Assembly: GCF_004010195.1 (NCBI RefSeq)
Contig: NC_057731.1
Span: 19,955,899-20,019,898 of the forward strand
Direction of reading: 5' to 3'
From: Chiloscyllium plagiosum
Taxonomy: Eukaryota
Length of the DNA stretch: 64,000 nucleotides
The notes below the pieces were generated by a model. It was given only the letters and a program-made list of their open reading frames with translations, did no database searches and had not been told where the DNA came from. The first letter of the stretch is position 1; the number at the start of each line of letters is the position of its first letter. Shown here one piece after another: positions 1 to 64,000 of the stretch. Both the position numbers and the translations under genes were made by a program.

Positions 1-2736
1 TTAATAAGGCCCAGATGTTCAATTCTCAGTGGAGATGGAAATAGGTGCAGAAGCAATTTAAAAATCCAATGCTCAGTCTGGTCACACCATTTAAGTGAAT
101 TAAATTTCAACTGATCAATTTATGTTTAGCACCTATCCATTCAAAGCAAGAATATAAATAAAAAATCTGTATTGTTTGCCTTCAAATAACACGGCAAATG
201 AAATTGATTTTTTTAAAGTCATAGGCATGCTTACAACTGTTATCTTTCAGAGGTTCAGCTACTGAGACTCTCCTGTTGTGATGTATAAAATGCCATTATC
301 AGTGACTGCTATACTGATGTAAGAAACAAACTGAAAAGTCAACCAAAGGTCTGCTTCTAAATGGACTCTGTTAGTCAATGGTTTCTCGTTGTGCATTAAA
401 TTCAAATGATACTGGAATAGAAAGTTTCAGAAACAATTAATACTTAGTGGTCAGTCAATTAAAGCATGTGAAACGCATAACTCATTCACTAATTATGTGT
501 TGCTGAACAGAGACAAAGCCATTCATCAAGGTAGTGAAATACACACTTTAAGGACTAACAAGTCCACATGAAATTAATTAGGTGGAACATCTTGACTGTT
601 ATATTTCTAGGACATTAATCATTTCTCTGATTATAATGACAGCATTACTGTTGCCTCAAATTTTACTATTGCATACATTTTTAATTCTCATTGATGAAGA
701 AATCCTGAGCAGACTGTCAAGACTCACTGGAGCAGTACACTGGAAATCAAGTGCTATTCCTAGAGTTGTCAGAAATGTGAAATGATCTAGTCAAACCAAA
801 CCATCGAAAGTCCCCAATTTACTTGACTGATGAAATCACCGACAAACTTTTAAAACCTCACCAGTTTCTGTACTTAGCAAGAAAATAACTGTTCATTATG
901 ACCAAATTGTCAATAGCCAGTACCAATTAGAAATTATGAATTGTTAACTTATAATTCTACAAATTAAACTCTATCCTTTCTTAAATTCACCATTTCACAA
1001 TCAGACAGAAATAACATAGACATTAAGGTTGGGAAAAGAATCAGGGAAGCACAGTTCAATAGCACCAGTCTAGACCACAGGAGTTGATGAGTTTGTTTTT
1101 CCAAATCCAATAGTTCTTTGTTGCAGACATGAGGTTCTTTAAACATTGATGTTCTCTTTCATACACTTTACACATTTCAGAATATTACAGCTGACTGGTG
1201 TAAAAGTGAGTTGTGCCTTCCTCTGACTGTTTTCTGCTACGAAAGATCAGAGCATAATCTTCTGCCAGAATGTAGAATTCCCTTCTTACATAAAAATAGA
1301 AAATGCCAAAGTAGAAATCTCATGCATGCATTCATTTTCGCATGTATCTGAAAGCTTTTATTCCTCCTTTAACAGTGAATTTATAGAGGAATGTAAGTGG
1401 AAGACAGCCAGCTGTAATTGGAGACTTTCTGGTACCTCACACAAGAGAAAGAGACAGATTGTTTTTATGCTTTCTCTTTGCAGGCTGGGTGATTTGCTGT
1501 TGCACTTGCCCTCACAAAAGCCACAGTCATCTGGACAGCAGCCAATCAAGATGTTATCAAGCAATTTTTCTCTTTTTAGTTCAGAAACCATCAGCTCCTT
1601 GGTGTCTACTTTTAATCCCACTGCTGCAGGGAAAACATTATGGAGCCAGATCTTTTAAGGCATGCATGATATTTCTACTTTGGCATTTTCTATTTTTATG
1701 TAAGAAGGGAGCTCTACATTTTGGCAGAAGGTTATGCTCTGTTCTTTCGTAGCAGAAAACAGTCAGAGGAAAGCACAACTCATTTTTACACCAGTCAGCT
1801 GTAATATTCTGAGATGTGTAATGTCCAGGCATCTACTTTGACAGTTACTGTCAAAGGTTAAGTAGATGAAGTAATTGTGATGTTAGAGAGCTGAGAGGGT
1901 AGGATGCCAGAAGGGTAGGATACAAGTTGACTTTGTTTGGATACTAGATGAATTGGGGATATGGTGCCAGCTATGTAGGGTGCCAATAGGGTAATGTGCC
2001 AAGTGGGTAGGGTGCCAGGTTGAAAGGTGGCAAGGTAAGTGATATAGTGTTGAGGATAGGTGGGAGAGGTTGGGTCAGATTTGGTGTTGGATGGGGTCCA
2101 GCAGTCAGGTCCAATGCAAGGGCTGGGCACAGGTGAGTGGGACTGGTTTGAGAGCAGGAGTAGTCTTTTCGGTCTAACTGGGGAAAGTGTTGTTTGATTG
2201 CAGGGAGAAATGTCGGATTGGCCCTGACAACAAGGGGTTATGTCTGTTGTGAGAGGACTGGGTCCCAGCGTAACGGTTCTGGTTAGATGCAAGGGAGTTG
2301 TCAAGTCAGGTTCTGGGAGGCAGAACTGCTCTGGGAGATGTGCAGATGTTATTATGTGAGGTAAGTATGTGGTCAATTGAATAGTTACTCAGGAGTTAGA
2401 CTATCTAATTAACTGTCTAACTTTTCCTGAATAATTATTTTGTTTAATTTCATAAGAACCATCTGAATTCTCTGATTTTAAACTGAGACTTTGAGTGGGT
2501 TCCAGGTGTTGAGGAATTACTTTGGAGTCTGCTATAATGAGAATTTTGTGCCGTCCCCATGCACAACTCCCTTCCACATTGGAATAACAACAGTCTGGCC
2601 AATGAAAAATCGGGACCACTTTTAAAAATTCCATGCGCTACAGTAAACATGATATTTAAAACTGCAACCATTTTTAAATCTTGGTTTAAAGTAGTATCTT
2701 TCTTTTTAAAAAAAGTGGTCTTTACAAGAATAAACC

Positions 2737-3108
2737 ACTTGGAGCAAAGAAGGATGAGAGATGACTTGATAGATGTGTACAAAATGATGAGAGTCAAAGA
2801 TAGAGTGGATAGCAAGAGACTATTTCCCATGGTGGAAATATCTATCACGAGGGCGAAAAACTTTAATGTAATTGGAGAAAGGTTTAGTGGAGATATCAGA
2901 GTTAGGTTCCTTAGACAGAGAATGGTGGATGGGTGGAATGTTCGGCTGGCAACTGTAGTAGCGTCAGCTGCATTGAGGATATATTAAGCGACTATTGGAT
3001 AGGCAAATGAATGATAGCATAATGAAGGGCGTGTAGGCTAGTCTGACCTTAGAGTAGGATAAAACTCTAAGGACCGAACGTCTGCACTGTGCTGTACTGT
3101 TCTGTGTT
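2737..3108 (+). mobile_element. CR1 LINE 3' fragment (ORF2 C-terminus plus 3' UTR)
   Basis: ORF 2559-2987 contains LEQRRMRDDLIDVYKMM...LFP...RQRMVDGWN, the typical CR1 ORF2 end. Tail is ctgtgctgtactgttct. Confidence 0.85.
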
Positions 3109-3109
3109 T

Positions 3110-3950
3110 CATGCTTCAAATAGCTTGAGGATTCTTACCAATTGTTGAATGTGGGAGGGAGTGATGTGTGTGAGATCAGGAAGCTTTGTAGGTGCGTTAG
3201 GCCAAGACGTCCACTTAGGCTCATCCTCCCTGCAGCCCTTCTCCTCATCCATACAGGGAGCAAGGATCTCATACCTATTGGATAAGGTCAAGAGCTGAGG
3301 CTCCTTAACTCCTGAACTCAGGATCCCCTAACTATGTCACTTCCACTGACACCTTATTATCCCTGATCACTAACTGAATTTGAATTTCTTAATCCACCGG
3401 GTGTGACTCCTCCTGAAACAAAGTATCCAGATAACTCCCCCCCCACCCTCCCCCCCCCCCCCCCCCCCCATTCCAGATGGGCTGCAGTGTTTGAAGCTCA
3501 GATTCCAGATCATCAATTCTAATCCGGAGTTCTTCCAGCAACCAACATTTGCTGCAGATGTGATCACCTCCGTTCACACTGGGATCAGCCAGCTCCCACA
3601 TCACAAAGATTCAGCACGTCACCTGCCCAGCCATCTCTACTTAGTTAATTAATACGAATTTATGAGTTAAATAATTTCTAGTACTTCTCTGCTACGGTGA
3701 TCTTCCAATAATCAATTAATAGATAAATAAAAAAGAAAATAAATTTTTAACCAATCACACGGTACAGAAGAAATAGAACTAGAAATAGAAAAGCCTTACC
3801 TTATCAACCCACCACAGAGTCCTTTTTATTTTGGTTAGAGGAGGAGGGCGGGTGGGAGACACTACATGTGATGTCTCTAGTTCAACCACTGGCCAAATAT
3901 ACTCCTGGCAGCCCCCGATCTTCGGTGTCGCCTCTCCCTCTGCTCCTGTA
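3110..3950 (-). mobile_element. CR1 LINE 5' fragment (5' UTR plus decayed ORF1 N-terminus)
   Basis: MWELADPSVNGGDHICSKCWLLEELRIRIDDLESELQTL (CxxC plus coiled coil) and LSNRYEIL motifs resemble CR1 ORF1. ATG at 3634. Interrupted by stops and a C-rich run at 3437-3469. Confidence 0.75.
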
Positions 3951-4103
3951 AAATGAATCTTAAGTATTTTATAAGACATCCTGCCACCCACTCTATTCAA
4001 GAGGAAGGAAACCCAATCTCTATGTCTAATGTGATACCTAAACTAGGTATTGATCGCACGATCCTGCTCTGAATCATTTCTAAAATCTGCACATCTCCTA
4101 CCA

Positions 4104-4361
4104 TGTTGGGGGGATTCAGTCTAGACAGAATATTCTCAAGGGCGAATATAGGTATAGGGTTCATTAAAGGGAAAGCATTATGTATTTAGTTGGGGGTGCT
4201 GCCCCTTTAAGTTAGTTGGTCAAGTGACCTGGAGGGGCAGACCTTGGGTCCAGCCTAGATCGGGCTGTGGAGGTGTGAACATGGTCTGTAAAGTGTTTCT
4301 GGTCAGATTTATCATGTGTCTACCTAGTATCTAAGTCCTGGTTAGAAAGGAAGCACCAACG
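4104..4361. mobile_element. possible short solo LTR
   Basis: Begins TGTTGG and ends CCAACG (near-inverted termini); internal gggtgctgcccctttaag. No clear TSD. Confidence 0.3.
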
Positions 4362-4867
4362 TAACAGAAAGGACTTTGGACAAACAGATCCTGCTGATTT
4401 ATTTTCACTAAATGGTTGTTAGAAATTATTCACTGGTACTTCTTTTTTATCTGATACTTATTGGATAGTTTCCTTCTGATTTCTTCTCATTAGAGTGTTT
4501 GTTGGTGGTATGACAAAACTGTGCAAAGCTCCTTTCTGGTGACTATAAAACTTCAGCAAAGAAAACCTTGTTACTGACCAAGCAATTATGCTAATTGCCA
4601 GAGTTGACAAAGCTAATAGGGATTGCAGAGATGGTGTATTGTCATCCTCTTTTTGTACATGATAATTGTCTGAAAAATGCTCGATGCCATCGCTGCACCA
4701 TGCATCATTTCAAAGTTATAGTCTAATTATTTGAGTGAAATATTTTAATGGTCTGTGTCTCAATGTCATCCCTATTTAGTAATGCAGGCTGAGCAATTAG
4801 CTTCCACATCCTGCATATTTTGATCCAACATCTACCTTTTTTAACATTATGTGAACCCCTGAGTGTA

Positions 4868-5605
4868 CTCAAGGATGCCTTCATAATAGGGTATAATGCT
4901 CAACTCATTGATCGCCAGTTCCGAGGACACAGCAAGAAACCATAATGACCTCCTCAGGAGACAGACACGGGTTGCAACCGATAGGGTACCATTTGTTGTC
5001 CAGCACTTCACAGGAGCCAAAAACTATGCCATGTTCTTTGCAGCCTGCAACGCATTATTGATGAGGATGAGCATCTCACCAAGACCTTCCCTACACATCC
5101 ACTTCTCGCCTTCAAACAACCGCCAAACCTGAAGCTGACGATTGTTTGCAGTAAGCTGCCCCAGCTTTAGGACAGCATCAACCACAACACCATACAACCC
5201 CGTCATGTCAACCACTGCAAGACATGTCAGTGTCGACACGGATACCACCATTACCTGTGGGGACACCAACTACCATGTATACGGCAGGCACTCATGTGAC
5301 TCAGCCAACGTTGTCTATCTCATACATTGCAGGCAAGGATGCCCTGAGGCATGGTACTTTGGCGAGACCTAGCAGACACTACGACAATGGATAAATGGAC
5401 ATCACGCAACAATCACAGACAGGGGTGTTCCCTCCCAGTCAGGGAACACTTCAGCGCTCAGGGACTTAGATCTTTGGGTGACCATCCTCCAAGACAGAAT
5501 TCAGGATAGGCAACAATGCAAAGAGGCCGACAGAGGCTGATAGCCAAGTTCAGTACCCATGGAGAGGGCCTCAACCGGGATCTTGGGTTCATGTCACATT
5601 ACGGG
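4868..5605 (+). mobile_element. Penelope-like element fragment (RT thumb/linker plus GIY-YIG endonuclease, Neptune-type)
   Basis: DLLRRQTRVATDRVPFVVQ, LLAFKQPPNL, and SCDSANVVYLIHCRQGCPEAWYFGET (GIY-YIG bipartite motif). Frameshifted. Confidence 0.9.
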
Positions 5606-6094
5606 TGACCCCACTACACTGTACACTCTCTCACTCACACACAAGCACCCAGAGAAAATCCACGCAGCCACAGGGAGAAAGTGCAAACTCCATACAGACA
5701 ATTGTCCAATGCTGGAATTGAAGCCAGGTCACTGGCACTGAGGTAGCGGTCCTGACCACTAAGGCACCATTGATTTCACTTGTGTCATTTAGCAAAAATG
5801 CTCAATCTGAATATGCCAGAAGACCGCTGCATATGTGCCAGCATATTGTGTATTTGATGTTTGCATTGAGTGAGGTTATCAACACATCAGTAAACGACAA
5901 GTGTCTGTCTTAAACACTCTTCCTCATTCTTAAAATGGCCTGTATTTGCTTCACATTAAGTGAATAAGTAGTACTCGATAGATTCTGAAGGAATGTATAT
6001 TTACTACATGTGTGAAAGTAGCTATTATACAAGTGAATATGGGCAACACTGGAAATGGTCTATGTCTTAGAAAACTAGTTGACTTATGCACTTT

Positions 6095-6560
6095 TTTATT
6101 TATTCAATGGGGGCACAATTGGCCATGCCAAAGCCTATTGTCCATCCCAATTGTTCTTTAGAAGGTGAGGGAGAGCCATTTTCTTAAAATCCCAAATGGC
6201 GAAGGTTATGCCCATAGGGTCTAAGGTAGGTATTTCCAGAATTTTGGCCCAGTGACAATAAAGTAGTGGTGGGCCACACACTTCCAAGTCAGAATGATCT
6301 GTGACGTGACAGAGACTTGCAGATAGTAGTGCTCCCAAGCATCAATTGTTCTTGCCCTTCTAGGTAGTACAGGACATGGGTTTGAATCAGTGAACAAGCC
6401 TTGGAAGCTTTCTGAAGCATATTTTATAGACAGCAGACACTGCTCCCAATGCACACCATTGGTAGTGGGAATGAATAATTAAGACAGTGAGTTGTTGGTA
6501 TGTCCTGAATAATGTTAAAATTCTTGACTATTATTCAAGTTGCATTTATTCCAACAAATG
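6095..6560 (-). mobile_element. LINE-B (CR1-group) decayed 3' end
   Basis: Homologous by eye to 37330-37750 and 20880-21150. Tail is the reverse complement of caattgggatggacaatagg. Confidence 0.7.
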
Positions 6561-6807
6561 AGTACAGTAAAATATCGCCATGTAAGTATTTATTGTTTGC
6601 AAATCCACTTAACTGTGTAAAATACTTCACCAGTTGAAGGCCCACAGTGTTCAGTGATAGTAAGGACCTGGAAAATTCGATTAGTATCTTAAGCCTCATG
6701 CCAGTTATCTCCTTGGGTTAATTGTTTCTGCAGTTTTCACTCACACATATTTTATGATAAATCAATTACAATCATATCAGAATGAATTCCATGTCACAAG
6801 AATTGGT

Positions 6808-7108
6808 GGGCGGCACGGTGGCCCAGTGGTTAGCACTGCTGCCTCACAGCGCCAGAGACCCGGGTTTCAATTCCCGCCTCAGGTGACTGACTGTGTGGAG
6901 TTTGCACATTCTCCCCGTGTCTGCGTGGGTTTCCTCCGGGTGCTCCGGTTTCCTCCCACATTCCAAAAATGTGCAGGTTAGGTGAATTGGCCAGACTAAA
7001 TTGCCCCTAGTGTTAGGTAAGGGGTAAATGTAGGGGTATGGGTGGGTTGCGCTTCGGCGGGTCGGTGTGGACTTGTTTCCACACTGTAACGTAATCTAAA
7101 AAAAAAAA
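6808..7108 (+). mobile_element. HE1 (V-SINE family) tRNA-derived SINE, young
   Basis: A box TGGCCCAGTGG, B box GGTTTCAATTCC, V-domain tgtgtggagtttgcacattctccccgtgtctgcgtgggtttcctccgggtgctccgg, CR1-like tail and A run. Confidence 0.92.
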
Positions 7109-7619
7109 TTCCTTTAAAGTCATGGATGTAAGTAAGCTTTGTGCTCTTATAGAACATGCACACTTGAATATTATTGAATATTATTGACAATATGCTAGCC
7201 AAAAAAAGTAAAAGGAAAGCTATTTCTAAGACTAAATCTATGAATGAATATTTGGCCACCAAATAAACAACATTACTTAACATGAGTTGTTGTTTTCAAT
7301 GAGCTGTCATTTATTCGGAAGAACTCAGAAACTCAGCTTTCTGCTTCATGCGCTTTTTAAAACACTTCTGTCTATCTTTTCCTAATGATGTCCAATCTGG
7401 ATGTGTACCTACTGCCAAAGCACTAAGCTCATTCATGGTTTTAAAAGGATCCTTGTAACATCATGAAAATAATTTAATCTATTTTGTGGTATTACAACTG
7501 TAGAGTATTTTCTAGGTATTAACAAATTATTCACAAAGATTTCCTCTATTTAGCTTATGTAAGTTGTCTTCTTTGTGAGAATGGAAAACAAGTCCATGGA
7601 TATTTAGTTCTAATAGATT

Positions 7620-8160
7620 CATAGGAACAGAGGACATATGAGCTGGAGTTGGCCATTTGGTCCTTTCAACCTGCTCCACTATTCAGTTAAGAGCAAGGAT
7701 GATCTAGTTGTCTTAAATGCACTTTCCTGACTGCATGCATTATTCTCAGCTCCCTTGTCTATCCAAAGTCTATTGCTCTCAGCCTTGATTAAATTTAAAG
7801 ACCCAGCAACCAAACCCCTTTTGGAGAATGAGAATTCTACATTCTACAATTGACAAGAAAACAACTGCCTAAAAAAGAGAGACCTCTTACTTTTTGCCTA
7901 GTTTTTTGTTTGCCCCATAAGGGGAAATGTCTTCTGGTTATCAACACTATCCAATCCCTGCCTCTTCCAGTTATTAGAGATAACCCTTTCATCCCAGCAA
8001 TGAGTTCCGTAAACCTTCTTTAAATTGCTTTAATGTAATTACATTATTTTTCCAACAGGGAGACCAAAGTTTACATAGTGCTAAAGATATGATCTCACCC
8101 ACAGCTAGTACAGCTGCAGTAAAACCCTTTTTTTTATATTCCATTCCCCCTGCAAAGAAA
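7620..8160 (-). mobile_element. old CR1 LINE 3' fragment
   Basis: Reverse-strand CR1 tail (ggagttggccatttggtcc...cctgctcc) and ggagaccaaagtttacatagtg (reverse of a HYVNFGLP/EYCVQFWSP-like motif). Confidence 0.7.
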
Positions 8161-8644
8161 AAAGTTTAATTTGTCTTATGGTCATTTGTAGAGTCAGTTC
8201 TATTACTTTACTTTGTTCTATTGTGACACAATGGAGTATGTTTACAGCTTTAGCTATTTTTAACAAAAAGCATAAATGGCTGAGTAAAAAGTAAGCAATA
8301 TGACTATTTTTGCTGAAAGAGAAACAAAGAACAATAGCATAAGGTCTTCTGACACAGCAGCAATTGAACTTCTAATATAACCAACAGAGCTGAATTTCAT
8401 TTTCTTTACATGTTTAATATTAGAGTACAAGAATTTTCATGCCATTAACTAGAAGGACAATGTTCATACTGTTCTCGTGTAAATAATCAAAATTTTAATG
8501 AAAATTCTGTGAGTTTCTTAGTACTGTAATGACATTACTTAGCAACTTCAATTCATCTTTAACTATGCAAGCAATTTGTGCTGCCTTTTCTGTTGAGTTT
8601 TAATTTCACTTACCATTAAAATAAACAGGAAGAATCCTGTGAAG

Positions 8645-8855
8645 ATTCTTCCCTAAAGGATGTTTGTAAACCAGATGAGCATTTCCTAATAATCAGCCAT
8701 GGATTCATGATTATCATTCAATTCTTATTTCCAGATCTTTATTTACTTCAAATTCCACCATCTGCCGTGGCAGAATTCAAACCCAGGTCCCCGCAGCATT
8801 ACTTTGGTCTCTGGATTAAAAGATCAGCAATAATGCCGCAAGCCATCACTTCCCC
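8645..8855 (-). mobile_element. SINE-B 5' half (tRNA-like head and body)
   Basis: Reverse complement begins ggggaagtgatggcttgcgg, has B box GGTTTGAATTC and body catctggtttacaaacatcctttagggaag. Homologous to 24100-24282. Confidence 0.8.
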
Positions 8856-11800
8856 TTGGTTAGCTCAGAACAGACCAGTGATTCAGTCTGCAATCTTATT
8901 GACCTCTAGTCTCAGAAGTACATTGACAGGACATTCGTACAATCAATGATTGGAGGAAGTGTATTGCAGTAATAGTGATAAAATCAGAAATTGAAATATA
9001 GCATTAAAAATGCACTAAATAAGAAATGCATTAGAGCCCATCACTGCCCATTGGACTTTTCAAAATTATCATTTGCTGACTTCAAAACTAGACCTATTGA
9101 TGATATATAAGAAAGTATATGCTTATGATAACCTGTGGCACTTACTGAAGTTACCTAGCTTTACATATCCTGGCTGTTTGCCATCCTGGCATAAGTGCAA
9201 TGGAATTGTGTTCCCACTTACTTATGACCCAAACTGGGGAGGGAGAATTCCTATGTAGAAGTGCATCAGAGACCCCTACTCTGAAATGTCAATCAATCTG
9301 TCAAAGTGTTACTATTTCACTAAGCCCTGTGTGTGATTGGTATAATTACATGTAAAAAAATAAGTAAGGTTATGGCAGCTCATAGTTCTAAAGATTTGGA
9401 ATTTTAAGTATACCTTCCATAACATGCAGGTACTGTTTGTTGAGAGTTAACTGAGCAGAATACAAGACTCAATCCTTCAAATACAAAAACAAGAGCTAAT
9501 GTAAAAATGATGTATCAAGTCTCACTGTCAGAATTCTGCAGCTCTGTAGAGATTCTACACATTGTGTCATTGTTCCAAGATCACCTTTCATTCTAGGTGG
9601 AAGGCATCAAGTCCTTCGGACGATGTCAGATCTGGGAGGGTTTAGTTTGTTAGATTTTGTCTGAAAAGGTTTTAAGCAAGAACACAACTTCAGTAGCAGA
9701 TTTTGGACTAAGACTGCACTTTAAATAGAACTCCAATGACAGAAGCAGGAGCTAATCCATTACTTTCAGTTGTCCTTTTAGTGAGTGAAGCGCAAGTTAA
9801 AATACTGCAGACCAGGCTGGAGAGAAGAATCTAATCAGAAGCAGGTCCTAGCAGCCAAAAGATTCAACAAAGTCTAACTTTGCGAGTGTATTAACAGTGA
9901 GATGAATAGTGGGTGAGTGGAAGTTTTAGTCAATTCCATTGATTGCAACTTGATGGAATAATGATGATGACTGCTGACAGTTTCATTGTCAACATCACCA
10001 TGAAATCCAGGCTTGAATGTGTAATACAACACAGTAATAGATTTCTGGAAGCCAGTTATTTAATCAGGCTTGTCAAAATATTACAATCAATACAAATCTA
10101 ACAGTCACAACAAAAGCACTGTGTCTCCACAGCAGCAATGTTACTGGATCCTCTGATTCCAGCAGTGGTATAATTTAATGAAAGCATACATCGTACGTAA
10201 GTCAGTAGTGAACAGAGCAAGTGGTAAGTTGGACAGAACCATTTATTCCTGCTGTTTGTAATTTGCAGCTCTGATTTTTATAATAGCTGCACTAAATATT
10301 AGAGGCACATTCAGAGTCAAGACAAGCTGAAAATGTTTGCTTTAATCTTTTCAATGATGGAATTTCAACACCATTCAAATTCTGTTGCAGATTCAAATTG
10401 ATTAATTCTGATGCTTGGTGTTGTGTTTGAGCTCAATTTATTTTTTAGCAAAAGCACCATCTAGTACTATTCCTGAAGTTACAGGGACAGATTGGCCTTC
10501 CACAAGGACAAGTCAAATGGAGGAACAAGAGCCAGGAAAGATCTCTACAAGCAATGTGCAATCCATTCCAACAAGGATTATAAACAGAATGCTCACCTTC
10601 TCATGGAAAAACCCCGCTTAACATTAACTACTACTGTTACAGGCTACAAAGCACGTTGAATTAAAATAATTCTGTACTTTGATACCATTTGTTACAAAGG
10701 CACTTTGCGCATAATTTTGCTCGGAGCACTGAAATTTTGAAGGGTTGTGGAAAAGGGTTTCAAGTTTTATGGACATATATGGATTGGTTTCTTTAAAAGG
10801 AAGTTCACTGTGGTCCATGGAGGTTTTAATTTTCTAACAAGACTTCATAGAAATCTCTCGAATATTGCTGAATAGAGAGACATTTTGTCGAAGGTTGTTA
10901 CTAGGATGCAAATTCAACGGGAAAACTAGCATTTATAATTCACAGGAGGAGACTGTGATTGGTTGGTGAGTGAAATTTGATTGGTAGATTCATTACAATG
11001 GAAAATGCACCTATGGCTATGGTCATAGATAATGGCTGTTCAATTCCCAAAGGCTACACCATCATGAATAATTATTGTTAAGGTAGTGATAGTGAGATTA
11101 ACTTAATTCTTCACTAGCTATAGATTACTGATGGAGATCTGGTCAGATTAAGTTCCTAATTTCATGTCTAAAATTTACTAGGAAGTTATGAATAGTCTTG
11201 AGTATAACACAGTTAAAATCATCTGTATATCATCCATGTACATAAGGCACTTCAGAAAGGTACCATCAAACCCTCAAAACAGTGATCAGGACATAATGTC
11301 ATAAATCTCCTCATGACTGGGAGAAAGGACTTCCTTGTTAGTCACTCTGACTCACCTAATCTACTAATTTTAGCCCTTTTGAATTTGCTTTGGACATGCT
11401 GTAAGGGGGCAGATGAAACTAATCGAAGAAAAAATTTAAGACTGAAAGGCGGTCATTCATGTCAGATTATGTGTCCATGTTCCTGAACCAGCTCACATGA
11501 CCCTGCAAAGTAGCTCAAGAACACCTTAGAGTGTCGCAAACTTCTATGAAACAATGGGCCAACAAAGATGCCCAATCAGTTCAACCAGGGAATGAGGGAT
11601 TAGTATTACAGCCTTAAGGAGAACCATTGAAAGCATAGTTCAATGGTCCATACAGCATAGTCAAAATAATAGGAAAAATCTAATTAACACTCCAGATGGC
11701 TGGAGAAGGAATTGACTTGTCATATAAATACATTGAAGCATTATCACATTCAGGAGGGAGATAAGCAAGTGTCATTTAGTAAGGACAGGGGTGGATGAAA

Positions 11801-12084
11801 GGGATAGTGAGGATAATGAAGAAGGATGAGACAATTCTTAATTAAGACTACCTACTATCTATTTGGGTAACATTGAACTGTTATGGAGTTTGTCATGCTT
11901 GCATTATTACAGGCAGAAGATCAAAAAGACCTCGGAAAGTTACACACCAAATTTAAAATACCCTTTCTTGGTAAACCTGGGTGTTTAAATTTAGCCATAC
12001 ACATTATGGTTGTAGAATAATCCTCTCTTATAATAAAAAAAAGCACCCTTACCACTTGGGCCCTGGTGAAAGCAGAAATCAAGT

Positions 12085-12215
12085 AATAGTCTTTAGGGAA
12101 GGAAATCTGCCATCCCTACCTGGTCTGGTCTACATGTGACTCCATATCTGCCAGAATGTGATTGATTCTTAGCTGTTTTCTAGACAATTAGGAATGAACA
12201 ATAAATGTTGGGCTA
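12085..12215 (+). mobile_element. SINE-B 3' half (body fused to LINE-B tail)
   Basis: ctttagggaaggaaatctgccatccctacctggtctggtctacatgtgactcc is followed by caattaggaatgaacaataaatgttgg, matching the LINE-B tail at 13171-13195. Confidence 0.8.
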
Positions 12216-12749
12216 AAAATTGCTCCAGCAACTTTCCAAAGACCAATGAACCAAGTTCTTAATTGTGAAGTTTAATCTGATGATGTACTGAAACATAGTG
12301 ATACTAGAAAGGGTGACATGGAGTAACTTGGAGCTTTGTTTAGAAAATTACCAGCAGCTGATGGGACAATAAAAACTTGCCAAAAGTGAGTAACATATCT
12401 GAGCAATCAAAGGAAAGGGATATGTGATATGATATACAGCGAAAGTACAAGCAATAGTGGAGTTTTCTGCTCCTATAATTAATGGGAAATAATGAGATGT
12501 TTGGAGATGTGTGTGTTTGATTGCAAAAATAAAGTAAATTACAGCACTATAGTTGCTCCATTGACAAACTCACTCTAACGAAAAGCCAAAGAATTGTCTA
12601 TGTACTAAAAGTTAAAGTCACCGTAACCCTACCAGGCTTTTCTCATTAGAGAGAGAATTGACTGATGCTGGTTTAACCTGGGGGTCATCATGCCTGAGGC
12701 GAGGGGAGAGTTTGGGAAGGAGAGCCCATTGGTGTGGGATATACAGAAT

Positions 12750-13025
12750 TTTGGAAGATGGCAACCAATACATCAATTGTTGGCCATCAGCCTAAACTAA
12801 TGGAAGGTGTCATCAACAGGGCTATTTAGGAGCACCTGCTCAGCAACATCCTGCTCAGTGTCACTCAGTTTGGGTTCTACTGGGGCCATTCTCCTCCTGA
12901 CCTCATTATAGCCTTGGTTCAAACATCGAGGAAAGAGCTAATTTCCAGAGGCGAATTGAGAGTAACAGCCCTTGATATCAAAGCTACATTCATCAGGGAG
13001 CTTCAGCAAAATTGGAATCAATGGA
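12750..13025 (+). mobile_element. LINE-B reverse transcriptase fragment
   Basis: MEGVIN...HLLSNILLSVTQFGF..GHSPPDLIIALVQT..KELISRGELRVTALDIKA (N-terminal RT domains). Confidence 0.85.
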
Positions 13026-13112
13026 ACAGAAACAGAATTGCTGGAAAAACTCAGCAGGTCTGGCAATATCTGTGGAGAGAAATCAGAGTTAACGTTTTGG
13101 GTCCAGTGAAGA
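13026..13112 (-). repeat. Penelope-associated terminal repeat fragment
   Basis: aattgctggaaaaactcagcaggtctggc...aaatcagagttaacgtttt matches the left arm at 36041-36113. Confidence 0.7.
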
Positions 13113-13124
13113 GTCAATTTATTA

Positions 13125-13238
13125 CACATGGATTGCAAAGGTTCAAGAATCACCACCACCTTCTCAAGGGCAATTAGAGATGGGCAATAAATGTATCCAG
13201 GCCAGCAGCATCCACATCCCATGAGTAAACAGAAAAAA
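13125..13238 (+). mobile_element. LINE-B 3' tail
   Basis: ggttcaagaatcaccaccaccttctcaaggggcaattagagatgggcaataaatg...ccacatcccatgagt. Confidence 0.8.
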
Positions 13239-13824
13239 ATCCATGTCCACCTAATTACTACCCATCATTACTAAATGTGGCTTACCAGGGCCTTGGAATT
13301 TGTCAGTTTTCAATCCTGTTAATTTCTCTGATACTGATGTCCTTCAATTCCTGTTTCTCACTAGACCATAATAGCATAAGAAATATGAGCAGGAATAGGC
13401 CATTCAGCCCTTTTAGACTGTCTTGCTGTGCAATGAGATAACGGTTTAATGGTTCCAGGCTTCTCGTCCTCCTTCATGTCGGCATGTCTTTCATATAAGT
13501 TCCCTTTCAACTTTTTCTGACAGAGCAGATTTCCCACCTCTGCCAGATTCCGACTAATCAGAGTTGAATACCAGTTGGGGAAGGTTAAGGCCGTTAGCTA
13601 TTTCATTTAGTAGTTTCTGATGGGACTTACCCACCAATCTGGCAGAAAGAGTAAGTCCCAGTGACGGATAATTCTGTTGTCCCTGTAGTGCAAGGAAAAA
13701 AAATGTATCAACTGCTGAGACTACAGGTAGTCCCTGAGGAACAAGCTGATAGAATCTGGACTCAAAGGTAAGACAGACCCCAGCAAGTGATGCCCGGAGG
13801 GGAATTATAGGGGTTGTGGTTGAA

Positions 13825-14135
13825 CAAAATATTGATGGACTTTGATAGAGTGGTCAGGGAAGATCTGTTTCCCCTAATGGAGAGGTTGATAACAGGAGAC
13901 ACAGATTTAAGGTGATCACCACAAGAATTAGAAGAGACATGAGGAAAAATGCTTTCACCCAGAGGGTAATAGGAGTTTGGAATTCACTGACCAGGTTGGC
14001 AGTTGAGACAGAAACCCTCACACCTGATGTATTGTAATCTGCAAAACAAAGGATCAGACACCAGAGAGTGGAATTAGAATGGACAGCTGGCATAGATACT
14101 TTGGTCTCTTTGTGGTTACTCTTCTGTGATTCTTT
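13825..14135 (+). mobile_element. old CR1 3' fragment
   Basis: KILMDFDRVVREDLFPL...TGDTDLR and FTQRVIGVWNSL motifs. Confidence 0.75.
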
Positions 14136-14529
14136 CAGGGTGGAGGAGACTAACCTTCCCAGTCTTTGTGATCCTCATTAATGCACAGTTATCTCTAAGT
14201 ATATACTTCTCTATTCCCACATGACCTTCAGGTGTCTCGAGAGGTTGTTCCCAGATAAGTTTAGAAATGATTTTCTAGATTGACACAGTATTCCCAACAA
14301 GTGTGCACTTATGAACCTCAGGCCACTGTCTAATTCCAGTCACCACCTTGAAAACTTCTTTCTGACCCTCTCTAGGCCATTAGCAAACTCTTTCTTAAGT
14401 TTTACGAAAAACTAATTGCAGGGCCATCCTTAGGTCTGGCATTAAAAGTTGCAACATGTTCCAGAGGTGTAGGAAGGTTGATACACTGCCTAAGAATTCT
14501 GTTTTCATTGTGTATATAACATGGGGACA

Positions 14530-14775
14530 AAGGAAATTTGAACAGGATTAGGGCATTCCACCTCTTGGCCTGCTCTGCCATTCTAGCTAGTCATCTAATT
14601 CAATGGCATTTTGCTGTGTTATGATCCCAATGAAATCACTTGATCTCTGTCTTGAGCATATTCACTGACTAAGCTTCCACAGCCCTCTGCAGTACAGAAT
14701 TTCAAAGATTCACGATCATTTTGAGTGAAGAATTTCCTCCTCATCTCATTCCTAAATGGCTTGGTCTTTATTCTA
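14530..14775 (-). mobile_element. old CR1 3' fragment
   Basis: cttccacagccctctgcagtacagaatttcaaagattcac...gtgaagaatttcctcctcatctc is the reverse of a MRRKFFT...VNL.NS motif. Confidence 0.7.
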
Positions 14776-15719
14776 AGCGTGTTATAGATAGTACACTACC
14801 CACGCCCCACCAACACACCCCCACCACCACCCTCCGCATTCCTGCCTTCGGTGAGCATCTAAAATTCAATAAGCTAGCGAAACCAATCTAAACAAGCATA
14901 AGAGAGTTAATGAAAGAGTTATACCCCTTCACCCCAATCCAACTGATGCATTACCTGTCAGAATTGTAAATCAATGTTGTAATTAGTTCAAAGTGAGCCT
15001 GCCAATATTCTCTTGGAGAATTCATGGATCGGTCTCTGGATTATTAGACCTGTTATACAGCCATTATACTATCGTGCCTTCTGCTCACTGAAGCCTGTTT
15101 TAACTACTGGTATCATATTTTCCCATCTAGAACATCACAAATGTAGGCTTTAGTAAATGATACATTTGGTCACAATTTGTAAAAACATTACAAAAAAAGT
15201 TATCACAAATTCTGTGGTAACTGCAATCATTGTTGTGAAGAGAAGCTAAAGTAAACCCCTTTTGAATGAATCAAAAAATTGCATAATGCTCCTTCAGTGT
15301 TTTAATTGGTAATATTTTCCTCTTAATTTTCCTTACTTTTCATCCTGTCTTGAAGCTCTCAATGGATTTTTTAATGTTAGGTAATTTTTTTTCCTCCAAA
15401 ATACACCACAAATATTTTTTTCAATCTGCTATCTCAAAGGATAAAAGCATCAGACCCAACGATAAACTCCCTCCTCTAAATTTCCCTCCAAGACACACAA
15501 TATCCTGTTTTGAAAATGTAACTAAATTTCTTCATTGCCATTGGATCTAAATCCTGGAAATTCCTACCTGACACTACTATGGAGAATTAAATGGAATAAT
15601 CATGGCATTTTTCAGTCGATGAACATTAAAGGAATGAACATTAAGAAAACTTAGTTTTAAAGCAGGCATGGGAGAATCAACCTGTTAGTTTCAGTGTGTT
15701 GGAATCTGGTCCAGATAAC

Positions 15720-17230
15720 GTGGAATCAAAGATTGGCAAAGAAAATAGTAAATGAGCAATGGATAGATAACACAGCAGATAACTAACTTAAATAGAGGAG
15801 AACAAAGAAAGAACATAAGACAGGGGAGGAAAAAATTTATAACAAGAGTTTAGTGACTAACATAAAAGGGAAGTCAAAAGTCAAACAACTTTTAAAAATC
15901 CATATACACAACATCAATTGCAGAACTTGTGTTAGTGGTTAATTATGTACCGCATAAGACATGTCAGCAAATGTGGCATTTACAGATTTGAAGGAACACT
16001 AACACCTTTTATATAAAACTAGCAAAGAAGCAGAACTGAAGAAAGTAGTTGTGAATATCTTTTTTTTTTAATCTCAGGGATATAATTGTCTCCCTCAGGA
16101 TTGTTGTTAGAATTACTGCTGTTTTGGATCAGGACTTGAGTATGGAAGGCACTACTTCAAAATCACCAGACAAAAGATTAGCATAATATTCAGAAATATA
16201 ACAACCAATGGGGTGAATAGTAACAAACTTCAAGAATACATAACTAGACTGGTAAAATGGACTAACATTGAGCAGATGCAACGCAAAGGAGAGTTGACTG
16301 AGATGGTGCATTTTGGCTCAAACTATGACCAATAACAATTTTACAGAGTGCAAGACAGCAAGAAATTTGTGAAGGAAGCAGGACAATTTGAGAAACCAGT
16401 TTATAAAAATCATATGGAATGTTAGGCTTTATAAATAGAAGCAGAGAAGTCATTGGAAGTCTGTATAAATCACTGGTTAGGTTTCAATTGGAAAACTATT
16501 CAATTCTGGTTTCACAAAATAGCAAGGCCTTATAAAATATGTAGAGCAGATTTATGGAATTGCTTTGGAGCTTTGGATGTGGGACTTTAGTTCTGTGGGG
16601 AGAGTGGAAAACCTGGGGTTCCCTTAAACGCAGAAAAGTCTGAGGCTATCAAAGTTTGATCAAAGCATAGATAGTGTAAATAAGGAGAAACTGTTCAGCA
16701 ATTGGCAAAAGAATCAGAAGTGGCATGAGGAGAATACAGGTCATTCTACTGTAACACGCGTTTCGTTAACATGAAATCTCAAATCCAGCAAAGGCATGAT
16801 GGGGCCAATGGCCTCCTTCTGTTTTCTATCATTCTGTAATACGATTGACAAATTGAGGACCCTGTTTCTAAAGCATGAACTTTTAAAATATGCGTTGGCT
16901 GTAACACAATTACATCACCAACACTTTAAGTGCTTGTTTCAAAAGTGCAATTTTTCTGTAACATAAGGTTGCACAAGAACACAACCATCACGTTGTAGAA
17001 GAACCATCTGTAGTTTATAGTAGTGATTTATTATGATCTGAAATAAACTGTCTAAAGAACATTGGGAGTAGATTCAATCACAGCACTGAAAAGGAAACTG
17101 AACAAATATTTGAAAATGCAAAATTTGGGAAAAAGAGCAGGAAATGTGGTTAATTAATGGGCTTTCTCAAATCCAGCAAAGACATGGTGGGGCCAATGGC
17201 CTCCTTCTATTTTCTATCTTTCTGTAATTC
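15720..17230 (+). mobile_element. very old CR1 ORF2/3' remnant, interrupted by a MITE
   Basis: GMLGFINR (ggaatgttaggctttataaataga), LYKSLVR (ctgtataaatcactggttagg), and a CR1-like tail at 17165-17228. Confidence 0.65.
16737..17010. mobile_element. Tc1/mariner (Tigger-like) MITE
   Basis: TA|CAGGTCATTCTACTGTAAC ... GTTGTAGAAGAACCATCTG|TA: imperfect TIRs (13/19) with TA on both sides. Confidence 0.65.
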
Positions 17231-20003
17231 AATGAAGAAAGATTACACTTTAAACTCCAAACTTTCTACTTGCCAAACTCAAAATCTTTAATAATAGATG
17301 AAAGGGATTACTTTAATTTCTTAAATAAAATATTGGTTTATGGAATCATAAATTAATTCAAAACCAAAACCAAGCACAAACACCTTAAACAAGGAAAATA
17401 ATTTGGATGGACAGTGGTTTGCCATTAAGAATAAGTATTCAATTAGCCACTACAAAGTTATTTCTGTTTTATTTTACAATTACTTGCGTAAGCTACAAAT
17501 TTTGACAGTTCCATGTTCACATTGAAATGATTTCTGTTTACTAATTGGATCATTTCTCCCAAAATGCCTGGTAGACACTATTTTTGCCAATCTGTGAACT
17601 TCAAAGTGCTCAGGCAGTTTTAAATCCTTTTTATGACATATTATTAATTCCAGATCATTTTGATGTGCAGGAATGTGTTCTTCTGAGCTGGAAAAAATTA
17701 TCAATTTAAGTCAGATGCCTTTATCTTTATCTTCCCTAGGATGCCTGTGGCTGCTAACATGTTATCAGGCCAAACCTGCCCTGTTAAGGACAAATAAATA
17801 CTTGTGAAGTCAGCAATTGAGATGAATTAATATATCATCCTTTAATAAAAATGAGTAATTACTTTTATACATTTTATACCAACATTTCCAACTTAATGCA
17901 TGGGCCATACAAAGTTAACTGACGCCAGCTGAGGCAAAACTTTGGGAGCCAGAACTGAATTTAGTGCTCAGATTTTTTTGTCCTCGATTGCTATATTGTA
18001 CAATGACTCTGGTTAAAAAGTATACAAAGCTAACTGAACTTAAAAATTCTTACTTAAAAATAAAGAAAAAGGTTACAAAAATGTAAAGTTGAGTCAGAGA
18101 CCACCTTGTTTTTTCCAGAAGAGTGGATAACTATTTGGGAAATACAGAGGTACAAAGACAGAGCAGGAGAATGGGATTAATTTCGGATTGTTCCAGCAAA
18201 GAACAATCACAGATATGCAGGCCTGGATGATGCAGTTGTGAAATTGTCAGGTTTTATTGTCATTATACTCTGTAAATCACACTTTTGGTGTCTACACATG
18301 AACAGAATAACATGGAATTCCAAGAGTTGTCATTAGGGATTCTGCACCTCTTTGTAAGCTGCACGATTGGAGTCTCCACTGTTTAAATTACCACAAACTG
18401 CAATGTACTGGAGTGAACTTGGGATCGTTGCCCAGTTCTTATGAGCTTTCTTTACCAGAAAAATTCAAGCTTATGCAAAGACACTCAAGGAGAGTGTTCT
18501 GACGAAATATGTTTTGTAAATATTTAGTAAAGCACCATTGTACCACAAGATTTATGTGAAATAAACTGAACCAAAATGACTTTGAGACACAGCTATAAGA
18601 TTGTTCCATTTCTGTACAGAGTTAAATTAATTCTCATGATTTTATTCACATTTATATGTCTTTTGAAACATTTGTTTCTACCAACTTACTTTGTAAATAT
18701 GTTTGTCAAAGCACACTCTGGCAAGTGGAATCACATAAAGAGGGAGAAAGTGTCTTTTCTACTCTTGACCCAAATATTTTTCATCTTTGAGGCAAGGAAT
18801 AGCAAGGAGAAATCAGGCATCAGATCCTTAAGCTGATCAGGAGGAACTTTTACTCAACCCAAAGCTTGTGTGATGAATAGTTGGCTTTCAAAATGAGGCG
18901 AAGAGACAACTCTTCAAAAAAGACCAATTACCTGCTTAGCTGTTTGATTGAAGGACATTAAATCACCATATTACCACATCAAATGTAACAATGGTAAACG
19001 GAGTACTCAAATTTCATGCATTATTAATCATACTCTGAAGGTTGCACTACGTTTTAGCATTCATTCATGAGCAGAATAACATGCAGGAAATAAACAAAGG
19101 ATATGAGGACAGAGTATGGGCAAGGGATTACTTTCAGATTGTTCCAATGAAGAACAAGCAGACACATCACATTATTGTACTAGTAATAATTTCTAACAAT
19201 AATAAGCAATTGCCAGTGCAGGCACAGTGGGCCAAATAGCTTACTTCGGCATTGTAACAATTCTGTGATTCTGTGAATTAGATGTTGTATTAAAAGGGAA
19301 GAGTGGTACTTCTGTCCTTCACTGTGGACATAGTCCCACCCTCAGATGCTGCTCGATCTGATTGGCCAGCAGTTCCAATAGGAGAATGCTTTGCTGAGAG
19401 AGCAGGTAACCATACATCTTGGACCAAGGTAAATGGGCATAGAGGGTCTGACCAGATCGGAAAAGGAAGGTGAGGTGCATGATATTTTGGAGAACAGGAG
19501 ATAGTAAGGAGGTAAGTCTTCATCACAAAAGGATTGTTTAAACTTCATGAAATTTTCTTTAATAACCCAACTGAAACTACATCTTTCAGTGAGAATGTTC
19601 AAATTTTCTTTGACTGACCTTTCTCAAATGTTTCATTGTGCTCTAACATTTCCTCAAATAGCGCACAGATCCATGGGAGTTCAAACATGTCTGGATTTTG
19701 CACAAAGTTTCCATTAGGACGATCGAACAGGGTTAGTGAATGATTTTCTTTCAGATCAGTAGCAAGCTTTGTTGCCATGGCACTGACAGTAAAGCACAGG
19801 CTAATGAAATTGAGAACACATTTCTGTTCAATAAATTTCTATGATTTTTAAAATTATTACGACTCAACTTCAGCTACTTAAAAGGCCATTGTAGCCTTCA
19901 ATAAGCATCAGCACAGGCTATGATAACCTTTCTGAATAGATTGATTGCTTAAGATCTTCTCAAGGTAAGAAAACACTGGCAGCTCTCACTGATTTAGACT
20001 TTA

Positions 20004-20243
20004 ATTGAATTGAATTGAATTTATTTATCGTCATGTATACCGAGGCACAGTGAAAAGTTTTGCCTTGTGAGCAATACAGGCAGATCATGTAGTTAAATAG
20101 CATATATACGTAAATAATAGGTAAGCAGCGGCAAAAACAAAAACACAGGTACAGGCAAATGTTAAGAATTTGTGAGTCCATTCAGTAATCTAACAACAGT
20201 TGAGTAGAAACTGTTTTGAAACCGACTGGTGCAAGTGTTTAAG
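20004..20243 (-). mobile_element. Rex1/Babar LINE 3' end
   Basis: Reverse strand reads TSRFQNSFYSTVVRLLNGL*, then a 3' UTR and an (ATTCA)n tail. Confidence 0.75.
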
Positions 20244-20659
20244 GAAATTTATATAAATCACAAAAAGGTTGCATGTCAATTGTCAGTACCACTTTCCATC
20301 AACTCATTGCAATTATGAGAATGAAGATATCTTGTTCTGTGAAGAGATAGGAAAGTCATTTTTAATATGTAAACTATTCCAAACAACCAAATAGTCAAAA
20401 CTGATATAAGTAATGCTTGACTGCTTAATAATCTAATACTACTTAGAAGCTTAGTCTTCACTTTGAATTATTATTTATAAATGATCTAGGAAATAGATCA
20501 TGGAGGACCTTAACCAGTCAATGATCATGTTCAGCATGATATAAGATACAGAACTGTTGGAGCTTAAACCAGGTGAATACCACAACCTACCATTACCTTG
20601 TTGCTAATTACAAAATTGCCTCTGACAATTTGTTCAGCACTTTTCCTGTTTCAATCAGA

Positions 20660-20878
20660 ATCAGAAGGTGGTGAGAATGTGGAACTCACTGCCTACAGGA
20701 GTAGTAGAGAAAGAAGCCATCATAGGATTTAACTGTGCACTTGAAATGCCAAGGAATGCAAGGCTATAAGCTAAGTGCTGGAAAATGGGATTAGAATAGT
20801 TAGGTGTTTGTTTTTGACCAATGCAAACTCTATGAGCTGAAAAAACATTTTCTGTGCTGTAGATCTCTATAACTTTGA
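20660..20878 (+). mobile_element. CR1 3' fragment
   Basis: QKVVRMWNSLP...QGYKLSAGKWD* followed by tail ctgtgctgtagatctctataac. Confidence 0.8.
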
Positions 20879-21226
20879 ATTAGGTAGTGAATGGTTTGGA
20901 GGAGAACTTTCAGGTGGTGGTGGTGGTCCCATCTCTCTGCTGCCCTTGATGTTCTGGAGGGTGCTGTCTGAGGACTGTTGGTGAATTTCTGAAATGCATT
21001 TTGTAAATAGTACACTCTGCTGCTACTTGAGCACCTCTCATAGCAGGAGTGGATATTTTTGGATGTGGCACCAATTATACAGGCTGTTTCGTCCTGGATG
21101 GTTTCAAGTTTCTTGAGTGTTGTTGGAGTTGCACTCATCCAAGCAATTGGGAATATTCTGACAAACTCCTAACTTGTATCTTGTAGATGGTGGACATGCT
21201 TTGGGGAGTCAAGAGGTGAGTTACTT

Positions 21227-21795
21227 TAGAGTCATAGAGCTGCAGAGCATGGAAACAAACTATCTGGTCCGACTCGCCCATGCCAACCAGATATCCTAAA
21301 TAAATCTAGTTCCATTTACCAGCATTTGGCCCATATCCCTCTAAACCCTTCCTATTCATGTACCCATTCAAATGCCTTTTTAAATGTTGTAATTGTACCA
21401 GCCTCTACCACTTCCTCTGGCAGCTTATTCCATACATGCATACCCGTCTGCATGAAATATTGCTCCTTAACTCCCTTTTAAAACTTGTCCCATCACTTTA
21501 AATCTGTGACTTCCAGTTTTGGACTCACCCATTCCAGGGAAAATACCTTGTCTATTCACCCTATCCATACCCCTCATGATTGTATAAACCTCTAAGATCA
21601 TCTCTCAGCCTCTAACGCTTCCAGGAAAATAGCCCCAGCCTTTTCGGCCTCTCCTTTTGGCTCAAATCATCCAATCCTGGCAACATTCTTGTAAATCTTT
21701 TCTGAACCCTTTCAAGTTTCACAATATCTTTCCTATAAGAGGGAGACCAGAATTGTATGCAATACTCCAAAAGTGGCCTAACCAATGTCCTGTTC
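21227..21795 (-). mobile_element. HER1-type CR1 3' fragment nested in LINE-B
   Basis: Reverse complement of the family at 22444-22973; tail tagagtcatagag. Confidence 0.9.
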
Positions 21796-22443
21796 TTGCT
21801 GCAGGATTCCTAGCCTCTGACCTGTTTTTATAGCCACTGTGTTTATGTGGCAAGTCCAATCAGTTTCTGGTCAATAATCACCTCCTCAGAATGTTGATAG
21901 GGCAAATTCAGTGATGGTGACACCATTGAATGTCAAGGTGCAGTGGTTAATTATCTCTTATTGAAGATGGTCATTGCCTGCCTTTTGTCAGTCCAAGCCT
22001 GGATATTGTCCAAGTCTTGCTTCATGGACTTCTTCAGTAGCTGAAGAGTTGTGAATGGTACTGACTAATGTGCGGTCATCAGCAGTTTTCACATTGTCAG
22101 TTAGATATCAATGTTGTAACTGTACTGGAACAGTTTGGCTAGGGATGCAGCAAATTCTGTAGCAAAGTAATGCCGGAAAGTTGTCAGTGTCCATGGCCTT
22201 TTCAGTGTCCAATACCCCCAAATGCTTCTTGATATCATGTGGAATGATACACATTGACTGGAGACTGTGAACTGTAATGCTCAAGAAGGCCATTATGGAC
22301 TGTCTACTCTGCATTTCTGGCTGAAGATTGCTCTGAATGCTTCAGCCTTATATTTTGCGCTGAGGTTTTGGGCTCACCTAGTAATAAGAATTGGAATATT
22401 TTGGAGCCTCCTTCTCCAGTCAGTTGTCTAATATTCCACCAAC

Positions 22444-22973
22444 CTACTGGTCTCCTTCCTATCGGAAAGATGTTGTGAAACTTGAAAGGGTTCAGAAAAG
22501 ATTTACAAGGATGTTGCTAGGGTTAGAGGATTTTAGCTATAAAGAGAGGCTGAACAGGATGGGGCTGTTTTTCCTGGAGCATCAGAGGCTGAGGGTGACC
22601 GTATAGAGGTTTACAAAATTATGAGGGGCATTGATAGGGTAAATAGACAAAGTCTTTTCCCTGGGGTTGTGGAGTCCAGAACTAGAGGGCATAGGTTTGG
22701 GGTGAGAGGGGAAAGATATAAAAGAGACCTATGGGGCAACTTTTTCACACAGAGGGTGGTACGTGTACGGAATAAGCTGCCAGAGAAAGTGGTGGAGGCT
22801 AATACAATTGCAACATTTAAGAGGCATTTGGATAGGTATATGAATAGGAAGGGTTTGGAGGGATATGGGGTGGGTGCTGGCAAGTGGGACTAGATTGGGT
22901 TGGGATATCTGGTCGGCATGGACGGGTTGGACCAAAGGGTCTGTTTCCATACTGTACATCTTTATGACTCTAT
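22444..22973 (+). mobile_element. HER1-type CR1 3' fragment nested in LINE-B
   Basis: WSPSYRKDVVKLERVQKRFTRML...TRGH...NFFTQRVV...AGKWD*, with tail ctttatgactctat. Confidence 0.93.
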
Positions 22974-25414
22974 AACTGGATTTGTCAGAACTGCAGAGTT
23001 TAAATTTGATTCATTGTTTGTGGAATCACTTAGCTTTGCCTATTTCTTGTTGTGGTCCTGTTTTGTAGCTTCTGCAGGTTGACATCTGATTTTTAAGTGT
23101 GCCTGGTGCTGCTGCTGCACTCTTCATTGAAACAGGGTTCATTCCCCAGTTGGTGGTAATGGTAGAGAGGGAGATTTGCAGATTGTGTTGGAGTATGGAT
23201 CTGCTGCTAATGGCCAACAGTGCCTCTTGGATGTCGATTCTTGAATTGCTAAATCTGTTTGAAGTCTGTCCCATTTGGCATGGCAATGGTGCCACACATG
23301 GAGGGCATTTTCAAAGGGAAGATGGGGATTTGTCTCCACAAGGACGATGCGGTGGTCATTCTTAACAATACTGTCAAGGATAGATGCATCTGCAGCTGGC
23401 AGATTGGTAAGGATGAGGTCAAGTATGTTCTCCCCTCTTGTTGGTTCCCTCACCACCTGCCACATACCCATTCTAGCAATTATGTCCTTTTGGACCTGAC
23501 CATCCTTTTGCATCCTTTCATCCTCAGAGCATCCTCCAAGTGTTGTTCAATATGCAAGAGCACGGAGTCATCAGCTGAGGAAGGACAGTACATGGTTATC
23601 AGGAGGAGGTTTCCTTGTCCATGTTTAAGCCAAAACCTTGGGACTTCATGGGGTCCAGGGTCAATGCTGATGACTTCCAGGGCAACTTCGACTTGAGTGT
23701 ACACCACTGTGCAGCCACTCCTGCTGGGTCTGTCCTGCTTGGTGGGTCAGGGCATATTCAGGTATAGTGTTCGTGGAGTCTAGGACATTGTCAGGTATGA
23801 TTCTTTTGAGAATGGCTTTATTAGGTTGTTGTTTGACTTATCTGTGAAACAGTGTTCCCAGTCTGGCACTAACCGCAAATGTTAGGAAGAGGGATTTTGC
23901 AGTGTCGACAAGGCTGTTTTTGTCGTTGTTGTTTATGGCTCTTAGGTTGAATCCAGGTGGTCAGTCTGCTATCACTTCTTCTTTAATAGAACTGAGTCAC
24001 TTGCTAGGCCATTTTAGAGCGCAGTTGAGAGACAACCATGTTATTATATGTCTGGAGTCACATGCAGTCCAGAGAAGTTAAAGATGGCAGTTTCCTTCCT
24101 TAAAGGATATTACTGAAGCTGAAGGACTTCTTTTCTGACAATTGACAATAGTTTCATGGTCATCATTAGACTTTTATTTGATTAATTTTGACCCAGGTAC
24201 CATGGCACAATTCAAACATGGGTCCATAAAGCATTACCTGCATCTCGTCTAGCAATAATATCACAAGGCCATCGCCTCTCCCTCTGCTGCAAAAATAATG
24301 AGCAATAAGGGTGACATTGTTCAGGTTTTATCTTTGCCAGTTTTCTTCTATGTTCTACTTCAAAAGTTGCTTTTTCCACATGTTTACCTTACTCCTCTTC
24401 TGGTACCCTGATCAGTTCATTATCAATGTCACCAGAATATGTACTAGTTACTACAATAAGTCATTAACTTTCTTAAAAAAATCACTTTGGACACTATACC
24501 GTAAGTAATTAGCAATTACCTTCTGTGTTCTAATGTCAAGAAATGTCCTCAGAACACATTTTAACTTTATATTTAGGTATTAAGTATTGAACTATTGGAG
24601 GAAGCAATTATGTAGTATAAATGTTGTATGACAAAGTGGTGTTTTATAAATTATTAAATTATTAGAAACTTCATTATAGTGTACTATCGCCTCCCCTTTT
24701 TTTAACCAACTCAGTTTGACATATTACTAACAATATGTATTGGTCACCAGATGACTGTCAATTCAAATTAATCAGTCAGGAAGTTTCCATCTTATTCTGC
24801 TGAAAGTGACTATGAATGACAGTAATAGAGTTTATTGGAAGATGAAATAATGCACCAAATGTTCATTATAACCAAAATGTGGCTGAGTAGTGGCAATAAT
24901 TAAATATAAATAGTGTTCATATAATTTGCAATTGTCACCCTTTCAAAAGTTCATTTACATCATAGCTCTAAATCAGTTTTACAAGCCTCTGACTCATTTA
25001 AGAAAAGGTGATTTATGAAATTCTGGAATGACTCATGAAAAGAGTACAAGTTTAAAATTAATCTGGATTCCATTTTAAATTCAAATGAAAAATGACAGAC
25101 TTGGAACATCAAATACTTTGGTGATGAAGGATGAATGATCAGATTTGAATGATATTTTATCCTTATTTCTATGGCATTGCCTTTTGTTTGAAATAAAGGA
25201 TAGTTTAAAACTCACATTTATCCACAAATTTCTTATTAGTGGCAAAGAATGTTATGGTTCAAGGAATCAAATAAAATGAATCAAAATCACATACATTCAT
25301 GTAATATTTTGCTAGTATAAGCTCCAACACTAATCAATTTTAATAAAATAAGACCTTAAAATAAAGCATGTTATTGCAAACTTTGAATTGTAATTGTAGC
25401 TAGCTTCCTTCCAT

Positions 25415-25490
25415 TGAATCAAAAGCACTTCAGAGGCTATAAATGCTTTGGTTGTGAAAAGCACTACATACGTTCAAATGAATCCTTTCA
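25415..25490 (+). mobile_element. possible Deu-SINE-like 3' remnant
   Basis: tcaaaagcacttcagaggctataaatgctttggttgtgaaaagcactacata resembles the Deu-SINE tail as recalled; heavily diverged. Confidence 0.4.
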
Positions 25491-25811
25491 TTTGACCCCA
25501 AATTGTAACTTCTAACATTTGATTGTGACGCTGTTGAAAACAAAGTGCCTGCATCACAGATTTATGTTTATAATGGCGCATAGCCCAGGAAGATCAGGGC
25601 CACCAGCCTGGAATTTTATTGGAAATTATCGGCACGATTTCAATACACGATCAAAGTTGTGCACTATTTCCCTCAAATGAGTTTTGCATGTAACTAATTT
25701 CCAATTAATATTGAAATGTCACTGAGCACAAATTTCCTTGATCATTTGCACAGTCACAACTTGCGTTCACCCGAATCTCAGTTAACTTGGTGATTTCTGC
25801 ATTTAGATTCA

Positions 25812-25888
25812 AAGTGTGGTTGCAGATCAGGCAGCATCCGAGAAGCAGGAGAACTGACTTTTTGGGCATAAGCTCCTTCATCATTCAT
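25812..25888 (-). repeat. Penelope terminal fragment with a decayed hammerhead
   Basis: caggcagcatccgagaagcaggagaactgactttttgggcataagctccttcatca is the reverse complement of the family at 53539-53600. Confidence 0.7.
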
Positions 25889-25999
25889 AAGAGCAATGAA
25901 TCATGTATTTACACCAGCTTTCACCAGCATAACTTGAAACCAAAAGTATAAGGGGAAGCAGAAAAAAAGTCAATTTCTGATATGATAATGTTTTTTAAT

Positions 26000-26900
26000 T
26001 ACACAGCAGAGGCCTTTTGGAACAACCTAGCCATATGATAATAACCCTTCTTCATCTAATCAACATGTCTGTATATTCCTTTTTCTCTCATCTAACTCGT
26101 TTAAATGAATTCACGAACTGTCCTCAGAACTCCATGTGTGGTTGAAGCAACATTCTATGCAACATTAAGCTAAATTCTCTATTCTTTAATTCTATCACTC
26201 TAAAGATAATCCAGTGGGATTTTTAAAATTGTTTGATTAAGCTGTGTGACTACCTTTTAGTGTTTTGGGCATTTGCAGTCCAGGATCTCTCATCCATTCT
26301 CCTCTGTGAGATCCTTTTTTTCCCAAGGAGTATGTGACTTCCTTATTCTCCCTGCCAATCTACTACCTCACACTTGTTGAACATATTAAGATACAACTAC
26401 ATTATTGTTCTGCAAGCTTATTAATATCTTTGTATCTTACCCGGTTTTCTCTTCATTAAATGTATTCCCAATTGGTAACACTTGTAAACTTGAAGTTGCA
26501 CTTCCAATGCCTGAATAAAAATCAATTAAATAGATAGTCAGAGGTTCCCAGCATCCAATGCCATTTCCCATCTCTTGCTCATCTGAGGGACTATCTTTAA
26601 TCACTTCTGTCTAATTGCTGTTTGGTAACCAATTAGTCTGTTTTTTTCATTGCTCCTCATAGCTCTATTTTTCTGTTTTTTTTGAAGGAGAAAAACTTTC
26701 ACAATTATATTTTCTCTAACATGTTGCAGTAGTATAATTAGTGGCTTAATGTTTTCAAACTTCAATTCCCATAACATCAATAAGGTAAAGAAGGCCATAC
26801 AAAAGGAAGGTGGTCTATGTTTCACCCACTTCCTTGGCCCAGATTCTTTATGCTGATTTTTGGAAAAGGTTTTGAGGATGTTCACTGATTAATACTTCAT
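26000..26900 (-). mobile_element. very old CR1 remnant
   Basis: Reverse strand FNKCEVV...RDPG resembles CR1 FNVDKCEV...RDLG; CR1-like tail near 26000. Confidence 0.5.
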
Positions 26901-28217
26901 TTGAAAACTTCCAATTCCTATCAAATACCTTCAATTTGTTTCAGTGTACGGGTGATTTATTTAAGGACACAGCTCTTTCAGTTTTTTTGTGCAATTAGGT
27001 GCAAATGGAACTTAAAGGACTGGTGCGTAGTCTTTGCAAGAACTTCCAAGTTGCTCACATTCATGCAACTGACTGGAAACATTGTTTACTAAGATCTGCT
27101 CAGATTGGAAGTTGATTTGACTTAGTGGAAATAGTCATTTAGCCATACAGAACTTGAACATTGCTGAAAATAGCTTTCCATCATGCACTCATCAAGACAA
27201 TTTGCAATACCAATGTAAGGAGAAACTAAGATTTATATTGCATGAAAGAATTAGTTTTTGGTTGATTCATATTACACTTTCACCCTGGTTGATAGAGGCC
27301 ACAGCACAGTTAAAGCACCAGGTAATGATAACTGACAGCTTACTGCTAAGCTGTGTTTAAATTTTAAAACAGGCAGTTTGACTCTGGTCAAGTCATTGCC
27401 CAGTGAAATGAACTAGTGAATGACTGTCACCTGTTTTGAGTTGAAACAAGCACAGTGCATGTACGTGTTCTTTCTGCCTGCAAACCCAGAAGGGAAAAAA
27501 ACAGAAAAACTTGCAAATGTCAGATGCTGGTCAAATTTATTTTGTATGCCTCAGAACAGTGGTCCAATTCAACTACTATCTTCATTTCCAAGTATTCCTG
27601 TTTTCTTTTACTAGTATTTCCTTCTGGAAAGCCTTCTAGCTTAAGAGTGTCTGAATGTCATATTGAAAAAGATTAAATTGAGTCACGTCTACTAGATTAA
27701 TAGACACTTACATTGTTTAGAATCATTGTTTAATTTATTCAACTTACCTGTTTAGTCATTATTATTCAAGTTTGTTTTGTTCAAGTTTGTATATTAAAGA
27801 TTCTTTGGTGTTTGAATTTATTCCTCTGGTCCTGCCACTCATTTTGTTACTCTTGGCTCTTCCAATTGTTTTGTTCTTTAAGTGAAATGGGGTCTAACAA
27901 GCTCTATACACTTAGTAAATATCCAGCTTGTCCAGCATTCTCAACTGGGATAATATCATTTACTAATGTTCAATTTGATAACCAACTCAAAATGTTCTAT
28001 AAAGATATGCAAGGATTTGGGAAACTAGAAACTGACAAATCTAGTTTGCAAATTTAAAAAAAAATACAGCATTGTGTCATCTTCACTTCACATCCATTAA
28101 CCTAACCTGAATTAAATATTAACTTTATTGAATCTCTATTGAGTAACCAAATGAATGATATTGTTATGAAGATGTTTTATATTTCATTCTTGGAGAGGTT
28201 AAGCTTTGAAAGACTAT

Positions 28218-28948
28218 TGTTATGACATGGGGTAAACCCCTCTGCTAATTTAAAGCAGCCCCACAGAAAAAAGTTCACCTCATTCCATAATCTGTTAAAA
28301 TTTGAGAGGCAAAGAACTATCCCAGAGGTCACTAAAGTAAAAATTAACAATTTTATTCTTTAAGTCCAACAGAGAATATTAAAACCAACAACTATTTACA
28401 ACTCCTTTCTAGTAAATCTATCTTTTACCTCCCACTCCACAATACTAATCCAAATAAAAAATCCCAATTATGATTTTCAAAAAAAATTATGTTTCAAAAC
28501 CAGTCAGCTTTGCTAATTCTCCTTTGTCGATTTTCCTCTGTTGATTCTCTCCATTTCGGCCTCTAAGTTCTGCTGCCCAGACTCCCCACAGACAGGTAAC
28601 TGTCAGAGAGCTCTTCAGCTAGTAGTCTACATTTGTTGATCTTTGGATGTGCTTCCCCTAACTGTTTAAACTGTCTTGTTTTATACCCCGAAACAACAGA
28701 TCATTTCTTGGTTTTAATATTATCAAAATACTAAATTCAAATTTGATTTGAATTTTGGTATCTTGGGGCATAATTTAAACTGGTTGGCTGAATTTGAATT
28801 TGTCTTGTTTCATGACAACCCAGCTGCTGCTATTTGTTTCAACCAACTGTTACATTATTATCTTGTTTAGAACTCTTTGTACTTTGTCAGTCCTTGCTAA
28901 CTTTTCAACTCACTTAAAGGCACAGTACACCTCTACACCTTCATAACA
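28218..28948 (-). mobile_element. solo LTR (gypsy-type)
   Basis: TGTTATG...CATAACA perfect 7-bp inverted termini; flanks CTAT/TTAT; colinear homologue at 35304-36032. Orientation inferred from AATAAA on the minus strand. Confidence 0.85.
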
Positions 28949-29819
28949 TTATGAAAATTGATTTATTTCATTGTTTTATGAAGACTCCTGTCATGATTTA
29001 TTTTTTTAAGTAGAAAGGCCACTGCGAATGCCAGAATTTTATTCACAAGAATTCCAAGGAATCGCATGACTGGTGATAACTGTTTGTACTACTTGTTTAA
29101 GTGGACTGGATACGAGACTCCTGAGGTATTTTGCAACTAGTTGGAAAATAAGCTGTTGGCGAAGAGAGACCCAGCTGATTAGTTTGTTTCTGAGAGGAGT
29201 TCAGGGTGAAATCTATTTTTCTCCTGAAGAAACGTCTCAGTATTGCATTTTCTGAGTGAGCTGTATCTGCCAAGGCTTCAGAGATACCATACATGGATTA
29301 TGATGACTGCATGTTTTGGAACTTCAGAAAGGCAGACTTTGGAGCATTCAACATTTTATTCTTTTTGATTTCAAGGATAACTATAATGACATGAAATTTT
29401 ATTTAAAGTGAGTTTCTGCAGAAAGAAATCCATTTTTCCAATTTTGCCAAAGACCATGTTTTGGGTTACACAGAGGAATAAACATTTATACATCCGTATT
29501 ACTGGCTGTGCTTGTTACTGCAACATCAATTAATACATTTTGTTTTGATAATGAACCAGTAATTACATTAATTAAAGTAAGCTACTGATAAAACATTTAT
29601 TTTACAAACTGGATATAGATAAGATATGTAATTGTCATTTTTGGTAACTAGGAAATGGATTTTTAATTTTTCATTATAACGTATGGAGTAATGTGATAGA
29701 GCAGCAGTGCACTTCTCAAACCTCAGTTATCAGTGTTTTAAGAACATCTGCAAAATGTGAGCTAACACATCTTCTAATTGGATAAAACTTATCTCATCAA
29801 ACTAAAGGAATTATCACAT

Positions 29820-30125
29820 CGCAACTCTTGGAAAATGCCATGTTTTTCCTTGAGCTTACTCTGACCTTCTTTGAAACAGTGTTGGAGGCCAAGGAGGGGC
29901 TAGTGTGAGAGTGGTATGGGGAATTAAAATGACAGGGAACTCAGGAGTCAGGCTTCAGAGCTAAGCATATATATTCTGCAAAGTAATCACCCAATCTGTA
30001 TATGCAGAGAAGATTTCCTTTATCTTCAAAAACAATTATATTAAGTTGTTTGAAATGCAAGTAAATCTTTTTCTCACCTGGAAGGGATGTTTGGACCATT
30101 GGTTGGTAAGAAGACAGGTATTGCA
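29820..30125 (-). mobile_element. old Penelope-like GIY-YIG remnant
   Basis: RLGDYFAEY and LGLQHCFKEGQSKLKEKHGIF resemble LGLLHRQTTATRRLEEECLIF of the copy at 53200-53270. Confidence 0.7.
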
Positions 30126-30611
30126 ATGCCTAGTTTTATGCTTTCACATTTGATTCAAAGGAAGTCACACTTAATTTCATTAAGGACTGAATCTGTAGAA
30201 GAGAATGGCTGAAACTAGGCAGAGTGGAGTCAATGAGCTTTGCCTGATGCCCCAGAAAACCATAAGGAACAGAATCTACATGAAAATGAGTGAATAGAGT
30301 GAAACACAGCACATTGTAAAGCTGTTTAGAAGTTCAGGCTGGGTAAATATCCACCTTGATTCTGTTAACTCTTGTTTGAAGACTTGGGTCATGTCCAATT
30401 AGGATTGCTAAACCGAATCAGGACTCCAATGTCTGTTATAAAAGGACATCCTATGACTGGAATGCCTGAAAGATTTATTTACCAAGGTCAGTGTGTGTCA
30501 AAGATCAGATATGAGTTGGGTTTCATAAGTGATGAAAGATAAAGAAACAGATGATAAGATGAATGGGAGTACCATGTAGAGTTCTCCAAACATCCATACT
30601 GTTTCTAGCTA

Positions 30612-31070
30612 CTGGTGGATCAGTGGGTGACACTGCTTCCTCACAATGTCAGGGACCTGGGTTTGATTAAAGCCTTGGATAACTGTCTGTATGGAGCTTA
30701 CACATTCTCTCCATAAGTTTTCACTGGGTGCTCCAATTTCCTCCCACTATTCAAAGATGTGCAGGTAGTGGGGAATGGTCGTGCTAATTTGTCCAAAGGG
30801 ATGGGTATCCCTGATGAAGGGCTTTTGCCCGAAATGTCGATTTTCCTGCTCCTTGGATGCTGCCTAACCTGCTATGATTTTTCAGCACCACTCTAATCTT
30901 GACTCTGATCTCCAGCATCTGCAGTCCAGACTTCCGCCTATGTGTAGGTTAGGTGGATCAGCCATGGTAAATGAGTGGTTAATGGAATAGGGAAGGATGG
31001 TCTTCAGAGGGTCGATGCAGACGTAATGGGTAAAATCATCTCCTTCCTTAATGCAGAGATTATTTGACTT
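30612..31070 (+). mobile_element. older HE1 SINE interrupted by a Penelope terminal fragment (about 30804-30940)
   Basis: Head cactgcttcctcacaatgtcagggacctgggtttgatt, V-domain, and tail cagagggtcgatgcagac. Confidence 0.8.
30811..30838 (+). ncRNA. minimal type I hammerhead ribozyme motif (Penelope-associated)
   Basis: CTGATGA-a-GGGC tttt GCCC-GAAA-T-GTC: both conserved core boxes, 4-bp stem II, and a GUC triplet. Confidence 0.7.
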
Positions 31071-31232
31071 TGATTCTAAATGTTGTGGATTTAAAATATC
31101 AGTGTATGGTAGTTAAATTCCATTTAGCACCCAGACGGAGGAATTGAAGACACAATTTAGAGGTTATATATAAATTCTTATGATTCAGCTATGTACACAC
31201 CTGAATGCATCTGTAGCAAATTAAATTCTGTA

Positions 31233-31525
31233 CAGAACCTGGGGTCACCAATTTAAGATGTTGGGCAAGAGTTGCAGATTGAATGTGAGGAGAAGCCTTT
31301 TCAAGCAGTGAGTGCGAATGACATGGTACTTCTATTCAGCAAGGTGCTGGAGGTGGAGTTGATCAATCATTTTAAATGGAAATTAAATGAGCACTTGAGG
31401 AAAATAAACTCATTTGGCTCTGGGGATAAAGTGTCAGAATGGAACTGGCTGGATTACTCCACTGAGATCCCGCATGGACTCAGTCGCGAAATGGTCCCCT
31501 CCTTTCCAAATTCTTTTATTCAATA
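31233..31525 (+). mobile_element. old CR1 3' fragment
   Basis: TWGHQFKMLG...KVLEVELINHFKWKLNEHL...VSEWN, a CR1 ORF2 end. Confidence 0.65.
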
Positions 31526-31594
31526 ACTTTATAGATACATAATACTGGCATTTTGAACTAAAGATAGAAGCTATGTGTACTCCCTGGGAGTAAT

Positions 31595-32097
31595 TAGAGT
31601 TATAGAGCCATAGAGATGTACAGCATGGAAACAGATCCTTCAGTCCAACTCGCCCATGCTGACGAGATATCCTAAATTAATCTAGTCCCATTTGCCAGCA
31701 CTTGGTCCATATCCCTCTAAAATCTTCCTTTTCATATACCCATCCTGATGCCTTTTAAATGTTCTAATTGTACCAGCCTCCACCATTTCATCTGGCAGAT
31801 CTTCCTTATACGCACCACCCTCTGCATGAAAACAATTGCCCTTAGATCCCTTTTAAATCTTTCCTCTCTCACCCTAAACCTATGCCCTCAAGTTCTGGAC
31901 TCCCCCACCCCAGGGAAAAGACCTTAACTATTTACCCTATTCATGCCCCTCATGATTTTATAAACCTCTATAAGGTCACCCTTCAGCCTCCGCTCCAGGG
32001 AAAACAGCCCCAGCCTGTTCAGCCTCCTTATAGCTCAAACCTACCAGCCCTGGCAACATCCTTATAATTTTTTTCTGAACCCTTTCAGATTTCACAA
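31595..32097 (-). mobile_element. HER1-type CR1 3' fragment
   Basis: Near reverse complement of 22480-22973 and 48638-49092. Confidence 0.92.
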
Positions 32098-33224
32098 GAA
32101 AGAATGGACAATTCCATGAGAGTTAGACCACAGAAACAGATTCCTAGCAAGAAATTGCTACTACCAATGACAAATTTATGTAACACATTATTGCAAAGAA
32201 TTAATATTAGGTCAAGCAACAGAGTGAAAGATATGACATATCAAAAAGCAGAATCACACATTTGAACTACAGCTATAACAATATAATATCATTATTATAT
32301 TCTATATCAATGATCATATGACTTCAAACATCAATGTATTGTAAATCATTATCTCAAAGTGCAAGATAAAGCAGCTCTTAGGAAGGGAGTTGCAGAAAGT
32401 TGATCCAGTGGCTCTGAAGGAACCAAATGGCTTCACTTCAGTGATTCAGAGTTGGTCTGCAACCACCATTATGTATGTCCATGCAAGATTCCCAGGGAGC
32501 TGCCAGGATATTTTTATCTTCCATCAGCTGAGTTAGCATGAGACATTCAGTCTTTAAACCAGTATGAGTGCATGACTCCTTGAAGAAGATGATTACATTC
32601 CAAAGATGTGAAACTTGTCAGGAGCCTAAACGTTGTCATGCAGGAAAGTTACAACAGACACTACATAAGCATAACAGAGTGAATAATTGTACAATCATTT
32701 GGTATCTGATTATTTTCACTGTTATTGTTGATATAGAATATTATAGCAATATTGTATTGTTTTGGGTCTAGTTTAAATGGGTGATTCTGTTTTTTTAATA
32801 TGCCAATTTTTTCACTCCTTTGCTTGATTTAACACATTCTTACAAAGCTTTGGTATTATGCAAATTTGGCCAAAGTTGTGACTCAGGTGGCTAGGCACTT
32901 TCAAATGGGCAACAGCTAGAATTTCTAAAATGTTAGCATTTTGCCCTGTCATTTGCAATATTGCACATCAATGAGGACTGGAGTTCCAGCAAGAAGAGAT
33001 TGAGGAACATTCTGTCTTTTTGGAAAATGGAGACGACCAAAAGCACAAGGGAGGTGTAATGTGGCAAGGGCAGCGTTTGTCACATACCTAACTGTAAAAA
33101 GTGGCTGTGATTCAGGAACATGTCAGTTAAACTGAGGATCTTATGCAGCAATGGGGGTATCTGCCCACAAAGCTGTTAACAGGCCCTGCAGTCTTCCACA
33201 GGGATCTCCTCATCTCAGTTCCAA

Positions 33225-33520
33225 AGCCTATGCTATATATTACACTCTGATTCCTTGTTCTGGACTTCCCAGTCATCAGGATCACCCTTCCTGCAATTAT
33301 CCTGTCTAGTCCTGTTTGAATTTAATAGGCATCTATGAGATCTCCTTCCCCTCTTTATTTTAAACTCCAGTGAATAGAGTCCTACCTGATCCAGTTTACC
33401 TTCATATATTAGTCCTGCCAAGCCAGGTCTCAGTCTGGTAAAGCTTTGCTCTACTCCCTCCATAGCCAGAACATCCTTCATCAGATAAGCAGACCAAAAC
33501 TGCTCACAAAACTCCAGCAA
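33225..33520 (-). mobile_element. CR1 fragment
   Basis: LEFCEQFWSAYLMKDVLAMEGVEQSFTRLRPG...LYSLEF. Confidence 0.85.
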
Positions 33521-35303
33521 TCTGAGTTTTTGCAATTCACATTTGGGCAAGTACAATTTTTAAAATTTATCTGGTAATGGTGCCCCAAAATTGCTTTAAT
33601 TACTTCTGACTTGCCTGCTTTAGATTTCAAACTGCATGCTATCGATAAAATGGAATATGGGAAGGAAGCCTAAGGCTCTTAATTTAACAGGAAATAACTT
33701 CAGACAGCCTTGCATGACATCATAAGAAGGTCCTCACTACTTTGGCAAGTATCCAAGGGCAATAATTTCACAAGTACTGTTTTCTGTTGTGAACCATTCA
33801 TCTGTATTTTAGCTAAGAATTAGGCATTGTTTAATCCCATTCTTTGTCTTAACGAAGAGTCAACATCTGGGGCAAAAATGCCAAGCCCAGGTTTCTGGAA
33901 CAACTGAGACCATCAAAGTAAAACTTTATTAAAAGCATTAAAAGGAACACAAAACAATTCAAAATATAAACTTGATAGTTGTAAAAAAGGCAACTTATTT
34001 TGAACGTTCCCAGTTTTATGTCTAAACTTTATTCTTGATACTAGTTTAACTCTAATCTGTAGGGCGATGCTGCCTGGTGGCCAGGTTTTGCAATTACAGA
34101 CATCAAAGATTTCCATTATAAATCTGAGCTTAGAAATTTATAATGGAAAAAGTTAGCTCAGAAATGGAATGAAACAGTGACAGCAAGTTCATGAATACAG
34201 GAAATGCATGTAGATGCAATAAGCTATTGATTGTCTTTTAGGCATGATCAGACTCTTCAATTTAAGAAAAAGTTGCAATTGCAATTTTCACAACACTAAA
34301 AAAAAATATTGACAATTGCTCATTTGACATTATTTAAAACCAGTAACCATTACAGTATTTTAAATCATTTCATGGGTGATGTGGAAAAATTAAAATCGAT
34401 ACCCCATTTGTGTCATAATGGTATTGCATCAACTAGCTCAACAAAAGAAGTCCAGTCCTCTCAGACAATGAGATAGGTTTGTATTAGTTATTTGAAAATA
34501 ATAATTATTGTTTTCTGTTACTATTGAAAAGATAGTACACTACCTCAACAAATTCAAATGTTTTGAAATTCACATTTTCTGTCTTTGTTCAAAATTAATT
34601 TGTCTATATATTGAGAATGCTCTTTTATTAAAAATAAATTATAATTGCCTTTAAATTGTCACACGGTTTGCAGTTTATATTTCAAAGTAGATGCTGGTCA
34701 ATTTTCACTGAAAGTGCACTACGAAATAAAAAGTTGAAGAATCAATTTCAGTTTCTTTTTACAGTCAAATTTATTTGATTTTGTATAACTTCACATAATC
34801 TGTTTATAGGCCTAACTCGAGAACTCACTGCAAGTGCATTATGGGAAAAAAAATCAGCAAAAGACAATGTATGTGGCGGAGGAGCTGCAATTGTCAAACT
34901 TCCCATGTATTGAGATGTTTATTAATTTTTGGCTCAAAGTACATTTTTCTTCTCTCACATTTTAAGAAAGGCTTGCATGTGTCAATAATCTTTACTTATT
35001 GGGGTTATATTTGACATAAACGTCCAGTTACTGATCATGTCAGTCACACAAATCAAATGGGACTGATGAAGTTGCATATCATACTCCACTGCTGGTTAAC
35101 TGACAACACCAAATTGCCATTCTGTGTGAAGTATTGTCATGCACTTTAAGTGAGCTGTGTTTTTAACCAGATGAAAACTGTCCAGAATAGAATATGGTCA
35201 TTAAATGACAAATTACATTTTCAACGATTACAGTACCACTGGCAATCAAAAGAGGAGAAATCTGATAACTAAAAACTGAAATAACTGCAGATGCTGTAAA
35301 TCA

Positions 35304-36032
35304 TGTTATGACATCTTATAAACCGCTATGCTAATTTTAAACCTTACACACAGACAAGCTCAGTTTGGGCTGTAATCTGTTAAATTTTGAGAGGCAAGGA
35401 ACTATCGCAGAGGTCACTATTTGAAGTAAAAAATAACAATTTTATTCTTTAAGTCCAACAGAATATCAAAACCAACAACTATTTACAACTCCTTTCTCTT
35501 AAGCCTATCTTTTACCTCCCACTCTACAATATTGGTCCGATAAAAACCCCAATTAAGATTTACCAAAAAAATTCAAATTTCAAAACCAGCCAGCTGTCAA
35601 ATCTTCTCTTTGTATCTTCCTCTGCCATCTTTTCTTCAGTATTCTGCTTCACAGGTCTTTCATATGAACAGGTACCGTTTGGAGCTATTCGGCTAGCAGT
35701 CTATACTTGTTGGTTTGGCAGTTCTCTTTGGCAGTTCTCCTCCTATCTGTTCAAAATGTCTGGTCTTATACCCAAAAACATCAACTCATTTCATTGGTTT
35801 GACGTCATCAAAACACAATATTCAAATTCAATTGGATTTTGGTATCTGGGGCATGATTTAAAATGATAGGCCAAATTTGGATTTTTTTATTCCACGGCAA
35901 CACACTTCCAGCCATTTGTTTCCACCAAGTGTTACATTTTTACCTTGTTCAGGGTCCTCTGTGCTTTCAGTTAGTCCTTGGTAGCTTCCTCTTTCACATA
36001 AAGGTACAGTACACCTCTACATCTACATAACA
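35304..36032 (-). mobile_element. solo LTR (gypsy-type) with ATCA TSD
   Basis: ATCA|TGTTATG...CATAACA|ATCA. Same family as 28218-28948; inserted into a Penelope-associated terminal repeat. Confidence 0.9.
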
Positions 36033-36040
36033 ATCAGAAA

Positions 36041-36199
36041 CAAAAACAGAAGTTGCTGGAAAAACTCAGCAGGTCTGGCAGCATCTGTGAAGAGAAATCA
36101 GAGTTAATATTTCAGGTCACCGGATCCGAAATGTTAACTTTGATTTCTCTTCACAGACGCTGCCAGACTTGCTGAATTTTTCATCAACTTTTGCTCTTG
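36041..36199. repeat. foldback (inverted) Penelope-associated terminal repeat
   Basis: About 73-bp arms at 36041-36113 and 36128-36199, e.g. ctgtgaagagaaatca / tgatttctcttcacag. Confidence 0.85.
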
Positions 36200-37329
36200 A
36201 AGCTTAATAATTAGTCTAATCACTCGTTTCTATGCCCGAACTCACTCCATTCAATTCTATTTCCTTCTTTGCTCTCACTTTCTCAATCACAGCTTATTAA
36301 ATATCTGAGTTTCACTGTTTGAATTCTGCCTCTCATGAGTATGTCTTGCTAAAATTCTCAAACACTGCACAATGCTCAGGCTGTTTTGGCAATGGTTTGA
36401 AACATTCTGAACAGTATTTCAAACCATTGAACTAAATGTTTCACTTTGGCATATACTCCATGAGGTACCTTGGGTTTAGCACTTGCTTCTCCAAAATTGA
36501 CACTTTGTGATCTGAATTACTGACATAAATGGATTACTCATGATCATGCACTGATCATCGTATAAACATGCTGCTTTAATTTAAATCTGTTTCAATTGCT
36601 GTCTTATCAGCTTTAGGGTGATGTCCCTATTAGAATTACAATGTGCAACGAGCCAATTATCCAGATGTTATTACACGATCGCAAGCCACAGGTTCTTGGC
36701 TATTGAGCACTTTCGACACAAGCTGTGATTGGAGGTTACTCTGTATGGGATATATTAGTCTGGCTAATCCATTAGTCTAGCTAAACAGAATCCATGTACC
36801 TGACCTCAGTTAAACTAATAGCTACCAAGTGAAAATTAGGAACATGGCAAATTGTACAGTATCTATGAATATTTTCTTCATTGCTAGATTCCAGGAGTCT
36901 CCAACACAGAAGCCATCTAGAGCTAAGAGGATACATTTTAATCCCATCAGGGTAGAAATAGAGTTTCTGATCAATATATTGGGGCTATTAATTTTCAACT
37001 AATATAACTAAGGCCTAAGTCTAAAGCAAGCACGCTTTATGTCTGTAGTCAGCAATTGCTGTCATTGATCCTCTGAAACTGACAGCATCTTCTGATGACC
37101 ACATGTGCAATCAGTGATTTATAGACCCTAATACTTTTCAGTTACGCCTGACCCGATCAGTCAAGAAACTGTTCATTTACCTCTCAAATTTCAAAGGATC
37201 CAAACATCTGATGTGAAGAACCTGAATAACGACCTTACTGCAAAGATCCATGTGAAGGTGATCAATGCAGAAGGGCACACTCACCTTTTACAGCACTAGC
37301 CACCTTGTGGTTTAACTCTTTAAAAATGT

Positions 37330-38160
37330 TTTCATACAAGGGATGTGGTTGTCGCTGGCTGGCCAACATTTATTACCCAGTTACCCTTGAGAAGTGGTGT
37401 CTTCTTGAACCGCTGCAGAACACATGTTGTAGGTTGACTCACATGCCCTTATGAAAGGAATTCAAGAATTTTGACACAGCAACAGTGAAGGAAGTTTCCA
37501 AGTCAGGATGGTGAGTGGCTTAGAGAGGAACTTGCAGGTGGAGATGTTCCCATGTGTCTACTGCACTTGTCTCTCTAGATGCAAGTTAGCATGAGTCTGA
37601 GGATCTTTGGTAAATTTCTGCAAAGCATCTCATAGATAGTACACACTGCTGCAACTGAGTGTTGGTCGTGGAGGGAGTGGATGCTAATGGATGTGGTGCC
37701 AATCAAGTGAGTTGCTTTGTCCTAGACAGTGTCAAGCTTGTTGTGCATTGTTGGAGCTGCACGTATCCAGGCAAGTGGGAAATAACTCATCACACTCTCG
37801 ACTTGTCTAGTGCAGATGGTGGTCAGGCTTTAGGGACTCAGCAGTGAGTTATTTGCCACAGCATTCCTAACCTCTGACCTGCTCTGTCACCACTGTGTTT
37901 ATGTGGAAAGTCCAGTTGAGTTTCTGGTCAAAGTAACACCAAGAATTTTGAGAATGGGGGATATGGCATTGGCAAGACTTATTGAAGATGGTCATTGTCT
38001 AGCATTTGTGTGGTGCGAACGTTACTTGCCACTTTTAAGTGTGGATATTATTATCTAGATTCGGTTGCATTTGAACATGGACTGCTTCAGTATCTGAGGA
38101 GATGTGAATGGTGCGGAAAATTGTGCAACATTGGCAAACATCCCTATTTCCAACCTCTTA
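37330..38160 (-). mobile_element. LINE-B 3' portion
   Basis: Tail gggatgtggttgtcgctggctggccaacatttatt; colinear with 20880-21226 plus 21796-22080 once the CR1 insert is removed. Confidence 0.85.
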
Positions 38161-41079
38161 TTAGTGGATGGGTGACTGGATGAATAAGCAAATGGGAAGA
38201 TTGGGTATGCCTGGTGGGTGAGGTGGTAGACTGGTCGGGTGGCATGTATGTTAGCTGGGAGGTGGGTTGCCAGATTAAGTCAGGTCAGCATAGGTATTCA
38301 GATAATAGGGAGACTGTCAGATTTGGCTGGGGAAGAGTCAGGTTGGGATATGGATATTATCAGTAGATCAGGAGTGTAGGCTGCTGGAGAAGCTGAAGAG
38401 GGTGGGTTAGACTGATTGCACAGGATCAGTTTTATGTTGACACAGGAGTTAAATGAGAAGTGATATACAGAACCTTTCACAGTTTCTGATTCCAGCTCAG
38501 GGTCAGAGAGCTTGTTTGCTTCTGTAAAGCAGGAGATTAACCCTTTGGAAGTTCAAACTTCCTTGACAAATGTCACAATGGACATTGGCAAGTCAGCGAG
38601 GTCATGATATGCACCTTCAATTATACTGGAAAGTGTGGGACTATATTTCTCCAGTGTTCAGGTCCTGGAAGGCTGACAACAAGAAACAGTTACTAATCTG
38701 ACTGGAAATGCCATTGTTAAGCAATAATCTTGAGACAAAAACTCTTGAAAAAATTATACTGTGCTGAATGAGGCACATTAATTTCATACTCAGTGCTGAA
38801 CAGCCACAGGTGATCCCAAAAGCATAGTTGTGGAAAGTCAAGTTTCTCCACAATGATAAATCAAAAAAATTACAACGTCAATCTTGTTTTCTGATATTTT
38901 AGCTTCTGGTTAAATCCCACCTGTATATCTCAATTAAATCTAAAAGGATTTAAAGTGAAGTGATTTTCACTTCCTGGTTTATATTCTGTGAGAAGACCGC
39001 AATTTGATTAGTTGCAGTAACTTGCTTGATGCTGGTTTGACACCAGATTCCATTTAACATTGAAAAATACTGTTAGAGGGAGATCACTGTATCTCCATGG
39101 ACAATGTTCTTCAAGGTTAGTTGCAAGCACTGTGACTTTATTCCTACTAACTACAAGATCAGAGCCAAACATAGGCAATGTACATTATCATCAAAATCAC
39201 CCTTTGTGTGGACTTGTTGGGCCAAATGGTCTGTTCCCACACTGTTCGGGATAATATGATGCTATGATTTAAGTTCCCAAATTCAATAATCAGTCAAACT
39301 GGCCAAATGTGATTTATGCTTTATAAATATAAAACTATGTTTCCATTAATTCTTGTTCGAATGGCTGTTTCAGAGAAAGGGTGATGAGTTTCGTGTGATG
39401 CTGTTGGAGGATGAAGAAATAAGGTTGTTTGAAAATAGTACCTGCCTGAAAACCACTTAAAAGGAATATCACACAAGTTTTTCAATAAAATTAATTGCAG
39501 TGCCAGCAATGTATTGAAGCTAACAATTAGCAAATATGTTTCCAAAGACAAAACAAATGCCAACAACTGCCAACCAGTCCACCAACACAGGCAATAAATT
39601 GTTCCAGCAAATCATTTTTTTGCTGCAAACTTATCGGTTTCACAAAAAACAAAGCCAACGTAGCTCAAATAAAACTTTTGCAAATGCTGGAGAAGTAAAA
39701 TCAAAAACAGCTCCAATGAAGGTCAGAATGCACTTGAAACCATTCACTCTGTGTCTCCCTTTACAGATGCTGCCAGACCGGCTCAGTTTCTCGGCACTTC
39801 CTGTTTTGAACCATGGTAATGTCTTTCTACAATATTTTCTCCCAGGGCAGGCCAAAGAGATCATTTCCCAAAATAGTATATCAGATGTATGCAACCTGTT
39901 CAAAGACCATAAATTCAAATAATATTTTTTCAATGCAACATTTTTCTTTACTCAAATTGAAACTTAGAAGGATCAAAGTATACTAAGGGTGCATTTCTAG
40001 CTGCATGCACCATCTGTTAAAAATCATAATTACAGAATAGTTTGAAGCTTTGAAAACACATCATAGGCATTAAAACTGATTTTCAGCATAAACATTTTTC
40101 AAAGGGAAGCTTCAAACTTAATGCGCAGAATACAAATCAGTATTCTATTTGTTTGATTTTTTTTTTGATTTGCAGTGAAATGTAATTTCAAGGTGCATGC
40201 TTCATATTTGTCAAAGCTTTTACTCTTTTGCAGATAACATAGGTACAATTGTATTCTTACATTCACACTGTTTGTGACCTCAGGCTGAAAGACACAAAGA
40301 AACTATAATTGTCAATTAATGCTAAAATAATAACTCACAAACAGCTGTCAATGTAATTGAAAGGCTAATCATGTTCACTGTTATTCATGTGAAGGCAGAT
40401 TTGCAAATAAATTCAGAAGTTAGAACGATGGACTACAACATTAATTTTCAAACAAAAAACATCTCACTGTCTGATAAACCTTGGAAATGCATTGATTGCC
40501 ATGATGTTATTGTAGATGATGTGGTGGATATGAATTAAATTTGCCACAGAAAATGACAGCTCTTTTGAATTAACAGAAAGAGCCTTTTTAGGGGCAATTT
40601 ATGAACATTTAATTAAGCTTGGATAAACTGTCAAAGATCCTTCTAACAATGTGCTAATTATTAGTTACTTCCAATGATCCATCTCGCTACTGTAAATTAA
40701 TTATTATGAGTTTGGCATCTCATTTACTTCAGCTATAATTATTGTTGGAGATATGTTTTAAATTGTTGTTTCACTTATATTTTCTGAGTTGCATTTGCTA
40801 TTTGTATCGGGTTAGAGAGGGAGGTGTTGGCAGCCATTGTGAGGGGTGGTAAATATCTTCAAACCAGTATGGCACATTGCAGACATTTCAGACACCTTCG
40901 GGCTGCAATAAAGGACAATTCTAATTGCTTGGACATTTGTCCTGATGTTGAGATGACCCCTAGCCACGTGGGATGACCTCCTGGGAGACCCTGACTGCCT
41001 CCCAGCCTGGCCTCTACTCTACCATTACCACAAAATGAAGGGACCAATCCTCTTTCATTCAAGAGTACACGATGGCCTG

Positions 41080-41660
41080 ATCAGAACAGCATCGGACACA
41101 CCTAAAAGTAACTTGTGAACCTGGAGAAGCTATAACAAAAGATGAGCAGCATGCAAAACAAAGAGCTAAGCAATCTCAAAACCACTGGATCAGATCTAAG
41201 CTCCACATCCAGCCATGAATGATGGTGGTAAAATAATAACTAATAGTATGATGAAGCAGGATTAATGATGTGAGAGGCCAGAAAATCAGTATAAAAAAAA
41301 ACAAGGCTGAAGCATTTGCATCCACCTTCAGCCAAAGCTGTGTTGTGAATGATCAACCTTGGCTTCATTCAGTGCTCCTCATCATCACAGGTGTAAGTAT
41401 TCCACCACTGCAAATTATTCTACTTGATATAAAGAAATAGCTGATGACTTTGGGTCCTAACAACATTCCAACAATAATATAGTTGCACCCTTAACCAAAA
41501 TGTTCCTATGCAGCTACCATACTGGCATCTATTCAATAATGTGACAAATCACCCAGGTATATATAACGTTCATAAAAAGGAGGACTAATCCAAGGCAACC
41601 AATTCCCAGCCCCATCAGTCTGCTCTGAATCTTCTGTGATATAATGAAATGGATAGTCCA
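41080..41660 (+). mobile_element. old LINE-B internal fragment (EN-RT linker)
   Basis: WIRSKL, KAEAFASTFSQ, GPNNIP and PISLL motifs, with many indels. Confidence 0.7.
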
Positions 41661-41979
41661 GGGAGAGAAATCACGGGCTCTGCTGCTCCAGCTTTCTTTC
41701 CCTTTTCCTCCATCTCCCTGTTACCTTTTTAACACTTGTCTTTAGTTCAAGCAAGCATCGAGCATCACCACAGTTTGATCTGTACCATTATTGATCCCTA
41801 GTAATAATGTTCCATGTGAAAGTCATCGTGTTCTTTCAATGCATATGGTGTCAAACCTGTCTAGGCACTTGCATTACAGATCTTGAATAGACTTAATCTT
41901 CATCATTTGAGTCCATTGCATGCTGGTAATTCCATTGCCACTGGTCCATTGGTGTCAACAATAAGCAGACTGTGGTAAC

Positions 41980-42300
41980 CATGCCCAGACCTTTTGGTCC
42001 ATCAAGTTCACAGCAACCCTCCAAAGAATATTCCACCCAGGCCCACAAACCCTTTCCCCCTGCCCCATCCTTGTTACCCTGCATTTCCCATGCTTCCCTG
42101 GAAATTTTGGGCAATCTAGCATTCCCAATTCACCTAACCTGCACTTCTTCGGACTGTGGGAGGAAACTGGAACACTGGGAGGAAACCCACACAGACACAG
42201 TGAGAAAGATAAACTCCACACAGACCATCATTCAAGGGTGGAATCGAACCTGGGTCCCTGGCACTGTGAGGTAGCAGTGCAAGCTACTGTGCCACCGTGC
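41980..42300 (-). mobile_element. HE1 SINE
   Basis: Reverse complement starts gcacggtggcacagtagcttgcactgctacctcacagtgccagggacccaggttcgattcc (A and B boxes); V-domain present. Confidence 0.9.
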
Positions 42301-44274
42301 AGTAAATCTAGCTCTTGTTGGCTGTATTATAAATTTGCATTTTATCAGATAATTGCCTTGAAGTAGTAGTGGCAAAACATTAGTATTTGCCCCAGTATTT
42401 ACCTTTAGTCATAGTTGATGCCCGACACTCGAACTAGATGTATAGTCTTAAATGTAGTATCAACTTTCAAGTGATTGTATCCAAATACAGTGTGACTGTC
42501 ACTATATAGAAAATTTGTTCACTTTCTAACTCCTGTTCCTCTCTGTATGCTTTCTTTTCCATTTGTGTCTCTGCCTAACTCATAGGCATACCTGCGATTG
42601 AACTGGTATTTGGTGAACTTTTTTTTTATTCTTCCCACTATTCTGGCTGTTTAATTATGGCTTGTTATCGTCTGACCATTTCCTCACTGCCAAAGTTTCT
42701 ACACAATTTGTCCAATATGTCTTTTGACTGCTTGTCTGTCTGGTGTCTCTCAGTGCAGCACAGTTTCCTGGGTGCTGCATCATATAGCACTTGTTGCACC
42801 CATCACCCTGCATGTTTTCTGTACAATGGAATGTCTGGAAAACTATTGCACGTCCTGCAAAATGATGATACAGCATGTAACGAGAATAGTACTTTCCCCA
42901 TCAGACTTTCCCTATCGGACTAGGGTATGTAACACCTGGACTTTCCCTAGCAGACTGGAGTTCATAAGACCAGAGATACAGCTCCAAGTGCCAGCCATCA
43001 TCCTGATGAACAGAAGGCAATGTGACTCATTTGTTGCATATGTTTAAAATAGTGTAAGCTAATAAATTTGCTTTATGTTAAGGCACACGTGTCTTCTTGT
43101 AACCATTTTGATCAGAGTTTGAAGAGCTCATTAAGCACTTTCACCCTAACAATATATATGTACAGCTTATTTTCTAATACTGAAGATGTGATAACCATGT
43201 GTAATAGACTATGGTCAAATACCACGCAGCGCACATTAAAAAACAATGTGCTCAAAATAGATCCCGTGGATTTCTCAAAAAAATTCCCACCATATATTAA
43301 TTACATGGTGAGTTATCAAATCTCATAAAGGATTACATTCATTTCACAAAGGATTACAATACTTTTGTTGATCTGATTTTGAACCTATCTCTCAATAACT
43401 GCTCCATCCTCGAATTCCTCAACAACTGCTCAAGTGCTATTGATAGGCTTATTTTCATGATTCTACGCTCCCCTGGACTCCAAAACCACACTCCATCACT
43501 CGCTGATGGGTATAACTCTCTGACAGTTATCCACACTGAGCCAGCCCTGGATTGAGCTCCAATCTGTTCAGTTGCATTAAGTAGATACTGCTAATGAGTT
43601 TATTGAACCCCACCCCACACCCCACCCCCACACCCCAACCTTCACAGGTTCACTGGAGTATTAATGTAGGTTTCTTATGAGCCAGTCACAGCTTCACTCA
43701 ATATTGAACCAGTGACCTTCCTATCAAAGTCTGACAGGGGGTGGGAAGGTAGGGGGATGGGTGGAATTGGATGCAAAGTCAATGTTTTCCTACAAAGGGC
43801 TCAGTGAATGTTGGTGAAAATGTCTGTTCCATAAACATTATCAATCATAGATTGCTGGCTTGCTTAGCACAGAATAATGGATAAAAATAAAGAATTACAT
43901 TACATCCTTTAAATGATTTTTCCTTAACCAAAAACAAACAGTTTTGATCCACTGCCTGCAGCACTGGGCCTCTGCCATATTCTGAGATCTGTGGCTGCAG
44001 TACAGACCTTGGATCCTCTCCAATGAGAAGACTACATCCACAGCAATCTTTATTGCAGGGAAACACTAACAACATCAATGGCTCTGCAGTATTGTAGGCC
44101 CAGTAAGGATCAGCTTTCCCAATCTAAAGTTCTCAGAAAGCTGGTCTTCTGGTCGATAAGTATGCAAGTTGTAAAGTCCTTTTCTTTTTCTGATTTTTTT
44201 AAAATTGTGGAATGAAATGGGAAAAGGACTGTTTTAAAATCCAAGAGTTGTGGAAAGGATGGCTGCATTTTTTA

Positions 44275-44382
44275 CGTTAAAAGTCACACAACACCAGGTT
44301 ATAGTCCAAAAGCACTATAACCTGGTGTTGTGTGATTTTTAACTTTGTCCTCCCCAGTCCAACACCAGCACCTCTACATCAA
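44275..44382. repeat. short hairpin element, probably a Penelope terminus derivative
   Basis: 30-bp arms at 44276-44305 and 44314-44343 (1 mismatch) with an 8-nt loop; flanked by gcattttt(t)a on both sides. Confidence 0.75.
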
Positions 44383-45059
44383 GCATTTTTAGAAGCAAGC
44401 TACCAGTACCTATTGTAAATGTTGTTTACATGGTACTTCGTTCAAGCAGTGAAGGGAGGTTGCTGCAGATGAGCTGAAGCCAGGTGTATGTCAGAAAGGA
44501 TCTTTGGATAGCAACAAGTAAATGATTGGTCTGTGGAATGATGATCTGTTGTCAGTGACAAATACCTTCTACCATCTATGTGATTAGTAATTTGCTATAA
44601 CTGAATAACCTAACTGAATAACTTGGGATGAAAATGAGATAGCCCTTTTGACCTCTAGAAAAAGTGGCACAATCTTTCTCTCTGCAGTTAAAAACACCTA
44701 AAGCTAGGAAGAAGTCAGTTTCTTTTCTCTCACCAGTTATTGTGAGCTATGGTTTTTTACCAATAGCTCAGAGACTTTTAAAGCTGTGATCCAGATACTC
44801 TGTGCCTCTGCAAGCAAATGAATATCCCTGGAGAAGGAAAATTATGGAGCAACAAATCCTGCCAAGCCAAAGGAATCAGTTCAGTGAATCACATGGACAG
44901 GCACTATTGAATTGCTTTCCCATGTTTCCCTCCATCTATGATACCATTTTTTTTTTAAGTTGGAACAATAGAAGTAACATGAATAAATGGTGTCAAACTC
45001 CCACCAAACCAGGATTTTAGTTTACCTTAATTAGCAAAGACTTAATTACAAAGACTAAT

Positions 45060-45760
45060 TACAACAATAACCATCCCAACATCCACCAACAGAGTTGCGT
45101 CAAGACTCTGTTTAAATGAGCTATAACATATTGCAACACTCCACAGCTCCGCAAAAAAGAAGAGGAACACCTATACAAAGTCTTTGCTAATAATGTGTAC
45201 CCAAACAGCTTCATCCACCGATGCCTAGCAAACAAACAACACCAAGATGACACTGTGCGCCCCAACACACTGACCACCTGATCCTACATTAGAAATGTTT
45301 CAGAACTGACTACAAGATTCCTATGTCTTTTGGGAACAATGACAGCACAGAAACCAACAGCCATACTTCACCAGCTACAATCCAGGACAAATGCAGGATG
45401 AATATGATACGCAAAATGCCATGCAGCAACTGTGAGAAATATTGTATAGGACAAATGGGCAGGAAACTCATCACCAAACTGCATGAGCATCAGCTTGCAA
45501 CAAAACAGCACGACCAGCTCTCCCTCATGTCAACACACACTGATAACGAAAGACATCAGTTCAGCTGGGAGGTTACAATAGTGCGGCAGGCAAAACAAAG
45601 ACGAGCTCAGGAATTCCTGGAGGCCTGGTCTTCATTCATCCATAAACAAACATGTTGAAATAGAGACCATCTACAAACCATTACAGTACAAAACCAGAAA
45701 TAGAACCAACCACCATTACTGACAGAACCGTATAAATTCAAGACAGATCACAACAACAGT
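45060..45760 (+). mobile_element. Penelope-like element fragment (Poseidon-type thumb plus GIY-YIG)
   Basis: NHPNIHQQSCVKTLF...EEEHLYKVF; KMPCSNCEKYCIGQMGRKL...HEHQLA...EFLEAW. Confidence 0.88.
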
Positions 45761-45779
45761 GTTTCTTTCGGGTAGATAT

Positions 45780-46270
45780 TAGAGCTTGAAAGCTACTGTA
45801 CATTTCTCCAGCCTTGAGTTCCCTCTCTTTCTCTCTCTCTCTGGCTCTCTCTCTCTCTCACACACATACTCTTTTTCTCTCTCAGAAGTTTCTCTTGATG
45901 TTCTTTCCTCTCGGACTGGAGAAATGTTGTACGTGAGAAAATCTATTTTACTGAATTTGCTTTTGTCAAGGGTATGCTTATGAAATGTTACTATTTGGAA
46001 AGGCTAATTAGTGGTAATTAACAGATATATTATCATGTTGAGTATTTCAATAGAGTTGCAGTTAAGCTAATTTTTTTATTATTCTTATTTTGTCTGTATT
46101 TTTAACTATTGTGTAAGAATAAAGTGAGTTTTGCTTTAAACCTTGTAGTCTGACCCATCAAATTGCATTTGGAACACAATGCCTGACACCCACCATTAAA
46201 AATAAGAGAACATTGGGGTATAGGCCAACTTCTTAAAATATTTTGAAAGGGTTTGGTCTGGTACATAAAA
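45780..46270 (+). mobile_element. LTR 3' portion (gypsy-type) with (CT)n(CA)n microsatellite
   Basis: AATAAA near 46118; ends ggtttggtctggtacataaaa, resembling the CATAACA termini. Layout is similar to 53700-54075. Confidence 0.5.
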
Positions 46271-46302
46271 CTAGCTCTTAACAAAAATGTACCAGCCGCT
46301 CT

Positions 46303-46705
46303 TAGGAGTTTAGAAGAACGAAAGCTAATTTATAGATATATGGAAGGTTTTTAGGGGGCTCAACAGGATAGATACTGAGAGGCTATTTCCCCTTGTGAGA
46401 AATCTAAGATGAGGAGGCATAGTCTTAGAATAAGGGGATTGCTCAGTTCGGACAGAGATGAAAATGAATTTCTTTTCTCAGAAGGATCTGTGAACTTATA
46501 TAACAGGGAGGGTTGTTGAGGCTAGGTTGTTAAAGTATATTCAAAGCTGAGATGGACAGATGTTAATAAGTAAGGGAATCAAGGGTTATTGGAAAAAGGC
46601 AGCCAATCTGAGGATTATCCAATCAGCCATGATCATATTGAATGGCAGAGAAGACTCAATGGATCAAATAGCCTGCTTCTGTTCCTACATTGTATGGTTG
46701 TGGTT
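46303..46705 (+). mobile_element. CR1 3' fragment
   Basis: ERLFPL...HSLRIRG...NFFSQ...GIKGYWKKA, with tail atcagccatgatcatattgaatggcag. Confidence 0.85.
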
Positions 46706-47239
46706 TTACTTTGACAATAATTGGAAATCTAAAAGATGGGTTCTTTATTTATGAATAACAGGATTCCGGGAGAGCCCTTCATACATGTGTCATCTGTTGA
46801 TCAACATTGTTTTAGCTATTAGATCACATGCTAACTTCCCTCACTTCTTAATGTATTCCAAATTCCATTAATATATTCAGCAGTATGCTATTGAGTACGC
46901 TAAACTTCATCCATTTCAAAGCAATGCCACAACATTCAATGTTCAATGAGAACAAACATCAACAAAGAACTAAAAAGCTAATAAATAGAACATTCCAGCA
47001 AGCGGCAGCCAAAGTAACGTAAGAAAGTAAAGATCATGCCTCATCTCATTTTTATTTTCTAAGAAGAATACTGAGTTAACTGCAGAAAGACATGCCCGAT
47101 ATGAGTCCTCCAGAAAACGATTATAAACCTCTGGATGAAAAGTTGTTGCACCAGACCAAACCAATAGGAAAACCTTAAATTGAATGAAATATTTTTTGAA
47201 GGAAAAGTAGCAGCTACTGGCTGGTGATATAGGATTAAT

Positions 47240-47520
47240 CAGCTCAGCACCATCCCCATGATCTGTCCTACCTGCCTATCTTCTTTTTCACTATCCACTC
47301 CACCCTCCTCTCTGACCTATCACCTTCATCCCACGCCCATCCACCCATTGTACTCTATGCTCCTTTCTCCCCACCCCCACCCTCCTCTCATTTATCTCTC
47401 CACCCTTCAGGCACTCTGCCTGTATTCCTGATGAAGGGCTTTTGCCTGAAACATTGATTTTCCAGCTCCTCAGATGCTGCCTGAACTGCTGTGCTCTTCC
47501 AGCACCACTCTACTCCAGAA
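47240..47520 (+). mobile_element. Penelope 3' UTR/terminal repeat with hammerhead motif at 47428-47455
   Basis: C-rich UTR, then CTGATGAagggcttttgcctGAAAcatt...gatgctgcctgaactgctgtgctcttccagc. Confidence 0.8.
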
Positions 47521-47877
47521 TATGGAGTCCATGGATGGAAGATTGGCTTCCATGATGGTCTGAACAACCTTCTACAGTTTCTTACGGTCCTGGGAAGAGC
47601 TGTTGCCGTACCAAACCGTTGTGCACCCAGACAGTATGCTTTCAATTTTGCACCTGTAAAAGTTGGTGAGGGTCCTTATGGGCAGGCCAAATTTCCTCAG
47701 CCACCAGTGGAAGAAAAGGCTTCTTGACCATTACATCTATGTGGGAAGTCTAAGACAGTTTGTCGGTTATCATCACTCCAAGGAACTTGATGCTCCCCTC
47801 CATCTCAACCTTCGCTCCATTGATGTAGTCCTCCTTTATTTCTGAAGTCAATGACCAGTTCTTTAGTTTTGCTGAAG
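47521..47877 (-). mobile_element. Rex1/Babar LINE fragment
   Basis: Reverse strand LRKFGLPIRTLTNFYRCKIESILSGCTTVWYGNSSSQDRKKL...ANLPSMDSI. Confidence 0.85.
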
Positions 47878-49092
47878 TATTGGATGTCTTGAAACAGGTA
47901 AAGGTGGATAAATCCCCAGGACCTGACCAGGTGTACCCGAGAACTCAGTGGAAAGCTAGAGAAATGATTGCTGGGCCTCTTGCTGAGATATTTGTATCAT
48001 CGATAGTCACAGGTGAGGTGCTGGAAGACTGGAGGTTGGCAAACGTGGTGACACTCTTTAAGAAGGGTAGTAAGGACAAACCAGGGAACTGTAGACCAGT
48101 GGACCTGATGTCGGTGGTGGGCAAGTTGTTGGAGGGAATCCTGAGGGACAGGATTTGGAAAGGCAAGAACTGATTGGGGATAGTCAACATGGCTTTGTGC
48201 GTGGGAAATCATGTCTCACAAACTTGATTGAGTTTTTTGAAGAAGTAACAAAGAAGATTGATGAGGGCCGAGCNNNNNNNNNNNNNNNNNNNNNNNNNNN
48301 NNNNNNNNNNNNNNNNNNNNNNNNNNNNNNNNNNNNNNNNNNNNNNNNNNNNNNNNNNNNNNNNNNNNNNNNNNNNNNNNNNNNNNNNNNNNNNNNNNNN
48401 NNNNNNNNNNNNNNNNNNNNNNNNNNNNNNNNNNNNNNNNNNNNNNNNNNNNNNNNNNNNNNNNNNNNNNNNNNNNNNNNNNNNNNNNNNNNNNNNNNNN
48501 NNNNNNNNNNNNNNNNNNNNNNNNNNNNNNNNNNNNNNNNNNNNNNNNNNNNNNNNNNNNNNNNNNNNNNNNNNNNNNNNNNNNNNNNNNNNNNNNNNNN
48601 NNNNNNNNNNNNNNNNNNNNNNNNNNNNNNNNNNNNNGATTTGAGCTATAAAGAGAGGCTGAACAGGCTGGGGCTGTTTTCCCTGGAGCATTGGAGGCTG
48701 AGGGGTGACCTTATAGAGGTTTACAAAATTATGAGGGACATGGATAGGATAAATAGACAAAGTCTTTTCCCTGGGGTTGGGGAGTTCAGAACTAGAGGGC
48801 ATAGGTTTAAGGTGCGAGGGGAAAGATATAAAAGAGACCTAAGGGGCAACTTTTTGATGCAGAGGGTGGTACCTGTATGGAATGAGCTGCCAGAGGAAGT
48901 GGCGGAGGCTGGTACAATTGCAACATTCAAGAGGCATTTGGATGGGTACATGAATAGGAAGGGTTTCGAGGGACATGGACCGGGTGATGGCAGGTGGGAC
49001 TAGATTGGGTTGGGATATCTGGTCGGCATGGACGGGTTGGACCAAAGGGTCTGTTTCCATGCTGTACATCTCTATGACTCTATGACTCTATC
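47878..49092 (+). mobile_element. young HER1-type CR1 (RT to 3' tail), spanning an assembly gap
   Basis: KSPGPDQVYPR...WRLANV..LFKKG, SQHGFVRGKSCLTNLIEFFEEVT, LRGDLIEVYKIM, and a (CTATGACT)n tail. Confidence 0.95.
48274..48637. other. assembly gap (364 N)
   Basis: Run of N. Confidence 1.
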
Positions 49093-50689
49093 CTTCTGTA
49101 CATCAATGCTGTCCAGGGTCCTGCCATCGAACGTATACTTTTCCTTAACATTTGATGTCCTGTAGAGCCATGTCATTGGTGTTCCACAATGTTCACCTAC
49201 CTGGGGAAAACAACCAAAACTGAAAAATATTTCAAGGAACAGCATCTTACATGTGCTTTGACAATGATAACAACTCTAGAAAGGTAAAACGGAATGTAAC
49301 AATAGTTTCACTTTGGTAAAGGTGATAAAGGTATTGACAAGGGAGATTTTTTTTGGCAGAATGCAGCTTTGAGACACAAATGCACAATATTATATGACAT
49401 AATTAAACATAATTTGATCACCCTCTTACATGAGAAAAGAAGATTTTTTTTTCAGTAAATTTGCCTTGACCCAGATTTATTTGAATCTGAATATCAAACT
49501 AAAACAACAAAATTACTGAATGATTTTGACATAATCCAGCATACATTGTGGGAATTAAAATAAAGACCAAGTAAAATGGAGAGAAATATGCAAAATATAA
49601 AAATTATCTTATTTTGGGAATAATTGTAGATTCTGGGAACCATTGTTTGAGATTAATCATTGGATATGGATTGTCCCTCATGTGTTCCCTTCAATGCAAT
49701 TGATCATTTTGATGTATTTCCTATGTCTGATGATAGCGGTGAAAAGACACCAGAATCGGAAAAGACAGCAAAAGTTAATGCATAAGTTGAAGGTGCTTTA
49801 AAAGTGACTGATATTTTGAGGACCCTGGACATCAGTCATCTCTGGTGACCAAATCCTTTAGCTGGTCTTTTAACTTAAAAGAAGTCAACATTTAAAAGCC
49901 CAAAAGAAGTTTCTGTAAAAATATCATGTGTATTAGACCAATTTCAGAAATTGGGTAAATTTAACCCTCCAGCATTACAAATTGCAACTGGTCCAAAGTA
50001 AAAAGTGAAATCTTGATAAAGACCCAATGGATTAGTGTAAACTGCAACAGAACTGTAAACAAGACTGACAGGTTCATGAGTTATATAGATTCATATTGTC
50101 TCAAAGCACCCATGTTTTTTGGAAATGCTAATCATGTTCAGAAGGATTTCTACTTTCCATTTCCTGTGGGCTCAGGCACGAGCTCACTTATGTGTTCAGA
50201 GTTTATATTACATTATAATTATTTGATAACTTGACTGAAAGAAACAATAAACCCGTTTTCCTTTTTAGTTATAACTGTGTGACTTTTTTAAAGGGTCAGA
50301 ATGTCATTTTCAAATATGACTTCAAAGCAGCATTTCAAGAAAGCATGTGACTGAAGCTAAATGACTCAATAAACTACACGGAGAGATAATTTCTGAAGAG
50401 TTTACTAGATAGAATTCTTCCAACCCACAGAAAGAGAGGCCACAAGCAACAAGCAACAAGCAGGTCCCATTCAGAAGGAGTAAAAGACTAGCAGCAGAAC
50501 AGCTTAGTGTTAGCAGTCTCCAGGTGGTCAAAGCTGTAAAGAAGCTGTTTTAACAGTCCAAATCGACAGGGCTTGAAAACGCTCTGAGATTTTGTTAGCA
50601 CTAAGGAAGAAACATCAGTGAGACAGCCTGTGTCTGTGTGTCCTTGGTAGAGAATGATAGAATCACATCGGATGAATGTGTAGAGTATT

Positions 50690-51256
50690 GTGGAATCAAT
50701 TTATGTAAAGGGGCAGTACAGAGAGATCTGGGTGTTCTTGTACACCAGTCAATGAAGGCAAGCATGCAGGTACAGCAGGTAGTGAAGAAGGCTAATAGCA
50801 TGCTGGCCTTCATAACAAGGGGAATTGAGTATAGAAACAAAGAGTACAGGGCCCTGGTGAGACCACACATGGAGTATTGTGTGCAGTTCTGGTCTCCAAA
50901 TTTGAGAAAAGACATTATGGCTATTGAGGGAGTGCAGCGAGGACACAGCTTAAAAATACGGGGTAGATCATTTAGGACAGAGCTCAGGAGAAACTTCTTC
51001 ACCCAGAGAGTGGTGGCTGTGTGGAATGCTCTGCCCCAGAGGGCAGTGGAGGCCCAGTCTCTGGATTCATTTAAGAAGGAGTTGGATAGAGCTCTCAAAG
51101 ATAATGGAATCAAGGGTTATGGAGATAAGGCAGGAACAGGATACTGATTAGGAATGATCAGCCATGATTATATTGAATGGCGGTGCAGGCTCGAAGGGCT
51201 GAATGGCCTACTCCTGCACCTATTGTCTATTGTCTCTATTGTCTATTGTCTATTGC
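50690..51256 (+). mobile_element. CR1 3' fragment with internal deletions, (CTATTGT)n tail
   Basis: VQRDLGVLVH...KANSMLAFI...LVRPHMEYCVQFWSP...EGVQR joined directly to GHSLKIRG...NFFTQRVV. Confidence 0.93.
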
Positions 51257-51704
51257 TGAATGGATACTGGTGTAACCTCATCAATTGAGTAAAAAAAAAA
51301 TTAAACCAAAGGTAAGAGTAATGCTTTACCAGAGATAAGTATCTGTAAAGGATATTGCTGGGAAAATGGGTTGAATCTTGCTTTCTGCTGCTGAGCAAAA
51401 CAACTTTCCTTTTTGTCTTCTTCATATAAATATATTTGTGTGTCCTTGGTTTTTCTCAGAGGTATCGTAAATTTCAAAAACTAAACTTATAGTCTATCAA
51501 ACCAGGTTTCATTCTGGAATCTGACTTGTACATATTTTAGTTAGCTGAAAAGGGTTCGTTAACACAGTTGATCAGATGCTGGCTTACAAAGCAGTGATGC
51601 CAATGGAAACGATTCAGTTCCTGTACTGGCAGAGGTCCAACATACCCTTAATAAACTTTACAGCCATTATGAATGGTGATAGATTGGGAAAGAGTGAGGC
51701 ACAT

Positions 51705-52280
51705 TAACACCTGGGTGTTATTGAACATCAGTCGCTGAAAGTAAATATGTAGGTGATGATGAAAGCATTAACGTGGGCCTTAAGGTGAGAGGATTTGAGT
51801 ATGGAAGCAGCAATGTCTTGCTGCAATTGTGTAAGCCTTAGTGATACCATACTTGGATTATGATTTGCAGTTTTAGTCTCCTTATCGGAGGAAAGATCTT
51901 CTGATTATGGAGGGAGTGGTATGAAGGTTTCCCAGACTGATTCATGGGAGGGCTTGACTGATATTTGAAGAGAAATTGAATCAATACTATATTGACTGGG
52001 GTTCAGAAGAAAGAGGGAGATCTCATAGAAACTTATAAAATTCTAATGGGATTAGATAGGGTAAACATCGGAAGGATATTCCTGATGGCCTGGGAGTCCA
52101 GAACCAGGGGCCACCGATTAAGAATGTGGGTTAGGCCATTTAGGGCTAAGGTGACAAGAAATTTCTTTACCTAGAGAATGGTGAGGCTGTGGAATTTCCT
52201 GCTATAAAAAAGTGGATGAGGCCAAAATGGTGAATATTCTCAAGAAGAGTTAAGTATAGTTCTCAGAGCTAACAGAATCA
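51705..52280 (+). mobile_element. older CR1 3' fragment
   Basis: GDLIETYKILMGLDRV...SRTRGHRL...RNFFT. Confidence 0.85.
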
Positions 52281-52785
52281 TCTCTTACAATAAAAATCTG
52301 AGGTGCAATGTCTCACATCCACCAACAGGAATGCATTCTCTTTATCCCTGTTTCTCTCATATACATGAGCAATTATTACATTGTGTCAGAAGATGAGAAA
52401 CAAGAGGATGAAAAGGTAGAGTCAGAGGAATGAAGCAGCATGCTGGACAACCTCGTTCAATTCCATACTCTACATTTTATTTAAACATCCTGTGTTAAAC
52501 ATGATCAAGTTGCTCAGGCAATCCATAAAGACGATATCCAAATTAAGCTGCCTTAACTGGATTTTAATATCATCAAAGAAAATTGCCACAAAGCTGGTCC
52601 CTTTTTCCCAAAAGCTGTTCCTTTTTTCAAGGAGACTGTGTCCTTGGTTTTTCTCAGAGGTATCGTAAACCACTCCTTTTTCCGATTAGATTAGTTTGGC
52701 ACAGAGATTAAAGCGTGTTGAGAGGCTTTTTTGTTTATATGTAAACAGATGAAACTTCAGGTGAAAGTGGTCATGTTTTAGAAGT

Positions 52786-53628
52786 TCAGATCAACAAATT
52801 TGGACCCAACCAGAACAGTCAGTACCTACAACAAATCTGAAGCCTCCAAATGCTCTCCATCGCATCTCCTCCACTTCCCGCTCCTCCGCCCTTGAGACCC
52901 GCCCCTCCAATCACCACCAGGACAGAACCCCACTGGTCCTTACCTACCACCCCACCAATCTCCATATACATCATATCATCCGTCGTCATTTCCGCCACCT
53001 CCAAATGGACCCCACCACCAGGGATATATTTCCCTTCCCTCCCCTATCAGCGTTCCGAAAAGACCACTCCCTCCGTGACTCCCTTGTCAGNNNNNNNNNN
53101 NNNNNNNNNNNNNNNNNNNNNNNNNNNNNNNNNNNNNNNNNNNNNNNNNNNNNNNNNNNNNNNNNNNNCAACTCTCCCTCCCACTCCACCAAGGACATGC
53201 AGGTCCTTGGACTCCTCCATCGCCAGACCACAGCAACACGACGGCTGGAGGAAGAGTGCCTCATCTTCTGCCTAGCAACCCTCCAACCACAAGGGATGAA
53301 CTCAGATTTCTCCAGTTTCCTCATTTCCCCTCCCCCCAGCTTTTCTCAGTCCCAACCCTCGAACTCAGCACCACCTTCCTAACCTGCAATCTTCTTCCTG
53401 ACCTCTCTGTCCCCACCCTCACTTCGGCCTATCACCATCACCTTAACCTCCTTCCACCTATCACATTTCCAATGCCCCTCCCCTAAGTCCCTCCTCCCTA
53501 TCTTTTATCTTAGCCTGCTTGGCACACTCTCCTCATTCCTGAAGAAGGGCTCATGCCCGAAACATCGATTCTCCTGCTCCTTGGATGCTGCCTAACCTGC
53601 TGCGCTTTTCCAGCAACACATTTTAAAC
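52786..53628 (+). mobile_element. Penelope-like element (Neptune-type) inserted in the LTR with a 15-bp TSD; contains a 78-N gap at 53091-53168
   Basis: TSD TCATGTTTTAGAAGT at 52771-52785 and 53629-53643. Protein PLVLTYHP...LSAFRKDHSLRDSLV and RRLEEECLIFCLATLQPQGMN. Confidence 0.92.
53539..53566 (+). ncRNA. minimal hammerhead ribozyme motif
   Basis: CTGAAGA-a-GGGC tcat GCCC-GAAAC-ATC. Confidence 0.65.
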
Positions 53629-54172
53629 TCATGTTTTAGAAGTGACCTGTATAATGAAAGGGGAGTGGTCAGCTCTCTAGCTGAGCAGTTCAGTCCAGAA
53701 CTAGTTGGGAGTTCAACAGTGAGCTGTGTGGAAACTCCCTCTCTCCTTTTGCCTTTCTGTCTTCAACCTGTCAACATTTGTTCAATTTTTTTATTGGTCT
53801 TTAAGGGGGTTGCTTTTTGGGACTGTTGTGTATGTTCGGAACAGCACAATTAAGTCTAGTTTGGACAGACTGAGTTTTGTGGGGTGGGGGTTCCTTATTC
53901 TGTTCTTTGTGTTTCATTGTGCAACTTTGTGAATACATTTTTGTCTGCTTTAAAACCTGGTGGTCAACCTAGCTAACTTACTGTGGCTGTTTTTCACTGT
54001 ACACGTACAGAAACAAAAAGCAAAGTTATGGTCTGGGCTGCCTGCTTGAGAATTTTTTGAGCCTAGACAATAAGAGATTGGCACTTTGCGAGATGTTAAA
54101 TAGTGAGTGGTAGGTGCTAGTGTCTCTATTTCAGGTGTTGGCCTGGTTGGGTAGACAAAGCTTGGGATAGTA

Positions 54173-54890
54173 ATGGCTCTTTCAGTCACCAAAGGTTTTC
54201 TGGAAATGGATGCAGTGACTCTGGAAGTTTTGCAAATGGTGAATAACATCAAGCTGCAGGAATTAGCAGAAAAATTGGAATTGGAACTGTCTGCTCCTGC
54301 GAGGAAAGGAGAAATAATTATAGCAGTAGCTCAGCATTTAAACTTGCTGGAGAAACCATCAATATCTCAAGAATTCAATTGCAAAGGAAGCAGCTTGAGT
54401 GAGAAGTGAGAGATAAGGAAAGGGCAGCAGTTTGAATTATGATTAAAAACAGAAGAGAGGGAAAAAGAGAGAGCAGCAGAACAGAGAGAAAAAGAGAGAG
54501 CAGCAGAATAGAGAGAAAAAGAGAGAGCAGCAGAAGAGAAAGAAAAAAGAGAGCTTTTGAACTTCAGAAACTGACACTTAAAAAGGAAAGTGAGCTTAAA
54601 AGGCTGGAGATAAAGGTTGTAGGTACCATTAACGAGGAAGTAATGCAAACTCATGTGGCAGAGCAGAGAGTTAAACAGCAAGGTTAACATCTGATGTGGC
54701 TGATGATTATGAGCTGGTGCATAAAACTTGGTTTGGCTTCCGGAATCAATTTCAGTCCATGAGGGATAGAAATTGGGACAAAGAGAAACCCTTGTGTAAA
54801 AAGGAAACCCTTGGGGGGACAAAGAAGTTAAAAAGCTCTGGTGTTTTCATTGTAATAAAGGGGTCACACAAAATCACAGTGTTGCTGGGA
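54173..54890 (+). pseudogene. gag: gag remnant (internally deleted) with zinc knuckle
   Basis: LQELAEKLEL..RKGEII, charged repeats, THVAEQRVK...ADDYELVHK, and a frameshifted CFHCNK.GHTKSQC CCHC knuckle near 54841. Confidence 0.75.
54455..54535 (+). repeat. 27-bp tandem repeat x3 in gag
   Basis: (nagag[ag]gaaaaagagagagcagcagaa)3, encoding REKERAAE(Q/*/E). Confidence 0.9.
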
Positions 54891-55039
54891 TAGGAGAAAG
54901 CCAGATGCAGGAAAACCGGACATGCCTGTGAGTTATGTTGGACGAGTTACAAAAAGTACAAGGGAAGTTAGACAACTGCCTCAAAGTGTACAAGATGATC
55001 TGAGGTTAATTAAAGAGCAAGTGCCAGATCTGCTTAAAA

Positions 55040-57915
55040 AATATAGATGCAAGGGTAAAGTTTATTCAAATAGGTCAGAAGTAGCAGGTAAAGGGGTTAC
55101 AATATTAAGGGACACAGGATCCTCAGTCTGTGATGCTGAAGGATGAGGAGATATATACTCCTGAGGGATTATTGTCAGAAAAGGTATTGGTAACAGGAAT
55201 TCATGGTGAGACAAAAGTGCTCAATTATGTAAAGTGAGGCTAGACAGTCCAGAGAAGAGTGGAGAATTTGTGGTAGGAGTACTGGACAAACTCTTAGTTC
55301 CAGGAATACAATTTGTCCTTGCCAATGATATAGCTGATTCACCAGTGGCTGTGCTGCCTAATCTAGTTGAAAAGCCAGTGGAGATGCAGGCACCTGAACA
55401 AATGAATAATGCTTTTCCAGGAATTTCCCCAGAATGGGTGGTCACAAGATTATAGAGGCACAAGTTGAAGCAGGAGAGGTCAAGAGGAACAGGTAAGGAA
55501 GCTGACCTGAGACTTCTTTTGATCAGATAAGTGGGGCAGAGCAGGAGCAACTAGGTAAACGTGCAAGTATCTTTAGTTCTGCTATGCTTATTGAGTTACG
55601 GCAGAAAGATGAGAAGTTAAAATAGTTGTATTAAAAGGAATTTACAGAGAAGGAGCGTGAATGTATCACTTATGTGTTATTACTTAACAAATTATGTCTT
55701 AATGAGAAAATGGAGACCATCACACATTCAAGCTGATGAGAAATGGGCGGAGATTCACCAAATTGTTTTGCCAGTAGGGTATAGAAAGGAGGTGCTGCAA
55801 GTGGCGCATGAAGTACCAGGTCATTTAGGGGTGAGGAAAACACAGGCTAAAATACAAATCATTTTTACTGGCCTGGACTACACAAAGATATAGTTGAATT
55901 TTGTCAGACGTGTCACATATGTCAGTTAATCGGAAAACAACAAGCAGTAATAAAATCTGTACCTTTAATATTTATTCCAACATTTGAGGAACCTTTCACA
56001 AGAGTCTTAATTGATTGCATAGGTCCCCTATCGCAAACAAAAAGTGGAAATAAGTATTTATTAACAATAATGGATGTGTCGACTAGATTTCCGTAGGAAT
56101 CCCATTATGCAACATCACAGCTAAAAAGGTTGTAGAAGAATTACTTAAATTTTTTACTAGATACAGACTATCAATAGAGATCCAGTCAGATCAAGGATTG
56201 AACTTCACATCCAAATTATTCAAGGAGGTGAGGGATAACTTGACAATAAAGTAATTCATATCTACTGTATACCATTCCAAATCGCGGGGAACGCTAGAAA
56301 GATGGCATCAAATACTAAAGACCAGGCTGAGGACTTATGGTCAGGATTATTCAGACGATTGGGATAAGGGAGTTCCATTTGTACTTTTTGCAGTCAGAGA
56401 TATACCAAATGAATCAACCAAATTCAGTTGTTTGAATTAATTTTGGGGCAAGAAGTAAGAGAACCATTAAGATTGATTACGGAGAAATTAATAAATCAGA
56501 ATTCAGAGACCATCCATTTGGACTCTGTGTCAAATTTTAGAAAACAATTAAATAGAGCTGGAGAGTTGGCTGGACAGCATTTAAAAGTATCACAGCATAC
56601 AGTGAAACAGGAAGCGGACAAGAAGTTACAAATGCACAATTTTGCAATTGGGGATAAGGTATTGGTGGTACTTCCAGTAACAGGTGAACCTTTAAAATCA
56701 AGATTTGTTGGATCTTATCAAATAGAGAAGAAATTTGACACAGGTTCAGAAGGATATAGAGTGCATGCTCCAAGATGGCATAAACAAAGTGAGTTACAGT
56801 GACTGGAGCTCACCTATAGTCATGGTGCCAAAGTCAGATGGTACCCAACAGTTATGTGTGGACTATCACAAAGTCAACACCATTACAAAGACTGCTGCAT
56901 ATCCAATTCCACAGTTGGAGGACTGTGTCGAGAAAGTAGGACAAGCAACTTACATTTCTAAGTTGGATTGCTTAGAGGCTACTGACAAGTACCTGTCAGA
57001 GCAAAAGCAATTTTGACTTTTGTAAAGCCAAGTGGACAATATCAGTTCAAAGTCATGTCATTTGTTATGAAAAACGCTCCAGCCATATTTCAGAGACTGA
57101 CTATAAGGTCATTGCTGGGTTACCCAATTGTGTTGTTTACATTGATGACCTGATGTTTTTTAGTCACTCATGGAAGGAACATTTACATCATTTATTGGAC
57201 TTGGTGGTAAACCTCGTTAAAAGTGAATTTGCCAAAGCCCAAGTCACCTTCATGGGCCATGTTATTGGACATGGACAAATGGCCCCACAAGATGCAAAAC
57301 GAGAATAATTGAGGAATTTCCCACACCGTTGACGAAAAAAGCAGTACTACGGTTCCTGGGATTGAGTGGATTTTACCGAAAGCTTGTGCCGAACTTTAGC
57401 AGTGTGGCAGCTCCTCTCACCGAATTGTTAAAAAAGCGCAAGAGGTTTCAGTGGACAGCAGACTATCAAAACGCATTTGACAGCCTAAAAACTGTGTTAA
57501 CCACTGTCCCAGTATTAGCCACACCAGAATACACAAAGTCTTTCAAGGTGGCTATCGATGCCAGTGATGTGGTTTTCAGTGCGGTGCTCCTGCAGGAGGA
57601 TGATGAGGGGATAGAAAGACCCACTGGAAATTTTTCCAGGAAGTTGAACGTTCATCAACAGAAATATTCAATGGTGGTGAAAGAGACTTTAAGCTTGGTG
57701 TTGGCCTTACAACATTTCAATGTTTATATTACCAGCAATGCATCTGAGACAATCATATACACTGATCATAACTCATTGACATTTGTGGAAAAAATTAAGG
57801 ACAAAAATGCCAGACTGTTTAGATGAAGCTTGTTGTTACAGCCATTCAATTTGACAATTGTGCAGGTGGCAGGTCACAAAACCGTGATTGCTGATGCATT
57901 ATCAAGACTTGAATG
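55040..57915 (+). pseudogene. pol: pol remnant: protease - integrase - RT - RNase H
   Basis: ILRDTGS (~55110); AHEVPGHLG..CQTCHIC, IDCIGP, SDQG and LERWH (55800-56310); WSSPIVMVPK..LCVDY and YIDD (56800-57150); IDASD, YTDHN and IADALSR (57550-57910). Confidence 0.93.
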
Positions 57916-58085
57916 AGATATGGGGGTGTTTAGTGGCATGGGGTGCCATGGCTCTGCATGTTTGCATGTTTATAGTTAGTATCATGTATATGTGTGTTTT
58001 AGACTACTAACCATTTTGTTTTCAAAGGGTTTTAAAAATGAAGCCATCTTTTGGTATTGATGGTTCATTTCTTTTAAGGGATGGG

Positions 58086-58187
58086 TGTCACAAAACTGGT
58101 TCCTTTTTTTCAAAAAGCTGTTCCTTTTTCTTAAGCAGGCAGTCTGGGCTGCTTTAATGTTTTAAGTGGTCTGCCTAGCCCATAACA
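58086..58187 (+). repeat. 3' LTR, internally collapsed to about 100 bp
   Basis: TGTCAC...CATAACA; retains only the first ~45 and last ~45 bp of the 5' LTR. Confidence 0.8.
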
Positions 58188-58829
58188 AAATCAAATAAAA
58201 TATTAAAGCATGATCTACTATTCTCAACCTATATTGACTCTTTTGGTCAGTTCATACTTGTTAAAATTTTTGGTCACCCTGTCCTGATGGTAGATTCCAG
58301 TAACTGACCTAATACAGATTATTGAATATATCCAGCAAGTTCTGATTTCTTCAATCTCCTGCCTTAAATAATGGAGTGAAGCCACAAATTTCAAAATCAA
58401 AGCACAATTCCTGAATGCAGGAAGGTTTATAAATTAATGACCAACCCTTCTGCAATTTCCCTAAATTTTACAACTTCAAGTTGGCAACTAACTGATCCTA
58501 GAGATAAGTCTTAGGCCACATTACTTTCTCCATTTTAATTTGTGTTAAATCCACACAGTAGCTTCCATAACTTATATTTGTCCTTTTCCAACACTGTGAA
58601 AGCATTGATTTGACCAGCCTTCCATGTCCTTAATATCAACCATAATTAAGAACCTGTGAAGAGTTCTCAGCTTTTTGACAAGGAGCAGAGAGGCTGATCA
58701 GATTAGCCATGATACCATTAAATGGCAAGCAAACTGAACGGGTCAAATGTCCTATTTCTGTTCCTGTGCCTCATGGTCTTATGAACATATGGATTGGTTT
58801 GAAAAGCATTGCAAGCTAATCAACGGAAG

Positions 58830-60990
58830 CAACACCACAATTCAAGAAAAAAAAGGAGCACATCATGAGGTGTCTGAAGGCAACATTCTTGAAAAACTTG
58901 CATCATAAAGAACCAATAGTAGCTGGAAAGAACATGGGAGTTCCACCAGCTGACAGATGACAACAATATATGACACAGCAGAGATAGACTTCTTGACACA
59001 AATGCGGAACCACATTTCCCTGATCTGGGAAGAGGAGCACATATTGGAAAGTTTCAAAGAATCTGTAATCATGTCTTCTTCAAGGAAGGGGTGTAATTGT
59101 AGTAATTACTTTGATGCCTACTATAAGGAAGACCATTGGCAGGATCTTTCACAACCACCTCCTCCCACAACTGTTAGGCTGGTTTTTGCCCCATTGAGAA
59201 GTACTAGAAATGCCATTTTTATTGCATGACTAATCTTGGAAGATTCCAGGGGCCAACAGCAAATGTTCTATATTGCCTCTGTGATCTCCCAGAAGTCTTT
59301 GACTCCATCAATCATGAGGGCTATGGAGCATTCTCCTCAAATTTGGCAGTTCTCAAAAAATTTATCACATCCCTTCACCTATCACCTGGTTAGATGCAAT
59401 TCAAGGTCTTTAGGAGTCAAGAACCAAAGACCTTATCTCAGTGAAGACTCCAGTGAAACAAAATTGCTGTGTATCGAAACCTTTCTTTCACAATTCTGCA
59501 CCTCACTTCCAGCAAGGTCCCCACAAGCTGACGAAGACATTATTTAAGCTTTGTCATCTTTCCTACAAAACTAAGATTCCTTCAACATCAGTCATTGAGC
59601 TTTAGTATATAGTTAATTCTTGTGTTTGTGCTCATTCAGAGACAAGCTCCAAGTCATCATTGATTCTTTACTGAAATATATAAAATAATGTGACTTAGTT
59701 TAAACAATTGGAAATCTAATTTGCTTTTCCAACATGCTAGCACAGTGCAACATCACCCCCTGCTGACTAAGATTCAGGAAAAAAATGGATCACTTTCCAT
59801 ATATTGAGCTGGTATAACTCAATGATATCAATAATGAAATCCATCAACACATCCAGTGTGCCAGTTCAACCTTTAGTCAACTGAGGAAAAGAACATTAGT
59901 TGATCAGAATCTCATATTCAAGACTAAAGTTACAGTTAACTGTGCGACAGTTATCTCTACAACCCTTTATGTTTCAGATTCATAGACAGCTACTGAAGAT
60001 TCAAAGTTTGTGAGAAGATTTGTAGCTCGGGTGCTCGTTGTTGTGGTTCTGTTCGCCGAGTTGGGAATTTGTGTTGCAGACGATTTGTCCCCTGTCTAGA
60101 TGACATCCTCAGTGCTTGGGAGCCTCCTGTGAAGCGCTTCTGTGATCTTTCCTCCGGCATTTGTAGTAGTTTGAATCTGCCGCTTCCGGTTGTCAGTTCC
60201 AGCTGCCCGTTGCAGTGGTCGGTATATTGGGTCCAGGTCGATGTGCTTATTGATTGAATCTGTGGATGAGTGCCAGGCCTCTAGGAATTCCCTGGCTGTT
60301 CTCTGTTTGGCTTGTCCTATAATAGTAGTGTTGTCCCAGTCGAATTCATGTTGCTTGTCATCTGCGTGTGTGGCTACTAAGGATAGCTGGTCGTGTCGTT
60401 TCATGGCTAGTTGGTGTTCATGGATGCAGATCGTTAGCTGTCTTCCTATTTGTCCTATGTAGTGTTTTGTGCAGTCCTTGCGTGGGATTTTGTACACTAC
60501 ATTGGTTTTGCTCATGCTGGGTATCGGGTCCTTCGTTCTGGTGAGTTGTTGTCTGAGAGTGGCTGTTGGTTTGTGTGCTGTCATGAGTCCTAGTGGTCGC
60601 AGTAGTCTGGCTGTCAGTTCGGAAATGCTCATGATGTATGGTAGTGTGGCTAGTCTTTTGGGTTGCGGCATGTCCTCGTTCCATTGACACCACACTCCTG
60701 AAATAACTGGTCTGCTTCAAATTTCATTGCACCAGGAGGTTCCCAAGAAGGAAAAGGAGATCCAATATCCATATCAATTCACGGAAATCCTTGAACCCTG
60801 ACCACTTTTTATATAAAAGAAGCATTCAGAAAGATGCAAAAGAAACTCAGAAGATTGTAACCGGAACACATGGAGTCCAAGTTGCTGCAGAGCAAGGAAC
60901 CCATTTACCCATCCTTTCAAATACATACTGTGCCTCGTGGGTGAGATCTGCAGGTCACACCATCGTAAAATGGACTAATCTGCAATGAAA
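58830..60990 (+). mobile_element. old RTE-clade LINE remnant, interrupted by a Penelope element
   Basis: HISLIWEEE...ESVIM..RKGCNCSNY and GLWSILLKFGSSQK resemble RTE RT. C-terminal pieces lie at 59820-59995 and 60690-60990. Confidence 0.7.
60000..60683 (-). mobile_element. young Penelope-like element 3' part (Poseidon-type GIY-YIG)
   Basis: Open frame TLPYI...TNVVYKIPRKDCTKHYIGQIGRQL...HEH...REFLEAWHS...INKHIDLDPIY. Decayed hammerhead CTGAGGA...(G)AAA..GTC at 60112-60079. Confidence 0.93.
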
Positions 60991-62202
60991 GAAAGTCAAT
61001 CTTGATCCTAATGAATTGCCTAAGAGAGATTATTAACAAATCAATTGCATGTGCATTTCATGGGCTGTTACTTATTCACCCTCATCAGTTTCTTTCTCTT
61101 TGTACTTTTTTTGAAAATGATTAGTTTTGAAACCTCTTAACATTTTTTGTTCATATTTTGATTTTGGTTCTCATTATGTTCTTTTGCACTCCTTGATTCA
61201 GAGTCATAACCTTCATTGGTGCCACATGATGAGACTTTGGGGTTGCCTATTTCAAGTAGGCAATGGCTATTATGGAACTTGGACTGGTCCAATTCCTGCT
61301 GCAAAAAATGTCCGTGAAGAGCTAGGTGTGGTCTTTCATGTTGCAATTTAAGCACTCTCAGCCATATTCAACCTCTCCTCCACTCAACAGTTGAAGACCA
61401 CATGTTCAACAATTCTCATATGCCCCAAATTTCACTCTGGTGTCACACGAAATCTGGGGCTATTAAAATGGTGTTGTATGGGGAATGGTTTAGTAAGCAC
61501 TGCCTTAGTTGTTTAACATGTGTTTGAGATAAAATAAAGCTATTAGCAATCAAACCTCCCTGGGATAGACAGCAAGTCTATCGCACCATGTTACCAACTT
61601 TCGCAAGATATATCCTTTCATGCTATCACACATCAAACTGTAATATGTTATGTGAGCAGTGCCACGGTAATTTCCTTCTGCACGTTATGTGTAATGCAAT
61701 TGTAAACCTCGTTAAAAAAACCAGGAATACAATCATGGCATTCAAATCATTCACACATTATAATCATCCATTACGCTTATAATAGCACAGCAAAGACAGC
61801 AAAACAGCTCAAGCTGCTAAATAAAATTTGCCAATATACTTTATGCTAAAACTTTGCTTATATGAAACCCACCACCAACCTGTAATTACACCTTGCCATA
61901 ATGCTGAAATTATTATCCTTAATAGCCAGTCAAGCAGGAAAGATCTTTCTCCAAGTCTTATAGCAGAGACTGCATGTATTGCATATTAATATTGTTAATT
62001 CAGCTCATTAATGATCTTTGTACACTGCTAATCTTTCACTCATCCTGCAGTTTGCTCATTTTGAGTGAGAGATGAATTCCCTATTCAATTATTTAGACAG
62101 CTATTGACCAACAGTAAAAAGCATTCACAGTAAAGAGCTTCTCTGCTCACAAAACACTAGAAAATCTGGGCTTGATAGTCACTTGACCAGGGAAAAGATG
62201 AA

Positions 62203-62333
62203 GGGCGGCACGGTGGCACAGTGGTTAGCACTGCTGCCTCACAGCGCCAGAGACCCGGGTTCGGCGGGTCGGTGTGGACTTGTTGGGCCGAAGGGCCTGT
62301 TTCCACACTGTAATCTAATCTATTAAAAAAAAA
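62203..62333 (+). mobile_element. internally deleted mini-HE1 SINE
   Basis: tRNA head to ...acccgggttc joined directly to tail ggcgggtcggtgtggacttgttgggccgaagggcc...taatctaatct and an A run. Confidence 0.9.
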
Positions 62334-62547
62334 GATAGCACCCACCTAATTACTCTGATTTCAGTTTGCCCAAAATCCACCCACTTCTTGTCAATTAAAA
62401 ACTGAGCCTAAGGTTTTTGTACTGAACTTTTTACTGATTTACATTAACAGAATTAAACTGCTTTAAAATATTCCTTGGTTCAGAAGGAAATTGACTTAAC
62501 AGATGTGATAAAGCAGAATACTAATCTAATTAAGTTCTTTGAAAAAG

Positions 62548-62665
62548 GGTTCTGATGAAACATTGACTCTATTTCTCTGAACAGACACTGTCTGATCAGC
62601 TAAATACAGTGTATTTTCAGCATTCTCTGTTTTTTATTCAGCTCTCCAGCACTTGCAGTAGTTTG
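62548..62665 (+). repeat. old Penelope-associated terminal fragment
   Basis: ttctgatgaaacattgactctatttctct...ttcagcattctctgtttttattcag; hammerhead stem II appears deleted. Confidence 0.55.
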
Positions 62666-62904
62666 CTTGAAGTCCTTTCTCACTTGGCAACTCTCAAGGG
62701 AATTCCAGACTTGTCTGAGCAGGACAAGCGACTGTGAGGGTTAAATTCAATAATTCCGAAAACTGGCACAGGGATTGCTGTGCAGGTTGACTGTGATTGT
62801 TGCTTCTGATTCAGATACCAATCTGGCTTTGTGCAGCCTACTAATTGACACGATGGCAATGCATAACCAGTGCTAACCACACTGTTTAGCGGCTGTAGTC
62901 TCAG

Positions 62905-63516
62905 AGAGTCATGGAGTCATAGAGATGTACAGCATGGAAACAGAACCTTCGGTCCAACTGGTCCATGCCGACCAGATATCCCAACCTAATCTAGTCCCAT
63001 TTACCAGCACCTGGCCTGTATCCCTCTAAACCCTTCCTATTCATATACCCATCTAGATGCTTTTTAAATGCCGCAATTATATTAACCTCCTCCACTTCCT
63101 CTGCTCATTCCACAACCCTCTGTGTGGAAAAGTCACCCCAGAGGTCCCTTTTCTCTCTCACCCTAAACCTATGCCCTCTAGTTCTGGACTCCCCCACTCC
63201 AGGGAAAAGACTTTATTTATCCTATGTCCCTCATGATTTTATAAACCTCTATAAGGTCACTCCTCAGCCTCTAATGCTCCAGGGAAAACAGCCCCAGCCT
63301 ATTCAGCCTCTCCCTATAGCTCAAATCCTCCAACCTCGGCAACATCCTTGTAAATCTGTTCTGAACCCTTTCAAGATTCACAACATCCTTCCGATAGGAA
63401 ATCATGTCTCACGAACTTGATTGAGTTTTTGAATAAGTGACAAAGAGGATTGATAAGGGCAGAGCGGTGGACGTGATCTCTATGGACTTCAGTAAGGCGT
63501 TTGACAGGGTTCCCCA
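62905..63516 (-). mobile_element. HER1-type CR1 with an inverted 5' segment (63397-63516 on the + strand)
   Basis: Minus-strand 3' end runs up to SYRKDVV, then the plus strand reads KSCLTNLIEF..VTKRIDKGRAVDVISMDFSKAFDRVP. Confidence 0.9.
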
Positions 63517-64000
63517 ACTGAGAAACAGATCCTGGATAAAGTACCATTTACCACCAGCATTAACCTCTTAAGGAAAGGTGCATTTCTGCTGGAACAGGTG
63601 CTGTCAGTCATTGTGCAACAGCGTCTGACCTGAGAAATTCAGAAGAATAGCATGCAGTGATAGAGAATAGGCTGAAAGATGTTAAAACGTCACTCAGGTG
63701 ATCTTGGTCAAGGAGTAACAGTGCAAGAGGAAAGTATTTTGTCCATAATAAACCAGGCAATCCTCTACAAAAGCTCTTTGAAGGCTGTGCAACCCAATTA
63801 CTGCAGTAGTCAATGGTAGGAGACAGGGGCCAAGAGCCTCCTAGATCCACAACTGTTCATGGCTATCCCTGCAAAGTAATTTGGTGCTTCCTCCACTGAA
63901 AGTCATCAGCCTCCCATACTGCAGTCACTGGGATGTCAGTACATGGGAGCACCAAAACAAGGAAGAAATGGCATTAAAGGAATGTACCTTGGTGATTAGT

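What the first reader, a model, noticed from the sequence alone, without database searches (positions are those of the whole stretch)
23700..24282. LINE with a tRNA-like (Pol III-type) 5' end and no room for ORF1
Seen in sequence: on the minus strand the element starts GGGAGAGGCGATGGCCTTGTGA (A-box-like) ... GTTTGAATTG (B-box-like), continues through a SINE-like body to about 23990, and reaches the APE endonuclease N-terminus about 80 bp later (~23910). The SINE's own 3' tail (caattagg...caataaatg, seen at 12185-12210) is absent at this junction, which argues against a chance SINE insertion. Established: CR1-group LINEs usually carry ORF1 and a Pol II-type 5' UTR. Inference: an autonomous single-ORF LINE that captured a tRNA-derived promoter or 5' UTR. 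I cannot tell whether this is already catalogued.
Basis: partly seen in the sequence, partly recalled or inferred. Interest (0 to 1): 0.7.

Follow-up and report, generated by a model that had tools for sequence, protein, structure and literature searches.

The report
tRNA-headed shark Zenon LINE
This is a decayed copy of an abundant 3.3-kb shark-and-ray jumping gene whose copies begin with the tRNA-like head of a short SINE and whose single enzyme-coding strand almost lacks the stop signals of RNA polymerase III, so it is likely a protein-coding element copied by a polymerase that normally makes only short non-coding RNAs.

Summary
Observation confirmed, and it holds across the family. With an endonuclease-side query, 29 of 29 other copies carried the SINE-derived sequence upstream and 20 reached the head. 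The full element is about 3.29 kb: tRNA-Thr-like head, SINE body, one EN+RT frame, A-tail. It matches the elasmobranch Zenon consensuses of Stuart et al. 2026. That paper already reports that Zenon lacks ORF1 but never mentions tRNA. The local SINE is the first 318 plus the last ~72 nt of this LINE (23 of 30 loci). Two subfamilies differ with pN/pS 0.19, so the element was autonomous. Their sense strands hold 0-1 minimal Pol III terminators against ~11 expected; the antisense strands and a CR1 control show no deficit. Pol III transcription is likely (~0.7) but untested. No in-frame AUG precedes the endonuclease, so how it is translated is open. This scan has reported the same family before, in other genomes and elsewhere in this one.

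The parts
24190..24283 (-). tRNA-derived head, closest to tRNA-Thr(AGT), with an insert of about 20 nt between anticodon arm and B box; 5' end of the element
   Evidence: Best of the distinct own-genome tRNAs compared, z=7.0; 4 of the top 5 are Thr. Homology among 44 copies begins sharply at a G run.
24261..24271 (-). Pol III A box (decayed in this copy), about 10 nt from the 5' end
   Evidence: Sequence; family majority
24208..24218 (-). Pol III B box (decayed in this copy)
   Evidence: Sequence; alignment of copies
23990..24189 (-). SINE body shared with the local SINE up to element nt 318; read as the Deu domain of SacSINE1 (label recalled, not checked against a published sequence)
   Evidence: description in PMC5499810
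23992..24017 (-). Predicted hairpin with a 7-nt anticodon-like loop at the end of the shared body; its possible pairing partner just downstream is deleted in this copy
   Evidence: Inner-stem pair probabilities 0.67-1.0 in the two subfamily majority lines; alignment
23902..23989 (-). LINE-specific leader: open Arg-rich stretch in the EN frame with no AUG; a conserved AUG lies out of frame (GTG at 23975-23973 in this copy)
22975..23901 (-). Single ORF, part 1: APE endonuclease and linker, broken by stops and frameshifts
22447..22977 (+). Inserted 3' end of a CR1 LINE, about 94% identical to the CR1 majority line
21795..22441 (-). Single ORF, part 2: RT region, with about 530 nt missing at 22086/22083
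21227..21793 (-). Second inserted CR1 3' end, about 83% identical to the CR1 majority line
20883..21225 (-). Single ORF, part 3: C-terminal region; the last ~200 nt of the element are absent
12084..12240 (+). Partial partner SINE: body (element nt 195-286) followed by a tail like this LINE's 3' end

Best explanation
This is a dead copy of the elasmobranch Zenon LINE, a 3.29-kb single-ORF retrotransposon whose full-length copies begin with a tRNA-derived SINE head, and which was likely transcribed by RNA polymerase III from the A and B boxes in that head. Shown: the head-body-EN junction across the family, the shared 5' start, purifying selection on the ORF, the strand-specific lack of terminators, and a partner SINE made of the LINE's first 318 and last ~72 nt. 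Inferred: a Zenon LINE acquired the head and body of its own partner SINE by template switch or recombination in the ancestor of sharks and rays; Pol III started at the G run about 10 nt before the A box and read 3.3 kb because terminators had been purged; the EN-RT protein was made without an in-frame AUG and copied both LINE and SINE RNA through the shared tail. The route of translation is not settled.
For: Junction in 29 of 29 EN-selected copies. Sharp 5' end shared with the SINE. Head closest to tRNA-Thr. Subfamilies A (13 copies) and B (28 copies) both carry the head and differ by 61 synonymous and 39 non-synonymous changes, pN/pS 0.19, P 2e-16. TTTT and TVTTT are the shortest working terminators in mammalian assays (PMC8466645, passages): A has 0+1, B has 0+0, against 6.1+4.8 expected; antisense strands have 20+16 and 25+18, as expected; CR1 control has 21+10. 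Five-base windows with four or more T: 2 vs 12-15 in dinucleotide shuffles (P<=0.004); 1 vs 12.4 in codon shuffles of B (0 of 1000), while CR1 has 57 vs 60. Native frames of other LINEs have T4 observed/expected of 1.01 (CR1) and 1.19 (L1-like), against 0.32 in 41 decayed Zenon copies. All 7 elasmobranch Zenon consensuses begin with this head; the 2 hagfish and 1 coelacanth ones do not and contain T runs (first 400 nt only, by eye).
Against: No experiment shows Pol III transcription. The RNA reads laid were uninformative: both orientations, no start site, one of two raw runs gave nothing. Absence of TTTT alone is not significant under codon-aware or dinucleotide nulls (P 0.08-0.14); the signal comes from T3 runs and 4-of-5-T windows, tests I chose after seeing the data. 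A and B are one lineage, not two samples. A small Tx1-like control set also had a low T4 ratio (0.44; 4 runs in 4.9 kb). Low Phe (1.7%) is shared with an amphioxus relative (1.5%) whose DNA I could not see. An AATAAA near the 3' end of A and of the SINE could serve Pol II polyadenylation, though B lacks it. Pol III RNA is not m7G-capped (recalled), which makes translation hard to explain.
Confidence: 0.7

Rival explanations
1. The head is a passively carried 5' UTR, and the LINE is transcribed by Pol II from an internal promoter or by read-through from host genes. The T-poor strand has another cause.
For: LINEs are described as Pol II transcripts (PMC10886601 passage). TTTT absence alone has P about 0.1. 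AATAAA near the 3' end in A. A capped RNA is easier to translate.
Against: The deficit is specific to T-rich motifs on the sense strand and survives codon shuffling; CR1 shows none. The LINE and the SINE start at the same place. Both boxes are kept in five other species.
Confidence: 0.24
2. The direction of origin is reversed: the tRNA-headed Zenon is ancestral and the SINE is its internal-deletion derivative, which would make a LINE 5' UTR the source of the Deu body. This concerns history and is compatible with Pol III transcription.
For: The SINE is exactly nt 1-318 plus 3214-3286 in 23 of 30 loci. A second, shorter junction near nt 286 exists. Moth Zenon elements make such derivatives (PMC6740152). 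Kojima 2018 proposes LINE 5' UTRs as the source of SINE bodies.
Against: The same head and Deu body occur in chimaera and coelacanth SINEs (PMC5499810), while Stuart et al. list no Zenon for chimaera and the coelacanth and hagfish Zenon 5' ends are unrelated. The coelacanth consensus is mostly low-confidence there. Present-day shark SINEs could still be re-derived from the chimeric LINE.
Confidence: 0.25
3. The element is non-autonomous: without an AUG its ORF was never translated and another LINE moved it.
For: The first in-frame ATG lies 128 (A) or about 250 (B) codons past the start of the endonuclease.
Against: pN/pS 0.19 between the two head-bearing subfamilies; 65 of 100 changes at third positions. 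Subfamily indels in the leader are 3 and 6 nt.
Confidence: 0.03
4. A SINE inserted by chance upstream of a truncated LINE at this locus only.
For: None beyond the decayed state of the window copy.
Against: The same junction in dozens of dispersed copies with unrelated flanks and in five other species.
Confidence: 0.01

Closest known systems
Elasmobranch Zenon (CR1-Zenon) LINEs: CarCar_Zenon-1, RhiTyp_Zenon-1, ScyCan_Zenon-1, HypSab_Zenon-1, SquAca_Zenon-1/2/3 (Stuart et al. 2026, PMC13343379)
   Same: Same 5' 400 nt by eye, same length (3244-3314 nt for the -1 families vs 3286-3288 here), single EN+RT ORF, no ORF1, A-tail.
   Different: The paper has 0 occurrences of 'tRNA' in main text and searchable supplement. 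The head, its sharing with a SINE, the terminator deficit and the missing AUG are not in the passages I read.
SacSINE1 / SacSINE1-CM / LmeSINE1 Deu-SINEs (Luchetti et al. 2017, PMC5499810)
   Same: tRNA-like head, Deu body and LINE-derived tail in sharks, skate, chimaera and coelacanth. The local SINE has this layout.
   Different: Described as sharing only the tail with a LINE (L2-2_CM). Here the SINE shares head, body and tail with one LINE. Identity of the local SINE with SacSINE1 is recalled; the published sequence could not be opened.
Lepidopteran Zenon and its internally deleted element Persaeus (PMC6740152)
   Same: Single-ORF Zenon with a non-autonomous partner made of its 5' and 3' ends.
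   Different: Persaeus has no tRNA, 5S or 7SL homology and no Pol III promoter.
RTE-1_DAn and relatives (one sentence in Kojima 2018, PMC5786205)
   Same: A LINE noted to contain a tRNA-like sequence.
   Different: RTE clade; position and function of the tRNA-like part are not given, and such hits were removed from that analysis.
Dicistrovirus IGR IRES, pseudoknot I (PMC3517527, start of abstract in a search listing)
   Same: A tRNA-like codon:anticodon mimic that starts translation at a non-AUG codon; here an anticodon-like loop has an in-frame complement just downstream.
   Different: Only this one element is suggested. No Rfam IRES match in three copies, no covariation, and the region folds no better than shuffles.

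Membership tests
Zenon (CR1 group) | Single ORF with APE endonuclease and RT, no ORF1 | tested here: met
   One long frame from nt 295 to about 3227; only about 420 nt precede EN; Pfam hits.
Zenon (CR1 group) | Poly-A tail | tested here: met
   A-rich tails after the conserved end in most copies that keep it.
Zenon (CR1 group) | Sequence match to published elasmobranch Zenon consensuses | tested here: met
   First 400 nt and total length agree, compared by eye; the rest of each cell is cut.
Zenon (CR1 group) | RT falls in the Zenon clade of a labelled phylogeny | tested here: inconclusive
   FastTree on 71 RT regions puts it among invertebrate proteins (one from amphioxus), away from shark CR1, but no row is labelled Zenon and local support is weak.
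Canonical CR1 | Esterase ORF1, or clustering with elements that have it | tested here: not met
   No room for ORF1; about 24% identity to this genome's CR1 ORF2 and a separate branch.
tRNA-derived SINE head (type-2 Pol III promoter) | A and B boxes in a tRNA-homologous 5' segment | tested here: met
   Both boxes in the family majority; alignment to own tRNA-Thr. Not called as tRNA by Rfam.
Pol III transcription unit | No internal terminators on the transcribed strand | tested here: met
   0 TTTT and 0-1 TVTTT in 3.29 kb.
Pol III transcription unit | Pol III occupancy, B-box dependence, uncapped 5' end | not testable with these tools
   Needs ChIP or transcription assays; the poly-A reads gave no start site.
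SacSINE1 (Deu-SINE) | Match of the body to the published Deu domain | not testable with these tools
   Supplements with the sequences could not be read; the label is recalled.
IGR-type IRES | Triple pseudoknot with pseudoknot I setting a non-AUG start | tested here: inconclusive
   Hairpin predicted and in-frame complement present, 2.7% in shuffles but post hoc; no Rfam hit; folding z 0.04-1.39.

The most novel reading that the evidence does not exclude
Shark and ray Zenon is an autonomous LINE transcribed by Pol III whose uncapped RNA is translated without an AUG: the end of the SINE body forms an anticodon-like hairpin that pairs with a conserved in-frame Ala codon, as in pseudoknot I of dicistrovirus IRESs. 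The Deu body, conserved across animals and co-opted as enhancers in mammals, would then have a defined RNA function in a LINE.
Probability: 0.2. Interest if true: 0.9.

Novelty: new variant of a known kind. Interest (0 to 1): 0.65.

Why it matters
The usual division is that SINEs are short, non-coding and made by Pol III, while LINEs code for protein and are made by Pol II (PMC10886601, PMC3531059, passages). A 3.3-kb LINE that kept a tRNA-type promoter across sharks and rays and purged Pol III terminators from its coding strand would break that division. It would be a natural protein-coding Pol III transcript, so cap-independent, AUG-less translation becomes directly testable. It also shows module exchange running between a SINE and its LINE at the 5' end, and ties the Deu body, whose origin Kojima 2018 leaves open, to a LINE. 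In practice, repeat annotation of shark genomes likely splits these copies into a SINE and a LINE fragment.

Tried and rejected
ARAGORN on the window: no tRNA. Rfam on three copies: no tRNA, ribozyme or IRES; only hits to an unrelated palindrome in L070. Pfam on the window copy's six frames: nothing. Word-index protein search for longer relatives of the EN piece: none at E<=1e-10. PDB: no real hit. Looking for DNA of invertebrate relatives in metagenome contigs: the alignment had no usable pattern and the single protein found none of 26 candidates confirmed, so whether those relatives have tRNA heads is unknown. Run search: no RNA holder listed. Reads laid on one copy showed coverage in both orientations and no start site; not used as evidence. 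Target-site duplications: none evident by eye in 20 copies. T runs at some 3' ends were not read as built-in terminators, because A-to-T change in A-tails is described for SINEs. Translation from the conserved out-of-frame AUG with a -1 shift: leader changes between A and B are mixed in the EN frame (4 synonymous, 6 not) and I saw no conserved slippery site, so it is neither supported nor excluded. The first CR1 control query hit a different repeat and was replaced. One region (L206) missed the hairpin. Literature: 9 searches answered; none listed a paper on a tRNA-headed Zenon or a Pol III-transcribed autonomous LINE. Repbase, Dfam and most subscription journals were not searchable, and Nishihara et al. 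2006 was not held.

Full report
Observation. The minus strand shows the head at 24282, A- and B-box-like motifs, a SINE-like body to 23990 and the endonuclease start near 23900. A junction query in the 3.56-Gb own genome gave 41 matches from 40 scored of 670 candidates. Aligned copies share sequence from 24281-24283 through the endonuclease and have unrelated flanks. Two of those 30 loci were SINEs that leave the alignment at 23990. As a fairer test I used an EN-side query: 29 of 29 non-self loci carried SINE-derived sequence upstream, 20 reached the head, and 9 began inside the body.

Anatomy. Twenty longer copies define an element of about 3.29 kb with one EN+RT frame, about 420 nt before the endonuclease, and an A-rich tail. 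The majority line has one frameshift at a G run that varies among copies, which I read as an artefact. Those 20 copies are 83-91% identical to the majority. The window copy is 71-77% identical, carries two CR1 3'-end insertions, and lacks about 530 nt of RT and the last 200 nt. The head aligns best to own-genome tRNA-Thr(AGT), with an insert of about 20 nt. Among 44 copies that reach the start, homology begins at a G run about 10 nt before the A box. The local SINE is nt 1-318 joined to nt 3214-3286 in 23 of 30 loci; 5 more ended at 318 without a reported tail hit, 1 was a LINE and 1 gave no hit.

Identity. The closest proteins are 30-38% identical invertebrate elements, several on contigs of only 3.3-4.1 kb, one named from amphioxus and one from a moth, plus fragments from three shark genera. 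A tree separates the element from this genome's CR1, with weak local support. Stuart et al. 2026 (PMC13343379; abstract, passages, methods, section 18, supplement rows) report Zenon in elasmobranchs, coelacanth and hagfish, always without ORF1 and with a poly-A tail. Their 7 elasmobranch consensuses from 5 species begin with the same head; the hagfish and coelacanth ones do not (first 400 nt, by eye). 'tRNA' occurs 0 times in that text and in the searchable supplement. So the family and its missing ORF1 are known, and the head appears unremarked in what I could search. The SacSINE1 label for the SINE is recalled and fits the description in PMC5499810 (parts 1-2 of 6).

Autonomy. Forty-one copies split into subfamilies A (13) and B (28). 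Both carry the head. Of 188 differences, 126 passed a Fisher filter at P<0.01; the 100 in the ORF are 61 synonymous and 39 non-synonymous, pN/pS 0.19. Head-bearing masters therefore depended on their own protein.

Polymerase. A Pol III transcript cannot contain terminators. TTTT and TVTTT are the shortest working ones in mammalian assays (PMC8466645, passages). The A and B majority lines hold 0 TTTT and 1 or 0 TVTTT, against about 11 expected from base composition. Their antisense strands match expectation and the CR1 control has 31. Five-base windows with at least four T number 2 against 12-15 in dinucleotide shuffles, and A, C and G show no such deficit in that measure; in codon shuffles the count is 1 against 12.4 (0 of 1000), while CR1 shows 57 against 60. 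Against this: TTTT absence alone has P 0.08-0.14, G4 runs are also somewhat low in B and in CR1, the tests were chosen after the first look, there is one lineage, and a small Tx1-like set was also low. RNA reads did not help. I put Pol III at about 0.7.

Translation. No in-frame AUG precedes the endonuclease; the first is 128 or about 250 codons in. A conserved AUG about 75 nt before the endonuclease is out of frame and its frame stops inside the first strand. The EN frame is open from nt 295 and Arg-rich, like the N-terminus of the closest relative. Subfamily indels there are 3 and 6 nt. Options are a near-cognate ATC, a -1 shift from the AUG, or a structure-driven start. For the last: a hairpin at the end of the SINE-shared body has a 7-nt anticodon-like loop, and its complement, an Ala codon plus one base, lies 11-12 nt downstream in the EN frame (2.7% of shuffles, post hoc). 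In A that codon shows CpG decay. By eye the codon is in the EN frame in four published consensuses while the spacer before it varies by one base; in SquAca_Zenon-1 it is in the AUG frame, a counter-example. No covariation, no Rfam hit and unremarkable folding energy keep this at about 0.25.

Origin. The head and Deu body also occur in chimaera and coelacanth SINEs, whose lineages show no head-bearing Zenon in Stuart et al.. Capture of the SINE's 5' part by the LINE in the shark-ray ancestor is the simpler reading. The reverse is not excluded. [quoted passage not shown]

Other papers seen: PMC6740152, PMC11481361, PMC10886601, PMC7245038 and PMC3531059 as passages; PMC5804259 supplement search only; PMC3517527 as a search listing. 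Supplements of PMC5499810 and PMC3531059 could not be read and bear on the SacSINE1 label.

Verdict. A real family-level feature: a known LINE family with an apparently undescribed tRNA-type 5' end and good circumstantial evidence for Pol III transcription. New variant of a known kind; interest 0.65. The scan has reported it before: all 8 notes shown describe this family, 7 in other genomes and 1 elsewhere in this one.

Noticed in passing
L033, L042, L052 (and L216 one base away): Three dispersed copies are 5'-truncated at exactly element nt 188 and one at 187; chance or a preferred stop or cleavage site in the body.
   Followed up: no
window 57227-57826 (+): Open frame with RT_RNaseH domains of LTR-retroelement type.
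   Followed up: no
window 37331-38189, 41001-41652, 12785-13221, 6095-6544, 15426-15569, 8648-8854: Further fragments of the same Zenon family or its SINE in this window.
   Followed up: partly
L070 776-959: Near-perfect palindrome of about 180 nt outside the LINE, giving spurious miRNA-family scores.
   Followed up: no
L078 (also L045): Tandem duplication of about 340 nt of the 5' UTR in front of an otherwise normal copy.
   Followed up: no
L061-L080, L218-L237: Many copies keep both ends, which is unusual for CR1-group LINEs; the sample was chosen for having the 5' part, so the true share is unknown.
   Followed up: partly
window 36059-36182 and 1165-1824: Inverted repeat pairs: 60-nt arms 4 nt apart, and 168-nt arms 324 nt apart.
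   Followed up: no
L169: A tRNA called Val(TAC) by ARAGORN has the long-arm body of the Ser(TGA) gene in L168, probably an anticodon-mutated copy.
   Followed up: no
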